Of a stretch of DNA of 64,000 nt, positions 1 through 64,000 are shown piece by piece. Positions within the stretch are counted from its first letter, which is position 1. Each line of letters begins with the position of its first letter. This DNA is from Escherichia coli (GTDB taxonomy: Bacteria > Pseudomonadota > Gammaproteobacteria > Enterobacterales > Enterobacteriaceae). Where the stretch lies: NCBI RefSeq assembly GCF_022846255.1, contig NZ_AP025682.1; one strand, given 5' to 3'. The notes beneath the pieces were generated by a model. It had not been told where the DNA came from and ran no database searches. It was given only the letters and a program-made list of their open reading frames with translations. The translations under genes were made by a program, and so were the position numbers.

Positions 1-236
1 GCCGTGATGCTGTTCGCCATAGTGTCTGCCTCCAGTGGTCAGTAATCTGGAGTGTAGGTAACCGCATTCACTCCGGCGGGAAGAATTTACAAACTGTGAT
101 CTCGCCGCGAAAACATCAATATTATCCATTTTGCTGTAACATAATTGCTTTAATTGTTAATAATATTTTGCAATCAAGTTATCATAATCAAACAACTTCA
201 CTTGTCAGCGACACCGCTTCGTTTTTAACATCGCTT

Positions 237-1160
237 ATGGAAAAAAATAGTCTGTTTAGTCAGCGCATCCGTTTGCGCCACCTTCATACATTCGTAGCTG
301 TCGCACAACAAGGAACTTTGGGGCGCGCGGCTGAAACCCTTAATTTGAGTCAACCTGCGCTCTCTAAGACATTGAATGAACTGGAGCAGCTGACGGGCGC
401 TCGCTTGTTTGAGCGTGGTCGTCAGGGGGCGCAACTTACCTTACCCGGCGAACAATTTTTAACGCATGCAGTCAGAGTACTTGACGCCATCAACACTGCC
501 GGACAGTCGCTTCATCGTAAAGAAGGTCCTAATAATGATATCGTCAGGGTTGGTGCACTACCTACTGCGGCACTAGGGATATTACCTTCGGTTATAGGTC
601 AGTTTCATCAGCAACAAAAAGAGACGACCTTGCAAGTTGCGACAATGAGTAACCCTATGATTCTGGCGGGTTTAAAAACCGGGGAAATCGATATCGGCAT
701 TGGTCGGATGTCAGATCCTGAACTGATGAACGGGCTTAATTACGAACTGCTGTTTCTTGAATCGCTGAAGCTGGTTGTCCGCCCTAATCACCCGCTACTT
801 CAGGAGAACGTAACGCTAAGCCGGGTGCTGGAATGGCCGGTCGTTGTATCACCAGAAGGCACTGCGCCACGCCAGCATTCAGATGCATTAGTGCAGAGCC
901 AGGGATGTAAAATTCCTTCGGGTTGTATCGAAACGCTGTCTGCTTCGCTATCTCGTCAACTTACGGTTGAATACGACTACGTGTGGTTTGTCCCTTCTGG
1001 CGCTGTAAAAGACGACCTGCGTCATGCCACGCTGGTGGCCCTGCCTGTTCCGGGACATGGTGCAGGCGAACCGATTGGAATACTGACCCGCGTAGATGCG
1101 ACGTTCTCTTCTGGTTGCCAGTTGATGATTAACGCTATTCGAAAATCAATGCCGTTCTGA
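237..1160 (+). CDS. ydcI: LysR-family transcriptional regulator (307 aa)
   Basis: ORF 96..1160 has an N-terminal HTH (LHTFVAVAQQGTLGRAAETLNLSQPALSK) and LysR substrate domain; internal ATG at 237 gives the 307 aa length recalled for YdcI; sits beside trg as in K-12. Confidence 0.85.
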   Translation: MEKNSLFSQRIRLRHLHTFVAVAQQGTLGRAAETLNLSQPALSKTLNELEQLTGARLFERGRQGAQLTLPGEQFLTHAVRVLDAINTAGQSLHRKEGPNNDIVRVGALPTAALGILPSVIGQFHQQQKETTLQVATMSNPMILAGLKTGEIDIGIGRMSDPELMNGLNYELLFLESLKLVVRPNHPLLQENVTLSRVLEWPVVVSPEGTAPRQHSDALVQSQGCKIPSGCIETLSASLSRQLTVEYDYVWFVPSGAVKDDLRHATLVALPVPGHGAGEPIGILTRVDATFSSGCQLMINAIRKSMPF

Positions 1161-1165
1161 AAGGT

Positions 1166-1190
1166 GAAGGGATCTGTCGATCCCTCCTTT
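1166..1190. terminator. Hairpin between convergent ydcI and trg (putative bidirectional terminator)
   Basis: agggatc-tgtc-gatccct inverted repeat followed by a short T-run; lies between two convergent stop codons. Confidence 0.4.
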
Positions 1191-1197
1191 AACATTT

Positions 1198-2838
1198 TCA
1201 CACCGTAGCGAAACTAACTGGTTCACCCGCTCCGCGAGGTACTGCCGACACGGAATGTTTGTTCAGACGGAATACGTCCACCGCCTCAGTTAATCGTGCA
1301 GCCTGTTCTTCAAGGGACACCGCCGCTGCTGAGGCTTCTTCTACCAGAGAAGCATTCTGTTGCGTCACCTTATCCATTTCAGAAATCGCCTGGCTAACCT
1401 GCGTTATGCCTCTACTTTGTTCATCCGAGGCGGCGGCGATTTCCTGCATGATATGTGTGACACTCGCGACGGCATCAACAATAGTGCTCATGGTTTTCCC
1501 TGCCGTTGCCACCTCATCCGACCCCAGGTCAATTAACCTGACTGATTCACTGATCAAGCCTTCAATCTCTTTCGCCGCCTGAGCGCTGCGGCTTGCGAGT
1601 GTCCGTACTTCGCTGGCGACAACGGCAAATCCACGCCCTTGCTCACCCGCTCGCGCGGCTTCAACGGCAGCATTCAGTGCCAGAATATTCGTCTGGAAAG
1701 CAATACTGTTGATGACGGCGGTGATCTCAGAAATTTTCTTCGAACTCGTGGAGATAGCGCCCATCGTTTTTACTACACCGGAAACCGTCTGCCCGCCATT
1801 GCAGGCTTTAATAGAAGCCTCTTGCGCCAGTTTGCTGGCATGATGCGCGTTATCCGCATTCTGTTTCACCGTCGCAGTGAGTTGCTCCATGCTGGCGGCA
1901 GTTTGTTCAATTGCCGCCGCTTGTTCTTCAGTGCGAGATGAAAGGTCCGCATTGCCAGCGGAAATTTCGCTGGTGCCACGATAAATCTCTTCCGCGCCCT
2001 GTCGAACGGTCCCTACAGTCATCCCCAGTGAATGCTGCATTTGCTGTAAATGACGACTTAAGCGACCGATTTCATTACGACCCGCCGGTTCATCATTCAT
2101 CGTCAGATCGCCACTGGCGATTTTTTCAATCCGTTGTGCGGCATGTTGCAGTGGACGAATGACGATCCGACGTAGCACTATAAATGTTATCAGCGTCATG
2201 ACCAGGGCAAGCACAAACGCGCCAATCATGAACATCCCACCCAGGCGGGTGCGCTGATGGGCCAGTTCCGCCAGTTGGTTGGCTCTGGTGCTACGTATCT
2301 TAACGGCTTTGTTCAAAATATCGGTATAAGCATTATCCAGCGGTCGGATCTGCTCACTTTCATGATTGATAATCGCTTCAAACATGCCATTTTTGGCATA
2401 TTTCAACATCGGTTGCATACCCGTGATATAAGCCTGGAAGCGTTGATTTAATTCAGTGTCGAGGGCTTCATCAGCAGGTGTTTTCACCGACCGATTCTGA
2501 TAAGCACGATAACCTTGCTGCGACTGTTTAATCTCCGATTCGGCTTGCGCAATATTTCGCTTCATTGCTTCCATTTCCGCAATACGACTCGCTGCCCCGG
2601 CCTGAATCATATTGATCCGGGCTGAACGCAAAAAATCTGAACTGTTCGCTAACCCGGTCCGAATCTCAATCTCCGCAGTAACATCACGCTGATCGCGATC
2701 GGCCTGCCAGAGGAAATAGCCAGCCAGAGCAGAACTTAATGCGAATAGAACTAAGATACCGCCAAGAATGCAGGCAAATAACGGAACCAGCCTGATGTGA
2801 TGCAAAAAACCTAATCGCTGTGAGGGAGTTGTATTCAT
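1198..2838 (-). CDS. trg: Methyl-accepting chemotaxis protein III (ribose/galactose chemoreceptor), 546 aa
   Basis: 546 aa with two TM segments, HAMP domain and the MCP signalling domain ([34 protein letters not shown]); length and context match Trg. Confidence 0.9.
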
Positions 2839-3129
2839 TACCGTTGTCTCTCGTCCAGGTTTACTCCTGATAGAAAGTCATCGGCACTTGACGGTAATTA
2901 CTTATGACCAAAAACCTCTTTGCGTCACATTTTTACAACAATTATGGCAGAGAAGAATAATGCCATTGGAATGAAGAGAGTAACGAATGATTAAACTGGC
3001 AAACCCGAATGACGAAAAATTCTGGAAAACAGCACGCAATTTCGTCAGGTGATTATTTTCGTCCCTAAGGAAACCACATAGGATGCTCACGGGTGCCTGA
3101 GACTTTCTGTTTTCAGGCTAACCGGGAAT

Positions 3130-3200
3130 CAGAAAGACGAAGGCCCCGACCGATATTTCTATCAACCGAGGCCAACGAATGAACACAGCAATTCAGATCT
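3130..3200 (-). ncRNA. sokB: Putative Sok-type antisense RNA of the hokB locus (coordinates approximate)
   Basis: By analogy with hok/sok loci an antisense RNA is expected just upstream of hokB on the opposite strand; the minus strand here can form a stem (cgguugaua/uaucggucg with G-U pairs). Not verified by alignment. Confidence 0.25.
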
Positions 3201-3236
3201 TAGCCTCTTACCCGCCATCCGGCAAGGAGAAAGGCT

Positions 3237-3386
<150 letters not shown>

Positions 3387-3457
3387 GGGCAAGCGCGGGG
3401 ATTTTCCCCGCGCATCTGACTAGCAGATTCATTTTCTCATGGCACCCCTTTTACACT

Positions 3458-3631
3458 TCAGTTAGTGCATGTTTTTTTCGATGCACTAATAGAACCATCA
3501 TTACAGACAAATTTGCCGCCTGCCGTACAGTGTGAGATCCCCCCTTTCGAACCAGAACAGGGTTTGCGCCCGGCATCGGCATAAAAGGAAACAAGCGTTC
3601 CCATAACCAGGATAAGCGCCAGTTTTTTCAT
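3458..3631 (-). CDS. ydcA: Small secreted/lipoprotein-like protein, 57 aa
   Basis: Hand translation MKKLALILVMGTLVSFYADAGRKPCSGSKGGISHCTAGGKFVCNDGSISASKKTCTN with signal peptide; GGAGG RBS; position between hokB and cybB as in K-12. Confidence 0.75.
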   Translation of the reverse strand: MKKLALILVMGTLVSFYADAGRKPCSGSKGGISHCTAGGKFVCNDGSISASKKTCTN

Positions 3632-3801
3632 ATAACCTCCATGATTTATCGAATCTTATGTTCGATTTGAACGTTATACGCTGGTTTATTTTGATACCGT
3701 TGATGAGATCAAAGATCGGGTGAATTGATTAAAGATAAGCCAGATGGACGTATAGACAAGGATTATGGTTTTATTTGTCATACAAATAAATATAATAGGC
3801 G

Positions 3802-3866
3802 CTTCCGATGTAGGCCCGTATTCTTCGCCTGTACCACGGGTCGGTTTTAGTACAGGCGTTTTCTTT
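3802..3866 (+). ncRNA. rydC: RydC small regulatory RNA
   Basis: cttccgatgtaggcccgtattcttcgcctgtaccacgggtcggttttagtacaggcgttttcttt matches the RydC sequence as recalled (one possible substitution); TATAAT -10 at 3791..3796; ends in hairpin plus U-run; lies between ydcA and cybB. Confidence 0.7.
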
Positions 3867-3875
3867 AAATATCCT

Positions 3876-4406
3876 TCAGGAACGTTTACGCGGCATCATG
3901 CGTAGAAGTGTGTTGTCCTTCCAGAAATAGTGGTGTGCCAGTGCAGCCGCAGCGTGCAACCCGATGACAAAATATCCCAGATTCGCCAGCGTTTCATGCC
4001 ACGACTTTAAGCTATCAACCCGTTCGAAATTGGCCTCTGAAGCGTAAGGCATCGTCAAACCAAACGCAAACCACGGGTTGCCCCGGTTATACATCATCAC
4101 CAAACCAATCACTGGCAGCGCAATAAACAGGAGATAAATCACCAAATGGCCCAAATGCGCCAGTCCCGTCATCATCGGTTTTGGCTTAGGTATAATCGGC
4201 GGGGTTGGGCATTTCAGCCTTAACAAAAGACGAACCACCATCAGTACGAGAATTGAGATGCCACAGGAAACATGAATCATGTTGATGAGGGGCCGATCGC
4301 TACGTGGGAAGAAACCACGAAACTCCATTGCGCAATACGCTACGATAACCAGCAAAAAGACCAGCCAGTGAATGCTGATTTGTAACCTTGAGTATTTATT
4401 TCCCAT
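3876..4406 (-). CDS. cybB: Cytochrome b561, 176 aa
   Basis: Start taken at internal ATG (MGNKYSRLQISIHWLVFLLVIVAYCAMEF...) with aggaa RBS, giving the 176 aa length recalled for CybB; multi-TM haem-binding protein. Confidence 0.9.
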   Translation of the reverse strand: MGNKYSRLQISIHWLVFLLVIVAYCAMEFRGFFPRSDRPLINMIHVSCGISILVLMVVRLLLRLKCPTPPIIPKPKPMMTGLAHLGHLVIYLLFIALPVIGLVMMYNRGNPWFAFGLTMPYASEANFERVDSLKSWHETLANLGYFVIGLHAAAALAHHYFWKDNTLLRMMPRKRS

Positions 4407-4594
4407 AACATTTCCTGCTTTAACATAATTTGCCGTTAACATAACGGGCTTTTCTTAAAATTTCATTAAATATTGTTCACCTGTTTTCAGTACGTTACGT
4501 TTCGCTGCAAGAATGTAGATTGCCCATCCCGCCATCCTGGTCTAAGCCTGGAAAGGATCAATTTTCATCCGAACGTTCCTGACAGGAGAAGACC

Positions 4595-5596
4595 ATGAGT
4601 AAAGTTGGTATTAATGGTTTTGGTCGTATCGGTCGACTGGTGTTGCGTCGATTACTTGAAGTCAAAAGCAACATAGACGTTGTCGCTATTAATGATCTCA
4701 CTTCCCCAAAAATTCTCGCCTACCTGCTGAAACATGATTCAAACTACGGACCGTTCCCCTGGAGCGTTGATTATACGGAAGATTCACTTATCGTTGATGG
4801 GAAAAGTATCGCGGTTTACGCCGAAAAAGAGGCTAAAAATATTCCGTGGAAAGCGAAAGGCGCAGAAATCATTGTCGAATGTACAGGCTTTTATACCTCC
4901 GCCGAGAAATCGCAGGCGCATCTTGATGCTGGCGCGAAGAAGGTGTTGATTTCCGCCCCTGCCGGTGAAATGAAAACCATCGTTTATAACGTCAATGACG
5001 ACACTCTGGATGGCAACGACACCATTGTTTCCGTGGCGTCATGCACCACTAACTGCCTTGCGCCGATGGCCAAAGCCTTGCATGACAGTTTCGGGATAGA
5101 AGTCGGCACGATGACAACCATTCATGCCTATACCGGCACCCAGTCACTGGTGGATGGCCCACGTGGTAAAGATTTACGTGCTTCACGCGCAGCGGCAGAA
5201 AATATCATTCCCCACACTACGGGGGCGGCAAAAGCCATTGGTCTGGTGATCCCGGAACTGAGCGGCAAACTGAAAGGTCATGCGCAACGCGTGCCGGTGA
5301 AAACAGGTTCGGTCACTGAACTGGTGTCGATTCTCGGAAAAAAAGTGACTGCCGAAGAGGTGAACAACGCGCTTAAAAAGGCGACAAACAATAACGAGTC
5401 ATTTGGTTATACTGATGAAGAAATAGTCTCTTCCGATATCATTGGCAGCCATTTCGGTTCGGTGTTTGATGCCACGCAAACGGAAATTACCGCCGTGGGC
5501 GATTTACAACTGGTGAAAACGGTCGCCTGGTACGATAACGAATATGGCTTCGTCACACAGCTTATTCGCACCCTCGAAAAATTCGCTAAACTCTGA
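4595..5596 (+). CDS. gapC: Glyceraldehyde-3-phosphate dehydrogenase C, full-length 333 aa
   Basis: NAD-binding [10 protein letters not shown] motif and catalytic [10 protein letters not shown]; uninterrupted here, whereas gapC is a pseudogene in K-12. Confidence 0.9.
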
Positions 5597-5604
5597 CGCG
5601 CACA

Positions 5605-5632
5605 GGCGGAGGAAAAAACCTCCGCCTCTTTC
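5605..5632. terminator. Bidirectional intrinsic terminator between gapC and aldA
   Basis: ggcggagg-aaaaaa-cctccgcc perfect hairpin flanked by T/A runs, between convergent genes. Confidence 0.6.
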
Positions 5633-5637
5633 ACTCA

Positions 5638-7077
5638 TTACGACTGTAAATAAACCACCTGGGTCTGCAGATATTCATGCAAGCCATGTTTACCATCTGC
5701 GCCGCCAATACCGGATTTACGCCATCCAGCGTGGAAGCCTTGCATAGCTTCGAAGTTTTCACGGTTGATGTAAGTTTCACCAAACTTCAGCCCTTTAATG
5801 GCTTTCATCGCGACGTTCAGATTTTGGGTATAGATTGATGAGGTCAGGCCGTAATCACTGTCATTAGCCATTGAGATAGCCTCTTCCAGCGTGTCAAATG
5901 CGACCACCGGCAGAACCGGGCCAAAGGTTTCCTCATGCATAATCGACATTTCCTGGCGAACATCCAGCAGCAATGTCGGCGGATAATAATATCCTTTCCC
6001 CTCTACCGCTTTGCCACCCAACGCCACTCTCGCCCCTTCTTCTACTGCGCGCGCCACTTTTTGCTCAACCCTTTCCAGCGCCGCGGCGTTAATCAACGGT
6101 CCCATCGCAATGTCGTTGCGTTCAGCAGGGTTACCAAATTGAACCGCCTGCATCGCTTCACCCAGCCGATTGACGAACTGATCATAAATGCTTTTCTGTA
6201 CATAAACACGTTCTGCACAGTTACACACTTGCCCACTATTAATGACGCGTGAATCAACGATGGCTTTGACTGCCAGTTCAAGATCGGCATCGTCCATTAC
6301 GATAGCCGGTGCTTTACCCCCCAATTCCAGGCACACTTTGGTGATGTTTTTCGCCGCAGTCGCCATAATCTTTTCACCTGCAGAGACGCTGCCTGTCATA
6401 CTGACCATTGCGACCTTTGGGTTACCCGCCAGTTCTTGCCCAACGGTTTCACCACGCCCGAGTACAAGGTTAAACACGCCGCGCGGAAGGCCTATTTCAT
6501 CAACGATTTTGGCGAATGCAATCGCATTGTTTGGCGTAAATTCACTGGGTTTAATGACGATGGTATTACCGGTCAAAAGAGCGGGAGCCATTTTGCGGGC
6601 AATGAGGAAGAACGGAAAGTTCCACGGCAGAATGCCGGTAGTCACGCCAAGCGCACGTTTAAACAGAAGAATATTTTCTCCTGGACGATCGCTTTGAATA
6701 ATCTCGCCCTCGTAACGCCGTGCCCACTCCGCCATATAATCGATATAGTCCGCAGTAAAAGCCACTTCGACTTCAGCCAACTGCTGGATCTTGCCCCCTT
6801 CTTCGACAATCAGCGCACTGATTTCACTGGCACGTTCCCGGATCCCGGCGGAGATTTTGCGCAACCAACTGGCGCGTTCAATAGCAGGCAACGCTTCCCA
6901 TTCTGGTTGTGCACGTTCTGCTGCATCGATTGCCTTACGGGCATCCTCGGCCTGACCATCGGGAATGCGGGAAATGACAGCCTCTGTAGCAGGGTTTTCC
7001 ACATCAATCCATGCGTCTCCACGCCAGGTAACAAACTGTCCATCGATATACATAGGATGTTGAACGGGTACTGACAT
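5638..7077 (-). CDS. aldA: Lactaldehyde/glycolaldehyde dehydrogenase A, 479 aa
   Basis: 479 aa aldehyde dehydrogenase fold (catalytic Cys in GQVCNCAERVYV, ELGGKAP motif); length and neighbours match AldA. Confidence 0.9.
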   Translation of the reverse strand: MSVPVQHPMYIDGQFVTWRGDAWIDVENPATEAVISRIPDGQAEDARKAIDAAERAQPEWEALPAIERASWLRKISAGIRERASEISALIVEEGGKIQQLAEVEVAFTADYIDYMAEWARRYEGEIIQSDRPGENILLFKRALGVTTGILPWNFPFFLIARKMAPALLTGNTIVIKPSEFTPNNAIAFAKIVDEIGLPRGVFNLVLGRGETVGQELAGNPKVAMVSMTGSVSAGEKIMATAAKNITKVCLELGGKAPAIVMDDADLELAVKAIVDSRVINSGQVCNCAERVYVQKSIYDQFVNRLGEAMQAVQFGNPAERNDIAMGPLINAAALERVEQKVARAVEEGARVALGGKAVEGKGYYYPPTLLLDVRQEMSIMHEETFGPVLPVVAFDTLEEAISMANDSDYGLTSSIYTQNLNVAMKAIKGLKFGETYINRENFEAMQGFHAGWRKSGIGGADGKHGLHEYLQTQVVYLQS

Positions 7078-7273
7078 GGGCGACTCCTGTGATTTACATG
7101 TTTGTTTTTGGTAAATTTATTGTTAATTAACATCAATTATCAGAGAGACGGCATCGTGAAAGGACAATTCTGTGAAGGGCTTCATAAAAACAAGTGTAAA
7201 AGGAATTAAAGGCAGAAATAAAAGTCAGAAGTCATGCCCGTTTGCAAACAATTGGTTCACGAACGGGCAATTT

Positions 7274-8074
7274 TTAACGTAACGAGCGACTTTCCATCGC
7301 CTCGATGAGCACCGCATCGTGTTTCAGCGTTTGCCATGCCTGGATGACTTCTGCCGGAAAATCAACGTGAACGATAAAATCTCGCCCGCGGGGGCCGTAG
7401 CCATCGCTATCATCGCGTAAACGCGGCAGCTCGCCAGTGAGTAGCGATAGATAACGCTCAACCGGCCATAATCCTTGCAACGGATTAACAAAGATTACAC
7501 TGTCTGCGTTATTTCCTAACTGAGGAACGAATCCGGGATAACTTAACCAGCGTGGTGCATCGGGATTATCCCCGGTTATACGGCGGAACGTCGCCATCGT
7601 GCGCCGCTGCATGGTGGGGTCCTGAACAACGATAGCCGTATGAACTCGTTCTACGGCCTGATTCAATAGCGCGATGCTAAAGCGTGCGTTTTCACCGCAG
7701 TTTGTTGACTGGTCTTCAATCCAGATTTTTTCATGCGGAATATGCCAGAACTGATGAGCGATATCCGCCAGGATGGTAGCTTCAGCTCTGCCAGTGGTGC
7801 GGATAGTGTTGTAGTGTGGATGCTGTGCGATGGCGCTATACAAAAAAGTTGTCGAGTGACCGATACCACCACTAATCAGTAAAGGAATTTGCTGATCGCG
7901 GGCAATCTTACATGCCGCATCGATAGTCGGCATAACCGCATTGCCTGCAAGGATCACGCAATCGGCCTGATACGGCACCTCACCGGAGAAATCATCCTGC
8001 GCCAGCCACTGTCCGATAACATTTATGGCATCTATGGTTGCCGGCGAAAGCGTCGGAAACGGGGTAATATTCAT
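7274..8074 (-). CDS. ydcF: DUF218 family protein, 266 aa
   Basis: 266 aa ORF between aldA and hrpA, same length and position as K-12 ydcF. Confidence 0.8.
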
Positions 8075-8285
8075 GGTTCCTCCTTATCGTTCCCTTAAGA
8101 ATACTGCGTGAGATAATAGTGAGAAGCGGAGCACTCTGAAAGGAGGAAGTCGTATTTCCTTAACTGCCACTCCGCAAGCCTGACATATTTTTTAAGGAAA
8201 TGCTGTAGATAAACATTATTCATCTTGCAGCAGAGAATTGTATTTTTCTGAACTCCTGAATTTTTTCCCTTATCGTTTTTAGAAT

Positions 8286-8322
8286 TAATAAAAAACCCGG
8301 CGCTAAATGCTTACCGGGTTTT
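8286..8322 (-). terminator. Intrinsic terminator downstream of hrpA
   Basis: aacccgg...ccgggtt hairpin followed on the minus strand by a T-run. Confidence 0.5.
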
Positions 8323-8346
8323 AGATTTATCAGGCAAATAGCAGTG

Positions 8347-11300
8347 TTAACCGCTAATCTGCTCCATCGCCTGCAAAATACGCTTATCCGAAATCGGATA
8401 AGGCGTGCCAAGTTGTTGAGCGAAGTAACTAACGCGCAGCTCTTCTATCATCCAGCGGACCTCTTTCACGTCTTCATCCTCACGACGTGCAGGCGGTAGT
8501 TTGTTGATCCATTGCTGCCACGCCTGCTGGACGTTTTCGACTTTCAGCATCTGAGCACGGTCGCGATGTGGATCAATCGCCAGTTTTTCCAGTCGTTTTT
8601 CAATCGCCTGCAAATAACGCAGCGTGTCGCCCAGCCGTTTGAAGCCGTTACCAGTGACAAAACCGCGATACACCAGCCCGCCCATCTGCGCTTTAATGTC
8701 AGAAAGCCCCAGCGCCATGGTCATATCCACCCGCCCTTTCAGACGTTTGTTGATATTGAACACCGCAGTGAGGATTTGCTCGACCTGCTTCGCAATATCC
8801 ACCACTGTGTCGTTCAGTTCAGCGCGGACTTTTTCATGCAGCGCAGCAAAGCCTTCTTCCGTCCAGACCGGGCCACCATTGGCGTCGATCAGTTGATCCA
8901 CACCGCAGGAGATACAGTCGTCGATCAGCTCCAGCACTTTGCCATACGGGTTAAAGTACAGCCCCAGCTTGGCTTTGTTTGGCAACTTCTCATGCAAATA
9001 TTTGATTGGCGAGGGAATATTCAGCAGCAGTAAACGGCGAAGACCGTTCCACATTGCCTGCTTCTGTTCCAGCGGGTTATCAAACAGTTTGATCGCTACG
9101 CTGTCACGCTCATCCACCAGCGCCGGCCACGCCTTCACTTTGTAGTTGCCGCGCTTCTGCTCGTAGCTTTCCGGCAGTTGACCAAAACTCCAGATATGTA
9201 AACCGCTCTGCTCGATACCGTCATCCGCCACGGCAGACAGCGTTTCCTGCACTTTGCCTTTCAGGGCGTCTTTCAGATCCTGTAATGAGCGCCCTTCTTT
9301 TAGCTTCTTGTTTTTGTCATCCACCACGCGGAAAGTGATTTTCAGGTGATCGGGCACCTGATCCCAGTGCCAGTCTTCGCGGTCAACGGTGACGCCAGTC
9401 ATCCGCCGTAACTCTCGTTCAAGGCTGTCGAGCAACGGCAATTCCAGCGGTGTGACGCGGCCTAAAAACGCTTCGGCGTAGTTTGGCGCGGGCACAAAAT
9501 TACGGCGTACCGGCTTCGGCAGCGATTTAATCAGGGCGATGATCAGCTCACGACGCAGACCGGGGATCTGCCACTCAAACCCACTCTCCTCAACCTGGTT
9601 AAGTAACGGCAGCGGGATATGCACGGTCACACCGTCAGCATCCGCACCGGGCTCAAACTGATAGCTCAAACGCAGTTTGAGATTGCCCTGATGCCAGAAG
9701 TTCGGGTAATCCAGTTTGCTGATTTTTTCCGCCCCTTCTTTGATCAACATGCTCTTTTCAAAGTTGAGCAAATCAGGCGTTTCGCGGCTGACTTTTTTCC
9801 ACCAGCTGTCGAAGTGACGTGCGGAAATCACATCGTGGCTGATGCGCTGGTCGTAGAACTCAAACAGCGTTTCGTCATCCACCAGAATATCGCGGCGACG
9901 TGATTTGTGTTCCAGCTCTTCTACTTCCGCCCGTAGTTTCAGGTTTTCACGGAAGAATGCGTGACGCGTCTGCCAGTCACCTTCCACCAGCGCGTGGCGA
10001 ATAAAGAGTTCACGACATAACGCCGGATCGATCTGGCTGTAGTTGACCTTACGCGCAGCAACAATCGGCAACCCGTAAACAGTGACTTTTTCCGTTGCCA
10101 TCACCGCGCCCTGCGCCCGTTCCCAGTGCGGTTCGCTGTAGGTGCGTTTGATTAAATGCTGAGCGACAGGTTCCACCCATTCTGGATCGATGCGTGCCGC
10201 AATGCGCCCCCACAGGCGGCTGGTTTCTACCAGTTCCGCCACCATTACCCATTTCGGCGGCTTTTTGAATAAACCAGAACCGGGGAAGATGGAGAAACGC
10301 GCGTTACGTGCGCCGGTATATTCTTGTTTATCGGCATCTTTCATGCCGATATGCGAAAGCAAACCGGTCAGCAACGCAATGTGAATTTCGCGATAATCCG
10401 CCGGTTCGCTGTTAACCGGAATGCCAAGTTCTTTCACCACCTGGCGCAACTGGGTGTAGATATCCTGCCATTCGCGCACGCGCAGATAGTTGAGATAATC
10501 AGTACGACACAGGCGACGGAAGGCGTTTGAAGAAAGCGCCTTTTGCTGCTCGCCAAGATAATTCCACAGATTCACAAATGCCAGGAAGTCAGACTCTTTG
10601 TCGTGGAAGCGACGATGTTTTTCGTCAGATGCCTGCTGTTTATCCATCGGACGCTCACGCGGATCCTGAATGGAGAGCGCGGACGTGATAATCATCGCCT
10701 CACGCACGCAGCCATGTTTTTGCGCTTCCAGCACCATTCGCGCCAGACGAGGATCGACTGGCAGTTGCGAGAGCTGGCGACCGAGCGGCGTCAGTTTATA
10801 GGCGCTGGCCTGTTCATCAGTGGTGATCGCGCCCAGCTCTTCGAGCAGACGCACGCCATCCTGGATATTGCGTTTATCCGGTGCTTCGACAAACGGGAAT
10901 GCGGCGATATCGCCCAAGCCCAGTGCGGTCATCTGCAAAATAACCGAGGCCAGGTTAGTACGCAGAATTTCTGGGTCGGTAAACTCCGGGCGCGAGAGGA
11001 AATCGTCTTCGGAATAGAGACGAATACAGATCCCTTCTGACACACGACCGCAGCGGCCTTTACGCTGATTAGCTGAAGCCTGCGAAATTGGCTCAATCGG
11101 CAAACGCTGCACTTTGGTGCGATAGCTGTAGCGGCTGATACGCGCCGTACCTGGGTCGATAACGTATTTAATCCCCGGTACGGTCAGCGAGGTTTCCGCG
11201 ACGTTAGTCGCCAGCACAATGCGCCGTCCGCTGTGCGACTGGAAGACGCGGTTCTGCTCGCTGTTGGAAAGCCGTGCATAAAGCGGAAGAATTTCCGTAT

Positions 11301-12249
11301 GGCGTAAGTTCAGCTTGTTCAGCGCATCGGCGGTATCGCGAATTTCTCGCTCGCCGCTCATAAAAATCAGAATGTCGCCAGGGCTTTCCTGGCTCAGTTC
11401 ATCTACGGCATCGAAAATCGCCTGCAACTGGTCGCGCTCGGTGTCATCAGCTTCTTCAACAATCGGGCGATAGCGCACTTCCACCGGATAGGTCCGACCG
11501 GAGACTTCGATAATCGGCGCATTATTAAAGTGGCGCGAAAAGCGTTCCGGGTCGATAGTCGCGGAGGTGATAATAATTTTTAGGTCAGGACGCCGCGGCA
11601 GCAACTCTTTCAAATAGCCGAGGAGAAAATCGATATTCAGGCTGCGTTCGTGCGCTTCGTCAATAATGATGGTGTCGTACTGCATCAGCAGGCGGTCTTG
11701 CTGGATCTCTGCCAGCAGGATGCCGTCGGTCATCAGCTTGACCATCGTGTTATCACTGACGTGATCGCTGAAACGCACTTTGTAACCGATGCAACCGCCC
11801 GGCTCCGTTTTCAGCTCTTCCGCAATACGGTTCGCCACCGTTCTTGCCGCCAGGCGACGCGGCTGGGTATGGCCGATCAGCCCTTTAATCCCGCGCCCCA
11901 GCTCCATACAGATTTTCGGTAGCTGAGTCGTTTTACCGGAACCCGTTTCCCCGGCGACGATCACCACCTGGTGGTCACGAATCGCTTCGAGAATGTCCTG
12001 CTTTTTCTGACTAACCGGCAAATTGTCCGGGTAAGTAATCTCCGGTCGTGCCGCTTCACGCAGCAGGACTTTCCCTGCCGCATGGTCAATCTCTTTCGCC
12101 ATCTCCTGGAAAATGGCTTGTTGTGCATCAGGATTTTTAACCTTCTTCACACCGTGCAGACGGCGTAAAAAACGCTGTCTGTCGCGCAGCATCAGCGAAT
12201 CCAGCCGCTGCTGCAAGTCAGCAAAGGTCAATTTTTGTTGTTCTGTCAT
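8347..12249 (-). CDS. hrpA: ATP-dependent RNA helicase HrpA (DEAH-box), 1300 aa
   Basis: 1300 aa; Walker A GETGSGKTTQLP, DEAH motif (IIIDEAHERS), helicase C-terminal and HA2 regions. Confidence 0.95.
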   Translation of the reverse strand: MTEQQKLTFADLQQRLDSLMLRDRQRFLRRLHGVKKVKNPDAQQAIFQEMAKEIDHAAGKVLLREAARPEITYPDNLPVSQKKQDILEAIRDHQVVIVAGETGSGKTTQLPKICMELGRGIKGLIGHTQPRRLAARTVANRIAEELKTEPGGCIGYKVRFSDHVSDNTMVKLMTDGILLAEIQQDRLLMQYDTIIIDEAHERSLNIDFLLGYLKELLPRRPDLKIIITSATIDPERFSRHFNNAPIIEVSGRTYPVEVRYRPIVEEADDTERDQLQAIFDAVDELSQESPGDILIFMSGEREIRDTADALNKLNLRHTEILPLYARLSNSEQNRVFQSHSGRRIVLATNVAETSLTVPGIKYVIDPGTARISRYSYRTKVQRLPIEPISQASANQRKGRCGRVSEGICIRLYSEDDFLSRPEFTDPEILRTNLASVILQMTALGLGDIAAFPFVEAPDKRNIQDGVRLLEELGAITTDEQASAYKLTPLGRQLSQLPVDPRLARMVLEAQKHGCVREAMIITSALSIQDPRERPMDKQQASDEKHRRFHDKESDFLAFVNLWNYLGEQQKALSSNAFRRLCRTDYLNYLRVREWQDIYTQLRQVVKELGIPVNSEPADYREIHIALLTGLLSHIGMKDADKQEYTGARNARFSIFPGSGLFKKPPKWVMVAELVETSRLWGRIAARIDPEWVEPVAQHLIKRTYSEPHWERAQGAVMATEKVTVYGLPIVAARKVNYSQIDPALCRELFIRHALVEGDWQTRHAFFRENLKLRAEVEELEHKSRRRDILVDDETLFEFYDQRISHDVISARHFDSWWKKVSRETPDLLNFEKSMLIKEGAEKISKLDYPNFWHQGNLKLRLSYQFEPGADADGVTVHIPLPLLNQVEESGFEWQIPGLRRELIIALIKSLPKPVRRNFVPAPNYAEAFLGRVTPLELPLLDSLERELRRMTGVTVDREDWHWDQVPDHLKITFRVVDDKNKKLKEGRSLQDLKDALKGKVQETLSAVADDGIEQSGLHIWSFGQLPESYEQKRGNYKVKAWPALVDERDSVAIKLFDNPLEQKQAMWNGLRRLLLLNIPSPIKYLHEKLPNKAKLGLYFNPYGKVLELIDDCISCGVDQLIDANGGPVWTEEGFAALHEKVRAELNDTVVDIAKQVEQILTAVFNINKRLKGRVDMTMALGLSDIKAQMGGLVYRGFVTGNGFKRLGDTLRYLQAIEKRLEKLAIDPHRDRAQMLKVENVQQAWQQWINKLPPARREDEDVKEVRWMIEELRVSYFAQQLGTPYPISDKRILQAMEQISG

Positions 12250-12440
12250 AACGTTAGTGGGCAGTAGGCTGCCTGATTAATTTTCTTTTAAATGATAGAT
12301 ATAGAGTACCACATCGCGGCTTTCTATGCGTTGTTCAATAAATTCGAACATAGGCTTCGATTTATTGCGCTATCTCTGTGGCAGGATTGTGAATAAAGTG
12401 TCAACAAGCAACGGGGCATTGCCCATTCAAATATCTATAA

Positions 12441-13055
<615 letters not shown>

Positions 13056-13066
13056 GATTTATGATG

Positions 13067-13093
13067 CCTCCCACGAAAGTGGGAGGTTTTTTT
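13067..13093. terminator. Bidirectional intrinsic terminator between azoR and ydbC
   Basis: cctcccac-gaaa-gtgggagg hairpin followed by T7. Confidence 0.65.
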
Positions 13094-13095
13094 AT

Positions 13096-13962
13096 TTAAC
13101 CCGCCTTTTGCGCAATACTGTCCAGCGTTGCCAGCACGTCATCCGTTAGCACTAATTCATCGGACGCCATATTCTCCCGCAGATGCCCCACCGAAGAGGT
13201 GCCAGGAATCAACAAAATATTCGGTGAACGTTGTAACAGCCACGCCAGCGCCACCTGCATTGGTGTTGCACCCAGGCTCGTAGCAACATCGGAAAGCGTG
13301 GAGGATTGCAGCGGCGTAAAGCCCCCGAGCGGGAAGAACGGCACGTAGGCAATGCCATCACGAGCCAAAGCATCAATCATTGCGTCATCAGCACGGTGGG
13401 CAATGTTGTATTCGTTCTGCACGCAGACGATTTCGGCAATCTTTCGCGCCTCTGCAACCTGCGTCGGTGTGACGTTACTCAGGCCAATATGTTTTACCAG
13501 GCCTTGTTGTTGCATCTCCGCCAGCACTGTCAGGCTGGCCTCAATCGATCCTTCCGCTGGGCCATGACCATCCCCCATCATAACGCGCAGGTTAACCACA
13601 TCCAGTACGTCCAGGCCGAGATTACGTAGATTATCGTGTACCGCTTTTTGCAGCTCTGCCGGAGAAAATGCGGGTAACCAGGAAGCGTCCTCTCCACGCC
13701 GCGCACCAATTTTAGTGACAATTGTCAGGTCGTCAGAGTAAGGATAAAGCGCTTCGCGGATAATCTGATTGGTGACGTGCGGACCATAAAAGTCGCTGGT
13801 ATCAATATGATTGACGCCCAATGCCAGCGCCTCGCGCAGCACGGTTATAGCGACGTGGCGATCTCTTGGGGGGCCAAAAACCCCAGAACCAGCCAGTTGC
13901 ATCGCGCCATAACCAAGACGGTTAACGGATTTTGTACCGAGAGTAAATGTGTTGCTGCTCAT
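13096..13962 (-). CDS. ydbC: Aldo-keto reductase family oxidoreductase
   Basis: AKR fold (NHIDTSDFYG, catalytic Tyr/Lys context); position next to azoR matches ydbC. Confidence 0.8.
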   Translation of the reverse strand: MSSNTFTLGTKSVNRLGYGAMQLAGSGVFGPPRDRHVAITVLREALALGVNHIDTSDFYGPHVTNQIIREALYPYSDDLTIVTKIGARRGEDASWLPAFSPAELQKAVHDNLRNLGLDVLDVVNLRVMMGDGHGPAEGSIEASLTVLAEMQQQGLVKHIGLSNVTPTQVAEARKIAEIVCVQNEYNIAHRADDAMIDALARDGIAYVPFFPLGGFTPLQSSTLSDVATSLGATPMQVALAWLLQRSPNILLIPGTSSVGHLRENMASDELVLTDDVLATLDSIAQKAG

Positions 13963-14109
13963 CGCACCCTGCCCTGTAATAAAACGGATTAAGAAAAATC
14001 AGTATAGGAATGAATAGAGATAAATAATGCGAGGGTGTAAACAAGATTACTGGATGAGTAGCTCTAATATCCTGAAAGACACCAAAACAAGACGCGTCAA
14101 GTACCGCAT

Positions 14110-14149
14110 CCGGCAATAAAAAACCGCAACCTGTATCAGCGTTGCGGTT
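14110..14149 (-). terminator. Intrinsic terminator downstream of the paaY-like gene
   Basis: aaccgcaac...gttgcggtt hairpin followed on the minus strand by a T-run. Confidence 0.5.
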
Positions 14150-14162
14150 AAGGTATCACATG

Positions 14163-14783
14163 CTAAAAATTAGAACGTTCAGCATCTGGACGTGACTGTT
14201 TCGGTCGCAGATTCTCATCAAATACCAGACGCTGCCTGCCAGGTTCAACTTCCCGCAATGGCTCGACTTGATGCAACGTCTGCTTACAACGTGTCACCAG
14301 CACCTGATACTCATGCGTGCCCTGCTTTTTCCATGCCAGCTCCTGCTCACTAAGTTCACGAATCGCTTTTGCCGGGCTGCTGACAATCAGATAATTAGCA
14401 GGCATTTCTGCTTTGGCTTTCACAAATGCGGATGCGCCAACAATACTGTTCTCACCAATCACCGCACCGTCCATCACTACCGCGTTCATTCCCACTAACG
14501 CATTGCGGCGGATAATGCAGCCGTGAAGGATAGCGCTATGACCAATATGCCCATCTTCTTCAACGACAGTATCCTGCCCGGGAAAGCCGGGCATAACGCA
14601 ATTATCCTGAATGTTCGCGCCATCTTTCACCACGATACGACTAAAATCACCTCGCAGGCTGGCATTTGGTCCAACGTAAACGCCCTTGCCGAGAATAACA
14701 TCGCCGATCAATACCGCTGTCGGATGAACAAAACTCTCTTCTGTTACAATCGGAGTCAGACCGTCTATCTGATAAATTGGCAT
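14163..14783 (-). CDS. paaY: Hexapeptide-repeat (gamma-carbonic-anhydrase-like) protein, PaaY/CaiE/YrdA family
   Basis: Left-handed beta-helix hexapeptide repeats; N-terminus [11 protein letters not shown] resembles PaaY as recalled; genomic position corresponds to the end of the paa cluster, which is otherwise absent. Confidence 0.55.
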
Positions 14784-14889
14784 AACACCTCCTGTTCAAT
14801 ATTCAAACCGCCAAAACGTTGAAAATACAGGCTACCCGGCGAAGGCTGCTCACCGACCGAGGTTTCACCTTTTTCACTAACGAACGCTA

Positions 14890-15124
14890 CAGCAGCAGGC
14901 GCTACGCGCTGATAAAATTTGCCGATAAAGGTTTGGTGGTCGCGCAATATATTCGTAACCGTCGTCTCGATTTTTGTGCAGATGCGATTCGCCATGCCGC
15001 AGATGATGAAAAACTGGCAGGCATTGGCTTTCATTGGGGATTTTCCGACCAGAGTCATTTTTCAACGGTATTTAAACAACGCTTTGGGATGACGCCAGGC
15101 GAGAATCGGCGTAAATTCCGCTAA
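14890..15124 (+). pseudogene. C-terminal remnant of an AraC-family regulator (probably feaR 3' end)
   Basis: Only the last ~75 codons look like an AraC HTH (GFSDQSHFSTVFKQRFGMTPGENRR); no N-terminal domain; position between ydbL and paaY is where feaR lies in K-12. Confidence 0.45.
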
Positions 15125-15162
15125 CTAATTCGCGTTGCATGTACAGCAACGCGAATTAGTTA
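15122..15162. repeat. 17-bp perfect inverted repeat with 7-nt loop overlapping the stop codon of the AraC remnant
   Basis: taactaattcgcgttgc-atgtaca-gcaacgcgaattagtta read directly; no flanking U-run, so it may be a protein-binding palindrome or a factor-dependent terminator. Confidence 0.5.
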
Positions 15163-15295
15163 AAACAGATATTTGACTATGCATTTTTCAGGGCAAAAGA
15201 CAATTTGGCAGGAATTTTTGAATAATCATCTTATTTCCGGAAAATAGATTAATCGCCTTCTCCTGTAGCGTTATCCCGATATTGCGGTTTTGCTA

Positions 15296-15625
15296 TTAAA
15301 ATTTTCGCACCCATTTACCGTTTATCCCTTGTACATATTCCCCGGGTTTGGCCCGTTCTACGAGCTTTTGCCCGGCGAGTTTCGCGATATCATCCACCGA
15401 CACATTATTTTGCTTTGCCAGTTGTTGATAGCTCGCTTTACGTTCGGCATTGATGTCGGTTACTAATTTCTCAGTTTCAGCATCTGTTTTCAGCGCAACC
15501 AGATAACCATAAAATGTTTCGCCTACCCGCCCCTGAGTTCTGGCTTCATCCAGAGTCAATGCCATTACATTGCTGCTTACCAAGCCAACAAGAAATGCAC
15601 AAAGAAGTAATGTTCTTTTCATCAT
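15296..15625 (-). CDS. ydbL: DUF1318 periplasmic protein
   Basis: Start at MMKRTLLLCAFLVGLVSSNVMA (signal peptide) after a gagg RBS; gives ~108 aa, matching ydbL. Confidence 0.8.
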   Translation of the reverse strand: MMKRTLLLCAFLVGLVSSNVMALTLDEARTQGRVGETFYGYLVALKTDAETEKLVTDINAERKASYQQLAKQNNVSVDDIAKLAGQKLVERAKPGEYVQGINGKWVRKF

Positions 15626-15629
15626 CACC

Positions 15630-15815
15630 TCAAAAAAGATCGCTACGGGTCTCAAGCAGCTCTTCGACATCTTTGTCTGCCTTGATGATGATCTCATGCT
15701 CAATTTTAACGTTCATATTGATAGTGATCGGTTCCTTAGGTGCAGCGACTTCAATGCGAGGCGTACAGCCAACCAGCATAAAAGATGACGTCAACGCAGC
15801 CAGTAAAATTTTCAT
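15630..15815 (-). CDS. ynbE: Small lipoprotein, 61 aa
   Basis: MKILLAALTSSFMLVGC lipobox; 61 aa; translationally coupled between ydbH and ydbL. Confidence 0.8.
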   Translation of the reverse strand: MKILLAALTSSFMLVGCTPRIEVAAPKEPITINMNVKIEHEIIIKADKDVEELLETRSDLF

Positions 15816-18451
15816 TGTTTATCCTCACACTCTTTTCCTTGCGGACAGTCATTTCCCGGTAGACGCGCGTTCTGCTCCAGCCATGCCTGGAGATTATCGC
15901 CAAAGCGTAAACTGCGCCACAGCGTAAAAATATTCTCTTCATGATGGTAATTAATATTTACCGTACCGCTTTTACCATCAACGCGACTGGTACCTGTAAT
16001 ATTGGCCTGCATGGTTAATAAACCGAGATTATCTAAATTAATTTTTGTCGATGAACGGCTAATTTCCATATAGCGCAACCAGTTAATTGCTGAACCCGCG
16101 GTCATATTGTCTTTCACCACCGCATCTGCGGTGTCTTTATCCAGCCGCAAGGTCATCGGCCCGCTATTTGCCAGCCAGCCGTCTTTCACAATCCATTTTT
16201 CGTTGTTTAGCCATAACGGCAATGCACCACTAAATGCCCCGGACATGGCGAATTGTTTCGGATTGACGGCGCTAACCAGTTCGCTGGAGGAAAGATTATT
16301 CAGCCGCAACAGCGCCGGGTCATGTTGCGGCATACGTAATTGTTTCATCAGCACGTTACCGCCTAACACATCGACGCTAACATCAGTCAACAGCAATGGT
16401 TCTTCTTCAGTCCACGGATAACGCCCTTGCAAATCAGCCGTAATATTTTTCGCTGTAACCAGATTAATCACTTCGGCAATTCGCAACGTAACGGGACCGC
16501 GAGTCCCCAGATGCCAGGCTCCATCGGCAAAACGGAAAGGCAGGACAAAATCGACACCGTTAACCTGATTATCTGGCATCCAGGCACTACCGCCTTTCAA
16601 CACGCCGTGCCCTCCCGCGCGGAATCCTTGTTCGGGCGCTGCTGAAAATGCAACCTGAGCATACAGTTCACCATCGCGTAAGTTCATCTTCCAGTCGGGT
16701 GGCACCAACGGCTGGAATACAGTCAGTGATTGTTTAGGCCACCAGGCGTTACCGCGCAGACGAATACCGTCCCAGCGACCATTTACCCGAACCGGGCCAA
16801 TCTCACCAGCATGTAAATCGCCTTTAAAGAGGAAATACGTCGGATCGCGCCCATCGACGCTAAATTTTAAGGTTGATGGCGGTAACACACTGCCGCCAGT
16901 GAACAGCGTTTGCCCGGCGTCCAGTGACAGCGCGCCGCTGAAGGAGGGATGCTGTGCGTCACGTCCCCAGACGACGGGCTTGTCGAGAATTAATCGCGGC
17001 TTTTCTACCGTCATCGTACCGTATTGTAACTGGTCGAAACCGGTGGAGAGATCGGTCAGCGTAATCGTGCTGTCATGCCACTCACCTTTTCCTGCGACAT
17101 CCCAGGTGGCATTCATCGGTGTAAAACTCCCTTTTCCCCAGTAGCGCCACTGCCAGCGGCCAGCGTCAGGGAGAAAATCATTCGCCAGCCCATCCATATG
17201 CAGCACGAAATCGCCCAGTTCATTTTCATGCGCCTGCAAAATGGCCTGCAAACGTCCGTCAACACCACGTTGGGTGACTTTTACACCCGCTAAAGGCCAG
17301 CGGATTTCATCGATGTCCAGCGAATCAATGACTCTTCCCTTTGAACGAAGTAACGCGCCAGGCTCAAAGGTCAGCGTTGGGTCAGACAGACTTCCACTTA
17401 GCTGCGCAGGTAAACGGGCATATAAAATGAGGTCCGCCTGTTTCGCTTCACCGGTCAGCTGCAGAGGCAGCTGGCTGTTATCCATGCTTAATTTTCCTGG
17501 GCCAAAATTTAACACCGCGTTGCCTTTACCCGCTTGCCCCTGGGTCAGCACACTCAGTCGCCCGCTGACCAGAGCGTTCTCGAGCCCTGCCTGCCAGTTG
17601 TCGACTTTAACACCCAGTCGGCCACTCAAAGGAAAACCTGCATACGGCCAGCTCCAGCGACCATCGCTTACGGTCAATTGTTGACGAGTAATTTGCCACG
17701 GCAAATCGAGCAACGGATCGCCGTTATCCCGTGCCAGCACAATCAATTGCCCGCTATTTTCCTGCCAGTCCAGCTCGGCATCCACCAGTGACGGTTCCTG
17801 CGGCAAGTTTAACGTCGCAGTAGCATGACCACTTACCGGAAGTCCATCCGGCACGAGCGGCATAGTAAATTCCCCCACCAGTTTTACCGGCGGCTGATTT
17901 TCAAACGCGGCGACATCCAGTTCGCTGACTGTAAGTTGTTGCCCTTTCAGCTGGCCTTGAAATTTAACTTTTTCGCCCTGATAACGCAGTTGCTGGATAT
18001 CGGAGGTTAATGCGAGAGAGAGTTTTCCCTGCCATTCCTGCCAGGGAGAAAAAATCAGTTTATCGATATTGATCCAGGTGTTAGGCAGCATGGACTGCCA
18101 CTGCGCGAGGGTTTTTGGAGCGGCTGGCGATTGTTCCGCCTGCGGCAATTTCGCCAGACAAGCAGAATCAAGTTCTACCGTGCCGACGTTCAATAACCAG
18201 CGGCTGGGATGTGAAAGGCTGGCGTTGGTGATATGCGCAAGCTGACAATCTCCCACCAGATAACGGAGATCGGGGATGATTAAACCTTTACGCGTAATGC
18301 GTGGGCTTTCATCTAATGCAATACGTGTCCCGAGCGGTAGCCAGATGCCCGCCAGCGTGGGAACCCACAGCCCGAGCGTCATCAGCAGCGTCAACGGCAC
18401 AAGAATAATCAGTAATAACAGCGCGAGAACGGCTTTATATTTACCCAGCAT
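15812..18451 (-). CDS. ydbH: Large AsmA-like membrane-anchored protein, 879 aa
   Basis: 879 aa with N-terminal TM anchor; same length and operon arrangement (ydbH-ynbE-ydbL) as K-12. Confidence 0.9.
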   Translation of the reverse strand: MLGKYKAVLALLLLIILVPLTLLMTLGLWVPTLAGIWLPLGTRIALDESPRITRKGLIIPDLRYLVGDCQLAHITNASLSHPSRWLLNVGTVELDSACLAKLPQAEQSPAAPKTLAQWQSMLPNTWINIDKLIFSPWQEWQGKLSLALTSDIQQLRYQGEKVKFQGQLKGQQLTVSELDVAAFENQPPVKLVGEFTMPLVPDGLPVSGHATATLNLPQEPSLVDAELDWQENSGQLIVLARDNGDPLLDLPWQITRQQLTVSDGRWSWPYAGFPLSGRLGVKVDNWQAGLENALVSGRLSVLTQGQAGKGNAVLNFGPGKLSMDNSQLPLQLTGEAKQADLILYARLPAQLSGSLSDPTLTFEPGALLRSKGRVIDSLDIDEIRWPLAGVKVTQRGVDGRLQAILQAHENELGDFVLHMDGLANDFLPDAGRWQWRYWGKGSFTPMNATWDVAGKGEWHDSTITLTDLSTGFDQLQYGTMTVEKPRLILDKPVVWGRDAQHPSFSGALSLDAGQTLFTGGSVLPPSTLKFSVDGRDPTYFLFKGDLHAGEIGPVRVNGRWDGIRLRGNAWWPKQSLTVFQPLVPPDWKMNLRDGELYAQVAFSAAPEQGFRAGGHGVLKGGSAWMPDNQVNGVDFVLPFRFADGAWHLGTRGPVTLRIAEVINLVTAKNITADLQGRYPWTEEEPLLLTDVSVDVLGGNVLMKQLRMPQHDPALLRLNNLSSSELVSAVNPKQFAMSGAFSGALPLWLNNEKWIVKDGWLANSGPMTLRLDKDTADAVVKDNMTAGSAINWLRYMEISRSSTKINLDNLGLLTMQANITGTSRVDGKSGTVNINYHHEENIFTLWRSLRFGDNLQAWLEQNARLPGNDCPQGKECEDKQ

Positions 18452-18658
18452 GGGTAGTTAATATCCTGATTTAGCGAAAAATTAAGCATTCAATACGGGT
18501 ATTGTGGCATGTTTAACCGTTCAGTTGAAGGTTGCGCCTACACTAAGCATAGTTGTTGATGAATTTTTCAATATCGCCATATCTTTCAATTATATTTGAA
18601 ATTTTGTAAAATATTTTTAGTAGCTTAAATGTGATTCAACATCACTGGAGAAAGTCTT

Positions 18659-19648
18659 ATGAAACTCGCCGTTTATAGCACAAAACAGTACGACAAGAAG
18701 TACCTGCAACAGGTGAACGAGTCCTTTGGCTTTGAGCTGGAATTTTTTGACTTTCTGCTGACGGAAAAAACCGCTAAAACTGCCAATGGCTGCGAAGCGG
18801 TATGTATTTTCGTAAACGATGACGGCAGCCGCCCGGTGCTGGAAGAGCTGAAAAAGCACGGCGTTAAATATATCGCCCTGCGCTGTGCCGGTTTCAATAA
18901 CGTCGACCTTGACGCGGCAAAAGAACTGGGGCTCAAAGTAGTCCGTGTTCCAGCCTATGATCCAGAGGCCGTTGCTGAACACGCCATCGGTATGATGATG
19001 ACGCTGAACCGCCGTATTCACCGCGCGTATCAGCGTACCCGTGACGCTAACTTCTCTCTGGAAGGTCTGACCGGCTTTACTATGTATGGCAAAACGGCAG
19101 GCGTTATCGGTACCGGTAAAATCGGTGTGGCGATGCTGCGCATTCTGAAAGGTTTTGGTATGCGTCTGCTGGCGTTCGATCCATATCCAAGTGCGGCGGC
19201 GCTGGAACTCGGTGTGGAGTATGTCGATCTGCCAACCCTGTTCTCTGAATCAGACGTTATCTCTCTGCACTGCCCGCTGACACCGGAAAACTACCATCTG
19301 TTGAACGAAGCCGCCTTCGATCAGATGAAAAATGGCGTGATGATCGTCAATACCAGTCGCGGTGCATTGATTGATTCTCAGGCGGCAATTGAAGCGCTGA
19401 AAAATCAGAAAATTGGTTCGTTGGGTATGGACGTGTATGAGAACGAACGCGATCTGTTCTTTGAAGATAAATCCAACGACGTGATCCAGGATGACGTATT
19501 CCGTCGCTTGTCTGCCTGCCACAATGTGCTGTTTACCGGGCACCAGGCATTCCTGACAGCAGAAGCTCTGACCAGTATTTCTCAGACTACGCTGCAAAAC
19601 TTAAGCAATCTGGAAAAAGGCGAAACCTGCCCGAACGAACTGGTTTAA
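18659..19648 (+). CDS. ldhA: Fermentative D-lactate dehydrogenase (NAD-dependent), 329 aa
   Basis: D-isomer-specific 2-hydroxyacid dehydrogenase fold (GVIGTGKIGVAM NAD-binding motif); 329 aa. Confidence 0.95.
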   Translation: MKLAVYSTKQYDKKYLQQVNESFGFELEFFDFLLTEKTAKTANGCEAVCIFVNDDGSRPVLEELKKHGVKYIALRCAGFNNVDLDAAKELGLKVVRVPAYDPEAVAEHAIGMMMTLNRRIHRAYQRTRDANFSLEGLTGFTMYGKTAGVIGTGKIGVAMLRILKGFGMRLLAFDPYPSAAALELGVEYVDLPTLFSESDVISLHCPLTPENYHLLNEAAFDQMKNGVMIVNTSRGALIDSQAAIEALKNQKIGSLGMDVYENERDLFFEDKSNDVIQDDVFRRLSACHNVLFTGHQAFLTAEALTSISQTTLQNLSNLEKGETCPNELV

Positions 19649-19665
19649 TCTTCCCGCTCCCCTGC

Positions 19666-19694
19666 ATTCCAGGGGAGCTTATTCAGATAATCCC
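19666..19694 (+). terminator. ldhA intrinsic terminator
   Basis: gctcccctg-cattcc-aggggagc hairpin followed by a T-rich tract. Confidence 0.6.
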
Positions 19695-19758
19695 CAAAGA
19701 CCTTTCATCCTCTATTCTTAAAATAGTCCTGAATCAGAAACAGTAATTGAGAACCACA

Positions 19759-20181
19759 ATGAAGAAAGTAGCCGCGCTTGTTGCGCTAAGCCTGCTGATG
19801 GCGGGATGTGTAAGTAGTGACAAAATTGCTGTAACGCCAGAACAGCTACAGCATCATCGCTTTGTGCTGGAAAGCGTAAACGGTAAGCCCGTGACCAGCG
19901 ATAAAAATCCGCCAGAAATCAGCTTTGGTGAAAAGATGATGATTTCCGGCAGCATGTGTAACCGCTTTAGCGGTGAAGGCAAACTGTCTAATGGTGAACT
20001 GACCGCCAAAGGGCTGGCAATGACCCGTATGATGTGCGCTAACCCGCAGCTTAATGAACTCGATAACACCATTAGCGAAATGCTGAAAGAAGGTGCACAA
20101 GTGGATCTGACCGCGAACCAGTTAACGCTGGCGACCGCGAAACAGACATTAACTTATAAGCTGGCGGATTTAATGAATTAA
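19759..20181 (+). CDS. hslJ: Heat-shock lipoprotein HslJ (META domain), 140 aa
   Basis: Start at MKKVAALVALSLLMAGC (lipobox); 140 aa; downstream of ldhA. Confidence 0.85.
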   Translation: MKKVAALVALSLLMAGCVSSDKIAVTPEQLQHHRFVLESVNGKPVTSDKNPPEISFGEKMMISGSMCNRFSGEGKLSNGELTAKGLAMTRMMCANPQLNELDNTISEMLKEGAQVDLTANQLTLATAKQTLTYKLADLMN

Positions 20182-20444
20182 TAGCTGCCACAGCTCCCGG
20201 CGGCAAGTGACTGTTCGCTACAGCGTTTGCCGTTGGGTAATGCACACATCCCAATCGCCGTACCATCCAGTTGGCGGGCAACAGAAAGCGAACCGCCGAT
20301 CATTGCACAATTTGCTTCTCCACTACTGGACATCGACGCTTTTAAACCTGGCGCTACGTGCGCCGCAGTCGCCTGCTGAACAGGTTCACTACTACACGCC
20401 GACAACAATAAAGCGGCACACCCTACCCAAAACGCTGCTCGCAT
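20178..20444 (-). CDS. ydbJ: DUF333 lipoprotein-like protein, 88 aa
   Basis: 88 aa with signal peptide and LLLSACSS lipobox; between hslJ and ydbK. Confidence 0.75.
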   Translation of the reverse strand: MRAAFWVGCAALLLSACSSEPVQQATAAHVAPGLKASMSSSGEANCAMIGGSLSVARQLDGTAIGMCALPNGKRCSEQSLAAGSCGSY

Positions 20445-20717
20445 CTTTTCTTCCTCTGATCTTCAAGCCAAACGACACCGCCATAAATAATAGGCAGCAC
20501 AGAGGGCGGCGTCGAGAGCTGTCCTGCGCGTTGCCCCGCATTTTTACTTTTTTATGGCTATTTTTTTGCCCTCTGTTTGATCAAAACATTCATTACGCTG
20601 ATGTGGGGGACACAAAAGCGAAAATGCAGAAGAAAGCCATTTGCTAAAATTGAACGATTACTACTGGGCGCGCAGCAATTTCGTGCGCCCCTCATTTGCG
20701 CAATGTAAGGGTGTCAT

Positions 20718-23700
20718 ATGATTACTATTGACGGTAATGGCGCGGTTGCTTCGGTGGCGTTTCGCACCAGTGAAGTTATCGCCATCTACCCTATTACCCC
20801 CAGTTCCACGATGGCAGAACAGGCTGATGCATGGGCCGGAAACGGCTTGAAAAACGTTTGGGGAGACACACCACGCGTGGTTGAAATGCAGTCGGAAGCG
20901 GGTGCTATCGCTACCGTGCATGGTGCTTTGCAAACTGGTGCCCTCTCAACATCGTTTACGTCATCGCAGGGTTTGCTGCTGATGATCCCGACGCTGTACA
21001 AACTGGCAGGCGAACTCACACCGTTTGTCCTGCATGTTGCGGCACGTACCGTTGCCACACATGCACTCTCTATTTTTGGCGATCATTCCGACGTTATGGC
21101 GGTGCGCCAGACGGGTTGCGCGATGTTGTGTGCAGCAAACGTCCAGGAAGCGCAAGACTTTGCTCTCATTTCGCACATCGCGACGCTGAAAAGCCGCGTG
21201 CCATTTATTCATTTCTTTGATGGTTTCCGCACATCCCACGAAATCAATAAAATTGTCCCGCTGGCCGATGACACGATTCTTGAACTGATGCCGCAGGCAG
21301 AAATTGATGCTCATCGCGCCCGGGCACTCAACCCGGAACATCCGGTGATCCGCGGTACGTCCGCCAATCCTGACACTTATTTCCAGTCTCGCGAAGCCAC
21401 CAACCCATGGTACAACGCGGTCTATGACCATGTTGAACAGGCGATGAATGATTTCGCTGCCGCGACAGGTCGTCAGTATCAGCCGTTTGAGTATTACGGG
21501 CATCCGCAAGCGGAACGGGTGATTATCCTGATGGGCTCAGCCATTGGCACATGTGAAGAAGTGGTTGATGAATTGCTGACCCGTGGCGAAAAAGTCGGCG
21601 TGCTGAAAGTTCGCCTGTACCGCCCCTTCTCCGCCAAACACTTGCTGCAAGCTCTGCCGGGATCCGTGCGCAACGTGGCGGTACTGGACAGAACCAAAGA
21701 GCCTGGTGCCCAGGCAGAACCGCTCTATCTGGATGTGATGACCGCACTGGCAGAAGCCTTTAATAATGGCGAGCGTGAAACCCTGCCCCGTGTCATTGGT
21801 GGGCGCTATGGTCTTTCATCCAAAGAATTTGGCCCGGACTGTGTACTGGCGGTATTTGCCGAGCTCAACGCGGCTAAACCGAAAGCGCGCTTTACGGTTG
21901 GTATTTACGATGATGTAACCAATCTGTCACTGCCGTTGCCGGAAAACACCCTACCAAACTCGGCGAAACTGGAAGCCTTGTTTTATGGCCTTGGTAGTGA
22001 TGGCAGCGTTTCCGCGACCAAAAACAATATCAAGATTATCGGAAATTCCACGCCGTGGTACGCACAGGGCTATTTTGTTTACGACTCCAAAAAGGCGGGC
22101 GGCCTGACGGTTTCTCACCTTCGCGTGAGCGAACAGCCGATTCGTTCCGCTTATCTCATTTCCCAGGCTGATTTTGTTGGCTGCCACCAGTTGCAGTTTA
22201 TCGATAAATATCAGATGGCTGAGCGTTTAAAACCTGGCGGCATTTTCCTGCTCAACACGCCGTACAGCGCAGCTGAAGTGTGGTCGCGCTTGCCGCAGGA
22301 AGTTCAGGCCGTGCTAAACCAGAAAAAAGCGCGCTTCTATGTGATTAACGCGGCGAAAATCGCCCGCGAATGTGGCCTGGCGGCTCGTATTAATACCGTC
22401 ATGCAGATGGTTTTTTTCCATCTGACGCAGATTCTGCCTGGCGATAGCGCCCTGGCAGAATTGCAGGGTGCGATTGCCAAAAGTTACAGTAGCAAAGGCC
22501 AGGATCTGGTGGAACGCAACTGGCAGGCTCTGGCGCTAGCACGTGAATCCGTAGAAGAAGTTCCACTGCAGCCAGTTAATCCGCATAGCGCCAATCGACC
22601 GCCAGTGGTTTCCGATGCCGCTCCTGATTTCGTGAAAACCGTAACCGCTGCGATGCTCGCGGGGCTTGGCGACGCCCTCCCCGTTTCGGCACTGCCGCCA
22701 GACGGCACCTGGCCGATGGGCACCACGCGCTGGGAAAAACGCAATATCGCCGAAGAGATCCCCATCTGGAAAGAGGAACTCTGTACGCAATGTAACCACT
22801 GTGTCGCCGCTTGCCCACACTCAGCTATTCGCGCAAAAGTGGTACCGCCTGAAGCGATGGAAAACGCCCCTGCCAGCCTGCATTCGCTGGATGTGAAATC
22901 GCGTGATATGCGCGGGCAGAAATATGTCTTGCAGGTGGCTCCGGAAGATTGCACCGGTTGTAACTTGTGCGTCGAAGTTTGCCCGGCGAAAGACCGTCAG
23001 AATCCAGAGATTAAAGCCATCAATATGATGTCGCGCCTGGAACATGTCGAAGAAGAGAAAATCAATTACGATTTCTTCCTCAACCTGCCAGAAATCGACC
23101 GTAGCAAACTGGAACGTATTGATATTCGTACATCGCAGCTGATTACACCGCTGTTTGAATATTCAGGTGCTTGCTCCGGTTGTGGCGAGACGCCGTATAT
23201 TAAATTGCTGACTCAGCTCTATGGCGACCGGATGTTGATCGCTAATGCCACTGGCTGTTCTTCAATATACGGCGGTAACCTGCCTTCAACACCATATACC
23301 ACCGATGCCAATGGTCGTGGACCGGCATGGGCGAACTCGCTGTTTGAAGATAACGCCGAATTTGGCCTTGGTTTCCGCCTGACGGTCGATCAACATCGTG
23401 TCCGCGTGCTGCGTCTGCTCGATCAATTTGCCGATAAAATCCCGGCAGAATTACTGACTGCGTTGAAATCAGACGCCACGCCAGAGGTTCGTCGTGAACA
23501 GGTTGCAGCTTTACGCCAGCAACTCAACGATGTTGCTGAAGCACATGAACTGCTGCGTGACGCAGATGCCCTGGTGGAAAAATCAATCTGGCTGATTGGT
23601 GGCGATGGCTGGGCTTACGATATCGGCTTTGGCGGTCTGGATCATGTATTGAGTTTGACGGAAAACGTCAACATTCTGGTGCTGGATACGCAATGCTATT

Positions 23701-24242
23701 CCAACACCGGTGGTCAGGCGTCGAAAGCGACACCGCTGGGTGCAGTAACTAAGTTTGGCGAGCACGGCAAACGTAAAGCGCGTAAAGATCTTGGCGTCAG
23801 TATGATGATGTACGGTCATGTTTATGTGGCGCAGATTTCTCTCGGCGCGCAGCTGAACCAGACGGTGAAAGCGATTCAGGAAGCGGAAGCGTATCCGGGG
23901 CCATCGCTGATCATCGCTTATAGCCCATGTGAAGAGCATGGTTACGATCTGGCACTCAGCCACGATCAGATGCGCCAACTCACTGCTACCGGCTTCTGGC
24001 CGTTATATCGCTTCGATCCTCGTCGTGCCGATGAAGGCAAACTGCCGCTGGCGCTGGATTCACGCCCGCCGTCAGAAGCACTGGAAGAAACGTTACTTCA
24101 CGAGCAGCGTTTCCGTCGTCTGAATTCGCAGCAGCCAGAAGTGGCAGAACAGTTATGGAAAGATGCTGCAGCTGATTTGCAAAAGCGCTATGACTTCCTG
24201 GCACAAATGGCCGGAAAAGCGGAAAAAAGCAACACCGATTAA
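20718..24242 (+). CDS. ydbK: Pyruvate:flavodoxin/ferredoxin oxidoreductase, 1174 aa
   Basis: 1174 aa PFOR with two 4Fe-4S ferredoxin motifs (CTQCNHCVAACP, CTGCNLCVEVCP) and a TPP-binding region. Confidence 0.95.
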   Translation: MITIDGNGAVASVAFRTSEVIAIYPITPSSTMAEQADAWAGNGLKNVWGDTPRVVEMQSEAGAIATVHGALQTGALSTSFTSSQGLLLMIPTLYKLAGELTPFVLHVAARTVATHALSIFGDHSDVMAVRQTGCAMLCAANVQEAQDFALISHIATLKSRVPFIHFFDGFRTSHEINKIVPLADDTILELMPQAEIDAHRARALNPEHPVIRGTSANPDTYFQSREATNPWYNAVYDHVEQAMNDFAAATGRQYQPFEYYGHPQAERVIILMGSAIGTCEEVVDELLTRGEKVGVLKVRLYRPFSAKHLLQALPGSVRNVAVLDRTKEPGAQAEPLYLDVMTALAEAFNNGERETLPRVIGGRYGLSSKEFGPDCVLAVFAELNAAKPKARFTVGIYDDVTNLSLPLPENTLPNSAKLEALFYGLGSDGSVSATKNNIKIIGNSTPWYAQGYFVYDSKKAGGLTVSHLRVSEQPIRSAYLISQADFVGCHQLQFIDKYQMAERLKPGGIFLLNTPYSAAEVWSRLPQEVQAVLNQKKARFYVINAAKIARECGLAARINTVMQMVFFHLTQILPGDSALAELQGAIAKSYSSKGQDLVERNWQALALARESVEEVPLQPVNPHSANRPPVVSDAAPDFVKTVTAAMLAGLGDALPVSALPPDGTWPMGTTRWEKRNIAEEIPIWKEELCTQCNHCVAACPHSAIRAKVVPPEAMENAPASLHSLDVKSRDMRGQKYVLQVAPEDCTGCNLCVEVCPAKDRQNPEIKAINMMSRLEHVEEEKINYDFFLNLPEIDRSKLERIDIRTSQLITPLFEYSGACSGCGETPYIKLLTQLYGDRMLIANATGCSSIYGGNLPSTPYTTDANGRGPAWANSLFEDNAEFGLGFRLTVDQHRVRVLRLLDQFADKIPAELLTALKSDATPEVRREQVAALRQQLNDVAEAHELLRDADALVEKSIWLIGGDGWAYDIGFGGLDHVLSLTENVNILVLDTQCYSNTGGQASKATPLGAVTKFGEHGKRKARKDLGVSMMMYGHVYVAQISLGAQLNQTVKAIQEAEAYPGPSLIIAYSPCEEHGYDLALSHDQMRQLTATGFWPLYRFDPRRADEGKLPLALDSRPPSEALEETLLHEQRFRRLNSQQPEVAEQLWKDAAADLQKRYDFLAQMAGKAEKSNTD

Positions 24243-24270
24243 ATGCTCTGGATAAGGATCATCCAATTCT

Positions 24271-24380
24271 AAAAAAAAGCCCGGACGACTGTTCGGGCTT
24301 GTCTTCTTATATGTTGGAAAATCAGTAGCAATGCAATGGCCCAACAGAAAATAAAATCTGTGACAATAAAGGCATATAAC
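24271..24380 (-). ncRNA. micC: MicC small RNA (OmpC regulator)
   Basis: Minus strand reads gttatatgcctttattgtcacagattttattttctgttgggccattgcattgctactgattttccaacatataagaagacaagcccgaacagtcgtccgggctttttttt, matching MicC as recalled at all but about three positions; sits between ydbK and ompN and shares the gcccgg hairpin with the ydbK terminator. Confidence 0.7.
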
Positions 24381-24607
24381 CCGCGCAGAATAACGTATAG
24401 AAAATTAAAAGTATAATTTTTATTTTGTATGTGTTATCTCCAATACATTCACCAGACTTATTATCATTTCTGAAGAATTATTTAATTAAGGTTTTACTTA
24501 AGGCGTAACAAATGATATTTATCGGCTAACTGAACTTCTCCTTTAGGATGTTTTCACTCCCCAAAATGGGGATGAAAGGCAAATAAAATAACTAAAGGAT
24601 TTATTCA

Positions 24608-25741
24608 ATGAAAAGCAAAGTACTGGCACTCTTAATTCCTGCCCTGCTCGCTGCAGGTGCTGCACATGCAGCCGAAGTTTATAATAAAGACGGCAACAAA
24701 TTAGATCTGTATGGCAAAGTTGATGGCCTGCATTATTTTTCTGATAATTCAGCGAAAGATGGCGACCAGAGCTATGCTCGTCTGGGTTTTAAAGGCGAAA
24801 CCCAAATTAACGATCAACTCACTGGCTACGGTCAATGGGAATACAATATTCAGGCAAACAACACCGAATCTTCAACAAACCAGTCATGGACCCGTCTGGC
24901 ATTTGCCGGACTGAAATTTGCAGATTACGGTTCTTTCGATTACGGACGTAATTATGGCGTAATGTACGACATCGAAGGCTGGACTGATATGCTACCTGAA
25001 TTTGGCGGTGACTCTTATACCAATGCAGACAACTTTATGACTGGTCGTGCCAATGGCGTCGCGACTTATCGTAATGCTGATTTCTTCGGTCTGGTAAATG
25101 GTCTGAACTTCGCGGTGCAGTATCAAGGTAACAACGAAGGTGCCAGTAATGGTCAGGAAGGCACCAACAACGGACGTGATGTTCGCCATGAAAACGGTGA
25201 CGGCTGGGGTCTTTCCACAACATATGATTTAGGCATGGGCTTTAACGCTGGTGCGGCATACACCTCTTCTGACCGCACCAATGACCAGGTTAACCATACT
25301 GCGGCGGGTGGTGATAAAGCAGACGCGTGGACTGCTGGGCTAAAATACGATGCTAACAATATTTACCTGGCAACCATGTATTCAGAAACGCGTAATATGA
25401 CCCCGTTTGGCGACAGCGATTATGCTGTTGCAAACAAAACCCAGAACTTTGAAGTCACTGCACAGTACCAGTTTGATTTTGGTCTGCGTCCGGCAGTCTC
25501 TTTCCTGATGTCTAAAGGCCGTGACCTGCACGCTGCCGGTGGTGCAGACAACCCAGCAGGTGTTGATGATAAAGATCTGGTTAAATACGCCGATGTTGGC
25601 GCGACTTACTATTTCAATAAAAACATGTCCACCTATGTTGACTATAAAATCAACCTGTTGGATGAAGATGACAGTTTCTACGCTGCCAACGGCATCTCTA
25701 CCGATGATATCGTCGCTTTAGGTCTGGTTTATCAGTTCTAA
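24608..25741 (+). CDS. ompN: Outer membrane porin N (OmpC/OmpF family), 377 aa
   Basis: Signal peptide, general-porin motifs and C-terminal aromatic residue (…LGLVYQF); 377 aa. Confidence 0.9.
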
Positions 25742-25800
25742 ATCCCCCTGCCCGCTGTTTTGGCGGGCTTTTTCTGCCTATTCATCCTCCTTTGATCTAA

Positions 25801-26316
<516 letters not shown>

Positions 26317-26323
26317 CACTAAC

Positions 26324-26348
26324 GCCCGCACATTGCTGCGGGCTTTTT
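26324..26348 (+). terminator. uspF intrinsic terminator
   Basis: gcccgca-cattgc-tgcgggc hairpin followed by T5. Confidence 0.6.
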
Positions 26349-26502
26349 GATTCATTTCGCAAATGTGCTGACATTTTCCCCTCTAATCATTACAATTTAA
26401 ATTTATGAATTATGCATTGATAATCGCTATTATAATATCGTTCCCTGTGCATTATTATCAGTTTTTCTGGTATTAAAAGACTGGGCGCTAATAGGAGATG
26501 CA

Positions 26503-27003
26503 ATGAACCACGCAATGTTTCCTGGCATAGTTCTAGCCTGGATTATAGGTATGCCGCTGGGAATTGGTGCATTTATTGTAGGACTGTCTTGTGCAATTGC
26601 AACTGGCTATCTGAAAGATAATAGCATCATAAAGAAAGATACCATTATAGGTATCGTTTTTTCAGGAATTTTTGTCTTGACTATCAACAGGCACAAGTCA
26701 GCGGATTACAGATATCATTATTACATTACAGTTTACTCTGCATGGTATCGCCTACCATTTTTGCCACATTAAAAGCAGTCGGAATTATTCTGTCTATATA
26801 CTATTAACAGCTCCAGGGTCTATTGCTGTCCTCACCACGCGTCGCTTTCATAAGGCATTACTTATCGCCGTAACGATATCAATAACAATATCAGGCGTAT
26901 GGTTATTATATTTTCTCGACAGAGCCCCAGCGCCGACAATCGTCCTCTTATTTGCTGTAGCATTTCTTTTCGCGCTGATAATAATCAATTTTCGGAAACA
27001 ATA
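26503..27003 (+). pseudogene. Frameshifted, 5'-truncated ABC-3 family metal-transporter permease (ZnuB/SitD/MntB-like)
   Basis: Frame 1 (MNHAMFPGIVLAWIIGMPLGIGAF...IIGIVFSGIF) resembles the central part of ZnuB-like permeases; after a stop, two other frames carry the C-terminal part (...LLYFLDRAPAPTIVLLFAVAFLFALII); no N-terminus and no adjacent ATPase or binding-protein genes. Confidence 0.5.
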
Positions 27004-27283
27004 ATCTCAACAGTAGAATAAAGAGGCAAATCAATCATTACATATATAAGATGGTGCTAATATTGTACCGCCTTTAAATTGAATTTTATCCTTTCACCCT
27101 TACACAATTTAAGGAATGCAGATGACTATTTTATCAGCTCCCAGCCTTTTTCCTGGTAATCGAAAACTTGAAAATCATTAACTCTAAGAAATTCTGCCAA
27201 ATCGTTGAAATTACTTTAAATTAGACTCGAACAAATCAACCCCTGATGGGGCTTTTACTTATCAATTTAATCGTGTAGATATC

Positions 27284-27331
27284 GACCTCCATCTGCCCGC
27301 CTCAGATTCGTACCTGGTGGAGGTCTTTTTT
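27284..27331 (+). terminator. Putative intrinsic terminator inside the AT-rich remnant
   Basis: gacctcc ... ggaggtc stem with an inner atctg/cagat stem, followed by T6; no annotated gene upstream. Confidence 0.4.
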
Positions 27332-27392
27332 CGTTGCCTCTTTCCCCCTTTAGTTCAGTATAAAATCATCAAACTAATGCTGTTCACACTAT

Positions 27393-27572
27393 TTACCTCC
27401 AGCATTCTATATAAATAATAGAAATAAAAACCCCAATACATAGTGCATTGGCATGACCAAACATCAATGCCATTATACTCGCCTCTGTTAAATACTCGCT
27501 AGTTAATATGATAGGCACGCATGATATAACAATCCATATGCTAATACATAAATACACCAGTATTTTTCTCAT
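27393..27572 (-). CDS. Hypothetical 59 aa hydrophobic small protein (unverified)
   Basis: ATG-initiated ORF in ~30% GC DNA translating to MRKILVYLCISIWIVISCVPIILTSEYLTEASIMALMFGHANALCIGVFISIIYIECWR with two predicted hydrophobic segments; weak RBS; one codon under the ORF-track cutoff. Confidence 0.2.
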   Translation of the reverse strand: MRKILVYLCISIWIVISCVPIILTSEYLTEASIMALMFGHANALCIGVFISIIYIECWR

Positions 27573-28279
27573 AGTCAGTCCCTGTGATTAACAACAAGGC
27601 ATAGTTAAACATATTTCACATTCAAACGTAAACATTATTAATAAAATTCTGTCAATCAAACTGACATCACGATTCAAGCCCTCTTCAAACTGAAGGTTAG
27701 AGCAGCGTAGAACATTTCAAAACAATACACTAAAAAAATACCCGAACAAAAAACTTAATTCTTTTTTATTGTGAACTTTAGTAATTTTGCCATGCAACTC
27801 TTTATTACATTTAGGCCTATCTTATTTCATGGCAACGCAGATACAGGACCATTTCTTGTGCTATGGATAAGTAATAAGCTAGTTACATCTTTTTAAGAGA
27901 ACCATTTTCACATATCAAGATATCATCACCACCCACAATGAATTAAGTATTTTTCTTATTCTTTAGATTAGATGCGTAATGAATCCCTAACTCCATTCGG
28001 GCGTTATGGCTCTTTCATTTGAAATACATTCATATCCAATGTAATATTTCCATGCGCAAATATAACTACCGACCATACTCATCATTTATTACAGAGAATT
28101 ATTTTATTCACCGAAAAGTTTCACAAAATATCCCCTGATAGAAAACTAAAAAACACTGCATAATATCGCTATTCTGGCACTTGCGAAAAATTATATTCTG
28201 CACCTGTTGTAGCGTTCTATTTCTCCGCCTGGCAACGAATGCACAATGTCCGCCACAGTTTCTGTTCTAATTTCTTCCT

Positions 28280-28588
28280 GTGTTACCGCATCCTGTACGG
28301 GTAGCGCAACACCAGCATGCTAAGCAAGGCTTTCCCATCAGATTTCACTACGACTATTTGGGAGCGAGATGGAATGCAGCAGTAAAACGTGCTGGTATTC
28401 GCCGCCGTAATCCGTACCATACGCGACATACTTTTGCCTGCTGGCTGTTGACGGCAGGAGCGAACCCGGCATTTATAGCCAGCCAGATGGGGCATGAAAC
28501 TGCGCAGATGGTGTATGAAATTTACGGTATGTGGATTGATGACATGAACGACGAACAGGTAGCCATGTTAAATGCGCGGTTATCGTAG
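28280..28588 (+). pseudogene. 3' fragment of a phage-type tyrosine integrase (intR-like remnant)
   Basis: Only the catalytic C-terminus is present (RRRNPYHTRHTFACWLLTAGANPAFIASQMGHETAQMVYEIYGMW with the conserved His/Arg/Tyr residues); the upstream part of the frame is not integrase-like; immediately 5' of ttcA, where intR lies in K-12. Confidence 0.6.
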
Positions 28589-28639
28589 TTGCAAAGTTTG
28601 CCCTCAATATGCCCCACTTAGTACCAGAGAACTGAAATA

Positions 28640-29575
28640 ATGCAAGAAAATCAACAAATTACAAAGAAAGAACAATACAACCTGAACAAATTACAAAAAC
28701 GTCTGCGTCGTAACGTGGGCGAAGCCATTGCTGACTTCAATATGATTGAAGAAGGCGATCGCATCATGGTTTGCCTCTCCGGGGGTAAAGACAGCTATAC
28801 CATGCTGGAGATTCTGCGCAATTTGCAGCAAAGCGCGCCAATCAATTTTTCGCTGGTGGCTGTTAACCTCGATCAAAAGCAACCGGGCTTCCCGGAACAC
28901 GTTCTGCCCGAGTATCTTGAAAAGCTGGGCGTTGAGTACAAGATTGTTGAAGAGAACACTTACGGTATCGTGAAAGAGAAGATTCCGGAGGGCAAAACCA
29001 CTTGCTCACTGTGTTCTCGCCTGCGTCGCGGTATCCTTTATCGTACCGCAACGGAACTAGGGGCGACGAAGATCGCACTGGGTCACCATCGTGACGATAT
29101 CCTGCAAACGCTGTTCTTAAATATGTTCTACGGTGGCAAGATGAAAGGTATGCCTCCGAAACTGATGAGCGATGATGGCAAACATATCGTGATCCGTCCG
29201 CTGGCCTACTGCCGCGAGAAAGATATTCAGCGCTTTGCCGATGCAAAAGCGTTCCCGATTATTCCGTGCAACCTGTGCGGTTCACAGCCTAACCTGCAAC
29301 GTCAGGTGATTGCTGACATGTTGCGTGACTGGGATAAACGTTATCCGGGGCGTATCGAGACGATGTTCAGCGCAATGCAGAATGTGGTGCCGTCGCATCT
29401 GTGCGATACCAACCTGTTCGATTTCAAAGGCATTACCCACGGTTCTGAAGTGGTTAACGGGGGTGATCTGGCGTTTGATCGCGAAGAGATCCCACTACAA
29501 CCAGCGGGCTGGCAGCCTGAAGAAGATGAAAATCAGTTGGATGAGTTACGGCTGAATGTGGTTGAAGTGAAATAA
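28640..29575 (+). CDS. ttcA: tRNA 2-thiocytidine(32) synthetase, 311 aa
   Basis: PP-loop motif [11 protein letters not shown] and the two CxxC clusters; 311 aa. Confidence 0.9.
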
Positions 29576-29580
29576 CCCGG

Positions 29581-29662
29581 ATAGCGCCCGATGCGCAAGC
29601 GTATCGGGCTACTCTTATGGAGGCCGGATAAGACGCGGCCAGCGTCACATCCGGCAATGCCG
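29581..29662. repeat. REP/BIME-type extragenic palindromes between ttcA and dbpA
   Basis: gccggataagacgcggccagcgtcacatccggc and an adjacent imperfect palindrome resemble REP units; located between convergent genes. Confidence 0.55.
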
Positions 29663-29703
29663 AAGAAGATGTTTACTCTTGCACCCTGCAATTCAACATT
29701 TCA

Positions 29704-31077
29704 TTATTTTAATAACCGCACCCGGCACGTTTTTCCTTTAATCTTCCCACCCTGTAGCTGTTTCCATGCTTTATGAGCAACAGCCTGACGCACCGCGACA
29801 TAGACATGCGCCGGATGCACGGCAATTTTGCCAATATCTGCGCCATCAAGCCCGATGTCTCCTGTCAGCGCACCTAATACATCACCCGGGCGCATTTTGG
29901 CTTTTTTCCCGCCATCGATACACAACGTTGCCATTTCTGCTTTCAGCGGCACAATGGAACTATTTGCTGGCGGCGTTTGCCAGTTAAGTTTTATCTGCAA
30001 CATGTCAGAAATGATATTGGCCCGCTGTGCTTCTTCCGGGGCACAGAAACTGATCGCCAGACCGCTATTTCCTGCACGAGCTGTACGACCGATGCGATGT
30101 ACATGAACTTCAGGGTCCCACGCCAGCTCAAAGTTCACCACCAGCTCAAGCGATTTTATATCCAGACCACGCGCAGCAACATCAGTCGCGACCAGTACAC
30201 GGGCGCTACCGTTAGCAAAACGTACCAGGGTCTGATCGCGATCGCGTTGCTCCAGATCGCCGTGTAACGACAATGCACTTTGCCCTACTTCATTCAGCGC
30301 GTCACAGACAGCCTGGCAATCTTTTTTGGTATTGCAAAACACCACGCAAGAGGATGGCTGATGCAAGCTTAATAACCGTTGCAACAGAGGAATTTTGCCT
30401 TTGCTGGATGTCTCATAAAATTGTTGTTCAATAGGTGGCAGAGCATCTGTTGAGTCAATTTCAATCGCTAAAGGATCGCGTTGCACTCTTCCGCTGATTG
30501 CGGCAATGGCTTCCGGCCAGGTTGCCGAAAACAGAAGTGTCTGCCGAGATGCTGGCGCAAAACGGATGACATCATCAATGGCGTCACTAAATCCCATATC
30601 CAGCATGCGGTCGGCCTCATCCATCACCAGCGTATTCAACGCATCCAGTGATACAGTGCCTTTTTGCAGGTGATCCAGCAAACGGCCCGGCGTTGCCACG
30701 ATAATATGCGGCGCATGTTGCAACGAATCACGCTGCATACCGAACGGTTGACCACCGCACAACGTCAAAATTTTGGTATTTAGCAGAAAACGCGCCAGCC
30801 GACGCAATTCACCTGCCACCTGATCCGCCAGTTCACGCGTAGGACACAGCACTAAACCCTGGGTTTGAAATAGCGACACATCAATTTGCTGTAACAAGCC
30901 GAGGCCAAAAGCCGCCGTTTTGCCGCTGCCGGTTTTCGCCCGCACGCGAACATCTTTTCCGGCAAGGATCGCCGGAAGCGCGGCGGCCTGCACCGGCGTC
31001 ATGGTTAAATAACCCAACTCATTAAGGTTTGTGAGTTGGGCGGGAGGCAAAACATTCAGGGTAGAAAAAGCGGTCAC
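29704..31077 (-). CDS. dbpA: ATP-dependent 23S-rRNA-specific DEAD-box RNA helicase, 457 aa
   Basis: Q-motif, Walker A AKTGSGKT, DEAD box (VMDEADRMLDMGF), SAT, HRIGRTARAG motifs and C-terminal RNA-binding domain; GTG start at 31077. Confidence 0.95.
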   Translation of the reverse strand: MTAFSTLNVLPPAQLTNLNELGYLTMTPVQAAALPAILAGKDVRVRAKTGSGKTAAFGLGLLQQIDVSLFQTQGLVLCPTRELADQVAGELRRLARFLLNTKILTLCGGQPFGMQRDSLQHAPHIIVATPGRLLDHLQKGTVSLDALNTLVMDEADRMLDMGFSDAIDDVIRFAPASRQTLLFSATWPEAIAAISGRVQRDPLAIEIDSTDALPPIEQQFYETSSKGKIPLLQRLLSLHQPSSCVVFCNTKKDCQAVCDALNEVGQSALSLHGDLEQRDRDQTLVRFANGSARVLVATDVAARGLDIKSLELVVNFELAWDPEVHVHRIGRTARAGNSGLAISFCAPEEAQRANIISDMLQIKLNWQTPPANSSIVPLKAEMATLCIDGGKKAKMRPGDVLGALTGDIGLDGADIGKIAVHPAHVYVAVRQAVAHKAWKQLQGGKIKGKTCRVRLLK

Positions 31078-31106
31078 AATCTATTCTCGTGGTCATCGAC
31101 GCAAAG

Positions 31107-31280
31107 TCAGCAGGCGCGTATCCTCGCAGATCTACGCTCACGATGCGACAATTTAATCGGTTCTTCATCGGGTGGTGGGTCAGGCATGGGTTGCGGGCGA
31201 GGGATCGGATCAGGTACTGGAACAGGATCGCCAGGAATCGGTTCAGGGACAGGAATTTGCAAATAAATAAGTGTCGTCAT
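31107..31280 (-). CDS. Hypothetical 57 aa Xaa-Pro-repeat small protein upstream of dbpA (unverified)
   Basis: ATG preceded by GGAGGG at 4-nt spacing; hand translation MTTLIYLQIPVPEPIPGDPVPVPDPIPRPQPMPDPPPDEEPIKLSHRERRSARIRAC; in-frame stop just upstream; ends 30 bp before the dbpA start codon. Confidence 0.3.
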   Translation of the reverse strand: MTTLIYLQIPVPEPIPGDPVPVPDPIPRPQPMPDPPPDEEPIKLSHRERRSARIRAC

Positions 31281-31337
31281 ATTTCCCTCCGGTCATTGGG
31301 TGGACTCTTAAAGGGTAGACGCTGATAAATAACAGGC

Positions 31338-31459
31338 AAAAAAAAGCCGACTCATCAAAGTCGGCGTCGTACGAATCAATTGTGCTATGCAGTAATTCAA
31401 AAAAGGAAGTAAGACAATATGGAGCGCAACGCCCATCGCTTGACGTTGCATTCACCTGC
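31338..31459 (-). ncRNA. fnrS: FnrS small RNA (FNR-activated)
   Basis: Minus strand reads gcaggtgaatgcaacgtcaagcgatgggcgttgcgctccatattgtcttacttcctttttt...gccgactttgatgagtcggctttttttt, matching FnrS as recalled; ~122 nt; between zntB and dbpA. Confidence 0.75.
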
Positions 31460-31494
31460 AAGAGAGATATTGCCCTGAATGGGTAGAGAGTTTA

Positions 31495-31508
31495 TTGACT
31501 TCGCTCAA
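31495..31508 (-). promoter_or_regulatory. FNR-binding site of the fnrS promoter
   Basis: TTGAC-ttcg-CTCAA centred about 42 bp upstream of the inferred fnrS 5' end, the spacing of a class II FNR site. Confidence 0.6.
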
Positions 31509-31554
31509 ACTTTACGGCGTTTTTGTATACAGATAGCCGGAAAAATTGCTTTTG

Positions 31555-32559
<1,005 letters not shown>

Positions 32560-32792
32560 TTATTTTGTAGTCTAGCCTTCTGGCCCTGTTACGCAACATC
32601 TCATCACCCCATTACCCTGAAATGATTAATAAAATTCTGTCTAAATTGAATACAAAAAGCAAAATGCTTTTCCGTATACAAACCGTGTGAAGTGTTAAAT
32701 AGCGTCTATCATTATCAGAATTATCTGATCATATGACGTGGCTTTTTTGCGATCGGATAGCAACAAAAATTGATAAAAATAATGGGATCTCA

Positions 32793-34025
32793 ATGATTAC
32801 ACACAACTTCAATACTCTGGACTTACTCACCAGTCCTGTCTGGATCGTTTCGCCCTTTGAGGAACAGTTAATTTATGCCAACAGCGAGGCGCGACTGTTG
32901 ATGCAAGACCTCACGTTTAGTCAGCTACGAACCGGTCCCTATTCCGTCTCCTCACAAAAAGAACTGCCGAAATACCTCTCCGATCTGCAAAATCAACACG
33001 ATATTATCGAAATCCTCACCGTTCAGCGCAATGAAGAGGAAACAGCATTGAGCTGTCGACTTGTTTTGCGAAAGCTGACAGAAGCAGAACCGGTGATTAT
33101 TTTCGAAGGTATCGAAGCGCCGGCAACACTGGGTTTAAAAGCCAGTCGCTCGGCAAATTATCAGCGCAAAAAACAAGGTTTTTATGCGCGCTTTTTTCTG
33201 ACTAACTCTGCACCAATGTTGTTGATTGACCCCTCACGAGATGGCCAAATCGTCGATGCTAACCTCGCTGCGCTCAATTTCTATGGTTATAACCATGAAA
33301 CGATGTGCCAGAAACATACCTGGGAAATTAATATGCTCGGGCGTCGCGTCATGCCTATCATGCATGAAATCTCGCATTTACCCGGTGGTCATAAACCTTT
33401 GAATTTTATTCATAAACTGGCGGATGGTTCGACTCGTCATGTGCAGACCTATGCCGGGCCGATTGAAATTTATGGCGACAAGCTCATGTTATGTATTGTG
33501 CATGATATTACTGAGCAAAAACGGCTGGAGGAGCAGCTGGAACATGCTGCCCACCATGATGCGATGACCGGATTACTGAATCGGCGACAGTTTTATCACA
33601 TTACCGAGCCAGGCCAAATGCAGCACCTCGCCATCGCTCAGGATTACAGCTTGTTGCTCATCGACACCGATCGTTTTAAACACATTAACGATCTCTATGG
33701 GCATTCTAAAGGTGATGAGGTGTTATGCGCCCTTGCCCGCACTCTCGAAAGTTGCGCTCGCAAAGGCGATTTGGTGTTTCGTTGGGGAGGCGAAGAGTTT
33801 GTCTTATTGCTACCAAGAACCCCACTGGATACCGCGCTTTCGCTGGCTGAAACTATCCGCGTAAGCGTGGCAAAAGTGAGTATTTCGGGCTTACCACGCT
33901 TTACTGTCAGCATTGGTGTGGCGCACCACGAAGGAAATGAAAGCATCGATGAACTGTTTAAACGCGTTGATGATGCTTTGTATCGAGCGAAAAATGATGG
34001 ACGCAACCGCGTGCTGGCGGCATAA
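32793..34025 (+). CDS. dgcM: Diguanylate cyclase with PAS domains, 410 aa
   Basis: Start at ATG 32793; PAS regions followed by a GGDEF domain (RWGGEEFVLLL); 410 aa. Confidence 0.85.
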   Translation: MITHNFNTLDLLTSPVWIVSPFEEQLIYANSEARLLMQDLTFSQLRTGPYSVSSQKELPKYLSDLQNQHDIIEILTVQRNEEETALSCRLVLRKLTEAEPVIIFEGIEAPATLGLKASRSANYQRKKQGFYARFFLTNSAPMLLIDPSRDGQIVDANLAALNFYGYNHETMCQKHTWEINMLGRRVMPIMHEISHLPGGHKPLNFIHKLADGSTRHVQTYAGPIEIYGDKLMLCIVHDITEQKRLEEQLEHAAHHDAMTGLLNRRQFYHITEPGQMQHLAIAQDYSLLLIDTDRFKHINDLYGHSKGDEVLCALARTLESCARKGDLVFRWGGEEFVLLLPRTPLDTALSLAETIRVSVAKVSISGLPRFTVSIGVAHHEGNESIDELFKRVDDALYRAKNDGRNRVLAA

Positions 34026-34045
34026 GCCACGGATGCGTCTCGTGA

Positions 34046-34609
34046 TCAACGACTGCGCTTAGCGTGGCGCTCCCAGTTTTCTTGCTTCGCCTGCGCTGTT
34101 TTACGTAGTGCGACGTAACACGCCCCGCTGCCGCCATGATGCGGTAGCGCAGTGCAATATGCCTGAACATCATCAAATTCGGTCAGCCAGCGCGCCACAT
34201 AGCTGCGGACAATATTGGCATGCGATTTATCATCCCGTCCTTTGCCATGAATAATCAGCACGTTACGCAAACCATCCGCCAGGGCTTGTTGAATGAAACT
34301 GAACATCATTTTGCGGCACTCTTCCACCGGCTGGCGCAAAAGATTCAGGCTCGCCTGTTGCGGATATTTACCACTGCGCAGCTTATCCAGCACCCCATGT
34401 TGCAACCCTTCCCGCCGAAACTCCAGCGGCTGACTTAGCGGGATGATGTCGAGAAATCCAGTGGTGAGGAAATTATCAAGTTGCAGCGTGTCGATACGCT
34501 GCGGCGCACGTTGGTTACGCGTTGGATGCCAGTGGACATCTGTAGCACGTTTCAGCGGCTGGACATCTTCCATGGCGTCAAGAAACAGCGATTTGTCGTC
34601 AAGGTTCAT
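34046..34609 (-). CDS. smrA: Smr-domain protein (putative DNA endonuclease), 187 aa
   Basis: C-terminal Smr domain (LIIHGKGRDD...); 187 aa; downstream of dgcM as ydaL is in K-12. Confidence 0.85.
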   Translation of the reverse strand: MNLDDKSLFLDAMEDVQPLKRATDVHWHPTRNQRAPQRIDTLQLDNFLTTGFLDIIPLSQPLEFRREGLQHGVLDKLRSGKYPQQASLNLLRQPVEECRKMMFSFIQQALADGLRNVLIIHGKGRDDKSHANIVRSYVARWLTEFDDVQAYCTALPHHGGSGACYVALRKTAQAKQENWERHAKRSR

Positions 34610-34803
34610 GTAACCTCCTATGCACCTTCACACGTCGTGATTCAGACGGGTTAATTGTTCATACTTACTGCATCGTTCCCTTCACAGATTGAAACAATAC
34701 TCTACTTCATACCTGTGAGTATCTGCGCAGGCGGGGCATTTTATACTAGCCTGTTAGCAGTATCGAACAGTTTAGCCCGAGTTTAATTCAGCACAGGCTC
34801 CGA

Positions 34804-36318
34804 TCAGGATGATTTATTCATAGCAGGAACCAACAAAAATGCGATAAATAACAGACCACTGATTAGCAGAAAGGTATCCGAAAATGCCATAGTTTGCGCC
34901 TCCCTCAGCATCAATTGACTCAATAATTTGGTTGAAGCCAGTATTTCCGATGTCTGGTCACTTCCACTGCGATTAAAAAACAAAGCACTTCTGGAAATGA
35001 AGTCATTCACCGTATGGGGAACAGAAACCATTTTTTCACCCATTCTCGAAAAATGAAAATTAGTTCGATTATTGAGAATAGAGCCACACAGGGCAATACC
35101 AATTGCGCCCCCAAGATTACGTGTTAAATTAAATACACCAGAGGCTAACTTCAGCCGTTCTTTTGGAATTCCCCCCAGCGTTAATGTTACGATGGGGGCC
35201 ATCGCAAACTGCTGCGAAATCCCTCTAATTGCCTGTGGAAACAGTAACTCCTGCCATCCCCATTCGTGGGTTATAGGGGTAAAAAGATACATTGAAAACA
35301 CAAATCCGCCCAGCCCCGCCATCAACAGCCATTGCAGATTTATTTTTTTACTTAACCAGAAGTAAAAGGGAACAGAAAATAACTGGAAAATACCTGTTGT
35401 GCAAACGGCAAAACCTATCTCTTCGGCATTTAATCCGCGAACCTGCCCCAAAAACACAGGTATTAAATATACAGTAGAGAATATTCCAACCCCTCCAGAA
35501 AAAGAAAAGAAACATCCCAGTGTGAAATATTTATCCTTAAAAGCATGAAGATCCATTATCGGATTGGATATTTTAAGTGTACGCGCAGCAAATAAAATAA
35601 AACTTACCAATGCCAGAACTGATGTCAGCAAAATAGTATTATCATCCAGCCATCCCCAGCGCGCTCCTTCTTCAAGGGTATATTCCAGACATCCCAGTGT
35701 CATGGCCAACAGGATAATACTCGGATAATCAGCAACTTTCAGTAAAGAGAGATCAGGTTTATCAAAATTAACCAGAAAAGGAATACTCAAAACTAAATAT
35801 ATGCCCGGTAATATATTGATATAAAATAGCCATCGCCAGTCGAGGTTATCAGTGATCCAGCCCCCCAGAGTTGGCCCTAGCGTCGGTGACAGTGAGGCCA
35901 GCGCACTGACTACCGCAGCAGCCAACCCCAACTCTTTACCCTGGTAATAAATAAACGCCGTCGTGAAAACTAAAGGGATCATGGATGCGCCAGCAACTCC
36001 CTGTAAAGCACGAAAAAAAATCATGATCTGAATATTCCATGCAAGTCCACAAGCGATACTCATTAAAGTAAATATTCCCGCGGATAGAGTAAAAAGCCAA
36101 CGAGTGGAAAATACCCGTGACAGCCACCCAGAGAGCGGAATAACAATAATCTCGGCAATTAAATAGCTGGTCTGAAGCCAGGCCATTTCGTCTTTACCTG
36201 CGGACAGACCACCACCTATTTCATTTAGGGATGACGATACAATTTGAATATCAAGCTGAGCAATAAATAATCCAATACACATACTGGCGAAAGCAATATG
36301 TTTACGCATAGACATCAT
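34804..36318 (-). CDS. MFS multidrug efflux transporter, EmrB/QacA (DHA2) family, 504 aa
   Basis: ~14 predicted TM segments with DHA2 motifs; overlaps the upstream membrane-fusion gene by 4 bp. Confidence 0.8.
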   Translation of the reverse strand: MMSMRKHIAFASMCIGLFIAQLDIQIVSSSLNEIGGGLSAGKDEMAWLQTSYLIAEIIVIPLSGWLSRVFSTRWLFTLSAGIFTLMSIACGLAWNIQIMIFFRALQGVAGASMIPLVFTTAFIYYQGKELGLAAAVVSALASLSPTLGPTLGGWITDNLDWRWLFYINILPGIYLVLSIPFLVNFDKPDLSLLKVADYPSIILLAMTLGCLEYTLEEGARWGWLDDNTILLTSVLALVSFILFAARTLKISNPIMDLHAFKDKYFTLGCFFSFSGGVGIFSTVYLIPVFLGQVRGLNAEEIGFAVCTTGIFQLFSVPFYFWLSKKINLQWLLMAGLGGFVFSMYLFTPITHEWGWQELLFPQAIRGISQQFAMAPIVTLTLGGIPKERLKLASGVFNLTRNLGGAIGIALCGSILNNRTNFHFSRMGEKMVSVPHTVNDFISRSALFFNRSGSDQTSEILASTKLLSQLMLREAQTMAFSDTFLLISGLLFIAFLLVPAMNKSS

Positions 36319-37346
36319 CTCTCATCAACACTGACGGTGACGGACAGTCCCGGGCGAAGAAGTTGCTTTAATTCCTTTGCGTCGTCAAATGCAATCCGTA
36401 CCGGGACACGCTGAACAATTTTGGTGAAATTGCCAGTGGCATTTTCTATCGGAATCAAGCTGAAACTGGCTCCTGTCGCTGGGGAAAGGCTTTCAATGTG
36501 ACCGTGAAACACTTCCCCTTTGAGAATATCAGCACGGATCTCAGCCTTCATTCCTGGCTTCATTCCCGCTATTTGGTTTTCTTTATAATTTGCATCAACC
36601 CACAACTCACTGACTGGTACTAGTGAAACTAACGATGTGCCGCCTTCCACCCAACTGCCTGTATGGGCGCTGCGGTTTGCGACAATGCCATCAATCGGCG
36701 CACGAACAAGGGTATATTCCAGATCCAGTAGTGCCTGAGTCAAAGCGGCCTGAACTTCTTCGATACTTGCACGTACGTTTTCTTCCTGAGCAGATAAAAC
36801 TGCCAGCCGTTGCTTCTCCACCAGGAAATCGTTCGCGGCTTTGCGCTCCTTTGCTGCGACCTGCTGGTAGTCAAACCTGGCGTTATCAATAATTTGTTGC
36901 GATATTGCCGCTGATTGTGCGAGTTTTTCATAACGTTCAGTATCTCGCAGGCGCTTTTGCTCCTCATGTTTTACTGCCTGCCATGTTTCACTGGCACTTT
37001 GAATTATCGACTGCTGCATCGCAATAGTGGCTTGAATGCTTTCGAGATTGGCTTTGCTACTTTTTATTTTTGCCTCAAGCCTGCCGACATTTGCACGATA
37101 ATCCCGATCATCGAGACGCAGGATAATATCGCCTTTTTTTACACTCTGATTATCGCGCACCTCTATAGCAGAAATATAACCAGAAACTTTACTTGCCACC
37201 GTGGTGATATTACCACCAATGTAAGCATCATCCGTCGTCTGTATAAATCTTCCTTTGCTTACCCACCAGATAAAAAAGACAACGCCAGCCAAAAGAATAC
37301 CGATCGCTACCACCCCAATAAGCTGTTTTTTAGAAATTATCATCAT
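36315..37346 (-). CDS. Membrane fusion protein, HlyD/EmrA family, 343 aa
   Basis: N-terminal TM anchor, coiled-coil region and HlyD-type beta-barrel; translationally coupled to the MFS gene. Confidence 0.8.
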   Translation of the reverse strand: MMIISKKQLIGVVAIGILLAGVVFFIWWVSKGRFIQTTDDAYIGGNITTVASKVSGYISAIEVRDNQSVKKGDIILRLDDRDYRANVGRLEAKIKSSKANLESIQATIAMQQSIIQSASETWQAVKHEEQKRLRDTERYEKLAQSAAISQQIIDNARFDYQQVAAKERKAANDFLVEKQRLAVLSAQEENVRASIEEVQAALTQALLDLEYTLVRAPIDGIVANRSAHTGSWVEGGTSLVSLVPVSELWVDANYKENQIAGMKPGMKAEIRADILKGEVFHGHIESLSPATGASFSLIPIENATGNFTKIVQRVPVRIAFDDAKELKQLLRPGLSVTVSVDER

Positions 37347-37439
37347 TCTTTACACCGTATATATCCGGAAACTTGCATACGTCATATTTAAAATTTAACA
37401 TGGCTTATTTGATGATTTCTGACAAAATACCTACTGTAA

Positions 37440-38255
37440 ATGACAATCACACTGCAACCCAAAGCATCACCAGGGCATCACATTATCGGACTGGATTCGG
37501 AACATCTGAATGGAGGCACAGTTCCCTGGCATAAACATCTCTATGCCCAGTTGCTTTACCCGGCTGAAGGAGTCGTTCGTATATGGGCTGGAGAAAGCGT
37601 CTGGCTAGTGCATGCCAGCAGCGCGCTTTGGCTGCCCCCACAAATGCCGCATAAGTTTGTTGCGACAGGCAACGTACTTTTAAAAACCGTACTGGTTTCA
37701 GAAGCGGAAAGTGAAACGCTGGGAAAAGTTTGCTTCATGACGGGTATTTCACCCCTGTTAAGGGAATTACTAATTGCAATTAACCAACTTCCACCGTCGC
37801 AAAGTACCACAGATAAACAACAGTTACGTTTTTCAGCCCTCGAGACACTGATACTTCAGGAAATAAAAATGGGGGTGAAAATGTCACTTGAACTCCCTTG
37901 GCCAAATGATGAGCTGCTACAGCAGCTTTGTGAGAATTTGCTAAACAACCAAGGGTATCTGCCAACACTGGATAATCTAGCGGATAAAATTAACGTCAGT
38001 AGCCGTACACTCATGCGCTTATTTGTTAAAGAGACGGGATTAACATTTCGCCACTGGGTTCAGCAAATGCACGTTATTTCTGCAGTGACGCTTCTTGATG
38101 ATGGATATTCGTTGACCAAAATTGCCCATCGTCTGGGCTATGCCTCAGCTGAATCGTTCGGCAATATGTTTAAGCGTCGAACGGGCTACTCACCCGGTAA
38201 ATTTACTCGTCGATTAACGATGCATGATTATGCAATCACAAGACAAATGATTTAA
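37440..38255 (+). CDS. AraC-family transcriptional regulator with cupin-like N-terminal domain, 271 aa
   Basis: C-terminal AraC HTH (KIAHRLGYASAESFGNMFKRRTGYSPGKF); divergent from the MFP-MFS operon. Confidence 0.75.
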   Translation: MTITLQPKASPGHHIIGLDSEHLNGGTVPWHKHLYAQLLYPAEGVVRIWAGESVWLVHASSALWLPPQMPHKFVATGNVLLKTVLVSEAESETLGKVCFMTGISPLLRELLIAINQLPPSQSTTDKQQLRFSALETLILQEIKMGVKMSLELPWPNDELLQQLCENLLNNQGYLPTLDNLADKINVSSRTLMRLFVKETGLTFRHWVQQMHVISAVTLLDDGYSLTKIAHRLGYASAESFGNMFKRRTGYSPGKFTRRLTMHDYAITRQMI

Positions 38256-38324
38256 CTTATATTTTCGTGAAATCTGTCACTGAAGAAAATTGGCAACGGA
38301 TGGGTAAAACCGTTATAACACTGT

Positions 38325-38420
38325 CACCGGTCACCAGGACCCCAGGCCGGATTTAAGACGAGGATGCACTGCTGTGTGTACTGTAGAGTCTGGCGGATGT
38401 CGACAGGCTCTATTTTTTTA
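38325..38420 (+). ncRNA. mcaS: McaS (IsrA) small RNA
   Basis: ...ggccggatttaagacgaggatgcactgctgtgtgtactgtagagtctggcggatgtcgacaggctctattttttt matches McaS as recalled, including GGA motifs and terminal hairpin plus U-run. Confidence 0.65.
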
Positions 38421-38626
38421 TTCATTTTTTAGCTCTGTAAATAACCACATTCTCGCCGGGATTGGGGAATGAGTGACGAGATCAGTGGTGTCTGGCGGCT
38501 ATCACGCCACAGAATCAAATAACGGATAGCCTACGGTAAAATTTCGCTGACTGGAATTATCCCACCCTCGATCCATGTGATGGCTTGCCCTCATTTCTTC
38601 AGGCAGAAAAATCAAAAAATCGCTTT

Positions 38627-38776
38627 ATGCTTAAATACTGCGACAAACCAGACGCGAAACCTGGTACTTACTTTTTGTTAGTATTAATCTTTTTGGTGGT
38701 ATGGCTGCTGATGTTGCTGGCGTGGTATCTTGTTGGCTTGCCGATAGGTCCGGGTATTTACCCACGTTTGTCTTAA
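38627..38776 (+). CDS. Hypothetical 49 aa single-TM peptide immediately upstream of ogt (possibly a 3' remnant of abgT)
   Basis: [55 protein letters not shown]; no clear RBS; occupies the position of the abgT 3' end in K-12. Confidence 0.25.
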
Positions 38777-38786
38777 GAGAGAACGG

Positions 38787-39302
38787 ATGCTGAGATTACT
38801 TGAAGAAAAAATTGCCACGCCACTGGGTCCACTGTGGGTGATTTGCGATGAGCAATTTCGCCTGCGGGCGGTTGAATGGGAAGAGTACAGCGAACGCATG
38901 GTGCAGCTGCTGGACATCCATTACCGCAAAGAAGGCTATGAACGTATTTCTGCCACCAACCCAGGTGGTTTAAGTGACAAGCTTCGTGAATATTTTGCCG
39001 GTAATCTTAGCATTATTGATACGCTTCCCACTGCCACGGGGGGGACGCCATTTCAGCGCGAAGTCTGGAAAACACTGCGCACTATCCCCTGCGGGCAGGT
39101 AATGCATTATGGCCAACTGGCTGAACAATTAGGCCGCCCTGGCGCGGCGCGTGCCGTTGGTGCGGCAAACGGATCGAATCCCATCAGCATCGTCGTACCT
39201 TGCCATCGGGTTATTGGCCGAAACGGCACCATGACCGGATATGCAGGCGGAGTTCAGCGAAAAGAGTGGTTATTGCGCCACGAAGGTTATCTTTTGCTGT
39301 AA
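38787..39302 (+). CDS. ogt: O6-alkylguanine-DNA alkyltransferase, 171 aa
   Basis: Active-site PCHRVI motif; 171 aa; upstream of fnr. Confidence 0.9.
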
Positions 39303-39463
39303 ACATTAAACAATTTGTGCCAGCTTGTTCACACTTTTATGTAAAGTCACCCTTAACAACTTAAGGGTTTTCAAATAGATAGACATATATTTACATCTAA
39401 TATCGGAATTCTCTGCTGTTAAGGTTTGCTTAGACTTACTTGCTCCCTAAAAAGATGTTAAAA

Positions 39464-39477
39464 TTGACAAATATCAA
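39464..39477 (+). promoter_or_regulatory. FNR box in the fnr promoter (autoregulation)
   Basis: TTGAC-aaat-ATCAA palindrome ~20 bp upstream of the fnr start codon. Confidence 0.55.
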
Positions 39478-39496
39478 TTACGGCTTGAGCAGACCT

Positions 39497-40249
39497 ATGA
39501 TCCCGGAAAAGCGAATTATACGGCGCATTCAGTCTGGCGGTTGTGCTATCCATTGCCAGGATTGCAGCATCAGCCAGCTTTGCATCCCGTTCACACTCAA
39601 CGAACATGAGCTTGATCAGCTTGATAATATCATTGAGCGGAAGAAGCCTATTCAGAAAGGCCAGACGCTGTTTAAGGCTGGAGATGAACTAAAATCGCTT
39701 TATGCCATCCGCTCCGGTACGATTAAAAGTTATACCATCACTGAGCAAGGCGACGAGCAAATCACTGGTTTCCATTTAGCAGGCGATCTGGTGGGATTTG
39801 ATGCCATCGGCAGCGGTCATCACCCGAGTTTCGCGCAGGCGCTGGAAACCTCGATGGTATGTGAAATCCCGTTCGAAACGCTGGACGATTTGTCTGGTAA
39901 AATGCCGAATCTGCGTCAGCAGATGATGCGTCTGATGAGCGGTGAAATCAAAGGCGATCAGGACATGATCCTGCTGTTGTCGAAGAAAAATGCCGAGGAA
40001 CGTCTGGCTGCATTCATCTACAACCTGTCCCGTCGTTTTGCCCAACGCGGCTTCTCCCCTCGTGAATTCCGCCTGACGATGACTCGTGGTGATATCGGTA
40101 ACTATCTGGGCCTGACGGTTGAAACCATCAGCCGTCTGCTGGGTCGCTTCCAGAAAAGCGGTATGCTGGCAGTCAAAGGTAAATACATCACTATCGAAAA
40201 TAACGATGCGCTGGCCCAGCTTGCTGGTCATACGCGTAACGTTGCCTGA
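39497..40249 (+). CDS. fnr: Fumarate/nitrate reduction transcriptional regulator, 250 aa
   Basis: Start [15 protein letters not shown]; N-terminal Cys cluster ([14 protein letters not shown]), CRP-family fold and C-terminal HTH; 250 aa. Confidence 0.95.
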
Positions 40250-40400
40250 TTCTTCCGCATAACTCACTATCCTTCTGTCATATCATTAAATTTTTCTGAT
40301 TTATTGATCTGACAGAAGGTTCATCACTGTTTCATTCACCAGATATGGGTTAATCTTTTAATTACAAACTGCGTTGACAGTTGTTGTAAGGAGACCCTGT

Positions 40401-41351
40401 ATGGCTATGTATCAGAACATGCTCGTTGTTATCGATCCTAACCAGGACGACCAACCAGCATTGCGGCGAGCTGTTTATTTACATCAACGGATTGGTGGCA
40501 AAATTAAAGCCTTTTTGCCGATCTATGACTTCTCATACGAAATGACCACCCTGCTCTCTCCGGACGAACGTACCGCTATGCGTCAGGGCGTCATCAGCCA
40601 GCGTACAGCCTGGATCCACGAGCAGGCAAAATATTATCTCAATGCTGGCGTTCCCATTGAAATTAAAGTGGTCTGGCATAACCGTCCTTTCGAAGCCATC
40701 ATTCAGGAAGTGATCAGCGGCGGGCACGATTTGGTGCTAAAAATGGCGCACCAACATGACCGTCTGGAAGCGGTGATTTTTACGCCAACGGACTGGCATC
40801 TGTTACGCAAATGCCCAAGCCCGGTGTGGATGGTGAAAGACCAGCCGTGGCCGGAAGGGGGTAAGGCGCTGGTGGCGGTGAATCTCGCCAGTGAAGAGCC
40901 GTACCATAATGCGCTCAATGAAAAACTGGTCAAAGAGACGATCGAACTGGCAGAACAAGTCAACCATACCGAAGTTCATCTGGTTGGCGCTTATCCGGTA
41001 ACGCCAATTAATATCGCGATTGAACTGCCGGAATTTGACCCGAGCGTTTATAACGATGCCATTCGTGGGCAACATTTGCTGGCAATGAAAGCTCTGCGGC
41101 AGAAATTCGGCATTAATGAAAACATGACGCACGTAGAAAAAGGTCTGCCAGAAGAGGTGATTCCTGATTTGGCGGAGCATTTACAGGCGGGGATTGTGGT
41201 TCTGGGCACGGTCGGACGCACCGGTATTTCAGCAGCATTCCTCGGCAACACGGCGGAACAGGTGATTGATCATCTTCGCTGCGACCTGCTGGTCATTAAA
41301 CCTGACCAGTATCAGACACCCGTTGAACTGGATGACGAAGAAGACGATTAA
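40401..41351 (+). CDS. uspE: Universal stress protein E (tandem Usp domains), 316 aa
   Basis: Start at [10 protein letters not shown] after aaggag RBS; two UspA domains; 316 aa. Confidence 0.9.
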
Positions 41352-41372
41352 CGACTCTTCAATAACTGACAA

Positions 41373-41398
41373 GGCCCGAGTTATCGGGCCTATTTTTT
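41373..41398. terminator. Bidirectional intrinsic terminator between uspE and ynaJ
   Basis: ggcccgag-ttat-cgggcc hairpin followed by T6. Confidence 0.6.
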
Positions 41399-41400
41399 AC

Positions 41401-41658
41401 TTACTGCTCTTCGCCGCCAAGGAAATAAATTCCCAACGGGATTGCCAGCAACACAGTAAAGACCAGGCTATAAACAAAAATCATCGATGACTGAATCACA
41501 TACATTGATGTCGTCCACTCAGACAGCGGAATATTGTACTGTTCTATAACGCCGCCGATGGTCGCGCGAGTCACAACCGACGCCGCAATAATGAAAACCG
41601 CCAACAAACCAAAGAGAAATTTCTTCCCTTTCGCTGACTTCAGTTTCGCCATAATCAT
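41401..41658 (-). CDS. ynaJ: DUF2534 small inner-membrane protein, 85 aa
   Basis: 85 aa, two TM segments; convergent with uspE and divergent from ynaI as in K-12. Confidence 0.8.
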   Translation of the reverse strand: MIMAKLKSAKGKKFLFGLLAVFIIAASVVTRATIGGVIEQYNIPLSEWTTSMYVIQSSMIFVYSLVFTVLLAIPLGIYFLGGEEQ

Positions 41659-41901
41659 GATGTAATCCTTGTGCAGACAAATTTCTTGTTACCTAAACGT
41701 AACAATACCATGACATTTTACCGTTGTCTGCTCTGAAAATCTCACCTCTTAGCTGGATTTACAATCAACGCATTGATTAGTTAGCTAATGTTGCAACTTC
41801 CTTCCCTGACTATTGATGATCTGAATGAATTGTCGCGGTAAAATAGTCCCGCCAGGGGTTTCCGGCATGACGACAATTATCTGGAGGAGCCTGATAAAAC
41901 A

Positions 41902-42933
41902 ATGATCGCTGAACTGTTTACAAATAATGTGCTTAATCTGGTCATTATTTTCGGTAGCTGCGCAGCATTGATTCTGATGAGCTTTTGGTTTCGCCGTGGA
42001 AATCGTAAAAGAAAAGGATTTTTATTCCATGCGGTGCAATTTTTAATCTACACCATAATTATTAGTGCTGTTGGTAGCATCATTAACTATGTTATAGAAA
42101 ACTATAAACTCAAATTTATCACCCCAGGCGTTATCGATTTTATCTGTACGTCCCTGATTGCGGTTATTCTGACGATTAAGCTATTTCTGCTGATTAATCA
42201 GTTTGAAAAACAGCAGATTAAAAAAGGTCGCGATATCACCAGTGCGCGGATCATGTCGCGCATTATCAAAATCACCATTATTGTGGTGCTTGTTCTGCTT
42301 TATGGCGAACATTTCGGCATGAGCCTTTCTGGCTTGTTGACCTTTGGTGGTATTGGTGGTCTGGCTGTCGGTATGGCCGGTAAAGATATTCTGAGTAACT
42401 TCTTTTCCGGGATTATGCTCTATTTCGACCGTCCTTTCAGTATTGGCGACTGGATCCGTTCACCGGACAGAAATATCGAAGGTACAGTAACGGAAATTGG
42501 CTGGCGAATTACCAAAATTAAGACCTTTGATAATCGTCCATTGTACGTACCGAACTCGCTGTTTTCGTCGATCAGCGTAGAAAATCCTGGACGAATGACC
42601 AACCGGCGCATTACCACGACCATTGGTTTACGTTATGAGGATGCGGCAAAAGTGGGCGTTATTGTCGAAGCCGTACGTGAGATGCTGAAAAATCACCCGG
42701 CCATCGACCAGCGACAAACCTTACTGGTTTATTTCAACCAGTTTGCTGATTCGTCATTAAATATTATGGTTTATTGCTTTACCAAAACCACGGTATGGGC
42801 TGAGTGGCTTGCTGCACAGCAAGACGTTTATTTGAAGATTATCGATATTGTACAGTCACACGGCGCGGACTTTGCCTTCCCCAGCCAGACGCTGTATATG
42901 GATAACATTACACCGCCGGACCAGGGTCGCTAA
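41902..42933 (+). CDS. ynaI: Small-conductance mechanosensitive channel (MscS family), 343 aa
   Basis: Multi-TM N-terminus followed by an MscS-type beta domain; 343 aa. Confidence 0.9.
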
Positions 42934-42983
42934 ATCAGACATCACTGGCGTTATCCACAAGGGTAACGCCAGTTCCCATCACA

Positions 42984-44597
42984 TTAATGCTTCACAATAT
43001 ACATAGTCCGACTGTACGCCACATCTTCAGGGTTATTAATGGGATAACCTTTCAGCCACGGCTTGATTAATCGTCCATTGGTATATTGATAAATTGGTGC
43101 AATCGGTGCTTGCTCCATGAGGATTTTTTCTGCCGCGTTGTAATCGGCATTACGCGCTTTAACGGTATTTTCCGTCGATGCCTGGGCCAGAACTTTGTCA
43201 TATGCCGGATTGTTAAAGCGTGAAATATTCCCGGAATGCGTTGACGTTAATAATGTCAGGAAAGTGGAGGGTTCATTATAATCCCCTACCCACGAGGCGC
43301 GGATAACATCAAAATTGCCGGTATTACGGCTATCGATATAGGTTTTCCATTCCTGGTTTTGCAATTTAACATCTACGCCCAGGTTCTTTTTCCACATCGA
43401 TGCTACAGCAATCGCAATTTTTTGATGGTTTTCTGAAGTGTTATACAAAAGCGTCAGCTTCAGCGGTTTTTGCGGACCATAACCAGCTGCGCTCAACAAA
43501 GTTTTTGCCTGCGCATTCAGTTCTTCCTGACTCATTTGTTCAAACGGCGAAGGTTCCGGCGTAAATCCCGCGGTAACATCTGGTGTAAAATGCCACGCTG
43601 GCTTTTCGCCCGTCCCCAACACTTTTTCGGTCATCAGGCGGCGATCTATCGTCATACTTAATGCCAGGCGAACGCGCTGATCTGCCGTCGGCCCTTTTTG
43701 CGTGTTAAACGCATAATAATAGGTCCCGAGCTGTGGCGGCGTATAAACCTGCCCCGGAATATCCTTCAACAACTTCTGATACATATTTTTCGGGAAGGAT
43801 TCGGTGATATCAATATCCCCCGCGAGATAACGCTTAGTGGCTGCGGATTCCTGATTAATTGGCAGGAAGGTCACTTTTTGCAGTACCGTTTTGGCGTTAT
43901 CCCAATAATGGGTATTCGGCACTACGACCAGTTTTTCATTGACTACGCGCTCTTTAAGAACATAAGCGCCATTGCCGATCAGATTTCCGGGTTTCGTCCA
44001 CTCTTTACTGCTTTCTACGTTGGCTTTTTGCACCGGGAAGAAGGCAAAGTTAGCGGTTAAATTCACAAACCACGGCAATGGTTTATCAAGCTGGATTTTC
44101 AAAGTATGGGCATCAACTGCGGTGACGCCAAGCTGGTCAGGCGCGGCTTTACCATCAATAATCGCCTGTGCGTTGTTGATTCCCGCCAGCGCGGCAAACC
44201 ATGCAAATGGCGATAGCGTTTTCGGGTCCACCAGACGTTGCCAGCTGTAGACAAAATCTTGCGCCGTTACCGGTGTGCCATCCGCCCATTTTGCGTTATC
44301 GCGCAGGGTAAAAGTCCAGATACGGTTGTCATTACTTTTCCACTGAGTCGCAACGCCGGGGACAATCTCCCCTTTCTCGTTCTGATTCACCAGTCCTTCA
44401 AACAGATCGCGAATGACCTGAATCTCCGGCAGGCCCACGGCTTTAGCGGGATCCAGCGACGCTGGCTCATCTTTAATGTGGCGCACCAGCTCCTGCTTCT
44501 CTGCCAGTACTGTGCCGCTCGGAACTTCAGCAGCATACGAAAGAGAAATGCTGCTGACCAACAGCGCACAACACGTGACTGAAACAGAGTGCTTCAT
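42984..44597 (-). CDS. mppA: Periplasmic murein tripeptide-binding protein (OppA paralogue), 537 aa
   Basis: Start at MKHSVSVTCCALLVSSISLSYA (signal peptide); family 5 solute-binding protein; 537 aa. Confidence 0.9.
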   Translation of the reverse strand: MKHSVSVTCCALLVSSISLSYAAEVPSGTVLAEKQELVRHIKDEPASLDPAKAVGLPEIQVIRDLFEGLVNQNEKGEIVPGVATQWKSNDNRIWTFTLRDNAKWADGTPVTAQDFVYSWQRLVDPKTLSPFAWFAALAGINNAQAIIDGKAAPDQLGVTAVDAHTLKIQLDKPLPWFVNLTANFAFFPVQKANVESSKEWTKPGNLIGNGAYVLKERVVNEKLVVVPNTHYWDNAKTVLQKVTFLPINQESAATKRYLAGDIDITESFPKNMYQKLLKDIPGQVYTPPQLGTYYYAFNTQKGPTADQRVRLALSMTIDRRLMTEKVLGTGEKPAWHFTPDVTAGFTPEPSPFEQMSQEELNAQAKTLLSAAGYGPQKPLKLTLLYNTSENHQKIAIAVASMWKKNLGVDVKLQNQEWKTYIDSRNTGNFDVIRASWVGDYNEPSTFLTLLTSTHSGNISRFNNPAYDKVLAQASTENTVKARNADYNAAEKILMEQAPIAPIYQYTNGRLIKPWLKGYPINNPEDVAYSRTMYIVKH

Positions 44598-44659
44598 AAG
44601 TTTCCCTCTAACCGACATTAAAATTGATGCGTAATTATTTGTTTCGCTTTAAAGAAATG

Positions 44660-44686
44660 CAAACAACTTCCATCAAAAAAGTGACA
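44660..44686 (+). repeat. Copy A of a ~27 bp imperfect direct repeat (caaacaacttccNNcaaaaaagtgaNa)
   Basis: caaacaacttccatcaaaaaagtgaca; 63-89 bp upstream of the mppA start codon; matches copy B at 47771..47797 in 24 of 27 positions. Confidence 0.6.
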
Positions 44687-44933
44687 AAGGAAGCATCAAA
44701 TGTTTTAAGTATCAATATATCAAATCAGATTTAGTGTAAATAATAGTCTCCAAAATGCGGTAAAGCACATAGAACTCCGAACACTACGTTCGGGCTTCGC
44801 ACATTCAAACCCGTTTTCGGTATCATAATCAGCATCTGTCGCCATTGTGCGAAGAATAAAAAATAACCAAAACGTTGAAAGGAACTGAGAATACGTTAAG
44901 AGAAGAATTAAATTAATGTATCAGCAAGTAGTG

Positions 44934-45833
44934 CTAAACAGCACCTTTATACTTCAGCCTATCTATAAATAATGAGAATGCCGAGCCAGCATGTCGACGG
45001 TGTGGATAGTACAGGTGATAACCGGGTAAATCTGGTGTGAATTTATCCAAAACACGTATCAGTTTTTTTTCTTTAATAGCCCGCTCAACCTGATCATAAG
45101 GTAGATACGCCAATCCATGCCCATCAATTGCAGCATCAATGATCAGGTCTATCGTATTCAGTAAAAGCTGACCTTCCATGCGAACACGAACTTCACGTCC
45201 ACCGCGTATTAATCTCCAGCGATTTGCTGTACCCGATGTGGGAAGATACAAATTAATTGCCTGATGATCTATTAATTGTGACACTGACGTTGGAGCACTT
45301 CGACGAGAAAAATAATCCGGTGAGCCAACAATAGCCATTGGTATGTCTGGCCCGATTCGAATGGCGATCATATCTTTATCCATCTCCCCACCCAGACGGA
45401 CGCCTGCATCAAAACGTTCAGAAACGACATCGGTCAAACCATAATCAATGGTAAGCTGAATATCAATTTCAGGATGCGATTTCAGGAATGTGCGCATAGC
45501 TGGTAACAATATCGTTTTTGCTGCATGTTCTACAGTAGTAATACGTATTGTCCCGGATGGGCGGTTCTGCAGATCGCTCAGGGAAGTCAGGGCAGAATCT
45601 ATGTCATGCAACATAGGGCCAAGAACAGACAAAAGATGCTCGCCCGCTTCAGTGGGTACAACGCTGCGCGTGGTTCGCGTCAGAAGCCGCAATCCCAATC
45701 GTTCTTCTATACGGCGCACTATCTGGCTTAAAGCTGACTGCGCCATGCTCAGGCGGGCTGCTGCGCGAGTGAAGCTACGCTCCTCTGCAACAACGACAAA
45801 CGCCATCAGATCAGCGATTTCTTCACGCTTCAT
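44934..45833 (-). CDS. ycjZ: LysR-family transcriptional regulator, 299 aa
   Basis: N-terminal HTH (FTRAAARLSMAQSALSQIVRRIE) and LysR substrate-binding domain; 299 aa. Confidence 0.85.
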   Translation of the reverse strand: MKREEIADLMAFVVVAEERSFTRAAARLSMAQSALSQIVRRIEERLGLRLLTRTTRSVVPTEAGEHLLSVLGPMLHDIDSALTSLSDLQNRPSGTIRITTVEHAAKTILLPAMRTFLKSHPEIDIQLTIDYGLTDVVSERFDAGVRLGGEMDKDMIAIRIGPDIPMAIVGSPDYFSRRSAPTSVSQLIDHQAINLYLPTSGTANRWRLIRGGREVRVRMEGQLLLNTIDLIIDAAIDGHGLAYLPYDQVERAIKEKKLIRVLDKFTPDLPGYHLYYPHRRHAGSAFSLFIDRLKYKGAV

Positions 45834-45853
45834 TCAGTATCTCCATACAATCT

Positions 45854-45899
45854 ATTAATCATTTAAATGATAGGTCTAATCATGATTTTGGGTCTAATC
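45854..45899. promoter_or_regulatory. Cluster of palindromic TAATCA-containing boxes in the ycjZ-ycjY divergent promoter region (candidate LysR-type binding sites)
   Basis: Perfect palindromes ATCATTTAAATGAT (45857..45870) and AATCATGATT (45877..45886), with a third taatca copy at 45893; read directly. Confidence 0.45.
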
Positions 45900-45970
45900 A
45901 ACTTAATGATCAATATCTATAGTGATATCACCAACCGTTAAAACGAACCGACAACTCCATGAGGAACGGA

Positions 45971-46891
45971 ATGATGAATAATAAAGTCAGCTTCACTAAC
46001 AGCAATAATCCAACCATCTCTTTGTCTGCAGTGATCTATTTCCCTCCAAAATTTGATGAAACCCGTCAGTATCCGGCAATTGTGGTATCTCACCCAGGTG
46101 GGGGCGTTAAAGAGCAAACGGCCGGAACCTATGCCGAAAAACTGGCGGAAAAGGGATTTGTCACTATTGCTTATGACGCATCTTATCAAGGTGAAAGCGG
46201 CGGCGAGCCGCGTCAGTTAGAAAACCCATACATTCGTACTGAAGACGTCAGTGCCGTGATTGATTACCTGACAACGCTTTCTTATGTCGACAATACCCGA
46301 ATTGGTGCGATGGGAATTTGTGCCGGTGCAGGATATACAGCCAATGCTGCAATTCAGGATCGCCGCATCAAGGCCATCGGTACTGTTAGTGCGGTCAATA
46401 TTGGTTCGATGTTCCGTAATGGTTGGGAAAACAATGTGAAATCTATTGATGCCCTACCATACGTTGACGCGGGTTCAAACGCCCGAACCAGCGATATTAG
46501 CAGCGGAGAATACGCCACTATGCCACTGGCACCAATGAAGGAGTCCGATGCGCCGAACGAAGAACTGCGTCAGGCCTGGGAATATTACCACACCCCTCGC
46601 GCGCAGTATCCAACAGCACCGGGTTACGCTACTTTGCGCAGCCTTAACCAGATTATTACCTATGATGCTTACCATATGGCGGAAGTGTACCTGACTCAGC
46701 CGATACAGATTGTGGCGGGCAGCCAGGCTGGGAGCAAATGGATGAGTGACGACCTGTACGATCGAGCATCAAGCCAGGATAAACGCTATCACATTGTTGA
46801 AGGCGCAAACCATATGGATCTTTATGATGGCAAAGTCTATATGGCTGAAGCAATTTCAGTATTAGCTCCGTTCTTTGAGGAAACTCTGTAA
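45971..46891 (+). CDS. ycjY: Alpha/beta-hydrolase (dienelactone-hydrolase-like), 306 aa
   Basis: Start at MMNNKVSF after a gagg RBS; hydrolase fold with nucleophile elbow (GICAGAG); 306 aa. Confidence 0.85.
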   Translation: MMNNKVSFTNSNNPTISLSAVIYFPPKFDETRQYPAIVVSHPGGGVKEQTAGTYAEKLAEKGFVTIAYDASYQGESGGEPRQLENPYIRTEDVSAVIDYLTTLSYVDNTRIGAMGICAGAGYTANAAIQDRRIKAIGTVSAVNIGSMFRNGWENNVKSIDALPYVDAGSNARTSDISSGEYATMPLAPMKESDAPNEELRQAWEYYHTPRAQYPTAPGYATLRSLNQIITYDAYHMAEVYLTQPIQIVAGSQAGSKWMSDDLYDRASSQDKRYHIVEGANHMDLYDGKVYMAEAISVLAPFFEETL

Positions 46892-46961
46892 TGAAACATA
46901 TTCAAATCCGTAATAGTGATATGGCCTGGCATATTGCTGCCAATAATCTGGGAAAAGTTTC

Positions 46962-47600
46962 ATGAAAAATGTACTGATTCTTGGTGCTGGCGGTCAGATA
47001 GCCCGCCATGTGATTAATCAACTGGCAGATAAACAAACCATTAAACAAACTTTATTTGCCCGTCAGCCAGCAAAAATCCACAAACCCTATCCAACTAATA
47101 GCAAGATTATTATGGGGGATGTACTGAATCATGCAGCATTGAAGCAGGCCATGCAGGGACAGGATGTTGTGTATGCCAACCTTACGGGGGAAGATTTAGA
47201 TATTCAGGCAAATTCAGTGATCGCTGCGATGAAAGCCTGTGATGTTAAACGTCTGATCTTTGTTCTTTCCCTCGGTATTTATGATGAAGTTCCAGGAAAA
47301 TTTGGCGAATGGAATAATGCAGTTATTGGTGAACCCCTAAAACCATTCCGCAGGGCTGCGGATGCAATTGAGGCTTCTGGACTGGAATATACAATTCTTC
47401 GCCCTGCCTGGCTGACTGATGAAGATATTATTGATTATGAGCTTACCTCACGCAATGAACCATTCAAAGGTACGATCGTATCACGTAAGAGTGTCGCAGC
47501 ATTAATCACAGATATCATCGATAAACCTGAGAAACACATTGGTGAGAATATAGGCATCAATCAACCCGGGACTGATGGTGATAAGCCCTTCTTCATGTAA
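46962..47600 (+). CDS. ymjC: NAD(P)-binding Rossmann-fold protein (NmrA/SDR-like), full-length 212 aa
   Basis: N-terminal GAGGQIARH dinucleotide-binding motif; uninterrupted here, whereas ymjC is recalled as a pseudogene in K-12. Confidence 0.7.
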   Translation: MKNVLILGAGGQIARHVINQLADKQTIKQTLFARQPAKIHKPYPTNSKIIMGDVLNHAALKQAMQGQDVVYANLTGEDLDIQANSVIAAMKACDVKRLIFVLSLGIYDEVPGKFGEWNNAVIGEPLKPFRRAADAIEASGLEYTILRPAWLTDEDIIDYELTSRNEPFKGTIVSRKSVAALITDIIDKPEKHIGENIGINQPGTDGDKPFFM

Positions 47601-47770
47601 ATCAATTATATAGCTACCATCGTACTGTACTATGTGCAGTACGATTTATTAAACTTATTAAGGTGAACTGATCAATCAGATGCGATTAACATGTGTAGAA
47701 CCAGTAAGAATAAAATACGCCATGTATATAACATTACGACAATTCTAATATCTGCACATCAATGAAAATA

Positions 47771-47797
47771 CAAACAACTTCCGGCAAAAAAGTGATA
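47771..47797 (+). repeat. Copy B of the ~27 bp imperfect direct repeat
   Basis: caaacaacttccggcaaaaaagtgata; 94-120 bp upstream of the mpaA start codon. Confidence 0.6.
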
Positions 47798-47890
47798 CAA
47801 GATCGATGACATAGCGTTGAAGAAAAGGATTTGATAATCCGCAAAATTTGCACAACACTGCCTGTAATACTTCCTGAACCAGAGACGATC

Positions 47891-48619
47891 ATGACCGTAA
47901 CTCGCCCACGCGCCGAACGCGGCGCATTTCCGCCCGGAACAGAACATTACGGACGTTCATTATTGGGCGCGCCGTTAATCTGGTTTCCGGCCCCTGCAGC
48001 CAGTCACGAAAGTGGTTTGATTCTGGCTGGCACTCACGGTGATGAAAACTCTTCGATCGTCACGCTCTCCTGTGCTCTGCGGACTTTGACACCTTCTTTG
48101 CGCCGCCATCATGTGGTGCTGTGTGTGAATCCTGACGGCTGCCAGTTAGGGTTACGGGCCAATGCTAATGGTGTGGATTTAAACCGAAACTTTCCGGCAG
48201 CGAACTGGAAGGAAGGTGAAACAGTTTATCGCTGGAACAGCGCCGCTGAAGAACGTGATGTTGTATTACTGACAGGTGACAAACCTGGCTCCGAACCTGA
48301 AACCCAGGCGCTGTGCCAGCTTATACACCGCATTCAACCTGCCTGGGTGGTCTCATTCCACGATCCGCTGGCCTGTATTGAAGATCCCAGACACAGCGAA
48401 TTAGGTGAATGGCTGGCCCAGGCGTTTGAATTGCCTCTGGTAACCAGCGTCGGTTATGAAACGCCTGGCTCTTTCGGCAGTTGGTGTGCAGATCTCAACT
48501 TGCATTGCATCACCGCAGAGTTTCCACCCATCTCCTCCGACGAAGCCAGCGAAAAATATCTCTTTGCGATGGCAAACTTGCTGCGCTGGCATCCTAAAGA
48601 TGCAATTCGCCCGTCGTGA
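47891..48619 (+). CDS. mpaA: Murein peptide amidase A (zinc carboxypeptidase family), 242 aa
   Basis: Start at MTVTRPRAERG; zinc-binding HGDE motif; 242 aa. Confidence 0.85.
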   Translation: MTVTRPRAERGAFPPGTEHYGRSLLGAPLIWFPAPAASHESGLILAGTHGDENSSIVTLSCALRTLTPSLRRHHVVLCVNPDGCQLGLRANANGVDLNRNFPAANWKEGETVYRWNSAAEERDVVLLTGDKPGSEPETQALCQLIHRIQPAWVVSFHDPLACIEDPRHSELGEWLAQAFELPLVTSVGYETPGSFGSWCADLNLHCITAEFPPISSDEASEKYLFAMANLLRWHPKDAIRPS

Positions 48620-49559
48620 ACTGAAGCGCCGGTTCCACATCTACCGCCAGCCAGGTCGGTCCGTCAAGATCGGCGAAACTGACCTGCGGCACCAGCGGTA
48701 AAGCGGCGCTAATGGCACGAGAGGTACACAACATGCAGCCCAGCATCAGACGAAAACCTTGTGCACGCGCTTCAGTCGCCAGCGCCAGCGCTTCCGTCAG
48801 ACCACCGGTTTTATCAAGCTTAATGTTAACCATCTCATAGCGCCCTTTCAGCGCCTTCAGATTGCTACGAGTATGACAACTTTCATCAGCACAAATCGGT
48901 AACGGATGAATAAAATTCTCCAGCGCCGCATCGTCCTGCGCAGGAAGCGGTTGTTCAAGCATCGCAACGCCTAAATCCGCCAATAGCTGGCAACGCGCCG
49001 CCAACCCTTCTGCACGCCAGGATTCATTTGCATCAACGATCAGCGTCGCATCGGGCACAGCTGTGCGAATTGCCACCATCCGCTCACTGATAAGATGGTT
49101 ATCCAGCTTCACTTTCAGTAATTTCGCGCCTGCCTGCCAGAGTGTTGATGCACTATTGGCCATCTGATCAGGCGTACCGATGACTATCGTCTGTGCCGTG
49201 GTGACTGTCTCGGGAAGCGTTATGCCGATCAAATCAGCCAGCGATTGCTGCTGTTTTCGCGCCGCCAGATCCCACAATGCACAATCCAGCGCATTACGTG
49301 CTGCGCCGGCAGGGAGGATTTTTTGCAACTCCTCCCGTGTCAGCCCTTTCTCTAATTGCGGCACGACGCTCATAATTTGCGCCATTACCGAGGCATCACT
49401 TTCCCCATAACGCGGATACGGCGTGCATTCGCCGGTGCCTTTAATACCCTCTTCTTCCAGTTCAACCACCACCACGCGCGCTTCACTGCGACTTCCCCGA
49501 GCAATCACAAACGGGGTATGTAAGGGCCAGGCCTCCTCAAATACCTTAACGGTTCTCAT
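48594..49559 (-). CDS. ycjG: L-Ala-D/L-Glu epimerase (enolase superfamily), 321 aa
   Basis: Start at MRTVKVFEEAW; enolase-superfamily fold with KxK motif (KVKLDNH); 3' end overlaps the 3' end of mpaA by 26 bp. Confidence 0.85.
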   Translation of the reverse strand: MRTVKVFEEAWPLHTPFVIARGSRSEARVVVVELEEEGIKGTGECTPYPRYGESDASVMAQIMSVVPQLEKGLTREELQKILPAGAARNALDCALWDLAARKQQQSLADLIGITLPETVTTAQTIVIGTPDQMANSASTLWQAGAKLLKVKLDNHLISERMVAIRTAVPDATLIVDANESWRAEGLAARCQLLADLGVAMLEQPLPAQDDAALENFIHPLPICADESCHTRSNLKALKGRYEMVNIKLDKTGGLTEALALATEARAQGFRLMLGCMLCTSRAISAALPLVPQVSFADLDGPTWLAVDVEPALQFTTGELHL

Positions 49560-49677
49560 CTTTACTCCTTGTTGTCGCGGTGGTCTGCGGATTAAGCGCA
49601 AATAGCGTTTGCTGTGTTATTGACAGTTAGCATAAACTAGGTGTGACGTTAACTATATGTAAACAGGAAAGATAATC

Positions 49678-50184
49678 ATGTCACAAACCGTTCATTTCCA
49701 GGGCAACCCGGTTACAGTCGCCAATTCCATCCCGCAGGCGGGTAGCAAAGCGCAGACTTTTACTCTCGTGGCAAAAGATCTGTCTGACGTCACCCTCGGT
49801 CAGTTTGCGGGTAAACGCAAAGTGCTGAACATTTTCCCGAGTATTGATACCGGTGTTTGCGCCGCATCAGTACGTAAGTTTAACCAACTGGCAACCGAGA
49901 TCGACAACACCGTTGTGCTGTGTATCTCTGCCGATCTGCCGTTCGCCCAGTCTCGTTTCTGCGGCGCAGAAGGTCTGAACAACGTTATCACCCTCTCCAC
50001 TTTCCGTAACGCTGAATTCCTGCAAGCCTACGGTGTGGCAATTGCTGATGGCCCACTGAAAGGTCTGGCAGCGCGTGCCGTTGTGGTTATTGATGAAAAT
50101 GACAATGTGATTTTCAGCCAGCTGGTGGATGAAATCACCACCGAGCCGGATTACGAAGCAGCTCTGGCTGTACTGAAAGCATAA
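49678..50184 (+). CDS. tpx: Thiol peroxidase (atypical 2-Cys peroxiredoxin), 168 aa
   Basis: Peroxidatic Cys in SIDTGVCA; 168 aa. Confidence 0.95.
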
Positions 50185-50189
50185 GTTAA

Positions 50190-50222
50190 TATGCCTGATG
50201 GTGTTGCACCATCAGGCATATT
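50190..50222. terminator. Bidirectional hairpin between tpx and tyrR
   Basis: atatgcctgatggtg-ttgc-accatcaggcatat, a 15-bp perfect stem between convergent genes. Confidence 0.6.
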
Positions 50223-50227
50223 CACGC

Positions 50228-51769
50228 TTACTCTTCGTTCTTCTTCTGACTCAGACCATATTCCCGCAACTTATTGGCAATCGCGGTATGTGAAACGCCG
50301 AGACGTTTTGCCAGTTTGCGCGTGCTGGGATAATTGCGATAAAGCTGAGTTAATACCGAGCGTTCAAAACGGCTGGTGATTTCGTCCAGCGAACCTTCCA
50401 TCGCATCTTCGCCCACGGCTACCGTTGCGGCGTCATAATCCGGCAACAAAATATCCTGTGGACGCAGCTCATAACCGTCCAGTTGTGTCAGTGCGCGATA
50501 GATAGCGTTCTTTAACTGCCGCACATTTCCCGGCCACGCATAACGCGTAAGTACAGTATTCAGATCAGCGGCCAGTTTCGGACGCGGCACGCCCTGCTCG
50601 TCGGCAAAGCGGGCGACGAACAGCTCGGTTAACGGCATGATGTCCTGCGGACAGTCACGTAGCGGCGGCAGATTGAGCGTCAACACGTTCAGACGATAAT
50701 AGAGATCTTCACGGAACACGCCTTTTTGCACCAGTTCGACCAGATTCTTCTGCGTAGCACAAATCACCCGCACATCGACATGCACCTCATGGTCTTCGCC
50801 AACCCGACGGAAGGTGCCATCATTAAGGAAACGCAGTAATTTCGCCTGCATCCGTGGTGACATCTCACCTATTTCATCCAACAGCACCGAACCACCGTTC
50901 GCCTGCTCAAAGAACCCTTTCTTCCCTTCCGGAGCATGACCAAACAGTTCACTCTCGACCGCATCTTCCGGTATAGACGCACAGTTCAGTGCCAGGTAAG
51001 GTTTGCTCGCTCTGGGGCTTGCCTGATGACAGGCATACGCAAAGAGATCTTTTCCGGTGCCGGTATCACCCGTAATCAGCAGTGGCGCGCTTAGCATCGC
51101 CAGTTTCTGCGCCTGTTCGACAACATGCTTCATTCTCGGGCTGACAGCGACAATTTGACTGAAGGCGCTGACATCCTGGGCGGCGACATTTTGCAACTGA
51201 CGGCCCATACGAATCGTTGATCGCAGCATCACCACCGCACCGGTCAGGACGTGTTGATCATTTTCATCCTGAAGATAAACAGGCGTAATCTCCATCAGGA
51301 AATTCTGCCCATTAATAACGACATGCTCGTTATGCGAATCTTGCGGTTCGCTTTCCAGCCAGCGTAAAAAATTAAAGCCGTTAATCAATTGCGCGGCGGT
51401 ATGGTTGCGCAGGCGATCCAATTTTTGCCCAAAAAGCTGACAGCTCGCCGGGTTCGCCATATCCACTTTGCTTTTCATATCGACAGAGAGCACAGGTTCA
51501 GGCAACGCCTCCAGTAACGCGCTCAACGCCAGATGCTCACGTTCGGAAGGCATCCACGGGACAGTACGCACATCGGTAACACCTGCAATACGGCGTATTT
51601 CGGCCATCAGACTGCTGAAACTCTCAAACTCCAGTTCAGCAAAATTGAGGTAGATTCGCCCAATGGGGTCAATCTCAATACCGCGTAAATCAATGCCTCT
51701 TAGCACGAGTAGATCGAGTAATTCGCGGGTCAGACCGAGTCGGTCTTCACAAAAGACTTCCAGACGCAT
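50228..51769 (-). CDS. tyrR: Transcriptional regulator TyrR (sigma-54-type AAA+ domain), 513 aa
   Basis: Start at MRLEVFCEDRLGLTRELLDLL; ACT/PAS N-terminus, AAA+ domain (GDTGTGKD, GAFTGA-like region) and C-terminal HTH; 513 aa. Confidence 0.95.
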   Translation of the reverse strand: MRLEVFCEDRLGLTRELLDLLVLRGIDLRGIEIDPIGRIYLNFAELEFESFSSLMAEIRRIAGVTDVRTVPWMPSEREHLALSALLEALPEPVLSVDMKSKVDMANPASCQLFGQKLDRLRNHTAAQLINGFNFLRWLESEPQDSHNEHVVINGQNFLMEITPVYLQDENDQHVLTGAVVMLRSTIRMGRQLQNVAAQDVSAFSQIVAVSPRMKHVVEQAQKLAMLSAPLLITGDTGTGKDLFAYACHQASPRASKPYLALNCASIPEDAVESELFGHAPEGKKGFFEQANGGSVLLDEIGEMSPRMQAKLLRFLNDGTFRRVGEDHEVHVDVRVICATQKNLVELVQKGVFREDLYYRLNVLTLNLPPLRDCPQDIMPLTELFVARFADEQGVPRPKLAADLNTVLTRYAWPGNVRQLKNAIYRALTQLDGYELRPQDILLPDYDAATVAVGEDAMEGSLDEITSRFERSVLTQLYRNYPSTRKLAKRLGVSHTAIANKLREYGLSQKKNEE

Positions 51770-51839
51770 GGGAACCTTCACCTGAAAAAAGAACAATTAA
51801 TATGATGATATGACACTATTTGGATAGCAGGAAGGTTTC

Positions 51840-51857
51840 TGTCAACAATCATTGACA
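51840..51857. promoter_or_regulatory. TyrR-box-like palindrome upstream of tyrR
   Basis: TGTCAA-caatca-TTGACA fits the TGTAAA-N6-TTTACA pattern; ~70 bp upstream of the tyrR start codon. Confidence 0.5.
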
Positions 51858-51916
51858 CAAAGACGGAAAAACGGGCACTTCGGCGTAAAGATATCCGGTC
51901 AGCACCCGATATTGCA

Positions 51917-52978
51917 TTATTTTTCGCTGGGCGTTTTGCCTTTTTGCAGCGTCTCTTTCACCTGACCGATAAGCTGACGACGGAAATCCCCGAGGCGAGG
52001 TTTGTCATCGTCAATCCACGGCAGCGGGCGGCAAAGCTCCATAGCTTTAATCCCCAGTCGTGCCGTCAGAAGTCCAGCACCAATCCCCTGAGCTGCCCGG
52101 GTAGACAAACGCGCAGCGAGATCTTGCGACATCCAGTCCATCCCCACTTCGCGCACCAGTTCGCTGGCTCCGGCGAAAGCGATATTCAGCAATACCAGCT
52201 TAAACAGGCGCAAACGGCTGTAATACCCCAGTTCAATGCCATACAGCGTGGCGATGCGATTAATCAAACGCAGATTGCGCCAGGCGATAAATGCCATATC
52301 CACCAGCGCCAGCGGGCTGACCGCAATCATCAATGTTGATTCCGCTGCCGAACGGCTGATTTCACGCCGCGCCTGGGCATCTAAAACTGGCTGGACCAAA
52401 TGCGCATACAAACTGACCACTTCACGGTCGTTTTGCGTTTCATGGATTGAGGCATACCAGCGTTGCAGAGCCGGATGTGACTGATCGATGCCCGCCTGCT
52501 GCGCCAGTTTTTCGCAGAATGCACGGCCTTTACCCGTGCCGTGACTGTGCAACAAATCGCGCGCTTCGTCGCGTTCATGGGCGCGCTGTCGCAAGCGCCA
52601 TAAGCGCCGCCACTCTGTTACCACAGAACCTACGCCAGCGCCGATAATCAATGCCCCAGCGGCACATCCACCCAGCGCCACCCAGTCCTGGGTTTGCCAG
52701 GCGTTCATTGTCCACTGCACGCCCTGCCCGACAACGCTTGCGCCAAACAGAGCCAGCCCGCCCATCACCATTTTGCGCCACAGGCTGCGTTTCGGACGTA
52801 ACGCTGCATCCATTACCGCTTCAACTTGCCCCTCTTCTTCCTGCGCTTCGTCGAGCGTGGCCGGGGCAAAATTTTGCGCCTGATTTTCGTCAAAGGTTTG
52901 CTGAGCCCTGAATTTTGGATTCTGATCGACATCCAGCGGACCGTCGAAATCAATACGTGGTTTTAACGGTTCGGTCAT
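51917..52978 (-). CDS. ycjF: DUF697 inner-membrane protein, 353 aa
   Basis: 353 aa; overlaps upstream ycjX by 4 bp, as in the K-12 ycjXF operon. Confidence 0.85.
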
Positions 52979-54372
52979 CGCAATTTATCTCCTATTAAAA
53001 ATTCCAGCGCAGCATCAAGACGAATATGCGGTAGCGGTTTGTCGACATCCATCACCTGCGGACGAAACGCCTCAAACTGGAAGCCTTGCTTATCCCAGAA
53101 CGCCTGACCTGGCAAACGTGCGGGAACTTCGCCAGGATAAACAGTGAGCGGTGCGCCATCGCTGAGTCGATTACCGCGCAGCGCCGGGATTTTCTCACCG
53201 TTAACATCAATAATGCCGCTGGTGGTCGCCTGAACTGACGCCAGCCCCAGGCAATCCATGCTGATCCCTTCGAACGCCGCATTTTGCCAGGCATCCTGAA
53301 TTAGTTGTTGCAGTAATGAAACCATATTGGCGTGCTGATCGATGGTCACATGGTCTGCTTTAGTGGCAGCAAACAATAGCTTATCGATAACCGGCGAAAA
53401 CAAACGCCGGAACAGGGTTCGCTGCCCGTAGTGGAAACTTTGCATCAGCTGCGTCAGCGCCAGACGCATATCATTAAATGCCTGTGGCCCACTGTTGAGA
53501 GGCTGCAGGCAATCCACCAGCACAATCTGGCGGTCAAAGCGCAGAAAATGATTCTTATAGAACCCCTTCACCACTTTCTCGCAGTAATAATTAAACCGCT
53601 CGCGCAGCATTCCGGCATTGGTATGCTTATCGGCCTGCGCCAGTTTGGACTCGCCCCAGGCATCGACATCCGGCCACGGGAAGAATTGCAGCGCGGGTGC
53701 TCCTGCCATATCGCCAGGCAAAACAAAGCGTCCTGGCTGAATAAAGTGCAGCCCCTGCTGTTTGCAGTGATGGAGATAATCGGTCCACGCGGCGGCAATG
53801 TCTGCCAGCCGGTTTTCGTCGGCAGGCGCTAGCGGGTCCAGCCCTTCGCACATCATTCGCCATTTCGCCGACCATTCGCCGCGCTGACCATTAAGTAAGC
53901 CCGTCATCTGGCGCGACCAGCTTAAATAGTCCTGCGCCAACATCGGCAGATCGAGCAGCCATTCGCCGGGATAATCCACAATCTCCAGATACAGCGTGGA
54001 GGTGTCCTTGAAGTGGCGTAGCAGCGAATCGTTCGATTTAAAACGTAGCGCCAGGCGGATTTCACTGACGCCGCGCGTTGGCGTCGGCCAGGCAGGAGGA
54101 TCGCCATATAACTGCGCCAGCCCTTCATCATAGGTGAAGCGCGGAATGCCAAAGTCACGCTGGGGAATGCGTTTTACGCCCAGCAGACGCTCTTCACGCA
54201 CCGCAGTTAATAGCGGCAAACGTGCTCCGGCGTGAATATTGAGCAACTGATTGACCATCGCAGTGATAAACGCCGTTTTGCCGCTGCGGCTAAGTCCGGT
54301 TACGGCGAGGCGCAGATGTCTGTCGACACCCCGATTCACCAGCGCATTAAGTTCATTTTTAAGTCGCTTCAT
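52975..54372 (-). CDS. ycjX: P-loop NTPase of unknown function (YcjX family), 465 aa
   Basis: Start at [11 protein letters not shown]; Walker A GLSRSGKT; 465 aa. Confidence 0.85.
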
Positions 54373-54526
54373 TGCTGTCCTGTGCTGCTCTGAAGACCAG
54401 AAAAAAATCATTCGTAAGGATATGAATGTGGGGGCCAGGCCATTGATTATCAACTGCCCGTGTTGTCATCGACGGGCGAACTCCATAAGATGTGCAACAT
54501 TCACGTTCGGACGGAGTTCCTGACCT

Positions 54527-55525
54527 ATGTCCCCTACTATTTATGATATTGCCAGGGTTGCAGGCGTATCAAAATCCACCGTATCACGCGTGCTGAATAA
54601 GCAAACCAATATCTCCCCGGAAGCGCGCGAAAAAGTGTTACGGGCCATTGAAGAATTACAGTATCAACCAAACAAGCTGGCACGCGCGCTGACCTCTTCG
54701 GGTTTTGATGCCATTATGGTGATTTCTACCCGTTCGACCAAAACTACGGCGGGTAATCCGTTTTTCTCGGAAGTTTTACATGCCATCACCGCCAAAGCTG
54801 AAGAAGAAGGTTTCGACGTGATATTGCAGACGTCGCACAACCTGGCAGAAGACTTACAAAAATGCGAAAGCAAAATTAAGCAGAAAATGATTAAAGGCAT
54901 TATTATGCTAAGTTCGCCAGCGGATGAGTCATTTTTTGCCCAACTCGATAAATATGATATTCCGGTGGTGGTAATTGGCAAAGTTGAAGGTCAATATGCC
55001 CATGTTTATTCTGTCGATACCGATAATTTTGGCGACAGCATTGCGTTGACCGATGCGTTAATTGAAAGTGGGCATCAAAATATTGCCTGCCTGCATGCTC
55101 CGCTTGATGTCCATGTTTCGGTTGACCGCGTTAATGGCTATAAGCAAAGTCTGGCTGCGCATAATATTGCAGTGCGTGATGAATGGATTGTTGACGGCGG
55201 TTATACCCATGAAACAGCCTTGCAAGCCGCACGGCAATTATTAAGCCAGTCACCGTTGCCTGAGGCAGTGTTTGCTACTGACAGCCTGAAATTAATGAGC
55301 ATTTATCGTGCGGCAGCAGAGAAAAATATTGCTATTCCGCAGCAGTTAGCGGTGGTGGGTTATAGCAATGAAACGCTGTCATTTATTTTAACGCCTGCAC
55401 CGGGCGGCATCGATGTTCCGACGCAGGAGTTAGGGCAACAAAGCTGCGAGTTATTATTCCGCTTAATTGCCGGAAAACCGTCACCACAAAATATTACCGT
55501 TGCCACGCATATGTCGTTGAAATAA
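54527..55525 (+). CDS. ycjW: LacI-family transcriptional repressor, 332 aa
   Basis: N-terminal HTH ([21 protein letters not shown]) and periplasmic-binding-protein-like domain. Confidence 0.85.
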
Positions 55526-55585
55526 ATGTATGCCGGATTTGGGGTTCAGTTCAGCTCGCGCCGCATCCGGCAATTTAACCCATTA

Positions 55586-56491
55586 TCAGAACGAGTAATT
55601 TACGCCGACACCTGCATAATGGAATTTATCGCTGTCGCCTTCGTCGTGATCCTGCCACTCAAACGCGTATTCCAGCGAAACGGAAAGACCATTCTGGAAA
55701 TCATAACCGTAAAATAACCCCACACGGTTAAAATCATGGCCTTCACGTTCAATATCATCCTGCCAGTCCCAGTTACTCCAGCGATCCAGCCCAATGCGCA
55801 TATACGGCGTCACCGAGTGGTTGCCGAGCGTCAGCGGCAAATAGGCACGAATTTCTTGCGTGGAAAACTCACCGTTATTGCGGCTGTCGTCCATATTGAA
55901 GCCGCGCTCGAGATAATAGTTCACTCGCAAAGCAACCGTTTCGTTGAAGGTATATTGCAGACCTGTTTCCGTTTCGACTCGGGTATCAGCGTAACCGGTC
56001 GTGTTCAGATCGTTGGCAAATTTATACATCGATAACCAACCGTTGAAACGTAAATCGTCAGTCAGTTTCACATCCCAGTCTGGCGCGATTTTCCAGCGCT
56101 GCATATTCGCCGTGTCTTTACCCGGTTCATCAACGTAGTGATAACCATAATTACGAAAACCGCCGGTCAGGCCGAAACTGAAATCATCGCTTTCGAGGAA
56201 CTGATAATGCACCTCCAGCTCCGGGCGATCAAACCACGTTCCACGTTTACCCGCGCTATAATCTACCGGCCCTTCCTGATAATAGGCCAGAGAAATTCTC
56301 CACGGCCCGTTGGCGGCATTAAAATAGACAGAAGGCTCCGCGAGCCCATCCATATCTTCGCCATAACCCTCGACGTTTTCTATTTCGTACATCGCGCCGA
56401 TATTAAAGTGCCAGTCGTTCTTTTCCTCGGCCTGTGCGCAGGCCATTCCCGCACACATCACCAGTGCGGTACAGGGTAATAACTTTTTCAT
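55586..56491 (-). CDS. ompG: Outer membrane porin G, 301 aa
   Basis: Signal peptide and beta-barrel ending in an aromatic residue (…GVNYSF); 301 aa. Confidence 0.9.
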   Translation of the reverse strand: MKKLLPCTALVMCAGMACAQAEEKNDWHFNIGAMYEIENVEGYGEDMDGLAEPSVYFNAANGPWRISLAYYQEGPVDYSAGKRGTWFDRPELEVHYQFLESDDFSFGLTGGFRNYGYHYVDEPGKDTANMQRWKIAPDWDVKLTDDLRFNGWLSMYKFANDLNTTGYADTRVETETGLQYTFNETVALRVNYYLERGFNMDDSRNNGEFSTQEIRAYLPLTLGNHSVTPYMRIGLDRWSNWDWQDDIEREGHDFNRVGLFYGYDFQNGLSVSLEYAFEWQDHDEGDSDKFHYAGVGVNYSF

Positions 56492-56535
56492 AATTGTTCC
56501 TTGTATTATCCTGGGGGAATGCCTTCCCCCTGTAT

Positions 56536-57618
56536 TTAGCGAATTGCTATTTCCGTTTCTGCATCAAAGAAATGACATTTAGTCATATCAAAATGAATAG
56601 TGATATTTTCTCCTGCATGATAATCATTTAACGCACCAGCACGGACCACCAGTTCGTGCCCCCCAACCGTGGTGTAGAGCATAAATTCAGCACCGGTTAA
56701 TTCTGCCACGCTAATTTTGGCGGAAATGTTATTTTCCTCTTGCGCGTCCGGATGAATATCTTCCGGGCGTATTCCCATCACGATGGGCTTATGCAAACTT
56801 TCCTGTGTTTTCAGAACCGCTAATTTCTCTTCGGGAATGGTTAATTTAAGCGTTTCAGTAACGAATTTATCGCCATCGATCGTGCCGCGAATAAAATTCA
56901 TCGCCGGTGATCCAATAAATCCGGCAACAAACATATTCGCGGGTTGGTTATAAACCGTTTTCGGCGCACCTACTTGCTGAACAATCCCATCCTTCATAAT
57001 CACAATCCGCGTCGCCATGGTCATCGCTTCGGTCTGATCGTGGGTCACGTAGATCATGGTGGTGTTCAGTTTCTGATGCAGCTTGCTGATCTCTGCGCGC
57101 ATTTGTACGCGCAGCTTGGCATCAAGGTTAGAGAGCGGTTCATCCATTAAAAACACGCCCGCTTCGCGCACAATCGCCCGCCCGAGCGCCACACGCTGGC
57201 GTTGCCCGCCAGAAAGCGCCCCCGGCTTGCGTTTCAGGTACTCACGCAGGCCGAGAATTTGCGCCGCCCAGTTCACCCGCTCATCAATCACCTCTTTGGC
57301 GATTTTTTGCATCTTCAGGCCAAACGCCATGTTGTCGTAGACCGTCATATGCGGATACAGCGCGTAGTTCTGGAACACCATCGCAATATTGCGCGCTTTG
57401 GCTGGAACGTCATTCATTCGTTTGCCGTCGATCAACAGATCGCCGCCGCTGATCTCCTCAAGCCCGGCAATCATGCGCAGGGTGGTCGATTTACCGCAGC
57501 CTGACGGACCGACAAAGACAATGAACTCTTTATCGGCAATTTCCAGGTTGAAGTCCTTCACCACATGCACCTGGTTATCGTAGATTTTTTGAATATGTTG
57601 TAACGAAAGCTGAGCCAT
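56536..57618 (-). CDS. ycjV: ABC transporter ATP-binding protein (MalK/UgpC-like), full-length 360 aa
   Basis: Walker A GPSGCGKST, ABC signature LSGGQRQR and Walker B; full-length here, whereas ycjV is recalled as truncated in K-12. Confidence 0.85.
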   Translation of the reverse strand: MAQLSLQHIQKIYDNQVHVVKDFNLEIADKEFIVFVGPSGCGKSTTLRMIAGLEEISGGDLLIDGKRMNDVPAKARNIAMVFQNYALYPHMTVYDNMAFGLKMQKIAKEVIDERVNWAAQILGLREYLKRKPGALSGGQRQRVALGRAIVREAGVFLMDEPLSNLDAKLRVQMRAEISKLHQKLNTTMIYVTHDQTEAMTMATRIVIMKDGIVQQVGAPKTVYNQPANMFVAGFIGSPAMNFIRGTIDGDKFVTETLKLTIPEEKLAVLKTQESLHKPIVMGIRPEDIHPDAQEENNISAKISVAELTGAEFMLYTTVGGHELVVRAGALNDYHAGENITIHFDMTKCHFFDAETEIAIR

Positions 57619-57631
57619 GTTGATTCCTTTG

Positions 57632-58291
57632 CTATACGTTTTGCCAGAAGGCCGATAACCGCGGCCAGGTCAGGGAGTCCGTTGAGGGCAACAATAATTG
57701 CGCCCCGGTTAAGCCCGCGCCGATCCCCACCGAGCGCATACCGCTGGCGTTAATGGCGTCAATGCCCGCCTGCGCATCTTCAATACCGATACATGCCTGC
57801 GGCGGCACGCCCAGTCCGGCACAGGCGGCGAGAAAGATTTCCGGGTCCGGTTTCGAGTTTTTAAGTTGGGAAGCGTCCGCGCAGAAGGTGAAAAACTCGC
57901 GCAGCTCCAGCGCTGCTAAAATCGTCGGCGCATTCAGGGAGACAGAAGCCAGCCCTATAGGGATCTGCTGTGCGCAGAGATCTGTCAGCAAAGAGCGAAT
58001 GCCGGGCAGCACAGCATTAACCGTCAGTTCGCGCAGTGAGTGGACGTAGAGCAGATTTTTGCGATACGCCAGTTGCGCCCTTTCCTGCGGGTTAAAGTCG
58101 CCCTCTTTGCCCCCGTGTTGCAGAATGCGTCGCAGAGACTCATCGCGGCTGATCCCTTTTAGGGATTCGTTAAACTGCGCATCAATGCTGATGCCAATTT
58201 CAGCGGCAATCTGCTGCCACGCCTTGAAATGCAGATGCGCGGTATCGGTGATTACACCATCCAGATCGAAAATTACCCCTTGCAGTTTCAT
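57632..58291 (-). CDS. ycjU: Beta-phosphoglucomutase (HAD superfamily), 219 aa
   Basis: HAD motif I ([12 protein letters not shown]); 219 aa. Confidence 0.85.
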
Positions 58292-60555
58292 TCATCCTCC
58301 TGATGCGTGGTAGCGGTCCCATTGAAGGGCAAAATAAAATCACCCAAACAGAAAACAGATTCTTCAGCCACAGATATAAGCTGCCCGTTCAAACGCAGTG
58401 AAACGGGCGCAGAAGTTCGAATCGCAATACGCTGCGCGTCGAGAGTGACCTGTAATTCGCAGCCCTGCCAGAACAGAGGGAAAGACAACTGTTGCCACTG
58501 CACAGGTAACGCCGGATTCAAATTTAATTCACCGTCACGCACGCTCACCCCGGCAAAACCCTGAATCGCCCCCAGCCAGATAGCGCCAGTTGCGGCAGCA
58601 TGGATACCGTCGTCGCAGCTATGCGGGTCAGCACCGAGATCGATTTCAGTCCCCTCCCGCCAGAACTGATAACTTTGCGCCAACAGGCCACAGCGTGCGG
58701 CAACAATGCCGTGGATCGCTTTACTTAATGACGAGTCGTGAATAGTGCGCGGTTCATAAAATTGCAGATTGGCAAGACACGATGCCGCTGAGAACTGCTC
58801 CGGCAGCATGTAATTGAGCATCACCACATCAGCTTGTTTGAGGATCTGCATCTCGTTCACTTCTGCGCGTGAATAATCCAGCAGAATGGTTTGCTTCCCC
58901 GCCGCCGCTTTGTATTTCGCCAGATTAATCACCGGCTTAGCCATAAACGAATCATCCTGCGGCAAAACGCCGTCGGGCTGAATTTCTGGCAGCCGCAGTT
59001 CTTTGAGGTACATTTCTGCACGATGAATAAACGCGTCGTCGCTACAGCCAAACTGACGAGCGATATTCAGCGCCTGCTGGACGTTGTAATACGCCATATA
59101 GCTGGTGAAGGCGTTATTATTGACATGTTCGGTATATTCGTCTGGCCCAATAACATCATGAATTTCCAGACGGTCGTTAACCCTCACCGCGCGGCTAATC
59201 CAGAACTTTGCTGTCTCCAGAAGTAGCGCCATGCCTTCATGAGCAATGAAACTTTCATCCCCCGTGGTCCGCCAGTATTGAATAACCGCCCAGGCGATAT
59301 CGGCCACCAGATGATGTTCCGCCTGCGCAGAGGCCACTTTTTGCCGCAACCCGGTGCGAATGTTAATGGCGGCAAATTCCGGCGTCTCTTCTTCGCCGCT
59401 GCGCGCGCTTTCCCACGGAAATAGCGCGCCCTGCCAGCCGTTGCGTCGCGCTTTCTCCTGCGCGCCTGTCAAGTTGTGCCAGCGATAACGCAGTAAACTT
59501 CTGGCAATCGTCGGTTCGCTAAACAGATGGAACGGCAGTAAAAATACTTCCGTATCCCAGAAAACGTGGCCTTTGTAGCCTTCCCCGGTCAAACCTTTTG
59601 CCGCAATACTGCTGCGCTCGTCGTGAGCAGGCGTCATGATGCGTAGGTGATAAAGCGCATAATCTAACGCTTGCTGATCGTGCGCATCGCCGCCGTTTAC
59701 CGTGATACGACGTTTCTGCCACCACTGACGCCAGTTTTCTGTGGATGCTGCAAGAAGTTGGTCGTAACTCTGCTGCGCACACATTTCAAGCTGACGAAGC
59801 GATGCACTACCCCACTCGTCTAAAGCGGCTTGTCTGTCGTCCCGCCAGTCGATCCACACCAGTTTTTGCAGCGTCAACGTCTCACCTGCGTGAAGCTGCG
59901 CGCAGGTATGTTGCAGTAAACGGCGCTCTTTGGCGGTATAGCATTGCTGCACATCACCGCTCACCTTACAGCAACAGCTGATGGCCACATCACTGCGCCC
60001 ATCCTGGGTGGTGTAGATCCCCTGCATCAGATGCTGACCAAACACCCGCACCTGGGTTTCGTCGAGATGCTGGCGACCGTGATTGGTTTGCGTGGCGTCA
60101 ATGCCTGTTGAAATCAGCACTGACGCGTTGGCGTCCAGCGGGGTAATACTGATTTCCAGCGCGATCAGCGGCAGTTGGTCTGCCGAAACAAAGCGACGGC
60201 TGGCGATGGTGTAACCAGTGCCGTTGCTGGTACGCCAGACAACGTTGCGACGTAATTCGCCACTGGCAAAGTTAAGCTCACGCTGCCATGCTTCGCGGGA
60301 TAACGAGATAATCTCACCATTTATGGCAATCTCCATCCCCACGACATCAGGCAGGTTCACCAGTTCGTTGATTTCACCTTTACCCGCCCGATGATAAAGC
60401 CCTGCCAGATACATGCCGCGCGTCTGGCGCGTGTAATCTTCTTCATGGCTGGCGCGAAGCCCAAGATAGCCGTTCCCCTGCGCCATCAGCGAAGCATACT
60501 TGTTCAGGGTATGCTGGCTGAAATGGGGTTCCGTTAACGTTACTGGCCTGATCAT
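58288..60555 (-). CDS. ycjT: Glycoside hydrolase family 65 phosphorylase (kojibiose phosphorylase), 755 aa
   Basis: 755 aa GH65-type ORF; overlaps ycjU by 4 bp. Confidence 0.85.
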
Positions 60556-61607
60556 AATTCCACACGCGTCCCTGTTTCTGCGGATTGATACAACGCCGCC
60601 ACCAGTTGCTGGATGATGTATCCCTGCTCGGCGTCGGCTATCATCACGGGCTTACCTTGTACGTGGTTGATAAAGGCTTCCATACTGCGCAGATGACGGT
60701 TGTCGTCTGCCATTTCCCGTTGCATCAGCGTCATTAACTCACCGTTGTTATCGGTGTAGATATGTGCTGGAAACAGCGTCGCCCCGGCTTTATCACCACA
60801 AAAGCTGACGTTCATAATCGACTGTTCGCGGATGTTGAGTGCAAATGAGGTCTCAAGCCACAGAATGCCGCCGTTATGAAATTCAATGGTGCCAAACAGC
60901 GAATCTTCGACGCTGTAGGTTGCCGGGTCCCACTCGCCAAATTGACCGCAGCTCTTTTGCGTGCCGATCTTTTGAAAGCTATGCGCAGTCACGCTTTTCA
61001 CCGCTGGAAAACCCAGCACATACATCGCCGCATCCAGCATATGAATGCCGATGTCGATCAGCGGGCCTCCGCCCTGCAATTCTTTATTAGTAAAGACACC
61101 CCAGCCGGGAACACCGCAACGACGCAGGGCGCGGGCGGTGGTAACGTAAATCTCTCCCAAAACGCCGTTGGTCACCTGTTCACGCAGCTGTTGCGTATCG
61201 AGTGCAAAACGATGGTGAAAGTCGTAGGCCAGCACCTTGCCCTGTTTGCGCGCGGTATCGCACATTTCCCGCGCCTGTTCTGGCGTCATGGCGGGCGGTT
61301 TTTCGCACATCACATGGCAGCCCGCTTCCAGCGCCATCAGGGTATGTTCGTAATGAAAACGGTTAGGTGAGCAGACGCTAACCACATCAGGTTTCACCGC
61401 CAGCAGCATGGCCTGCGGATCGTCCCACACGGATGCATTCCCGTATTTTTCTGCCAGCGCCTGCGCCTGGGAAAGGCGGCTGTCACAGACAGCCACCAGT
61501 TCCAGATCGTTGCGGGTGCAGTAGTACGAAGCATGAACTTTATCCGCCACCTGGCCCGCGCCTATGATCGCGACTCGCAGCGGAGAGCTTGTCATTGCAC
61601 TTTTCAC
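60552..61607 (-). CDS. ycjS: Gfo/Idh/MocA-family NAD(P)-dependent oxidoreductase, 351 aa
   Basis: N-terminal Rossmann motif (VAIIGAGQVADKVH); 351 aa. Confidence 0.85.
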   Translation of the reverse strand: MKSAMTSSPLRVAIIGAGQVADKVHASYYCTRNDLELVAVCDSRLSQAQALAEKYGNASVWDDPQAMLLAVKPDVVSVCSPNRFHYEHTLMALEAGCHVMCEKPPAMTPEQAREMCDTARKQGKVLAYDFHHRFALDTQQLREQVTNGVLGEIYVTTARALRRCGVPGWGVFTNKELQGGGPLIDIGIHMLDAAMYVLGFPAVKSVTAHSFQKIGTQKSCGQFGEWDPATYSVEDSLFGTIEFHNGGILWLETSFALNIREQSIMNVSFCGDKAGATLFPAHIYTDNNGELMTLMQREMADDNRHLRSMEAFINHVQGKPVMIADAEQGYIIQQLVAALYQSAETGTRVEL

Positions 61608-61616
61608 AAAGACCTC

Positions 61617-62414
61617 TTAGCAGGTACGCACCCAGGCCAACGAATCACGGTACGCCTGGGCAGGATCTTCTGCCCGGATACGCCCTTCATACACCACATA
61701 ACCCTGATAGTTATCGGCGCGCAGCTGTTCAAACAGCGCGTGGAAATCGAGGGTGCCGCTGCCCGGCTGGTAACGATGGTTATCGGCAATATGCACATGA
61801 CCGAGCAAGTCGCGGTTGTCGTGCAACGCCTGCGCCAGGTTATCTTCTTCGATATTCATGTGATAGAAATCGCCGATAATCTGCACATGTTTAAGATTGT
61901 TTTCGACGATGTAACGACGAGCATCGGCGAGGGTGTTGATCATGTGATCCTGATAGCGGTTTAACGGTTCGAGGTACACCACGGTTCCGGTACGTGCGGC
62001 CGCCTGTTCCAGTACGCGCAGGGAATCACTCACCATTTTGCGGTCGCCGTCCAGGCTACGCGGCGAGGTCATCGGCGGTAAGCGGAAGGTAAACATGCCC
62101 CATGCAGCCGGAACGACGATACCTTTACCGCCCACTTCTGCCAGCGCTTCAAGAATGCGTTCGATCTGCTTTAAGCCATTAAGTCGACGCTCTTCGATAA
62201 AGTCGCCAATCCAACCGTCATAGCCACCGCAGGCGGTGGTCACCGGTAAACCGGTTTCTTTGATTGCTGCTTTGACTTCTTCGAGATTGTTGACCAGCAG
62301 TTTGCCGTCAATCTCAAAACCATCGAAACCCATCTCTTTGATATAACGAAATTTCTCCAGAATGTTTTCCGGAAAGAACGCCTGATTCTGTGTGCCGATT
62401 TTCATTCTTTTCAT
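61617..62414 (-). CDS. ycjR: Sugar phosphate isomerase/epimerase (xylose-isomerase-like TIM barrel)
   Basis: TIM-barrel AP-endonuclease-2-like protein; position between ycjS and ycjQ. Confidence 0.85.
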   Translation of the reverse strand: MKRMKIGTQNQAFFPENILEKFRYIKEMGFDGFEIDGKLLVNNLEEVKAAIKETGLPVTTACGGYDGWIGDFIEERRLNGLKQIERILEALAEVGGKGIVVPAAWGMFTFRLPPMTSPRSLDGDRKMVSDSLRVLEQAAARTGTVVYLEPLNRYQDHMINTLADARRYIVENNLKHVQIIGDFYHMNIEEDNLAQALHDNRDLLGHVHIADNHRYQPGSGTLDFHALFEQLRADNYQGYVVYEGRIRAEDPAQAYRDSLAWVRTC

Positions 62415-62423
62415 TCCTTTGAA

Positions 62424-63476
62424 TTAAAACGTGACGCCCATTTTGATGCTCTTTTCCGGATGCTGGTCGACATACTGCATGTAGCTTTCCGGGCTGTTGG
62501 CAAAGGTCACCACCGGGTCGATTAAATCTTCACAATTGAGATAACCGTTCATCAGCAGTTCCCAACAGGTTTCTTCGATACGTTTGCGGCTCCAGCGCGG
62601 ATAATCCGGGTTCGGCTCGCTGCACGCACGGGAGAAAACAATTTTGGCGTTATTGAAATGGGCTTCGCGTCCGAGGTTAAAACCTTCGGCAAACGGTTTG
62701 GCAAACGCGACATACGAGATGGTGCCGCCATATGCTAGGCCGCGAAGCGCCGATTGCAGCGCGTCGGCGTAACCGCTGGTTTCGATAATCACATCGGCAC
62801 CCTGCTTGCCGGTCAGCGTTTTGATCTCTTTGCCTACGTCAGTGCCAATAGGGTTAAGGCAGAAATCCGCACCGTGTCGACGAGCAATATCACAACGATG
62901 GGCAATAGGATCGACGCCAATTACCACCGATGCGCCAGCGCGTTTCGCCAGTTGGATGGCAATTTGACCGATCGCGCCAAGCCCTACCACCACGACAAAA
63001 TCCCCTACGCGTACGTTGGCATCGCGCACGCCGCTCATGGCAAACTGCGCCGGGTCGTAGCAGACGGCGTTTTTCCAGGAGCTGCCTTGCGGCATTTTGC
63101 GCAGCTTGTAGTTATTCACTGCGTTAATGATGACCGTCTCGGAGAGCGGGCCGTAGCCGCATACGCTGTCGCCCACCGCGTAGTCGTTAACGTCGCTGCC
63201 GCACTCGATAATGTCGCCAACCACCATGTTGCCAAGCTGGAACTTGCCAAACTCAATGCCGCGCGGCGCATCTGCCGGACGCGGGGTGAACATCTGCCAT
63301 TCGCCATTAAAGTCGTCATTAATAAACGGGCTGGCGGCGCGGAAATCAACCACTTCCGTCCCGTGTTTCGGCGCGCCGAATCGCACGCGGATCTTCACTT
63401 CATTGGCTGAAATCGCCCGATCTTCATACTCAACCAGCGCAGCAACGCGCGGTGCTGTGGCTACTAACTTTTTCAT
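62424..63476 (-). CDS. ycjQ: Zinc-type alcohol dehydrogenase-like sugar dehydrogenase, 350 aa
   Basis: MDR fold with NAD-binding GLGAIGQIAIQLAK region; 350 aa. Confidence 0.85.
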   Translation of the reverse strand: MKKLVATAPRVAALVEYEDRAISANEVKIRVRFGAPKHGTEVVDFRAASPFINDDFNGEWQMFTPRPADAPRGIEFGKFQLGNMVVGDIIECGSDVNDYAVGDSVCGYGPLSETVIINAVNNYKLRKMPQGSSWKNAVCYDPAQFAMSGVRDANVRVGDFVVVVGLGAIGQIAIQLAKRAGASVVIGVDPIAHRCDIARRHGADFCLNPIGTDVGKEIKTLTGKQGADVIIETSGYADALQSALRGLAYGGTISYVAFAKPFAEGFNLGREAHFNNAKIVFSRACSEPNPDYPRWSRKRIEETCWELLMNGYLNCEDLIDPVVTFANSPESYMQYVDQHPEKSIKMGVTF

Positions 63477-63506
63477 GTAAAACTCCTTGTCAAGAAACTG
63501 GCCGCT

Positions 63507-64000
63507 TTAGCCCTTCACGCCACCGGCGGTCAAACCACTCTTAATAAAATGTTCCGAAAGCGCATACATAATCACCACTGGCAATGCGGTCACCAGCGAG
63601 GCCGCCATCATCCGTCCCCAGATGTAATCAGGCGTACTGAACAGCGCGTTCAGGCCCACTGGTAAGGTGAAATTGCTGGCGCTGGAGAGGAAAATCGACG
63701 CAAACAGATAGTCGTTCCACGCCACCATAAAGCAGTAGACAAACACCGATATCAGCCCGGACATCGCCAGGGGCACGGTGATACGGAAGATAATTTGCAG
63801 ACGATTGAGGCCATCCATCATCGCCGCTTCTTCGATCTCATCAGGGATGGTGTCGAAGTAGCTTTTCAGCATAAACACGGCGGTGGGCAGGGTTTGCGTC
63901 ACCATGGTAATGATCAGCGCCATCTCGGTGTCGTAAATGCCAAGTGCGGTGATGATTTTGAACAGCGGCACCACCAGCAAAATGCCGGAGAACATGTACA
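63507..64000 (-). CDS. ycjP: ABC transporter permease, 3' portion only (gene continues past the window end)
   Basis: Binding-protein-dependent permease with EAA-like loop (TIPDEIEEAAMMDGL); the 5' end lies beyond position 64000. Confidence 0.8.
   Translation of the reverse strand, partial: YMFSGILLVVPLFKIITALGIYDTEMALIITMVTQTLPTAVFMLKSYFDTIPDEIEEAAMMDGLNRLQIIFRITVPLAMSGLISVFVYCFMVAWNDYLFASIFLSSASNFTLPVGLNALFSTPDYIWGRMMAASLVTALPVVIMYALSEHFIKSGLTAGGVKG

Follow-up and report, generated by a model that had tools for sequence, protein, structure and literature searches.

The azoR-pdxI interval of Escherichia coli very probably exists as an old dimorphism of a short and a long haplotype that has been reshuffled by recombination, and the 64,000-nucleotide stretch of DNA analyzed here (the window) carries the short form. 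Taken by itself the feature is an ordinary gene presence/absence difference, and the same allele already lies in hundreds of public genomes. What the comparison adds is that the absence relative to K-12 reflects another haplotype of old standing, in which pdxI is chimeric, and not the scar of a deletion. A literature search for descriptions of an azoR-pdxI polymorphism found none.

In the window, azoR occupies the plus strand at 12450..13055 and encodes an FMN-dependent NADH-azoreductase of 201 aa. The open reading frame takes its name from RefSeq annotation of near-identical genomes, and the product is about 99% identical to K-12 AzoR (200 of 202 aligned positions, counting the stop). Convergent to it on the minus strand lies pdxI (13096..13962), an aldo-keto reductase gene of 288 codons. 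Its product matches NCBIfam PRK10376 over its full length (552 bits at a cut-off of 280, with residues 2-286 covered), and pdxI, formerly ydbC, is the RefSeq name in the closest genomes. The spacer between the two genes measures 40 bp (13056..13095). It is framed by the azoR stop codon TAA at 13053-13055 and the minus-strand stop codon of pdxI, read as TTA, at 13096-13098. The first-pass annotation had placed the junction at 13055-13096, and both positions are exact, the former closing the azoR stop codon and the latter opening that of pdxI. The left flank is formed by the conserved hrpA gene (minus strand, 8347..12249; NCBIfam equivalog HrpA, 2624 bits), the right flank by paaY (minus strand, 14163..14783; TIGR02287 PaaY, 364 bits) and a C-terminal remnant of paaX (14768-14914).

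This right flank holds a second gap relative to K-12. Between 13963 and 15811 the window has neither the ydbA autotransporter gene nor most of the paa/tynA/fea region, and it retains paaY and the paaX remnant, followed by ydbL-ynbE-ydbH. On the paaY side its layout matches that of L095 and L085 (E2348/69 and GPEC657). The strain belongs to a sparsely sampled lineage: at least 99% identity over the first 25 kb of the window (1-25000) is reached in just 2 of 5,426 complete E. coli genomes, the top-ranked matches with full coverage of this part are 97.4% identical, and hrpA shares 95.1% identity with its K-12 counterpart.

According to the first-pass annotation K-12 has ydbD and ynbA-ynbD between azoR and ydbC, and this is correct. 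In a K-12 MG1655 derivative the two genes are not adjacent; their stop codons are 7,173 bp apart, and the interval reads pdxI-ydbD-ynbA-ynbB-ynbC-ynbD-azoR. That these genes are missing from the window was likewise borne out, as blastn and tblastn of the full 64 kb revealed no trace of the K-12 block, either at the junction or relocated elsewhere. The flanking genes are the same in both strains, with nucleotide identities of about 96% for azoR and for the 5' part of pdxI. In contrast, the spacer together with the last ~105 nt of pdxI is only 64% identical to K-12. Similarity stops precisely at the azoR TAA on the left side, while on the right side mismatches are dense at 13099-13201 and sparse beyond, with pdxI being about 96% identical to K-12 from about 13201-13231 onwards. 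From the mismatch map, the identities and the trees described below, we delimit a diverged tract specific to the short haplotype at 13056..13201, which comprises the spacer and the final ~105 nt of pdxI. The same picture emerges against a long-type E. coli (L083, strain SCAID URN1-2021): there are 38 mismatches within 13099-13201, whereas the flanks are 98-99% identical. No substitution in azoR separates short-type from long-type E. coli, and the short-type ST131 shares 99% identity with the long-type L083 in azoR as well as in the 5' part of pdxI.

The spacer contains a single, GC-rich hairpin (13066-13087) of the sequence GCCTCCCAC-GAAA-GTGGGAGGT, followed by TTTTTTT. Its stem has 9 bp, 6 of them GC pairs, and its loop 4 nt; it starts 10 nt past the azoR TAA, and the pdxI stop lies 9 nt beyond it. 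The folding energy is -18.7 kcal/mol (z = -6.0 compared with shuffled sequences). A pattern scan reports an intrinsic terminator at 13066..13094 on the plus strand and none on the minus strand. There the hairpin still folds (-15.6 kcal/mol), but it is followed by CAUCAUAAAUCUUAU, which is no U-tract. We therefore predict an intrinsic (Rho-independent) terminator that is canonical for the azoR direction only. Bidirectional terminators are intrinsic terminators sited between convergent genes. The window resembles them in having one GC-rich hairpin between two convergent stop codons. However, a U-tract is found on the azoR strand only, while the pdxI strand has an A-tract upstream of the hairpin and no U-run downstream. 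The description of a shared terminator hairpin given in the first-pass annotation is thus half right, as the hairpin is a canonical terminator for the azoR transcript only. In the cell, azoR transcription would be expected to stop at this strong predicted terminator, and pdxI transcripts would meet the same hairpin without a U-tract.

The hairpin is conserved beyond E. coli. Across six orthologous spacers 94.4% of cells are paired, compared with 41-56% in slid controls. Two stem pairs show compensatory changes, although with only six sequences the same covariation score was reached in 19 of 500 shuffles. A hairpin of the form CCTCCC(A/G)C...G(T/C)GGGAGG follows azoR in nearly all of the about 39 Enterobacteriaceae genomes that were examined, irrespective of the neighboring gene on that side. 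It is missing from K-12 and E. albertii, which have GATGTGGACTG...CAGTCCACATC instead; in K-12 this structure has no T-run, and pdxI has a terminator of its own.

The second element that distinguishes the two haplotypes is the C-terminus of PdxI. The window protein ends in ...ASDELVLTDDVLATLDSIAQKAG (288 aa; tail ...TLDSIAQKAG) and the K-12 protein in ...AAEKLHLSEEVLSTLDGISRE (286 aa; tail ...TLDGISRE), while the two are 99% identical at the amino acid level when the last 30 alignment columns are excluded. The pdxI gene of the window is a mosaic, with 5' ~760 nt that are E. coli-like and 3' ~105 nt of the short-haplotype type. Tails like that of the window are found in C. amalonaticus, Kluyvera, E. 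marmotae and the proteins P0005-P0008, whereas the ...ISRE tail is confined, among the PdxI proteins compared, to E. albertii and E. coli of the long type. Neighbour-joining trees conflict accordingly: for the tail, K-12 and E. albertii group with 100% bootstrap support and the short types group separately, but upstream of the tail the window, ST131 EC958 and K-12 form one clade, again with 100% bootstrap support. Gene conversion from an E. coli paralogue is an unlikely source of the tail, since each genome has the tract just once (650 places in 646 genomes). The gene is intact, and the resemblance to orthologues in other genera suggests that PdxI with the alternative tail may well be functional as a pyridoxal reductase.

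Several alleles of the junction could be counted in 5,426 complete E. coli genomes, so that the first-pass annotation proved right in calling it a variable site. At least 80% of the K-12 block is present in 3,755 genomes, and 655 genomes have no match to the block anywhere. The exact window junction occurs in 646 genomes (about 12%), among them the ST131 strains EC958 and MNCRE44 and a derivative of E2348/69. A structural difference shared by so many independent genomes is no matter of chance. The genomes that match at least something of the block (4,771) and those with the short junction (646) add up to 5,417 of the 5,426, which fits disjoint sets and a true absence of the block genes from short-type genomes. 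An internal ydbD deletion that leaves both gene ends was counted in 483 genomes (for example L083:7634-7933), and rarer states include a missing ynbB, larger deletions and IS insertions. ST131 EC958 (NZ_CP138232) and the EPEC E2348/69 derivative (NZ_LT903847) share the short allele with the window, including spacer, hairpin and 288-aa PdxI, at 98.5-99.4% identity over the diverged tract. EC958 differs in a T-tract that is one T shorter and in its right neighbor, a large autotransporter-like gene that adjoins pdxI where the window has paaY.

A simple deletion looks different. In 146 of the 5,426 genomes (type U1; E. coli U1 and FFFEB2, L084/L086) azoR and pdxI are also adjacent and convergent, without ynb genes and ydbD. 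Unlike the window, these strains have a 113-bp spacer with 110 bp of long-type sequence, a K-12-type hairpin and some 55 bp from the 3' end of ynbD, and they retain the K-12-type pdxI tail. Judged by this layout, the U1 type is an independent, true deletion derivative of the long allele.

Orthologous spacers of 39-40 bp with the hairpin are present in ST131 EC958, in the Escherichia lineage L003, in E. marmotae and in the Enterobacteriaceae L096 (JGI 3300039909) and L097 (SRR25912123). Like the window, the non-coli members of this group have a PdxI tail of the ...LATLDSIAK..G type and a terminator hairpin, here with compensatory changes, but their tracts are 79-87% identical to that of the window and their flanks are diverged at the species level (80-95%). 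They also differ in the neighbors on the pdxI side, with ydbL in E. marmotae and ydbA-paaY-paaX in L096/L097. Over the tract the window is 86% identical to L096 and 79% to L003 and E. marmotae; the E. coli short type is nearer to L096 (86-87%) than to the congeneric E. marmotae and L003 (79-80%), and the flanks show the opposite order. In the tree, the E. coli short type joins L096/L097 with only about 30% bootstrap support on about 117 sites. Among the loci compared no match to the tract exceeded 87% identity, the best being L096/L097 (86-87%), followed by L003 (82%) and C. amalonaticus (74%). In these two, hrpA-azoR is about 84% identical to Escherichia, Citrobacter, Klebsiella, Enterobacter and Kluyvera alike, the gene order is paaX-paaY-ydbA-pdxI-40 bp-azoR, and PdxI is 90% identical to that of the window. 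In L003, hrpA is about 92% identical to E. coli.

The long-type features are not confined to E. coli either. E. albertii (L088 and relatives, 10607-14010) has the order azoR-ydbD-pdxI, a 286-aa PdxI with the ...ISRE tail and no ynbABCD. Its 181-bp azoR-ydbD spacer contains a weak 33-nt similarity to the 3' end of K-12 ynbD, and in some strains ydbD or pdxI contains IS elements. The ynbDCBA genes lie 3' of azoR within the azoR-ydbL interval in many Citrobacter, K. spallanzanii, Phytobacter, Superficieibacter and others. Since the ynb cluster occupies the same interval in other genera, the long state is also old, and at the root of Escherichia either form may have come first. Citrobacter sp. Cu233 (L005:10600-19756), the single ynb locus of other genera that was looked at in detail, has an additional acyltransferase gene (PF01553) that separates ynbC from ynbB, and a similar ynbC-ynbB gap of about 640 nt is seen in the other ynb-bearing Citrobacter loci. 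In Cu233 ydbL and ydbH follow directly after the cluster, so that the lipid-modification cluster adjoins the YdbH phospholipid-transport genes.

How did the short allele arise? One answer, a recent loss of ynbD-ydbD from a K-12-type ancestor by illegitimate or microhomology-mediated deletion between the stop codons, would explain why the genes are missing between E. coli-like flanks, and such losses are known at the locus, as the U1 type, the internal ydbD deletions and the ynb-less E. albertii illustrate. However, the window keeps no remnant of the long block and no collinear, near-identical junction. Its spacer and the last ~105 nt of pdxI, at ~64% identity to K-12, are orthologous to those of other species, and a deletion cannot create a family-wide azoR hairpin or a canonical PdxI tail when neither is in the long allele. 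We consider this scenario extremely unlikely. Between E. coli-like flanks the two haplotypes have diverged to the level of different genera, so the short allele did not come from the E. coli long allele by deletion. The hairpin and the tail are ancestral features that the short haplotype keeps and the long one lacks, so the former cannot be derived from the latter by loss. The absence reported in the first-pass annotation is not to be equated with loss from a K-12-like ancestor; what stands at the junction is a separate haplotype of old standing, in which pdxI has a 3' end of its own and azoR its ancestral terminator. A collapse of the interval in the window's assembly can be neglected, because the identical junction is found in 646 complete genomes from many laboratories, and the near-equal number of 655 genomes without any match to the block fits true absence. 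The reverse view, which takes the K-12 block for a recently inserted mobile genomic island of the classical kind and the window for its empty site, draws on the clean absence of the block and on its three AT-rich genes; it is very unlikely nonetheless. No integrase, transposase, IS element or tRNA is annotated in the K-12 block, a scan of window positions 8000-19000 found no tRNA, and no direct repeats were found to border the block. Furthermore, copies of the block in different E. coli share 96-100% identity, E. albertii already has the ydbD-pdxI part of it, ynb clusters lie in the same interval in other genera, and the supposed empty site has a replaced pdxI tail rather than a clean att-like junction.

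Vertical retention is a more serious rival. According to this idea the short form is the ancestral Escherichia state, which some E. coli have kept from a time before E. marmotae branched off, and the long block was gained in the ancestor of the remaining lineages. The preserved family-wide terminator and canonical PdxI tail speak for it, as do the short arrangement in E. marmotae and L003 and the low G+C content of ydbD, ynbA and ynbB (43-47%, with flanks at 52-53%). Yet long-type junctions are found in E. albertii and in about 85% of E. coli, both alleles would have had to survive speciation, the E. coli short tract is nearer to L096 than to the congeneric short types, and the 99% identity of azoR and the pdxI 5' part between ST131 and L083 places the allele on recombined flanks. 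Retention by descent alone seems unlikely to us.

The recombining short/long dimorphism accommodates these observations as follows. In the short haplotype azoR ends in the terminator hairpin common to the Enterobacteriaceae and pdxI has its canonical 288-aa tail, without ynbABCD and ydbD. In the long haplotype, that of K-12 and most E. coli, hairpin, spacer and the final ~105 nt of pdxI give way to a 7.2-kb block and another pdxI tail; this block consists of a putative lipid-modification cluster (ynbABCD) plus ydbD. Within E. coli the short allele would travel as a cassette by homologous recombination, and crossovers in azoR and pdxI would exchange 7.2 kb for 40 bp in a single step. The left boundary lies exactly at the stop codon, which is odd for a pure homologous exchange and would call for an illegitimate join, unless a crossover is concealed by the conservation of the 3' end of azoR. 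We lean slightly towards the view that a non-coli relative was the source from which some E. coli lineages, namely ST131, that of E2348/69 and the window strain, acquired or reacquired the short allele. The tract is nearer to L096 than to E. marmotae and L003, with the order reversed in the flanks, and this suggests import from a non-coli lineage. The chances are about even that the allele is, more specifically, an introgressed cassette from a donor related to L096/L097, brought in by one azoR/pdxI double crossover, and that azoR-ydbL is a hotspot of such imports. If so, the double crossover would have removed the 7.2-kb lipid-modification cluster and left a chimeric PdxI.

For the window strain the consequence is a lack of YnbABCD and YdbD, whose genes are non-essential. 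YnbB is a CdsA paralogue, and a ynbB knockout grows normally with barely altered MPIase levels (PMC6362211); on the basis of this growth, loss of the cluster is expected to be tolerated. The junction marks ynbABCD and ydbD as accessory genes in E. coli that are missing from major pathogenic lineages such as ST131, in keeping with the reported dispensability of ynbB. More generally, presence/absence calls made against K-12 can mask an old allelic replacement. Here, the replacement alters the C-terminal 25 residues of PdxI, a conserved enzyme, and exchanges the azoR terminator, and pan-genome tools that score gene presence only would miss both.

Two further changes were seen at or beside the junction in other strains. 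FDAARGOS_144 (L094, NZ_CP014111), whose junction is identical to that of the window, contains a 2.8-kb tract (equivalent to window 10038-12815) in which identity to the window and EC958 drops to 80-86%, from 98-100% in the surroundings. The tract takes in the 5' half of hrpA, the region between hrpA and azoR, and azoR over its first two thirds, and among the fetched loci C. amalonaticus matches it best (87.7%). Its appearance is that of a sequence imported from another genus right next to the junction, which speaks for an import of the short allele as well and would fit an azoR-ydbL hotspot for imports from other genera. The tract is not continuous with the junction tract, as 240 nt of native azoR lie between them, and a single import of both cannot be claimed. 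In an EPEC E2348/69 derivative (L095:4424-6025), the azoR terminator hairpin, equivalent to window 13066-13087, carries ISEc13 in its loop, with the target duplication CACGAAAGTG.

Follow-up and report, generated by a model that had tools for sequence, protein, structure and literature searches.

A deletion allele at the feaRB-tynA-paa locus of a phylogroup-B2-like Escherichia coli chromosome, with a stranded, probably decaying paaY and a pre-existing feaR-ydbL hairpin

The window analysed is a 64,000-nucleotide stretch of contig NZ_AP025682.1 (Escherichia coli, assembly GCF_022846255.1). It corresponds to the K-12 hrpA-ldhA region in reverse orientation. Genes are ordered hrpA (-), azoR (+), pdxI/ydbC (-), an open reading frame at 14163-14783 (-), another at 14819-15124 (+), ydbL/ynbE/ydbH (-), and ldhA (+). 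Features at and around the locus are:

13096-13962, minus strand: pdxI/ydbC.
14118-14150, minus strand: canonical intrinsic terminator of paaY, with stem AACCGCAAC/GTTGCGGTT followed by T6 and a fold of -22.4 kcal/mol.
14163-14783, minus strand: paaY, 206 aa, with an intact reading frame.
14180-14194: 15 bp that replace 8.9 kb of K-12 (ynbG and ydbA, with IS2 and IS30), by BLAST against K-12.
14765-14916, minus strand: paaX 3′ remnant, the last 50 codons and stop, by alignment to K-12 paaX.
14917: junction base, A in the window and G in 7 of 7 other genomes examined with the same junction (type A).
14918-15124, plus strand: feaR 3′ remnant, 68 codons and stop, holding the second half of an AraC-type helix-turn-helix.
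15001, minus strand: equivalent of the K-12 Rho termination peak, inside the feaR stub and upstream of paaY, placed from the K-12 coordinate through the BLAST map.
15122-15162: feaR-ydbL intergenic hairpin, with 17-nt arms at 15122-15138 and 15146-15162, 100% complementary, and a 7-nt loop.
15296-15622, minus strand: ydbL, last gene of ydbH-ynbE-ydbL.

Over the next 24 kb, identity to phylogroup-B2 strains, among them APEC O18, is 99.3%, and the best identity to the locus among complete RefSeq E. coli genomes is about 98.5%. By these matches the chromosome is identified as phylogroup-B2-like E. coli. The heterogeneity of the locus, which lies between ydbH-ynbE-ydbL and ynbCD-azoR, has been described before, as have several independent deletions of paa there (PMC4951805), and paa is reported missing from B2 and E strains (PMC5422975).

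The protein encoded at 14163-14783 was described as PaaY-like in a preliminary description of the window, and this is borne out. With the PaaY equivalog model TIGR02287 (residues 3-195 on model positions 1-192) its score is 364 bits, above the cutoff of 319.6, and it is 95–97% identical to E. coli PaaY proteins. The AraC-type fragment was correctly taken for the 3′ end of feaR. Residues 33–101 of the 101-aa frame at 14819-15124 (+) align to positions 235–303 of 303 in the FeaR model NF007243, and 14918-15124 matches the C-terminus of K-12 FeaR at 99% identity. Its length, given earlier as about 75 codons, is 68 feaR codons plus the stop. Full-length FeaR has an N-terminal AraC_binding_2 domain, two helix-turn-helix motifs, and a score above the model cutoff; the stub scores 118 bits against a cutoff of 199 and is only a fragment, without start codon or promoter. 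The first ~33 codons of the frame are antisense to the paaX stub. That stub, drawn by PGAP as 14765-14917 (153 bp), overlaps the paaY start by 19 nt, matching the native operon. It scores 20.9 bits with TIGR02277 against a cutoff of 264.6, far from a full-length GntR-type PaaX repressor. The frames at 14819-15124 (+) and 14765-15058 (-) are junction chimeras and not genes.

Alignment to K-12, the check first proposed for locating endpoints and microhomology, gave both. By BLAST, window positions 14195-14916 match K-12 1465059-1464338 and positions 14918-19800 match K-12 1446584-1441702. About 17.75 kb (K-12 1,446,586-1,464,337) is therefore absent, close to the ~18 kb from feaRB-tynA-paaZ through paaX reported as missing; the last 50 codons and stop of paaX survive, so that paaX is not wholly lost. 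The segment comprises the 5′ 699 bp of feaR, feaB, tynA, paaZ, paaA-K, and the 5′ 798 bp of paaX. One endpoint lies within feaR and the other within paaX. The truncated ends of the two 3′ stubs abut, and both stubs align collinearly with their parent genes.

The 6-mer AATGTT occurs at both parental breakpoints. The parental sequences, ...GATAAATGTTGATAC and ...CCGAATGTTTGCC, are alike in two intact strains; in K-12 and Z0117EC0062, whose clusters are intact, the sequences at the breakpoints are GCTGATAAATGTTGATAC and ACCGAATGTTTGCCG, each with AATGTT. The junction, GCTGATAAAGTTTGCCG, is identical in 7 other type-A genomes. It reads GATAAA followed by GTTTGCC, one T short. Because the junction is the AATGTT product minus one T, it points to one microhomology-mediated event of illegitimate recombination. 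Such a single event at AATGTT would have removed the ~17.75 kb and left two gene stubs with a complete paaY. The A at 14917 reads as a later point change. The missing T, a departure from a clean microhomology product, is the point against this mechanism.

The type-A junction, defined by a contiguous match over the whole of 13900-15400, was found in 258 of 5,426 complete E. coli genomes (~5%). Since the same junction recurs at this frequency, it is best read as an inherited allele and not as a private event. Its flanks fall into two strongly divergent haplotypes, with differences already 27 nt away on the left and 21 nt away on the right. A single origin, with later recombination reaching as far as the junction, would probably be a better account than recurrent identical deletion.

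A probe of paaY with the paaX stub matched 3,444 genomes at 80% coverage or more, the 258 included, and matched partially in about 567 (~10%); paaY is absent altogether from 1,415 genomes (~26% of complete E. coli). All three partial-paaY genomes sampled carry a second deletion, here type B. In type B (e.g., LS4, CP024717), the 3′ 329 bp of paaY are fused to the 3′ 252 bp of feaR. Its limits are K-12 1,446,630-1,464,720, with the 7-bp microhomology GGATAGC. These features mark type B as an independent deletion event, also common. The feaR endpoints of types A and B are 45 bp apart, and neither deletion reaches the hairpin or the Rho zone, which may be chance.

The absence of ynbG/ydbA was also noted correctly at first, and it was counted as part of the scar, which does not hold. 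The ydbA-less state occurs in C3728, whose paa cluster is intact, and in roughly 30% of evenly sampled genomes. Because it is found with an intact paa cluster, the loss of ynbG/ydbA is best regarded as a separate common polymorphism unrelated to the paa deletion. The ydbD-ynbABCD segment (7.2 kb in K-12) is also absent, between azoR and pdxI. The azoR-pdxI gap is 40 bp, around a bidirectional terminator. Only 7 complete genomes have azoR adjoining pdxI, and in E2348/69 ISEc13 is inserted in the loop of that terminator.

The stranded paaY keeps a strong ribosome-binding site (AGGAGG). The terminator sequence after paaY is unchanged in ydbA-less strains with an intact paa cluster. Among 8 type-A alleles sampled, none has a frameshift or premature stop. 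The stop codon itself is lost across the window's whole clade (TAA>TCA at 14193-14195), which adds 10 aa, and V12I, P14T, G48S, E69G, and G135S are also clade-wide changes found in the window. In sister strains A25 and E2348/69 the start codon of paaY is gone (ATG>AAG), and H65P (CAC>CCC, base 14590) occurs in the window only.

In E. coli numbering, H82 and H87 are kept in the window protein and position 65 is Pro. H65 is presumed to be one of three metal ligands, from 1V3W numbering and the literature on gamma-class carbonic anhydrases. His65 is present in all 16 other E. coli alleles, and the aligned residue is His in 8gpm and 1v3w. The metal of gamma-class carbonic anhydrases is held by three histidines, and the Acinetobacter baumannii PaaY structure 8GPM has a canonical gamma-carbonic-anhydrase site. 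With H65P and the 10-residue read-through tail, the activity of the window PaaY has probably been lost.

Sequence evolution is changed as well. In a small and non-random sample of 8 type-A and 9 intact alleles, dN/dS of paaY is 0.05 among the 9 alleles adjoining full-length paaX and 0.16–0.37 between type-A alleles and their nearest intact allele. Between the window and its sister strains it is 1.2 (A25) and 0.75 (E2348/69). Private codon states in the 8 type-A alleles are 20 nonsynonymous and 6 synonymous, against 9 and 50 for polymorphism in the intact alleles (Fisher p = 7e-8). paaY beside the type-A junction gains amino-acid changes far faster than paaY beside full-length paaX. The stranded gene is best described as being under relaxed selection.

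It was also rightly noted that paaY has lost its operon and upstream regulator. The paaXY operon is transcribed from the Px promoter, which lies upstream of paaX (PMC9493321). The window keeps only 50 codons of paaX, and the deletion took Px along with the other paa genes; the co-transcription with a paa cluster and paaX that is looked for in a PaaY is absent. A promoter scan of the minus strand from ydbL to paaY gave no sigma-70-like site. On that result an internal paaY promoter was rejected; the lone minus-strand site falls within paaY itself. The sole same-strand transcription unit upstream is ydbH-ynbE-ydbL. With Px gone, paaY would be promoterless, and read-through from ydbH-ynbE-ydbL would be ended by Rho within the feaR stub. 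Because the Rho peak lies upstream of the junction and of paaY, ydbL read-through should mostly end before paaY. A Rho stop upstream of paaY agrees with relaxed selection on the gene. paaY is probably a promoterless relic decaying toward a pseudogene. The preliminary description had left its expression and role unclear; as to role, sequence evolution favors relaxed constraint and, probably, a decaying relic.

Two other readings of the deletion and of paaY were weighed. The short arrangement could be ancestral, with the fea/tynA/paa cluster inserted in other strains, as might suit a known region of heterogeneity between core genes. The window keeps truncated, collinear 3′ pieces of paaX and feaR, which only loss yields; deletion here is therefore preferred to insertion elsewhere, and the ancestral-absence model was rejected, its probability being close to nil. 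A second reading has paaY still at work by itself, as a thioesterase or gamma-carbonic anhydrase that is expressed through transcription running on from ydbH-ynbE-ydbL and is retained for a benefit that does not depend on a paa pathway. Its frame is open in 8 of 8 type-A alleles sampled, its ribosome-binding site and intrinsic terminator are kept, and the bifunctional PaaY of A. baumannii influences biofilm formation and tolerance to peroxide. These points are set against an excess of private amino-acid changes (20 to 6, compared with 9 to 50 in intact alleles), sister strains without a start codon, and, in the window, a substituted predicted metal ligand (H65P) and a lost stop. The scanned interval gave no promoter, and a mapped Rho termination region lies upstream; paaY is missing from about 26% of E. 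coli and reduced to a 3′ piece in about 10%. As a qualifier to this case, the type-B deletion truncates paaY. A working paaY is judged highly unlikely, though some residual function may persist, and an inherited deletion that left paaY as a decaying relic is the preferred account.

The 17-bp perfect inverted repeat was correctly reported to overlap the stop codon of the feaR remnant: the first three bases of the hairpin (15122-15162) are the feaR TAA. It is the sole perfect hairpin with arms of at least 14 nt in the window; chance alone would be expected to yield ~3e-5 hairpins as perfect as this one in 64 kb. It folds at -27.7 kcal/mol on the plus strand (z = -5.3) and at -31.7 kcal/mol on the minus strand. 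Its placement within the scar was mistaken. The hairpin is 204 bp from the junction, and K-12 and over 3,000 genomes have it at the same place, beside a feaR that is intact, which answers the question of its conservation there. On these comparisons the palindrome is shown to predate the deletion and to be the normal E. coli feaR-ydbL intergenic hairpin. For the same reasons it was rejected as a cause of the deletion. A REP/BIME or other dispersed repeat was rejected because all five allele probes found one place per genome. A known RNA family was rejected as well, the sole Rfam 15 match being mir-2574, a chance hairpin at 28.6 bits against 90.

Hairpin alleles were counted by exact 50-mer matches with the five probes, which gave one copy per genome in each case:

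Arm position 10 G/C, loop ATGTACT (K-12): 1,402 genomes.
Arm position 10 G/C, top pair C-G changed to T-G: 1,327 genomes.
Arm position 10 C/G (the window's allele): 879 genomes.
Arm position 10 A/T: 129 genomes.
Arm position 10 C/C, a mismatch: 409 genomes.

The G/C alleles together account for about 2,729 genomes. About 4,190 genomes keep the stem, which is imperfect (C/C) in about 10% of carriers; in about 23% of genomes none of the five palindrome probes matched. One stem position occurs as three Watson-Crick pair types and another as a G-U wobble. All 12 of the A/T carriers among those listed (of 129) adjoin feaR stubs. In strain H2 the C/C allele is inverted in place.

Outside E. coli, a degenerate FeaR C-terminal pattern searched against species-representative genomes gave only two unrelated matches. 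FeaR orthologues of 77–82% identity, in Pseudocitrobacter-like genomes, have feaR and ydbL stop codons that abut with zero spacer. A different gene neighbors feaR in Kluyvera, and FeaR matches at 84% and 89% are damaged E. coli copies only. By these comparisons the hairpin is Escherichia-specific, and since the nearest genera have no feaR-ydbL spacer, it is dispensable.

At the RNA level, neither strand has a U-tract after the stem (3′ flanks AAAACAG on the plus strand and GCGGAAT on the minus strand), and the terminator scan does not call the hairpin. A Rho termination region in the ydbL sense peaks at K-12 1446501(+) (Adams et al. 2021, eLife, Supplementary file 2). This peak has p = 1.3e-5 at a Rho score of 4.03, in a map whose 800-nt windows make it coarse. 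The K-12 hairpin (1446340-1446380) lies 134 nt after the ydbL stop, and the Rho peak is 121 nt beyond the hairpin. Coverage upstream and downstream in K-12 is 54 and 14 without bicyclomycin and 87 and 91 with it (Adams et al. 2021). Because coverage is 87 against 91 with Rho inhibited, the hairpin alone does not stop RNA polymerase; Rho, and not the hairpin alone, halts polymerase in the ydbL direction in K-12. No RNA 3′ end for ydbL or feaR near 1446340-1446380 is present in the Adams 2021 Term-seq tables or the TERMITe supplements.

Rho-dependent transcripts with a stable stem-loop, no U-tract, and a rut site immediately downstream have been described (Dar & Sorek 2018). The feaR-ydbL hairpin is likewise a stable stem-loop past a stop codon without a U-tract, and the K-12 literature places Rho termination downstream of it. 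By this analogy, the hairpin is most likely a protective 3′ stem-loop of the ydbH-ynbE-ydbL mRNA. Rho-terminated ydbH-ynbE-ydbL transcripts would be trimmed back to the hairpin and there be shielded from exonucleases. By symmetry, it perhaps protects feaR mRNA too.

Other readings of the palindrome differ in how much they ask of it. As a bidirectional intrinsic, Rho-independent terminator for convergent feaR and ydbL it would be well placed, exactly between the two genes, with a very stable stem whose AT-rich outer part could act as a paired A-tract and U-tract. This reading is unlikely and was rejected, as neither strand has a U-tract, the terminator scan passes it over, and read-through in K-12 is complete when Rho is inhibited. 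A functionless palindrome is a lesser possibility, though a more credible one. Its perfection and paired changes would then stem from intra-palindrome template switching or arm-arm gene conversion, and arm-to-arm switching could yield paired changes without selection. This would suit the common C/C intermediate (409 genomes), the inverted C/C allele in one strain, the restriction of the A/T allele to the side of feaR stubs in the 12 carriers listed of 129, and the lack of the palindrome in many genomes and in those related genera that were examined. It fits less well with a stem kept in about 4,190 genomes and imperfect in only ~10%, with a top pair that went from C-G to U-G and not to a mismatch, and with a position and lack of U-tract that match a known functional class. 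A more ambitious and doubtful proposal is that the feaR stub and the palindrome form a working 3′-end module of the ydbH-ynbE-ydbL phospholipid-transport operon, a protective stem-loop with a Rho loading and termination zone after it. The module would have arisen within Escherichia, since the feaR and ydbL stops abut in the nearest genera. If true, it would explain why two independent deletions have ends no more than 45 bp apart and leave it in place, why pairing is perfect across three base-pair alleles, and why the A/T double change is seen only beside feaR stubs among the carriers listed. The protective 3′ stem-loop remains the preferred reading. The account as a whole, of an inherited microhomology deletion, a relic paaY, and a pre-existing feaR-ydbL hairpin acting as a protective 3′ stem-loop, is held with high confidence.

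The finding is real but ordinary, the deletion allele being annotated elsewhere and the locus known to vary. The strain is unable to use phenylethylamine or phenylacetate via tynA-feaB-paa. For annotation, the 206-aa “PaaY” here is a probable relic and not a sign of a paa pathway. The locus offers a clean natural example of gene decay after operon loss, along with a hairpin, present once per genome, that changes by paired substitutions. What is mildly novel is limited to how this hairpin evolves and to its possible 3′-end role in the ydbH operon.

Among known systems, E2348/69 (O127:H6, NC_011601.1 1592009-1592970, PGAP) is like the window in its junction, stubs, hairpin allele, azoR-pdxI neighborhood, and paaY stop loss, with 98.5–98.7% identity across the locus. 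Its PGAP annotation gives the stubs as “incomplete; partial” PaaX and HTH pseudogenes. Unlike the window, it carries G as its junction base and lacks the start codon of paaY; it also keeps H65, shows A23E, V52E, I90N, and D105V in paaY, and has ISEc13 between azoR and pdxI. The K-12 cluster feaRB-tynA-paaZ-paaABCDEFGHIJK-paaXY (b1384-b1400) is collinear with the window on both flanks: the feaR-side flank holds ydbH-ynbE-ydbL, the hairpin, and the 3′ end of feaR, and the paaX-side flank holds the 3′ end of paaX with paaY. It differs in having the 17.75 kb, ynbG/ydbA, ydbD-ynbABCD, and the G/C hairpin allele with loop ATGTACT. Type B (LS4) has lost the same catabolic island at a short microhomology and kept the hairpin and a feaR stub; unlike the window, its paaY is truncated and adjoins a ydbA-like autotransporter gene, and its endpoints differ. 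The stem-loops of Dar & Sorek share with the hairpin their stability, a place past the stop codon, the lack of a U-tract, and Rho termination just beyond, a class membership read from anatomy alone. A. baumannii PaaY (8GPM/8GPP), a thioesterase and gamma-carbonic anhydrase of the left-handed beta-helix family, is homologous over residues 1–181 (E = 2.5e-67). The window PaaY differs from it in a Pro at the first of three active-site histidines, a 10-residue C-terminal extension, and a setting with no adjoining paa pathway.

A second, independent deletion of the fea/tynA/paa island is found in Escherichia coli LS4 (L004, 3002–3580; K-12, 1446630–1464720). This type-B deletion truncates paaY, retains 252 bp of feaR, and has a 7-bp microhomology (GGATAGC). 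Its feaR endpoint lies merely 45 bp from that of the feaR-to-paaX deletion in the window (type A). paaY is only partly kept in about 570 complete genomes, and all three of those sampled carry type B. The type-A junction is identical within two very different flanking haplotypes (window 14890–14938 compared with loci L003, L008, L009, and L010 from other genomes), which diverge from each other at 27 nt from the junction on the left side and at 21 nt on the right. Either recombination replaced the flanks as far as the junction itself, or this deletion arose more than once.

Two open reading frames span the type-A junction:

14765–15058, minus strand, chimeric ORF of 97 aa
14819–15124, plus strand, chimeric ORF of 101 aa

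Both are a mechanical product of the feaR/paaX fusion. The 97-aa ORF reads through antisense feaR and on into the paaX frame, overlapping the start of paaY; it has no convincing ribosome-binding site. In the closest relatives of the window, E2348/69, A25, and DCE7 (L001, L006, and L007), codon 1 of paaY is changed from ATG to AAG. PGAP nevertheless calls a 204-aa PaaY in these relatives, starting at a downstream ATT codon.

The feaR-ydbL palindrome occurs in an inverted form. In E. coli H2 (locus L013, 151–191), the mismatched C/C allele of the palindrome is present as the form of E. coli M1 (locus L011, 154–194) inverted exactly in place (G/G, with a reversed loop). This looks like a flip via recombination between the palindrome arms. 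An IS1 element lies ~80 bp beyond the H2 palindrome. In Pseudocitrobacter-like genomes with FeaR 77–82% identical, the stop codons of feaR and ydbL are directly adjacent, at a spacing of 0 nt (L024, L025, L026, and L030, ~2400–2410), so the entire 171-bp E. coli spacer, including the hairpin, was gained within the Escherichia lineage. The spacer between ydbL and the hairpin also holds a second near-palindrome, ATCTTATTTCCGGAAAATAGAT, at window 15228–15249, which K-12 largely conserves with two substitutions. Further long hairpins are present at window 40271–40319 and 50185–50225, one with 21-nt arms and 90% complementarity and the other with 19-nt arms and 95%.

The window also differs from K-12 on either side of pdxI. 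Window 14180–14194 has 15 bp where K-12 has 8.9 kb, comprising ynbG and the autotransporter pseudogene ydbA, with IS2 and IS30. The ydbA-less arrangement is common and is found alongside an intact paa cluster too, so ydbA absence is unrelated to the paa deletion. At its 3′ end, pdxI carries a divergent allele over the last ~23 codons, with a product of 288 aa versus 286. Just 40 bp separate the azoR and pdxI stop codons (window 13056–13165), around the following feature:

within 13056–13165, bidirectional terminator, GCCTCCCAC-GAAA-GTGGGAGG followed by T7

azoR adjoins pdxI in only 7 of 5,426 complete genomes. At this position, K-12 carries ydbD-ynbABCD (7.2 kb), which the window lacks, and in E2348/69, ISEc13 sits in the loop of the terminator.

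Follow-up and report, generated by a model that had tools for sequence, protein, structure and literature searches.

The window analysed here is a 64-kb stretch of Escherichia coli DNA in which uspF, ending at 26316, and ttcA, with its start at 28640, have no prophage between them. The space is instead filled by about 2.2 kb of AT-rich foreign DNA, at 26389-28588, which ends in the 3' fragment of an integrase gene and which we refer to as the scar. Open reading frames and base composition both confirm this arrangement, which had been noted in a preliminary description of the locus. That description put the GC content at ~30%; the contrast with the window is real, but the actual figure is 36-37% (37.4% for 26350-28590 and 35.9% for the foreign core at 26389-28357, against 49.2% for the whole window, with 300-nt windows in the locus dropping to 31%). 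The permease, DUF1627 and integrase fragments are already listed as pseudogenes in the RefSeq/PGAP annotation of E2348/69, a strain that matches the window at 99.8% identity. A literature search found no description of the uspF-ttcA scar, and an Rfam scan of 25700-29700 gave nothing within it, the only matches being sub-threshold naRNA4 matches outside. The features of the locus are as follows.

26317..26388, no strand: left part of the native uspF-ttcA spacer, 96.9% identical to K-12 DNA downstream of uspF, up to 26388-26396
26361-26388, no strand: 5' part of an older integrase-like fossil common to all E. coli
26389..27004, plus strand: sitD', pseudogene for an ABC-3 metal permease of the SitD type (Pfam ABC-3, tblastn, PGAP)
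27005..27255, no strand: AT-rich DNA between sitD' and hok', with no match in Rfam, PHROGs, phages or plasmids
27256..27345, minus strand: hok', probably what remains of the 3' half of a type I toxin gene (hok/gef), interrupted by a stop codon in frame (short DNA match)
27393..27572, minus strand: intact 59-codon open reading frame for a predicted two-helix small membrane protein (equal-length homologue, 44% identity)
27573..28100, no strand: AT-rich DNA, the most polymorphic stretch, 6.6% variable sites, no homology detected
28101..28238, minus strand: lygF', 3' end of a DUF977 gene, 72-77% identical over ~115 nt to DUF977/lygF of prophages and of Rac-SA53
28230..28345, minus strand: ydaW', piece from the interior of a DUF1627 gene (Pfam DUF1627, E 5.6e-11 over profile positions 75-104 of 155)
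28358..28588, plus strand: int', the 3'-terminal 77 codons of a tyrosine integrase gene of Rac type (Pfam Phage_integrase, intR identity)
28589..28689, plus strand: attL, running from the phage arm through the ttcA start supplied by the phage (28640) to the 26-bp att core, organised as in K-12 intR-ttcA
28640..29575, plus strand: ttcA open reading frame with a Rac-type (phage-derived) N-terminus, its 5' end identical to that of K-12 ttcA, not ttcC

The right edge of the scar is the best preserved. Both the region of the YHTRH motif and the catalytic region at the C-terminus are retained in the integrase fragment, and the open reading frame over 28280-28588 matches Pfam Phage_integrase (profile 112-165 of 172, E 1.7e-9). 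The segment 28357-28700 is 97.1% identical to the 3' end of K-12 intR, attL and the ttcA 5' end, and 95.9% identical to Rac-SA53, and the distance from the int' stop to the ttcA ATG is 51 nt, the same gap as in K-12. This agrees with the earlier proposal of a catalytic integrase 3' end directly upstream of ttcA, in the position held by intR in K-12. The 26-bp att core, AAGAAAGAACAATACAACCTGAACAA, lies at 28664-28689 and is annotated as attP/attB in Rac-SA53. With an intR-like int', this att core and a phage-type ttcA 5' end, all as in K-12 with Rac, integration at the same site as Rac is well founded. Liu et al. 2015 (PMC4632033) described two N-terminal types of TtcA.

The left edge is of a different kind. 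Beyond a terminator-like hairpin at 26324-26343, where uspF transcripts would end, homology to K-12 stops at 26388-26396, short of spacer B and ttcC. No attR/ttcC copy lies on the uspF side, as judged from the K-12 alignment and from a repeat search of 25700-29700 in which neither the core nor the 5' end of ttcA recurred; for reference, the Rac-type attR arm carries the sequence taagggcaaaaatcac... As no att duplicate survives, the left boundary is a deletion junction and not an att site. The native spacer itself resembles int' (39/51 identical, E 1e-7, a score reached by 0/1000 shuffles), and this older fossil and the new int both contain TAATCCGTACCATAC. Recombination between the two was considered as the origin of the left junction and rejected, since it would have removed the entire scar; the coincidence of TAATCCGTACCATAC is probably microhomology.

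Next to this junction lies sitD', which matches Pfam ABC-3 (PF00950) over profile positions 5-98 and 193-257 of 258, with E-values of 1.5e-22 for the N-terminal frame alone (profile 19-98), 2.5e-7 for 193-257 and 9e-36 for the reconstructed protein. By tblastn it corresponds to residues 26-103, 152-201 and 203-273 of phage-21 SitD at 76%, 72% and 62% identity, so that the similarity to ABC-3 (ZnuB/SitD-like) permeases first noted from the sequence holds. The gene had been called 5'-truncated and frameshifted. The frameshifting is evident, as three frames are needed to follow the homology through frameshifts and stops, and the PGAP label is 'metal ABC transporter permease, frameshifted'. The 5' end, however, is short by only ~6-8 codons, with homology to intact relatives ('EPLQFAFMKYALL') reaching the junction at 26389-26398, and the main defect is an internal deletion rather than a 5' truncation. 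This deletion, of ~48 codons (SitD residues ~104-151), had previously been missed. The permease does lack its partners, as was claimed: the whole 64-kb window has no homologue of SitA, nor any close one of SitB or SitC. No closer intact relatives of sitD' were found in the protein database or in IMG/VR, where the lone match is the same locus, and the genes downstream of phage-21 sitD have no similarity to the window. An ancestral operon at uspF-ttcA was also considered and gained no support: the closest intact SitD-like operon, in Superficieibacter electus, adjoins ybaK/ushA instead.

The middle of the scar is newly resolved here into phage remains, namely fragments of hok, lygF (DUF977) and ydaW (DUF1627) together with one intact 59-codon open reading frame. 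The ydaW' fragment is 86.6% identical in nucleotide sequence to Rac-SA53 ydaW, has its best tblastn matches in ydaW of Rac-family elements and is a pseudogene in PGAP; DUF1627 was also the only match when the longest middle-region frames were searched against PHROGs, Pfam and NCBIfam. The assignments of lygF' and hok' are based on short DNA matches of 66-115 nt. The genes matched by lygF' belong to Pfam DUF977. For hok', identity to hokD/hok of prophages and of Rac-SA53 is 76-80% at 27273-27338, in matches of 66-95 nt, and the Pfam HOK_GEF E-value of 0.051 is below cut-off. Relative to prophage L008, ~272 nt are missing from hok', corresponding to the 5' half and the mok/sok control region. 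A full-length hok' at 27256-27405 was rejected on the basis of these offsets and because 27371-27468 belongs to the small open reading frame. A hairpin lies directly 3' of hok' on the minus strand (27238-27253), and a candidate plus-strand terminator at 27284-27335 proved to be an inverted repeat within the hok coding sequence, read in the reverse direction. Prophage L008 and phages PhiR42_1, 813R8 and 640R1 carry, upstream of hokD, a homologue of the 59-codon frame with equal length and 44% identity. The frame belongs to the nin-region genes of Qin/Rac-like phages. No other intact frame in the scar has a detected homologue, and PGAP makes no call for this one. Around these remains, two stretches of the scar, 27005-27255 and 27573-28100, together ~780 nt, are without any match; the second is presumably decayed nin-region sequence. 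Neither the open reading frames nor the homology searches of 26389-28588 revealed any excision, immunity, replication, lysis or virion gene.

Four segments of the scar align with Rac-SA53 as colinear anchors: 28357-28700 with 1054-711 (int/attL/ttcA), 28230-28340 with 12447-12336 (ydaW), 28125-28238 with 13060-12947 (lygF) and 27273-27338 with 18006-17941 (hok). Their positions are monotonic on Rac-SA53 and their strands are as expected, with ydaW', lygF' and hok' opposite to int'. In phage PhiR42_1 the small open reading frame lies between DUF977 and hokD, as it does in the scar. The preliminary reading of the locus as a degraded integrative element is thus supported and can be made more precise, since the colinearity of ydaW', lygF' and hok' with Rac-SA53 allows the element to be named as a Rac-family lambdoid prophage. 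In common with the Rac-type prophages in ttcA (K-12 Rac, Rac-SA53, CP-933R and Sp10), the scar has the att core in the ttcA 5' end, an integrase 3' end that is 96-97% identical, a phage-supplied TtcA N-terminus and the same arrangement of ydaW, lygF and hok, both in order and in orientation, in the scar as fragments. It differs from them in size (2.2 kb, compared with 23 kb for K-12 Rac and 52 kb for Rac-SA53) and in holding a sitD remnant, which among the Rac-family phages examined is found in neither K-12 Rac nor Rac-SA53. Unlike these prophages, it lacks attR/ttcC, xis and the integrase N-terminus, and therefore cannot excise.

Intact counterparts of sitD' are carried by other lambdoid phages. 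In phage 21 and in more than 20 lambda-like phages, sitABCD lies between the tail fibres and attP, in the same orientation relative to int as sitD' has relative to int' in the scar. The b-region sitABCD of phage 21 and Lambda_ev-type phages thus shares with the scar a SitD-type ABC-3 permease, a location between the tail-fibre end and att, and transcription inward from the att side. In contrast, sitD is the sole survivor in the scar, and is broken; its protein identity of 62-76% to phage and plasmid SitD puts it in a different, more AT-rich lineage, and phage 21 integrates at icd rather than at ttcA. The 'PAI sit' of Shigella and E. coli occupies several chromosomal sites and is prone to rearrangement and deletion (PMC7545054). 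A further parallel is found at ttcA itself. In the complete genome NZ_OZ040973.1 the scar is followed, immediately past the att core, by an intact Rac-family prophage with the order ompT, hydrolase, cdtCBA, tail fibres, hokD, DUF977, DUF1627, intR, ttcA. The IMG/VR contig L017 has the same junction, its alignment to the window stopping exactly at 28689, the start of the new prophage. The att core beside the scar is thus still used, with some scar-bearing genomes carrying a full Rac-type prophage there. This cdt-IV/ompT prophage has the same att site, gene order and attR-proximal cargo slot as the scar; it differs in being intact, ~50 kb long and probably still mobile, in adjoining the scar rather than being it, and in having toxin and protease genes as cargo in place of a metal transporter.

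The scar is present in ~1,044 of 5,426 complete E. coli genomes, at one locus and with 97.5-100% identity, which fits vertical inheritance; it is fixed in these genomes, in contrast to the variable presence of Rac-type prophages. Carriers include CFT073, UTI89, Nissle, ST131 and E2348/69, and to judge from the listed strain names, rather than from phylotyping of all matches, they would be B2-type strains. An empty site consisting of uspF, a 176-bp spacer and native ttcA is found in 2,489 genomes. Scar genomes lack 105 bp of this native spacer and ttcC, and have a phage-type ttcA 5' end. The segment is therefore not core E. coli DNA, K-12 being without it. Among 13 scar-bearing sequences, the AT-rich parts have 4.6% variable sites (3.9% for sitD'), compared with 1.1-1.8% in uspF and ttcA. 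Decay of the element is evident from this raised variability and from the frameshifts, stops and internal deletions.

The explanation that we favour, with a probability of about 80%, is that the scar is a collapsed Rac-family lambdoid prophage, of which sitD was probably cargo. A Rac-family phage would have inserted itself at the att core within the 5' end of ttcA, probably in the common ancestor of the scar-bearing (B2-type) strains, with phage sequence just past int replacing the first codons and upstream region of ttcA, as Rac does in K-12. Serial deletions, the order of which we infer, would then have reduced a prophage of ~50 kb to a colinear 'skeleton' of 2.2 kb. Near ttcA these would have left int' and attL, followed on the opposite strand by the early-right/nin fragments of ydaW, lygF and hok and the small open reading frame. 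The opposite extremity, towards attR, would have kept a broken sitD, once part of a sitABCD-type operon for iron/manganese uptake that was most likely b-region cargo. The leftmost deletion would have taken sitABC, the attR site represented by the ttcC copy, and 105 bp of the native DNA upstream of ttcA, so that excision became impossible and the phage-type TtcA N-terminus was fixed. What the fragments are, how they are ordered and oriented, where the scar occurs and that attR is lost are all shown by the sequences. No intermediate genome with sitABC or attR still attached was found. The earlier suggestion that the element once carried a metal-uptake operon gains support from the position and orientation of sitD' and from the cargo-slot parallel; it is well supported but stays inferential, and it is likewise position, orientation and analogy that point to a single prophage as the source of sitD' and the rest of the scar.

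The fragments could instead derive from two elements, sitD' and the adjacent AT-rich DNA coming from a separate island or a tandem second element beside uspF, the Rac-family part being the right-hand 0.5-1.3 kb from hok' to int', and a later deletion fusing both. The att site has been used repeatedly, tandem arrangements exist today, an older integrase fossil lies even in the native spacer, the inspected Rac-family phages lack sit, and 27005-27255 matches nothing. However, sitD' has exactly the position and orientation of lambdoid b-region cargo and of the cargo in the living prophage at ttcA, the interval from sitD' to hok' contains neither another int fragment nor another att copy, and two elements require more events than one. 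The lower GC of sitD' and the adjacent middle DNA (34-38%, against 51% for int') might also suggest separate sources, but low GC is usual for phage morons. We consider a dual origin improbable. That the scar is ancestral Escherichia DNA lost from other lineages, as its fixation and synteny in all carriers could suggest, is effectively refuted: the empty site has the 105 bp and native ttcA 5' end that scar genomes lack, so that neither state can arise from the other by simple loss, the ttcA start and int' are phage-type, the contents are phage genes, and the GC of 36% stands against 49% for the window.

A separate matter is whether parts of the scar have been kept by selection, int'/attL serving as promoter and 5' end of ttcA and the 59-codon frame as a domesticated phage membrane protein, for example an exclusion or toxin-like factor. 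Against 4.6% in the surrounding pseudogenic DNA, only 1 of 231 sites is variable in int' (10.7 expected, Fisher p 4e-4) and 2 of 180 in the small frame (8.3 expected, p 0.012, a weak value given that several segments were tested). The small frame is intact in 13/13 sequences, a near-identical protein occurs on at least 1000 contigs, and an SD-like AGGGA lies 8 nt ahead of its ATG; its family has a dN/dS of ~0.2, conserved length and codon-position differences in the order third, first, second. As the native DNA upstream of ttcA is gone, ttcA transcription must start from phage-derived sequence. Yet both polymorphisms in the small frame are nonsynonymous, few independent lineages were sampled, chance alone would give about two open reading frames of such length in 1.2 kb at 34% GC (an estimate), the promoter scan is uninformative in AT-rich DNA, and the frame has no PGAP call. 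Partial domestication is as such a tentative proposal, and we regard it as rather doubtful.

The scar is an ordinary genomic fossil that leaves the understanding of prophage decay unchanged, and it provides a clean example of the reduction of a ~50-kb prophage to a colinear 2-kb skeleton. It explains an exception that was noted and left open by Liu et al. 2015 (PMC4632033), because the whole scar-bearing lineage carries a non-excisable attL stub. Use of the ttcA site on at least three occasions is evident, by the source of the old integrase fossil in every E. coli, by the element that left the scar and by present-day cdt/ompT phages. Our analysis also flags a small unannotated phage open reading frame, together with a conserved integrase stub, which could still be relevant to the expression of ttcA. 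If parts of the scar have indeed been domesticated, the fossil in the native spacer would suggest an earlier takeover of the same kind at this site, and successive rounds of phage integration and decay would have remodelled, one layer at a time, the 5' end of a tRNA-modification gene and its regulation.

At this locus, E. coli O127:H6 E2348/69 and the window share 99.8% identity, with the gene order nifJ/ydbK, ompN, uspF (ending at 26316), a 2.2-kb segment (the scar, 26389-28588), ttcA (28640-29575) and dbpA (minus strand). In the ttcA-dbpA intergenic region, the REP-like element naRNA4 gave sub-threshold Rfam matches on both strands (29622-29678; 24.8-26.1 bits, where the gathering score is 59.5). 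In K-12 the 23-kb Rac prophage separates the same two flanks; intR there precedes ttcA by 51 nt, and 176 bp lie between uspF and the ttcC pseudogene (attR). All elements named in the preliminary description are present at the locus, and its proposal of a degraded element integrated at the Rac site is supported and can be sharpened, the scar being the skeleton of a Rac-family lambdoid prophage, still colinear but no longer excisable. The contrast in base composition that it described is real, although its figure of ~30% GC was too low: we measured 37.4% (26350-28590) and 35.9% (26389-28357), with local minima of ~31%, against 49.2% for the whole window.

The tyrosine integrase 3' end described beside ttcA is confirmed as the last 77 codons of such an enzyme (Pfam Phage_integrase profile 112-165 of 172, E 1.7e-9), and the K-12 intR 3' end, attL and ttcA 5' end match 28357-28700 at 97.1% identity. 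When 27005-28235 was compared with E. coli genomes by sensitive blastn, weak matches of two kinds appeared, to DUF977 genes and to hokD, and the complete Rac-family phage Rac-SA53 provided a map for the remnants.

Features of the middle and right parts of the scar
27256-27345: hok', the 3' half of hok with an in-frame stop; 76-80% identity over 66-95 nt, weak Pfam support; 27273-27338 corresponds to Rac-SA53 18006-17941
27393-27572, minus strand: small ORF, intact, unannotated, 59 codons, hydrophobic, two predicted transmembrane helices
28101-28238: lygF', the 3' end of a DUF977 gene; 72-77% identity over ~115 nt; 28125-28238 corresponds to Rac-SA53 13060-12947
28230-28345: ydaW' (DUF1627) fragment; Pfam E 5.6e-11, 86.6% nucleotide identity to Rac-SA53 ydaW, best tblastn matches in Rac-family phages; 28230-28340 corresponds to Rac-SA53 12447-12336
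28357-28700: int, attL and ttcA; corresponds to Rac-SA53 1054-711

The anchors form one monotonic series with strands as expected, and the four colinear anchors therefore imply that 1.4 kb in the window stands for ~18 kb of phage. Everything from antiterminator Q through the lysis, head and tail genes is missing, and ~272 nt containing the 5' half of hok and the mok/sok region is gone. A homologue of the small ORF, of the same length and 44% identical, lies directly upstream of hokD in another prophage (L008 1629-1805). The nin regions of phages PhiR42_1, 813R8 and 640R1 contain it as well, and a homologue also lies at L010 11053-11229. Phage records leave this locus unannotated or mis-annotate it as 'hornerin'.

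On the left, the scar is bounded by a deletion junction. From uspF the window follows K-12 and the empty site up to 26388 (26396 at most); it lacks the 105 bp of native spacer that would come next as well as the ttcC/native ttcA start, and neither the att core nor the ttcA 5' end recurs on the left side. The ttcA start in the window is the phage-supplied version. Rac integration exchanges four N-terminal TtcA residues, and CFT073 was an unexplained exception, with Rac-type TtcA yet no Rac-like prophage in ttcA (Liu et al. 2015, PMC4632033). The scar explains this exception, because attL was kept while attR, xis and most of int were lost.

Of 5,426 complete E. coli genomes, 1,044 have the permease piece and 1,046 the middle piece, each time at a single chromosomal site with 97.5-100% identity. 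Listed carriers include E2348/69, CFT073, UTI89, Nissle, LF82, NC101 and ST131/JJ1886, named strains which we take to be phylogroup B2. A synthetic sequence of the empty site (uspF, 176-bp spacer, native ttcA) matched over its full length in 2,489 genomes, the others having something inserted, as in K-12. K-12 thus lacks the segment, which is not core DNA, and neither of the results that the preliminary description named as refuting it was obtained. The scar appears to be fixed in the scar-bearing lineage. In ~1,021 carriers the scar is contiguous with ttcA, so ~2% of carriers appear re-occupied or rearranged. In some carriers a complete Rac-family prophage has re-integrated at the att core of the scar (NZ_OZ040973.1 2596356-2649500; IMG/VR contig L017 2189-8499). 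The complete genome NZ_OZ040973.1 reads uspF, sitD', ydaW', int', a Rac-type attR arm, ompT, hydrolase and cdtCBA, followed by tail fibres, J, heads, lysis genes, hokD, DUF977, DUF1627, ydaVUTS, racR, recET, xisR, intR and ttcA. L017 shares this junction: it aligns with the window exactly as far as the core end (28689), beyond which it reads 'gtaagggcaaaaatcac…', as at K-12 attR. At its attR-proximal end, the re-integrated prophage has cdt (type IV/I) ABC together with genes for an ompT-like protease and an alpha/beta hydrolase; trkG, queH and two tRNA genes lie elsewhere in it.

The left part of the scar, described previously as a 5'-truncated, frameshifted ABC-3 permease, does match that family (Pfam profile 5-98 and 193-257 of 258; reconstructed protein E 9e-36) and is frameshifted, phage-21 SitD aligning in three frame-shifted pieces (residues 26-103, 152-201 and 203-273 at 76%, 72% and 62% identity). 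However, the 5' loss is only ~6-8 codons, as intact relatives (…EPLQFAFMKYALL…) match right up to the junction, and an internal loss of ~48 codons had been missed. In some assemblies (L004 8001-8600; Logan SRR28698407) the same internally deleted sitD' is a single uninterrupted 199-codon ORF (P0001); the frameshifts therefore vary between lineages, which have the internal deletion in common. As previously described, the permease lacks partners: the whole window contains no SitA homologue and no close homologue of SitB or SitC. We infer that sitD' was cargo of the same Rac-family prophage as int', ydaW', lygF' and hok', since lambdoid phages carry sitABCD (by tblastn, phage 21 and >20 lambda-like phages, between side tail fibre and attP), the phage-21 arrangement is alike, and the cargo slot is occupied today at the ttcA site. 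Opened at attP, the phage-21 map reads att, b region, sitA-B-C-D, tail fibres, …, xis, int, att. Its sit and int genes share one strand, as sitD' and int' do in the scar. Against a single-prophage origin, no intermediate was found with sitABC or attR still joined, sit is missing from the Rac-family phages examined, a close intact relative of this sitD lineage was not found, and 27005-27255 and 27573-28100 matched nothing searched. On balance, the b-region cargo of the prophage very probably included a sitABCD-type operon.

Polymorphism was compared among 13 sequences (12 scar-bearing loci and the window), which represent few independent lineages. The AT-rich pseudogenic parts, the reference for Fisher tests, had 71/1,532 variable sites (4.6%), against 1.15% in uspF and 1.8% in ttcA (where 14 of the 17 fall at third codon positions). 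The bulk of the scar thus behaves as dead DNA should, and three segments are quieter: int' (28358-28588; 1/231, p 4e-4), which falls below both ttcA and uspF, ydaW'/lygF' (4/245, p 0.015) and the small ORF (2/180, p 0.012, both changes nonsynonymous). The stub may now carry a putative ttcA promoter, the simplest explanation of its conservation, since the native DNA upstream of ttcA is deleted. The small ORF is intact in every scar-bearing sequence checked, and comparison with its distant homologue (dN/dS ~0.2; differences 3rd>1st>2nd codon position) indicates a real gene family. The ORF may still be under selection in scar-bearing strains, but few independent lineages were sampled, and ORFs of this size are not rare by chance in 34% GC DNA.

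In all E. coli, the native spacer between uspF and ttcA itself contains a 51-bp stretch (L002 27141-27091 in the K-12/empty-site spacer) with 76% identity to int' 28385-28435 (E 1e-7; score reached by 0/1000 shuffles). Its translation, RKCADIFPSNPYHTRHSF, aligns with IntR residues 345-369 around NPYHTRH (13/25 identical, E 8e-6); Pfam did not detect it. Its first 28 nt are window 26361-26388, and the left junction of the scar cuts through it. This similarity suggests that an older element integrated and decayed at the ttcA site before E. coli diversified. The scar is a well-resolved new case of a familiar process, three of its pieces (the permease, DUF1627 and integrase fragments) already bearing RefSeq pseudogene labels. 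Some novelty lies only in the small ORF, the conservation of the integrase stub and the successive layers of use at the site, where, if the older integration is true, the 3' end of int would be what survives repeatedly beside ttcA.

Follow-up and report, generated by a model that had tools for sequence, protein, structure and literature searches.

The hairpin and T run that appear to close a small plus-strand transcription unit in this Escherichia coli chromosome very probably belong to what decay has left of the 3' part of a phage hok gene, which lies on the minus strand in the debris of a Rac-like prophage and is here read backwards, so that the plus-strand unit itself would be an artefact of the reading. 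The window, that is, the whole 64-kb stretch of DNA analysed, from the first letter of which all positions are counted, is part of a phylogroup-B2 chromosome with 99.8% identity to that of the enteropathogenic (EPEC) O127:H6 strain E2348/69.

The initial annotation had proposed an orphan unit of ~230 nt, running from a sigma-70 promoter to the hairpin, and had listed an sRNA, a leader peptide, or the tail of a lost phage gene as its possible content. The last of these suggestions was essentially right, with two differences: the gene belongs to the minus strand, and the hairpin is part of its coding region, not its terminator. The features of the locus are listed in Table 1.

Table 1. Features of the locus and its surroundings (window positions).
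Feature	Position	Strand	Basis
sitD-like permease pseudogene, lone, frameshifted	26366-27004	+	
Promoter-like element of the initial annotation (TTGAAT, 18 nt, CACAAT; 8/12)	27079..27108	+	
19-codon ORF of the initial annotation (MTILSAPSLFPGNRKLENH)	27122..27181	+	nothing indicating a gene
Read-start span of the Hfq-bound RyhB-chimera fragments	27151..27438	minus	PMC8550237 Table S3
Small hairpin just after the hok stop codon (AGCCCCATCAGGGGTT, then GATTTGTT)	27238..27253	minus	hairpin at the matching position in intact hok genes
Relic of a hok/gef-family type I toxin gene, codons ~23-51 and stop	27249..27338	minus	blastn, local alignment, tblastn, Pfam
Antisense image of hok codons ("hairpin + T6")	27284..27331	+	codon comparison with hokD and hokC
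Deletion junction, 17 nt in place of ~289 phage nt (L007 3219-3507)	27339..27355	minus	block alignments
ORF59, unannotated 59-aa hydrophobic two-helix ORF directly upstream of the hok relic	27393..27572	minus	phage homologs
ORF59 5' UTR and start region, RIL-seq partner of PasD2	27554..27596	minus	PMC8550237, duplex prediction
LygF/YdaW-like fragment (prophage debris)	28125-28280	minus	
Integrase C-terminal fragment adjoining ttcA (prophage debris)	28280-28588	+	

The hok relic and its antisense hairpin

The relic shares 80% identity over 66 nt with hokD and with a phage coding sequence labelled "MokW" (blastn, E = 5e-6 against 28 Gb). When the segment 27005-27400 is used as the query, ~170 other E. 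coli genomes match only positions 27273-27338, at 77-80% identity, and the matching genes, which are annotated as hokD or "Hok/Gef family protein", all run opposite to the query strand. Local alignment of 27338..27249 with the hok gene of phage vB_EcoS-640R1 (L007 3508-3601) spans the stop codon and scores 63, against 19 +/- 2.3 for shuffled sequences. The minus-strand translation, TKKDLHQVRI*GGQMEVDIYT, aligns with TRKDLCEVRIRTGQTEVAVFT of HokD (tblastn, E = 0.002), and ranks second among the Hok matches of the window, behind the genuine hokB at 3237-3386. In Pfam, HOK_GEF is the sole family touched by this translation, with E = 0.05 and 13.6 bits, which is under the cut-off of 22. The hok-homologous stretch is short, at 90 nt and 21 aa.

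The relic is damaged in a number of ways. It contains an in-frame TGA and deletions amounting to 4 nt, and CAC CAG (His-Gln) stands in the place of TGC GAG (Cys-Glu), so that the conserved Cys of the L-C-E motif has been lost. It has no Shine-Dalgarno (SD) sequence, start codon, or N-terminal transmembrane half, given that the homology begins only at about codon 23, and the sequence upstream of this point is the 3' flank of ORF59. The sok/hok leader (Rfam RF01794) was not recovered in 24000-29000 (E <= 1) or in 27000-27700 (E <= 10), in searches for which phage loci (112 and 115 bits) and the hokB locus of the window (105.8 bits) were the positive controls. The mok start is also absent, its phage counterpart (L007 3383 onward) falling within the deleted segment 3219-3507, and for the 3' fbi element, the sequence downstream of the relic stop has no significant similarity (score 12, against 10.7 +/- 1.6), while its tac partner is deleted. 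With neither a toxin nor an antitoxin encoded, the relic should be unable to work as a toxin-antitoxin system, and neither toxicity nor post-segregational killing is predicted from its sequence.

The hairpin and T6 described in the initial annotation are really present. The stem is formed by 27284-27293 (GACCTCCATC) and 27316-27325 (GGTGGAGGTC), with 10 pairs, including one G.U, and a predicted stability of -16.7 kcal/mol; it encloses a loop of 22 nt, which is unstructured in the predicted fold, and is followed immediately by T6 at 27326-27331. Read as codons on the minus strand, the arms are GAC CTC CA (Asp-Leu-His) on the 5' side and TG GAG GTC (Met-Glu-Val) on the 3' side, while two lysine codons, AAA AAA, give T6 when reverse-complemented. 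An equivalent inverted repeat (GACCUCUG/CGGAGGUC) is found in intact hokD, hokC, and the phage copies, where the hairpin folds alike. These intact genes have AGG AAA at the position of the two lysines, which yields only T3 on the antisense strand, and two G-to-A changes (AGG to AAA) in the relic produce AAA AAA. The terminator-like appearance of the plus strand would, then, have arisen by accident, through two G-to-A changes next to a stem that was already part of the hok coding sequence.

The hairpin is not an element of hok mRNAs across the family, since it is absent from hokA, hokB, hokE, and the R1-type hok, which fold differently. Given that it is found only in hokD, hokC, and the phage copies, no claim of covariation is made for it. 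Between the relic and hokD, the stem differs by the replacement of U.G with C-G and of G-C with A-U, changes which would fit a constraint on structure or codons in the hok mRNA better than a plus-strand terminator. The hairpin is invariant in five aligned B2 genomes, the copies of which are at least 98% identical and thus provide no power for the detection of covariation.

The G+C-rich stem with six T residues directly after it is typical of intrinsic terminators. The loops of these terminators are usually 3-8 nt long, however, in contrast with the 22 nt observed here; no plus-strand gene or credible promoter was found upstream, and the codons of the other strand explain the sequence. The terminator scan did not report the hairpin at 27284-27325, its loop being longer than the limit of 8 nt. 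In a loose scan of both strands of the 64-kb window, six places have a stem of at least 8 pairs and a loop of up to 25 nt followed by T6. The hairpin is not a terminator on the minus strand either, since the A run precedes it and no U run follows.

The possibility that the antisense hairpin and T6 form an accidental, active terminator, which would stop read-through from uspF and the sitD-like pseudogene and shield the convergent ORF59 transcript while defining no gene, is considered unlikely. The stem and T6 are immediately adjacent, uspF and the pseudogene do lie upstream on the plus strand, and only weak hairpins are found past 27004, but a canonical terminator with a T run after it already serves uspF at 26324-26343, and the large loop speaks against efficient termination. 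Even so, a stem of 10 bp and -16.7 kcal/mol with T6 could stop some plus-strand read-through by accident.

The collapsed prophage at ttcA

The stretch is what remains of a Rac-like lambdoid prophage that was integrated at ttcA, where Rac itself is located in K-12, and has since collapsed; the debris beside ttcA includes a short match to phage Rac-SA53. The gene order in this part of the window is nifJ/ydbK, MicC (minus strand), ompN, uspF, the sitD-like pseudogene, a gap of ~1.2 kb, a DUF1627 fragment, the integrase C-terminal fragment, ttcA, and dbpA. The RefSeq annotation is empty for the gap, which is A+T-rich (31-36% G+C) and holds the hairpin, the 19-codon ORF, the hok relic, and ORF59. 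The sitD-like pseudogene, which has ~68% nucleotide identity with plasmid sitD and is found without sitABC, is present in all the B2 copies of the locus, and starts at the position of sitD codon 1, directly past the uspF terminator.

The arrangement on the minus strand, with the LygF/YdaW fragment followed by ORF59 and the 3' 40% of hok, matches that of intact phages. In vB_EcoS-640R1, for example, the order is O, LygF, several small genes, a homolog of ORF59, a complete hok/sok, and Q, with the Rfam sok match at L007 3270-3445 (112 bits) and hok at 3440-3595. Gene order and orientation are also as in the window in vB_EcoS-813R8 and PhiR42_1, and homology to these phages extends from ~120 nt upstream of ORF59 to ~40 nt beyond its stop codon. 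After the ORF59 homolog, 640R1 carries an intact sok/hok and PhiR42_1 a hok interrupted by a transposase, while ~270 bp are deleted in the window.

This deletion is delimited by block-wise local alignments of the window and the phage with shuffle controls. In the first block, 27694..27356 corresponds to L007 2884-3218 (score 70, against 17.9 +/- 2.8 for shuffles), and in the second, 27338..27249 corresponds to L007 3508-3601. The alignments show that ~270 bp are missing in comparison with the phage, and what is missing comprises the hok promoter, the tac/ucb leader with the Sok target, sok, the mok start, and, for hok itself, the SD sequence, start codon, and codons 1-22. Directly 3' of hok in two phages (L007 3604-3685 and L005 1389-1470), there are weak isrK-like Rfam matches of 26-27 bits, for a gathering score of 50, and these have no counterpart in the window.

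The history of the locus may be reconstructed on this basis. The collapse of a lambdoid prophage at ttcA left the LygF/YdaW fragment, ORF59, and the 3' 40% of a hokD/hokW-type gene on the minus strand, with the ~270-bp deletion taking everything from the hok promoter, leader, sok, and mok start to the SD sequence, start, and transmembrane half of hok. The remaining part of hok decayed, gaining a stop codon and indels and losing the conserved Cys. The internal inverted repeat of the hokC/hokD type, formed by the Asp-Leu and Glu-Val codons, is the hairpin noticed here, beside which the AGG-to-AAA mutation produced T6, and, on the plus strand, the two would resemble a terminator by accident.

The closest relatives of the relic are the hok genes of lambdoid phages, such as hokD/relF of Qin and hokW of Sp5, with 78-80% nucleotide identity over the C-terminal half of the coding sequence. 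Like these genes, the relic contains the internal inverted repeat and has a hairpin behind its stop codon, and it shares their early-right (nin-like) position between the replication genes and Q. It differs from them in retaining only codons ~23-51, with a stop codon and frameshifts, and in having no start, SD sequence, transmembrane half, mok, sok, or leader. The hokW-sokW pair, by contrast, functions as a toxin-antitoxin system and helps in the release of phage (PMC8621323). The regulation of an intact hok involves tac/fbi closure, 3' processing, mok-coupled translation, and Sok pairing (PMC9841398), and the losses of the relic leave this regulatory logic without a substrate here.

The relic resembles the hok loci of K-12 in having been carried into the chromosome and then disabled, and according to the literature, chromosomal hok loci are mostly inactive. 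In K-12, hokA, hokC, and hokE adjoin IS150 or IS186, and hokD, which lacks mok and sok, follows relBE, with no sok annotation. The K-12 copies keep complete toxin ORFs, however, whereas the relic is a fragment of 90 nt with no RefSeq annotation. A recent survey classes short or stop-containing hok copies as degenerate and sets them aside (bioRxiv 10.1101/2025.08.07.668861). The element is an ordinary unannotated relic of a hok pseudogene, of a kind that is already known.

In a sensitive blastn search, the full stretch 27005-27400 was found in ~1,043 of 5,426 complete E. coli genomes, always with at least 98% identity. The matches include E2348/69, APEC O1, ATCC 25922, and ST131, which are all B2 strains. 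The conservation of the locus looks clonal, and clonal conservation at this level of identity says nothing about selection.

The proposed plus-strand unit

The interval between the sitD-like pseudogene and the hok relic (27005-27248, 244 nt) carries both the promoter and the ORF of the initial annotation. It has no homolog in phages, plasmids, or non-B2 E. coli, and matches neither the phage sequence downstream of hok nor the flank of plasmid sitD. The statement that the hairpin has no gene upstream holds for intact plus-strand genes; the frameshifted sitD-like pseudogene ends at 27004.

The -35 hexamer of the proposed promoter, TTGAAT at 27079-27084 (4/6), is found as described, but the TATAAT-like hexamer that was placed after a 17-nt spacer is not, given that the sequence at this distance is ACACAA (1/6). 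The best -10 hexamer is CACAAT at 27103-27108, with a spacer of 18 nt (4/6), which brings the total to 8/12. Each strand of 27005-28280 has ~15 sites of 8/12 or better per kb, a density that falls to ~5 per kb over the window as a whole, and the promoter-like element is at the level of this local background; it was not listed by the promoter scan, being below the threshold. With the -10 hexamer ending at 27108, transcription would start ~7 nt further on, at or past the AAGGA, so that, judging from the coordinates, the promoter and the ribosome-binding site could not both serve the ORF. At 27084, the T of the window is a C in the E2348/69 reference and in four other B2 genomes (-35 = TTGAAC), and this is the sole difference from that reference in 27000-27620. 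In strain AVS0543, an IS1 (L016 1748-2445) is inserted at 27094-27102, with a 9-bp target duplication (TCACCCTTA), and splits the two hexamers.

The 19-codon ORF exists as a sequence, with its ATG at 27122, its stop codon ending at 27181, and AAGGA at 27111-27115. It has no match in Pfam, and among the five aligned B2 genomes it has a single change, which is synonymous. Rfam contains nothing relevant to 24000-29000 (E <= 1) or 27000-27700 (E <= 10), the latter segment returning only noise from Rfam 15 (snoRNA, miRNA, and GIR1, at E 4-9), in searches in which MicC, RydC, and sok at hokB were the positive controls in the window. The MicC sRNA gene is at 24263-24383 on the minus strand (122.7 bits), between nifJ/ydbK and ompN, as expected, and the RydC sRNA gene is at 3802-3865 on the plus strand (90.5 bits). 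The intact hokB locus occupies 3091-3386 on the plus strand, with sok matched at 3091-3242 (105.8 bits) and the HokB ORF at 3237-3386. The folding of the 236-nt candidate plus-strand RNA is equal to that of its shuffles (z = -0.05).

It is thus very improbable that a sigma-70 promoter at ~27079-27108 drives a plus-strand RNA of ~220 nt, ending at the hairpin and T6, which would act as an sRNA or encode a 19-aa peptide. The strong hairpin directly before T6, the AAGGA located 6 nt 5' of the ATG, and the retention of the stretch in ~1,043 genomes may all be cited in favour of such an RNA. The stem and T6 are accounted for by hok codons, however, and the loop is far larger than those usual in intrinsic terminators, while the promoter is one of many such sites, would set the start at or past the SD sequence, and is interrupted by IS1 in AVS0543. 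In addition, no Rfam family or unusual folding accompanies the sequence, its conservation is clonal and uninformative on selection, and RIL-seq shows RNA from the other strand only, a method that detects Hfq-bound chimeric RNA alone, so that a missing plus-strand entry is not proof that no plus-strand RNA exists.

ORF59 and the minus-strand RNA

Upstream of the relic, ORF59 is likely the real gene of the stretch. It has full-length homologs (40.7% amino acid identity, E = 5e-11) upstream of hok/sok in three lambdoid phages, with counterparts, for example, at L007 3001-3180 and L006 3001-3177, and it is intact in five B2 genomes. Some sources list it as a hypothetical or membrane protein. Searches for closer relatives recovered only the identical locus in IMG/VR and only near-identical E. 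coli entries among 5.8 billion proteins. The identification of ORF59 as a diverged Hok was considered and rejected (tblastn, E = 0.75). The phage records annotate, in place of the ORF59 homolog, a reading frame of the other strand (as "hornerin" or hypothetical); this frame is not open in the window, and these annotations probably sit on the wrong strand.

In RIL-seq data from EPEC E2348/69, the entries for ttcA.uspF.IGR are all on the plus strand of the record NC_011601 (PMC8550237 Table S3), which is the minus strand of the window (window = 1607134 - record). This strand assignment was checked against the quoted sequence CUUGUUGUUA-AUCACAGG-GACUGACUAU, which is found on the window minus strand at 27598-27571. 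The prophage sRNA PasD2 has 14 chimeras with ttcA.uspF.IGR at record + 1579538-1579544, with the motif AUCACAGG, and RyhB has 13 at record + 1579696-1579983 (PMC8550237). Both sets were obtained under a virulence-activating condition, and are significant only in the pooled library (PMC8550237).

The read starts of the PasD2 chimeras fall at window positions 27596-27590, immediately ahead of the start codon of ORF59. When the sRNA core is paired with 36-nt target windows, the PasD2 duplex predicted over the SD sequence and start of ORF59 (27588..27554) has -27.9 kcal/mol, against -21.0 +/- 2.4 for the shuffles, none of which (0/60) reaches this value. The read-start span of RyhB takes in the end of ORF59 and the whole hok relic, and reaches into the antisense of the 19-codon ORF. 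The RyhB duplex, which is predicted across the ORF59 stop codon (27409..27377), is marginal, at -25.9 kcal/mol against -20.6 +/- 2.5, with one of the 60 shuffles performing better. From these data, we infer that the locus produces an ORF59 transcript from the minus strand, the 3' untranslated portion of which includes the hok relic.

A further reading holds that the relic has been exapted, with the hok fragment and its flank being kept as the 3' UTR of the ORF59 mRNA, in which the hairpins would stabilise the RNA or offer a site for Hfq and RyhB. The RyhB read starts are distributed over 27438..27151 of the minus strand, a RyhB duplex is predicted at 27409..27377, and PasD2 is predicted to pair at the ORF59 start, all of which is in line with this idea. 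It is nevertheless doubtful, given that the RyhB chimeras number only 13 and are significant solely in the pooled library, their predicted duplex is marginal, the best RyhB site, at the ORF59 stop codon, is located upstream of the relic, and the clonal conservation of the locus provides no sign of selection. There is similarly little likelihood that the relic and its flank form a long 3' UTR in a scheme in which PasD2 controls the start codon, with Hfq and RyhB binding downstream. If exaptation were true, a dead toxin gene would be providing structure, or sequence for sRNA binding, to a phage-derived neighbour that is kept in all B2 E. coli.

As a decayed hok fragment read backwards, the locus opens no new question on transcription or on the biology of toxin-antitoxin systems. 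It does offer a caution, in that, where an annotation leaves a gap, a strong hairpin with a T run can turn out to be a decayed gene of the opposite strand, seen in mirror image. For the RefSeq records of B2 strains, such as EPEC E2348/69, APEC O1, ST131, and others, the correction would be the addition of a hok pseudogene fragment, and the more useful addition to the annotation would be ORF59, the RIL-seq target of PasD2.

Follow-up and report, generated by a model that had tools for sequence, protein, structure and literature searches.

Lambdoid prophages of Escherichia coli carry accessory (moron) genes for small membrane proteins, and the Hok/Gef type I toxins (PF01848), which go together with the Sok RNA (RF01794), are small hydrophobic peptides of the inner membrane. 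The GhoT/OrtT toxins and the S21-type pinholin of phage 21 are small membrane proteins with two transmembrane (TM) segments, and two-TM mini-proteins are also found in DUF4212/TIGR03647, the small subunit of sodium:solute symporters. These are the described systems closest to the 59-codon open reading frame (ORF) considered here, which is most probably a real gene, never annotated, by which lambdoid prophages of E. coli encode a small two-helix membrane protein; here it has been left behind in a degenerating prophage remnant beside a broken hok gene.

The ORF lies in a window of 64,000 nt (the whole stretch of E. coli DNA that was analysed). The stretch shares 99.8% identity with E. coli O127:H6 E2348/69, and the gene order is nifJ, ompN, uspF, a frameshifted metal-ABC permease pseudogene, an AT-rich stretch, a DUF1627 fragment, an integrase C-terminal fragment, ttcA and dbpA. 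The same architecture is present in the 14 further RefSeq genomes inspected, including EC958, UTI89 and Nissle. In K-12 ttcA is the Rac attachment site, which makes the region the remnant of a Rac-like prophage, fixed in the B2 lineage, with the DUF1627 and integrase fragments (28230..28588) as its end. Its features, in window positions, are as follows.

26405..27004, plus strand: metal-ABC-transporter permease pseudogene, frameshifted (from RefSeq annotation and ORF fragments); bounds the remnant on the uspF side.
27240..27335, minus strand: pseudogene of hok (Hok/Gef type I toxin), comprising codons ~24-51 and the first 3' stem-loop.
27336..27355, no strand: deletion junction, where ~290 nt of the phage-type locus L009 (~3719-4010) have no counterpart in the window.
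27356..27392, minus strand: 3' flank of the module, matching the ~40 nt past the stop in phages.
27393..27572, minus strand: the 59-codon ORF, B2-type allele of a putative, unannotated family of small two-TM proteins in lambdoid prophages.
27573..27716, minus strand: leader of the same module, ~61% homologous to the ~145 nt that precede the phage-type gene.
27579..27583, minus strand: weak Shine-Dalgarno-like AGGGA, read from the sequence, which aligns with AGGAGG/AGGGGG of the phage-type allele.
27717..28110, no strand: AT-rich stretch without an ORF, the most polymorphic part of the remnant.
28111..28266, minus strand: C-terminal fragment of a Ren-like/LygF-type nin-region protein, marking the phage early-region side of the remnant.
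28230-28345, minus strand: DUF1627 fragment (RefSeq pseudogene annotation in E2348/69 and other B2 genomes).
28358-28588, plus strand: tyrosine-integrase C-terminal fragment (RefSeq pseudogene annotation), adjoining ttcA.

The fragment at 28111-28266 matches PHROG 142, 'Ren-like exclusion protein' (E 4e-7), and by blastn the LygF/DUF977/YdaW genes of Escherichia phages. A sensitive blastn search aligned window positions 27716-27356, that is, leader, ORF and 3' flank together, with positions 2866-3218 of the locus L081. The intervening stretch at 27717-28110 has no detectable homologue in phages, plasmids or the phage-type loci, and in a set of 16 B2 sequences it varies at 8.4 sites per 100 nt.

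The ORF had originally been predicted as a hydrophobic frame of 59 codons at 27393-27572, and this is borne out: on the minus strand it runs from an ATG at 27572-27570 to a stop at 27395-27393, and its product is MRKILVYLCISIWIVISCVPIILTSEYLTEASIMALMFGHANALCIGVFISIIYIECWR. The ribosome binding site, AGGGA placed 6 nt before the ATG, is as weak as had been stated. The length of the frame, on the other hand, is not the unusual property it was first held to be. In 2,000 dinucleotide-preserving shuffles of 26990-28280, the ~1.3-kb stretch around the ORF (34% GC), the longest ATG ORF had a median of 57 codons and reached at least 59 codons in 46% of cases, so that length was discarded as evidence for a gene. 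What sets the ORF apart is its composition. Its GRAVY value is 1.41, against 0.11 +/- 0.39 for shuffled ORFs of at least 50 aa; equal hydrophobicity occurs in 0.1% of these, and any ORF with two TM-like windows appears in ~1% of the shuffles. The two hydrophobic segments that had been predicted are found both as two segments in a Kyte-Doolittle test (19-residue window) and as two helices in the AlphaFold model described below.

Homology evidence was lacking in the original prediction, and this is now superseded by homologues in temperate Escherichia phages. A tblastn search against phage genomes gave a full-length, gapless match over 59/59 codons at 41% identity (E 5e-11), and the homologue is present in three temperate Escherichia phages, vB_EcoS-813R8, 640R1 and PhiR42_1. 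The phage-type product, MKNALQFLFVAFWLFVSCMPIIFTARYMEKVDVLILIFGYINALFLGVFMAVMCIEYWR, has the same length (59 codons) and the same stop position, and its gene is preceded by a strong Shine-Dalgarno (SD) sequence, AGGAGG, with a 5-nt spacer. Exhaustive HMMER against 1.84 billion representatives, a profile search, a scan of IMG/VR and a second word-indexed search all delineate a family of two clades only, ~41% identical to each other and confined to lambdoid prophages of E. coli/Shigella; profile searches of a 5.8-billion-protein set, IMG/VR and phage records revealed no third clade. The divergent clade surfaced only via tblastn against phages and the exhaustive HMMER search. A word-indexed protein search with the window peptide returned near-identical E. 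coli copies only and missed the divergent clade, and a nucleotide search of the ORF region against phages and plasmids gave no match at 65-70% sensitivity.

Both clades are common. The phage-type homologue occurs in 80 viral contigs (IMG/VR) and in 1,568 of 5,426 E. coli genomes, and the B2-type in about 1,044-1,045 of 5,426 complete E. coli genomes (>=95% identity); depending on how far the two sets of genomes overlap, their combined share is 29% to 48%. If translated, the ORF would therefore specify a small membrane protein family present in at least 29% (29%-48%) of complete E. coli genomes. Some GenBank submissions label the window-type ORF 'hypothetical protein'. In a text search of the literature the peptide strings of the family were found in no paper, and the paper on hokW-sokW makes no mention of an ORF upstream.

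A reading that denies any gene on the minus strand, the ORF being a chance product of AT-rich DNA, or the block being conserved but non-coding, or the depositors' antisense ORF being the real gene, is very improbable. Besides the unremarkable length of the frame, it draws on annotation: RefSeq/PGAP calls no gene at the ORF of either clade in the rows examined, and phage depositors have annotated an antisense ORF of 84-86 aa instead, as 'hornerin' or hypothetical. That neither form is in RefSeq, while the opposite strand is mis-annotated in phages, would make the family a concrete case of a gap in small-protein annotation. Against the absence of a gene stand, in addition to a hydrophobicity far outside the composition null, the substitutions between the clades. 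DNA identity between them is 60%, without gaps, and length, start and stop are the same. The differences fall on codon positions 1, 2 and 3 as 25/16/31; of the 49 codons that differ, 14 do so synonymously. Scored with BLOSUM62, the ORF frame reaches 156 and each of the five other frames at most 62; the antisense 'hornerin' frame, with its score of 62 and two stops in the window, was rejected as a real gene. By the method of Nei and Gojobori, pS between the clades is 0.71 (saturated), pN is 0.33 and dN/dS is ~0.21; when as many substitutions were placed at random, 0 of 164 placements free of stops gave a ratio as low. As there are only two clades, the case for conservation depends in essence on this single deep comparison, in which dS is saturated. 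The no-gene reading is largely refuted by the frame-specific score and the dN/dS tests.

An intact 59-codon ORF is present in all 80 of the IMG/VR loci. Frame length and phase are thus kept across divergent homologues and synonymous change is in excess, as looked for in a coding sequence, and it is the gapless homologue of the same length, the codon-position pattern, the dN/dS ratio, the frame-specific score and the hydrophobicity that lead us to read the ORF as coding. Within the clades the picture is different. All six variable sites of the phage-type clade are nonsynonymous, and for both clades together there are 8 nonsynonymous changes vs 1 synonymous; in these small numbers of recent changes no purifying signature is visible. 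Taken together, the evidence leads us to conclude that a two-TM hairpin protein is genuinely encoded by this family, or was so in the recent past.

In the AlphaFold model of the product (mean pLDDT 78.6), residues 2-24 and 30-58 form the two helices of a hairpin. The N-terminus is basic, the loop joining the helices is short, and small or polar residues are conserved in both helices; the C-terminus consists of only E-x-W-R. Across both clades 19 residues are invariant, including W13, S17-C18-x-P20-I21-I22-x-T24, F38-G39, N42-A43-L44 and E56-x-W58-R59; G47 is near-invariant, and with G39 and A43 it forms a small-xxx-small-xxx-small motif in helix 2. Neither a credible family nor any toxin, holin or defence family was matched in Pfam, NCBIfam, PHROGs or PADLOC, a sequence search of the PDB gave no solved relative, and Foldseek against BFVD returned generic helical hairpins only (best E of 2). 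Weak profile matches to DUF4212 (13.0 bits vs a cut-off of 30) and TIGR03647 (13.8 vs 26), not shared by the phage-type members, were set aside as compositional. The candidate small membrane protein of the original prediction is supported, then, by a conserved gapless homologue, a coding pattern of substitution and a predicted hairpin, and not by its length.

In intact phages the homologue is the last gene of the nin region. The order in vB_EcoS-813R8 is dicC/cro, cII, O, LygF, four hypothetical genes, the homologue, hok/mok (annotated as 'host killer protein'), rem, ydfU, rusA and Q. A holin or pinholin was considered and rejected, since there is no holin match in Pfam or PHROGs and the gene is placed before Q, within the nin region and outside the lysis cassette. 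The region homologous in the two clades opens with the stop codon that ends the gene before it (...NVLR*), ~145 nt ahead of the ATG, and extends to ~40 nt past the stop of the ORF. Leader, ORF and 3' flank together make up a cassette of ~360 bp, located between the last conserved nin-region gene and the hok/sok locus and stopping short of the hok leader; in the locus L009, the Rfam sok/hok-leader model (RF01794) scores 112 bits at 3770-3945, 93 nt past the stop of the homologue. Related hok-bearing prophages without the cassette have other tiny hydrophobic ORFs in the same slot. In L003-type phages this is a different mini-ORF, whose 27-aa peptide is widespread in Stx and lambdoid phages; it was dismissed as a relative of the family (hhalign probability 0.1%). 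Phage-type sequences hardly vary over the ORF and the ~100 nt preceding it, and their flanks are mosaic. Some related phages thus have the cassette and others do not, at one fixed position between conserved genes, and with its slot swaps and a nearly invariant block in mosaic flanks its behaviour is moron-like. A consensus scan of the phage module (L009 3150-4250, both strands) found no promoter or terminator, but was insensitive, as it also missed the known hok and sok promoters.

In the window, a real type I toxin relic that is absent from the original prediction lies 55 nt past the ORF stop on the same strand, in the form of a 5'-truncated hok pseudogene. A blastn search with 27250-27750 gave 77-80% identity to annotated hokD and Hok/Gef coding sequences over 27252-27338, antisense to the plus strand, and the remnant is 79% identical over 63 nt to hok of phage 813R8. 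Its translation is ATKKDLHQVRI*GGQMEVDIYTIK, compared with TRKDLCEVRIRTGQTEVAVFTAY for HokD; there is an in-frame TGA at 27302-27304, a conserved Cys is replaced by His, and the score against Pfam HOK_GEF (PF01848) is 13.9 bits (E 0.043), below the cut-off. On alignment of the minus strand with L009, positions 3653-3718 correspond to 27420-27356 (67-70% identity) and 4011-4110 to 27335-27240. The ~290 nt missing in between contained the hok promoter, tac, the mok start, the sok gene and hok codons 1-23, and the window has no Rfam match to the sok/hok-leader element at E up to 10. The deletion, the TGA and the replacement of the Cys are found in 16/16 B2 sequences, and by this distribution hok has been dead since before B2 diversification. 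The anatomy of the B2-specific ttcA remnant is thereby clarified, as a probable stranded mini-gene beside a hok pseudogene, with sok and the 5' half of hok lost in one deletion.

The proximity of the two genes could have a functional meaning. Of 72 phage-type loci with enough downstream DNA, 70 have hok next in the same orientation, its start codon being 258-260 nt past the stop of the homologue with no terminator-like site between them. The pair is still adjacent even in the B2 remnant, and both products are inner-membrane peptides (as predicted for that of the ORF). The protein might accordingly be a partner of Hok in a three-part module, acting as a membrane modulator, as an immunity factor or as a coupler of hok to phage development, but we regard this as improbable. 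The linkage may reflect recent common ancestry, the block being 98-100% identical and without synonymous variation; many hok-bearing phages lack the gene and have other mini-ORFs or nothing in the slot; and in B2 the ORF is intact despite the early death of hok. The broader proposal that the hairpin protein is a third component of prophage hok/sok loci, either as a Hok modulator or immunity protein or as a second effector on read-through transcripts, rests on the same linkage and is similarly improbable. Whatever the relation, the constant position just before hok/sok offers a starting point for testing how type I toxin loci of prophages are built into phage transcription.

A type I toxin-like peptide had also been suggested, and a membrane-damaging toxin, either of type I or GhoT-like, held in check by an unrecognised antisense or trans RNA, is an unlikely explanation of the ORF. 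The product is small and very hydrophobic, the prophage site is directly beside a bona fide type I toxin locus, and the conserved G39/A43/G47 motif of helix 2 is of the kind seen in pore-forming helices. However, two TM helices are predicted, whereas type I toxins typically have one, and the toxin families of Pfam, NCBIfam and PADLOC gave no match; for HOK_GEF (PF01848) there was none at E up to 10 with either clade. The antisense RNA suggested across the 5' end did not materialise, as there is no Rfam match over the ORF in either the window or the phage. The leaders have folding z-scores of -1.3 and +1.3, neither of them significant, and with a covariation term of -0.49 kcal/mol there is no sign of a conserved structure. 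In folding of the phage-type allele the strong SD is unpaired and so exposed, and the scan of the phage module gave no promoter-like site on either strand. Finally, the ORF has survived intact in ~1,000 B2 genomes in the absence of any partner. The toxin-like label is for these reasons not retained, and the ORF continues to be read as a phage accessory membrane protein gene.

A separate question is whether the copy in the window is alive. The chances seem to us about even that the family is real but this copy is a dead relic, its context lost in prophage decay, with no protein made in B2 strains and the frame intact from too little time. All that surrounds it in the remnant is pseudogenes and fragments, the SD is weak, there is no promoter-like site on the minus strand between 27573 and 28097, and the upstream phage genes that would drive transcription are gone. 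A 180-nt ORF would usually remain open by chance at 1-2% divergence, and damage does occur: the B2 variants of the ORF comprise V6M, H40Y, one synonymous change and one frameshift (strain A20), an IS1 is located at the 3' end in one strain, and truncated protein variants are on record. Opposed to this, the ORF has 2.2 variable sites per 100 nt vs 3.3-8.4 in the flanks (16 B2 sequences; binomial p = 0.03), making it the least variable segment of the remnant, and the least-variable 180-nt windows all overlap it. It is intact in 15/16 sampled B2 genomes and in >1,300 contigs of the protein cluster, and 19/19 of the family-invariant residues are kept. Stops or frameshifts in related strains, which by the original prediction would count against the ORF, are thus seen only weakly, in the one frameshift among 16 and the one IS1 at the 3' end, the remainder being intact.

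The most probable scenario combines these observations as follows. The product would be an inner-membrane helical hairpin of 59 residues, as modelled, probably inserted with both N- and C-terminus inside. Its helix-helix contacts would probably be made through S17-C18-x-P20-I-I-x-T24 and G39-xxx-A43-xxx-G47, and could serve self-association or the binding of a host or phage membrane protein. Given that no promoter or terminator of its own was detected, the gene probably relies on the delayed-early (pR-type) nin transcript, which would continue into hok. From its genomic anatomy, it may be described as a phage accessory, moron-like membrane factor. The window, from an E2348/69-like chromosome of phylogroup B2, carries the divergent allele of this gene in a fixed Rac-like remnant, in which a ~290-nt deletion destroyed the adjacent hok/sok and left the hok pseudogene. 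As its transcription context is gone in the remnant, the window copy is probably poorly expressed or silent, though intact.

Compared with known systems, the ORF resembles the sodium:solute symporter small subunit (DUF4212/TIGR03647) in being a predicted two-TM mini-protein and in the weak profile matches (13-14 bits) mentioned above, but these are far below the cut-offs of 30 and 26, only B2-type members match, and there is no adjacent symporter gene. With the GhoT/OrtT toxins and the S21 pinholin it shares a size of ~60 residues and two predicted TM helices, its second helix having the small-xxx-small-xxx-small pattern; it differs from them in having no Pfam match at E up to 10 and no highly charged C-terminal tail, and from the S21 pinholin also in the place of its homologue, which is in the nin region and not in the lysis cassette. 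The relation to Hok/Gef (PF01848) and Sok (RF01794) is one of neighbourhood, a true hok/sok being the immediate downstream neighbour in phages and a hok pseudogene following 55 nt downstream in the window. Like Hok, the ORF product is predicted to be a small hydrophobic peptide of the inner membrane, encoded in the same prophage region. It has no sequence similarity to Hok and two helices instead of one, and the ORF is without a mok-like overlapping frame, a Sok-like RNA, fbi/tac folding or a structured leader. The moron or accessory small membrane proteins of lambdoid prophages are also encoded by short AT-rich cassettes, present or absent at the same slot in temperate E. coli phages, and a small membrane protein is likewise the predicted product here; on the other side, no promoter or terminator of its own was picked up for the ORF cassette in the insensitive scan, and it belongs to no PHROG or Pfam family. 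Within the broad class of small phage-encoded membrane proteins, the ORF family is a new and uncharacterised one, notable for its prevalence and for its complete absence from reference annotation.

Within the 59-codon ORF (window 27393–27572, minus strand), which lies in the Rac-like prophage remnant at ttcA, codon 40 (window 27453–27455) carries an identical His/Tyr polymorphism (CAT/TAT) in both clades of the family, segregating independently. In the B2-type clade it occurs as H40Y in strain GN02050, and in the phage-type clade as Y40H, with His present in 63 of 71 loci. In strain 2020C08-115 (L006), an IS1 has inserted two codons ahead of the ORF stop, equivalent to window ~27399, and this insertion accounts for the database variants of the product that end in ...IECWGDAANLLI. 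The 87-aa NCBI protein P0006, called on a 12.6-kb contig, joins the remnant's C-terminal integrase fragment (...QMVYEIYGMW) to residues 14–59 of the ORF product (IVISCVPIIL...). As the two parts are encoded on opposite strands in the window, the fusion implies that one strain has undergone an inversion or a deletion, unless the contig is an assembly chimera.

In two phage records, L009 (vB_EcoS-813R8) and L008, the strand opposite the 59-codon gene has been annotated instead:
L009 3407–3664 and L008 3407–3658, minus strand: ORF of 84–86 aa, 'hornerin' or 'hypothetical protein'.
In the window this antisense frame is broken by stop codons, and its score between the two clades is poor; for these reasons it is probably a mis-annotation.

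In hok-bearing prophages that lack the 59-aa family, the same slot holds different tiny hydrophobic ORFs, neither of them annotated:
L003 (FORC_029), minus strand, immediately before the hok leader: mini-ORF of 27 aa, MTWPEAFITVGIAMAVALVVYSICRWG, with an ATGA overlap between the preceding stop codon and its own start.
L002 (strain 1428), minus strand, immediately before the hok leader: mini-ORF of 30 aa, (M)VLVLKCALAITAVMAIYCLAIVLMDRLSD, preceded by GGAGG.
The 27-aa peptide was matched by tblastn in 93 phage records, VT2-Sakai and EDL933-Stx among them. It was considered as a relative of the 59-aa family and rejected, the two being unrelated.

Two other gene fragments were recognized, one on either side of the ORF:
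Window 26405–27004, plus strand: frameshifted metal-ABC-transporter permease pseudogene, about 40% GC.
Window 28111–28266, minus strand: Ren-like/LygF C-terminal fragment of 52 stop-free codons.
The first lies between uspF and the 5'-truncated hok remnant, and is kept as a pseudogene in all B2 genomes inspected; it may be what is left at the edge of a metal-uptake island that the prophage once carried. The second shows matches to LygF/DUF977 genes of Escherichia phages and, with E 4e-7, to the C-terminal end of the 'Ren-like exclusion protein' PHROG 142; it is an additional fragment of the phage early region, and is without RefSeq annotation. Directly adjoining it, upstream of the module formed by the ORF with its leader and 3' flank, is an AT-rich stretch (window 27717–28110) that shows the highest polymorphism of the remnant, with 8.4 variable sites per 100 nt across 16 B2 genomes, compared with 2–4 per 100 nt for the rest of the remnant in the same genomes. 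This stretch contains no ORF, and searches of phages, plasmids and the phage-type loci gave no homologue.

The 59-codon ORF is missing from the RefSeq annotation, although RefSeq annotates YnaL (57 aa) and YnaN (15 aa), two small proteins already known, close by, outside the remnant:
L001 7608–7781 and L004 1003–1050, dbpA–zntB region: RefSeq small-protein annotations YnaL/YnaN.
The omission is therefore due to the absence of a curated family rather than to a size limit, since proteins as short as YnaL and YnaN have been included.
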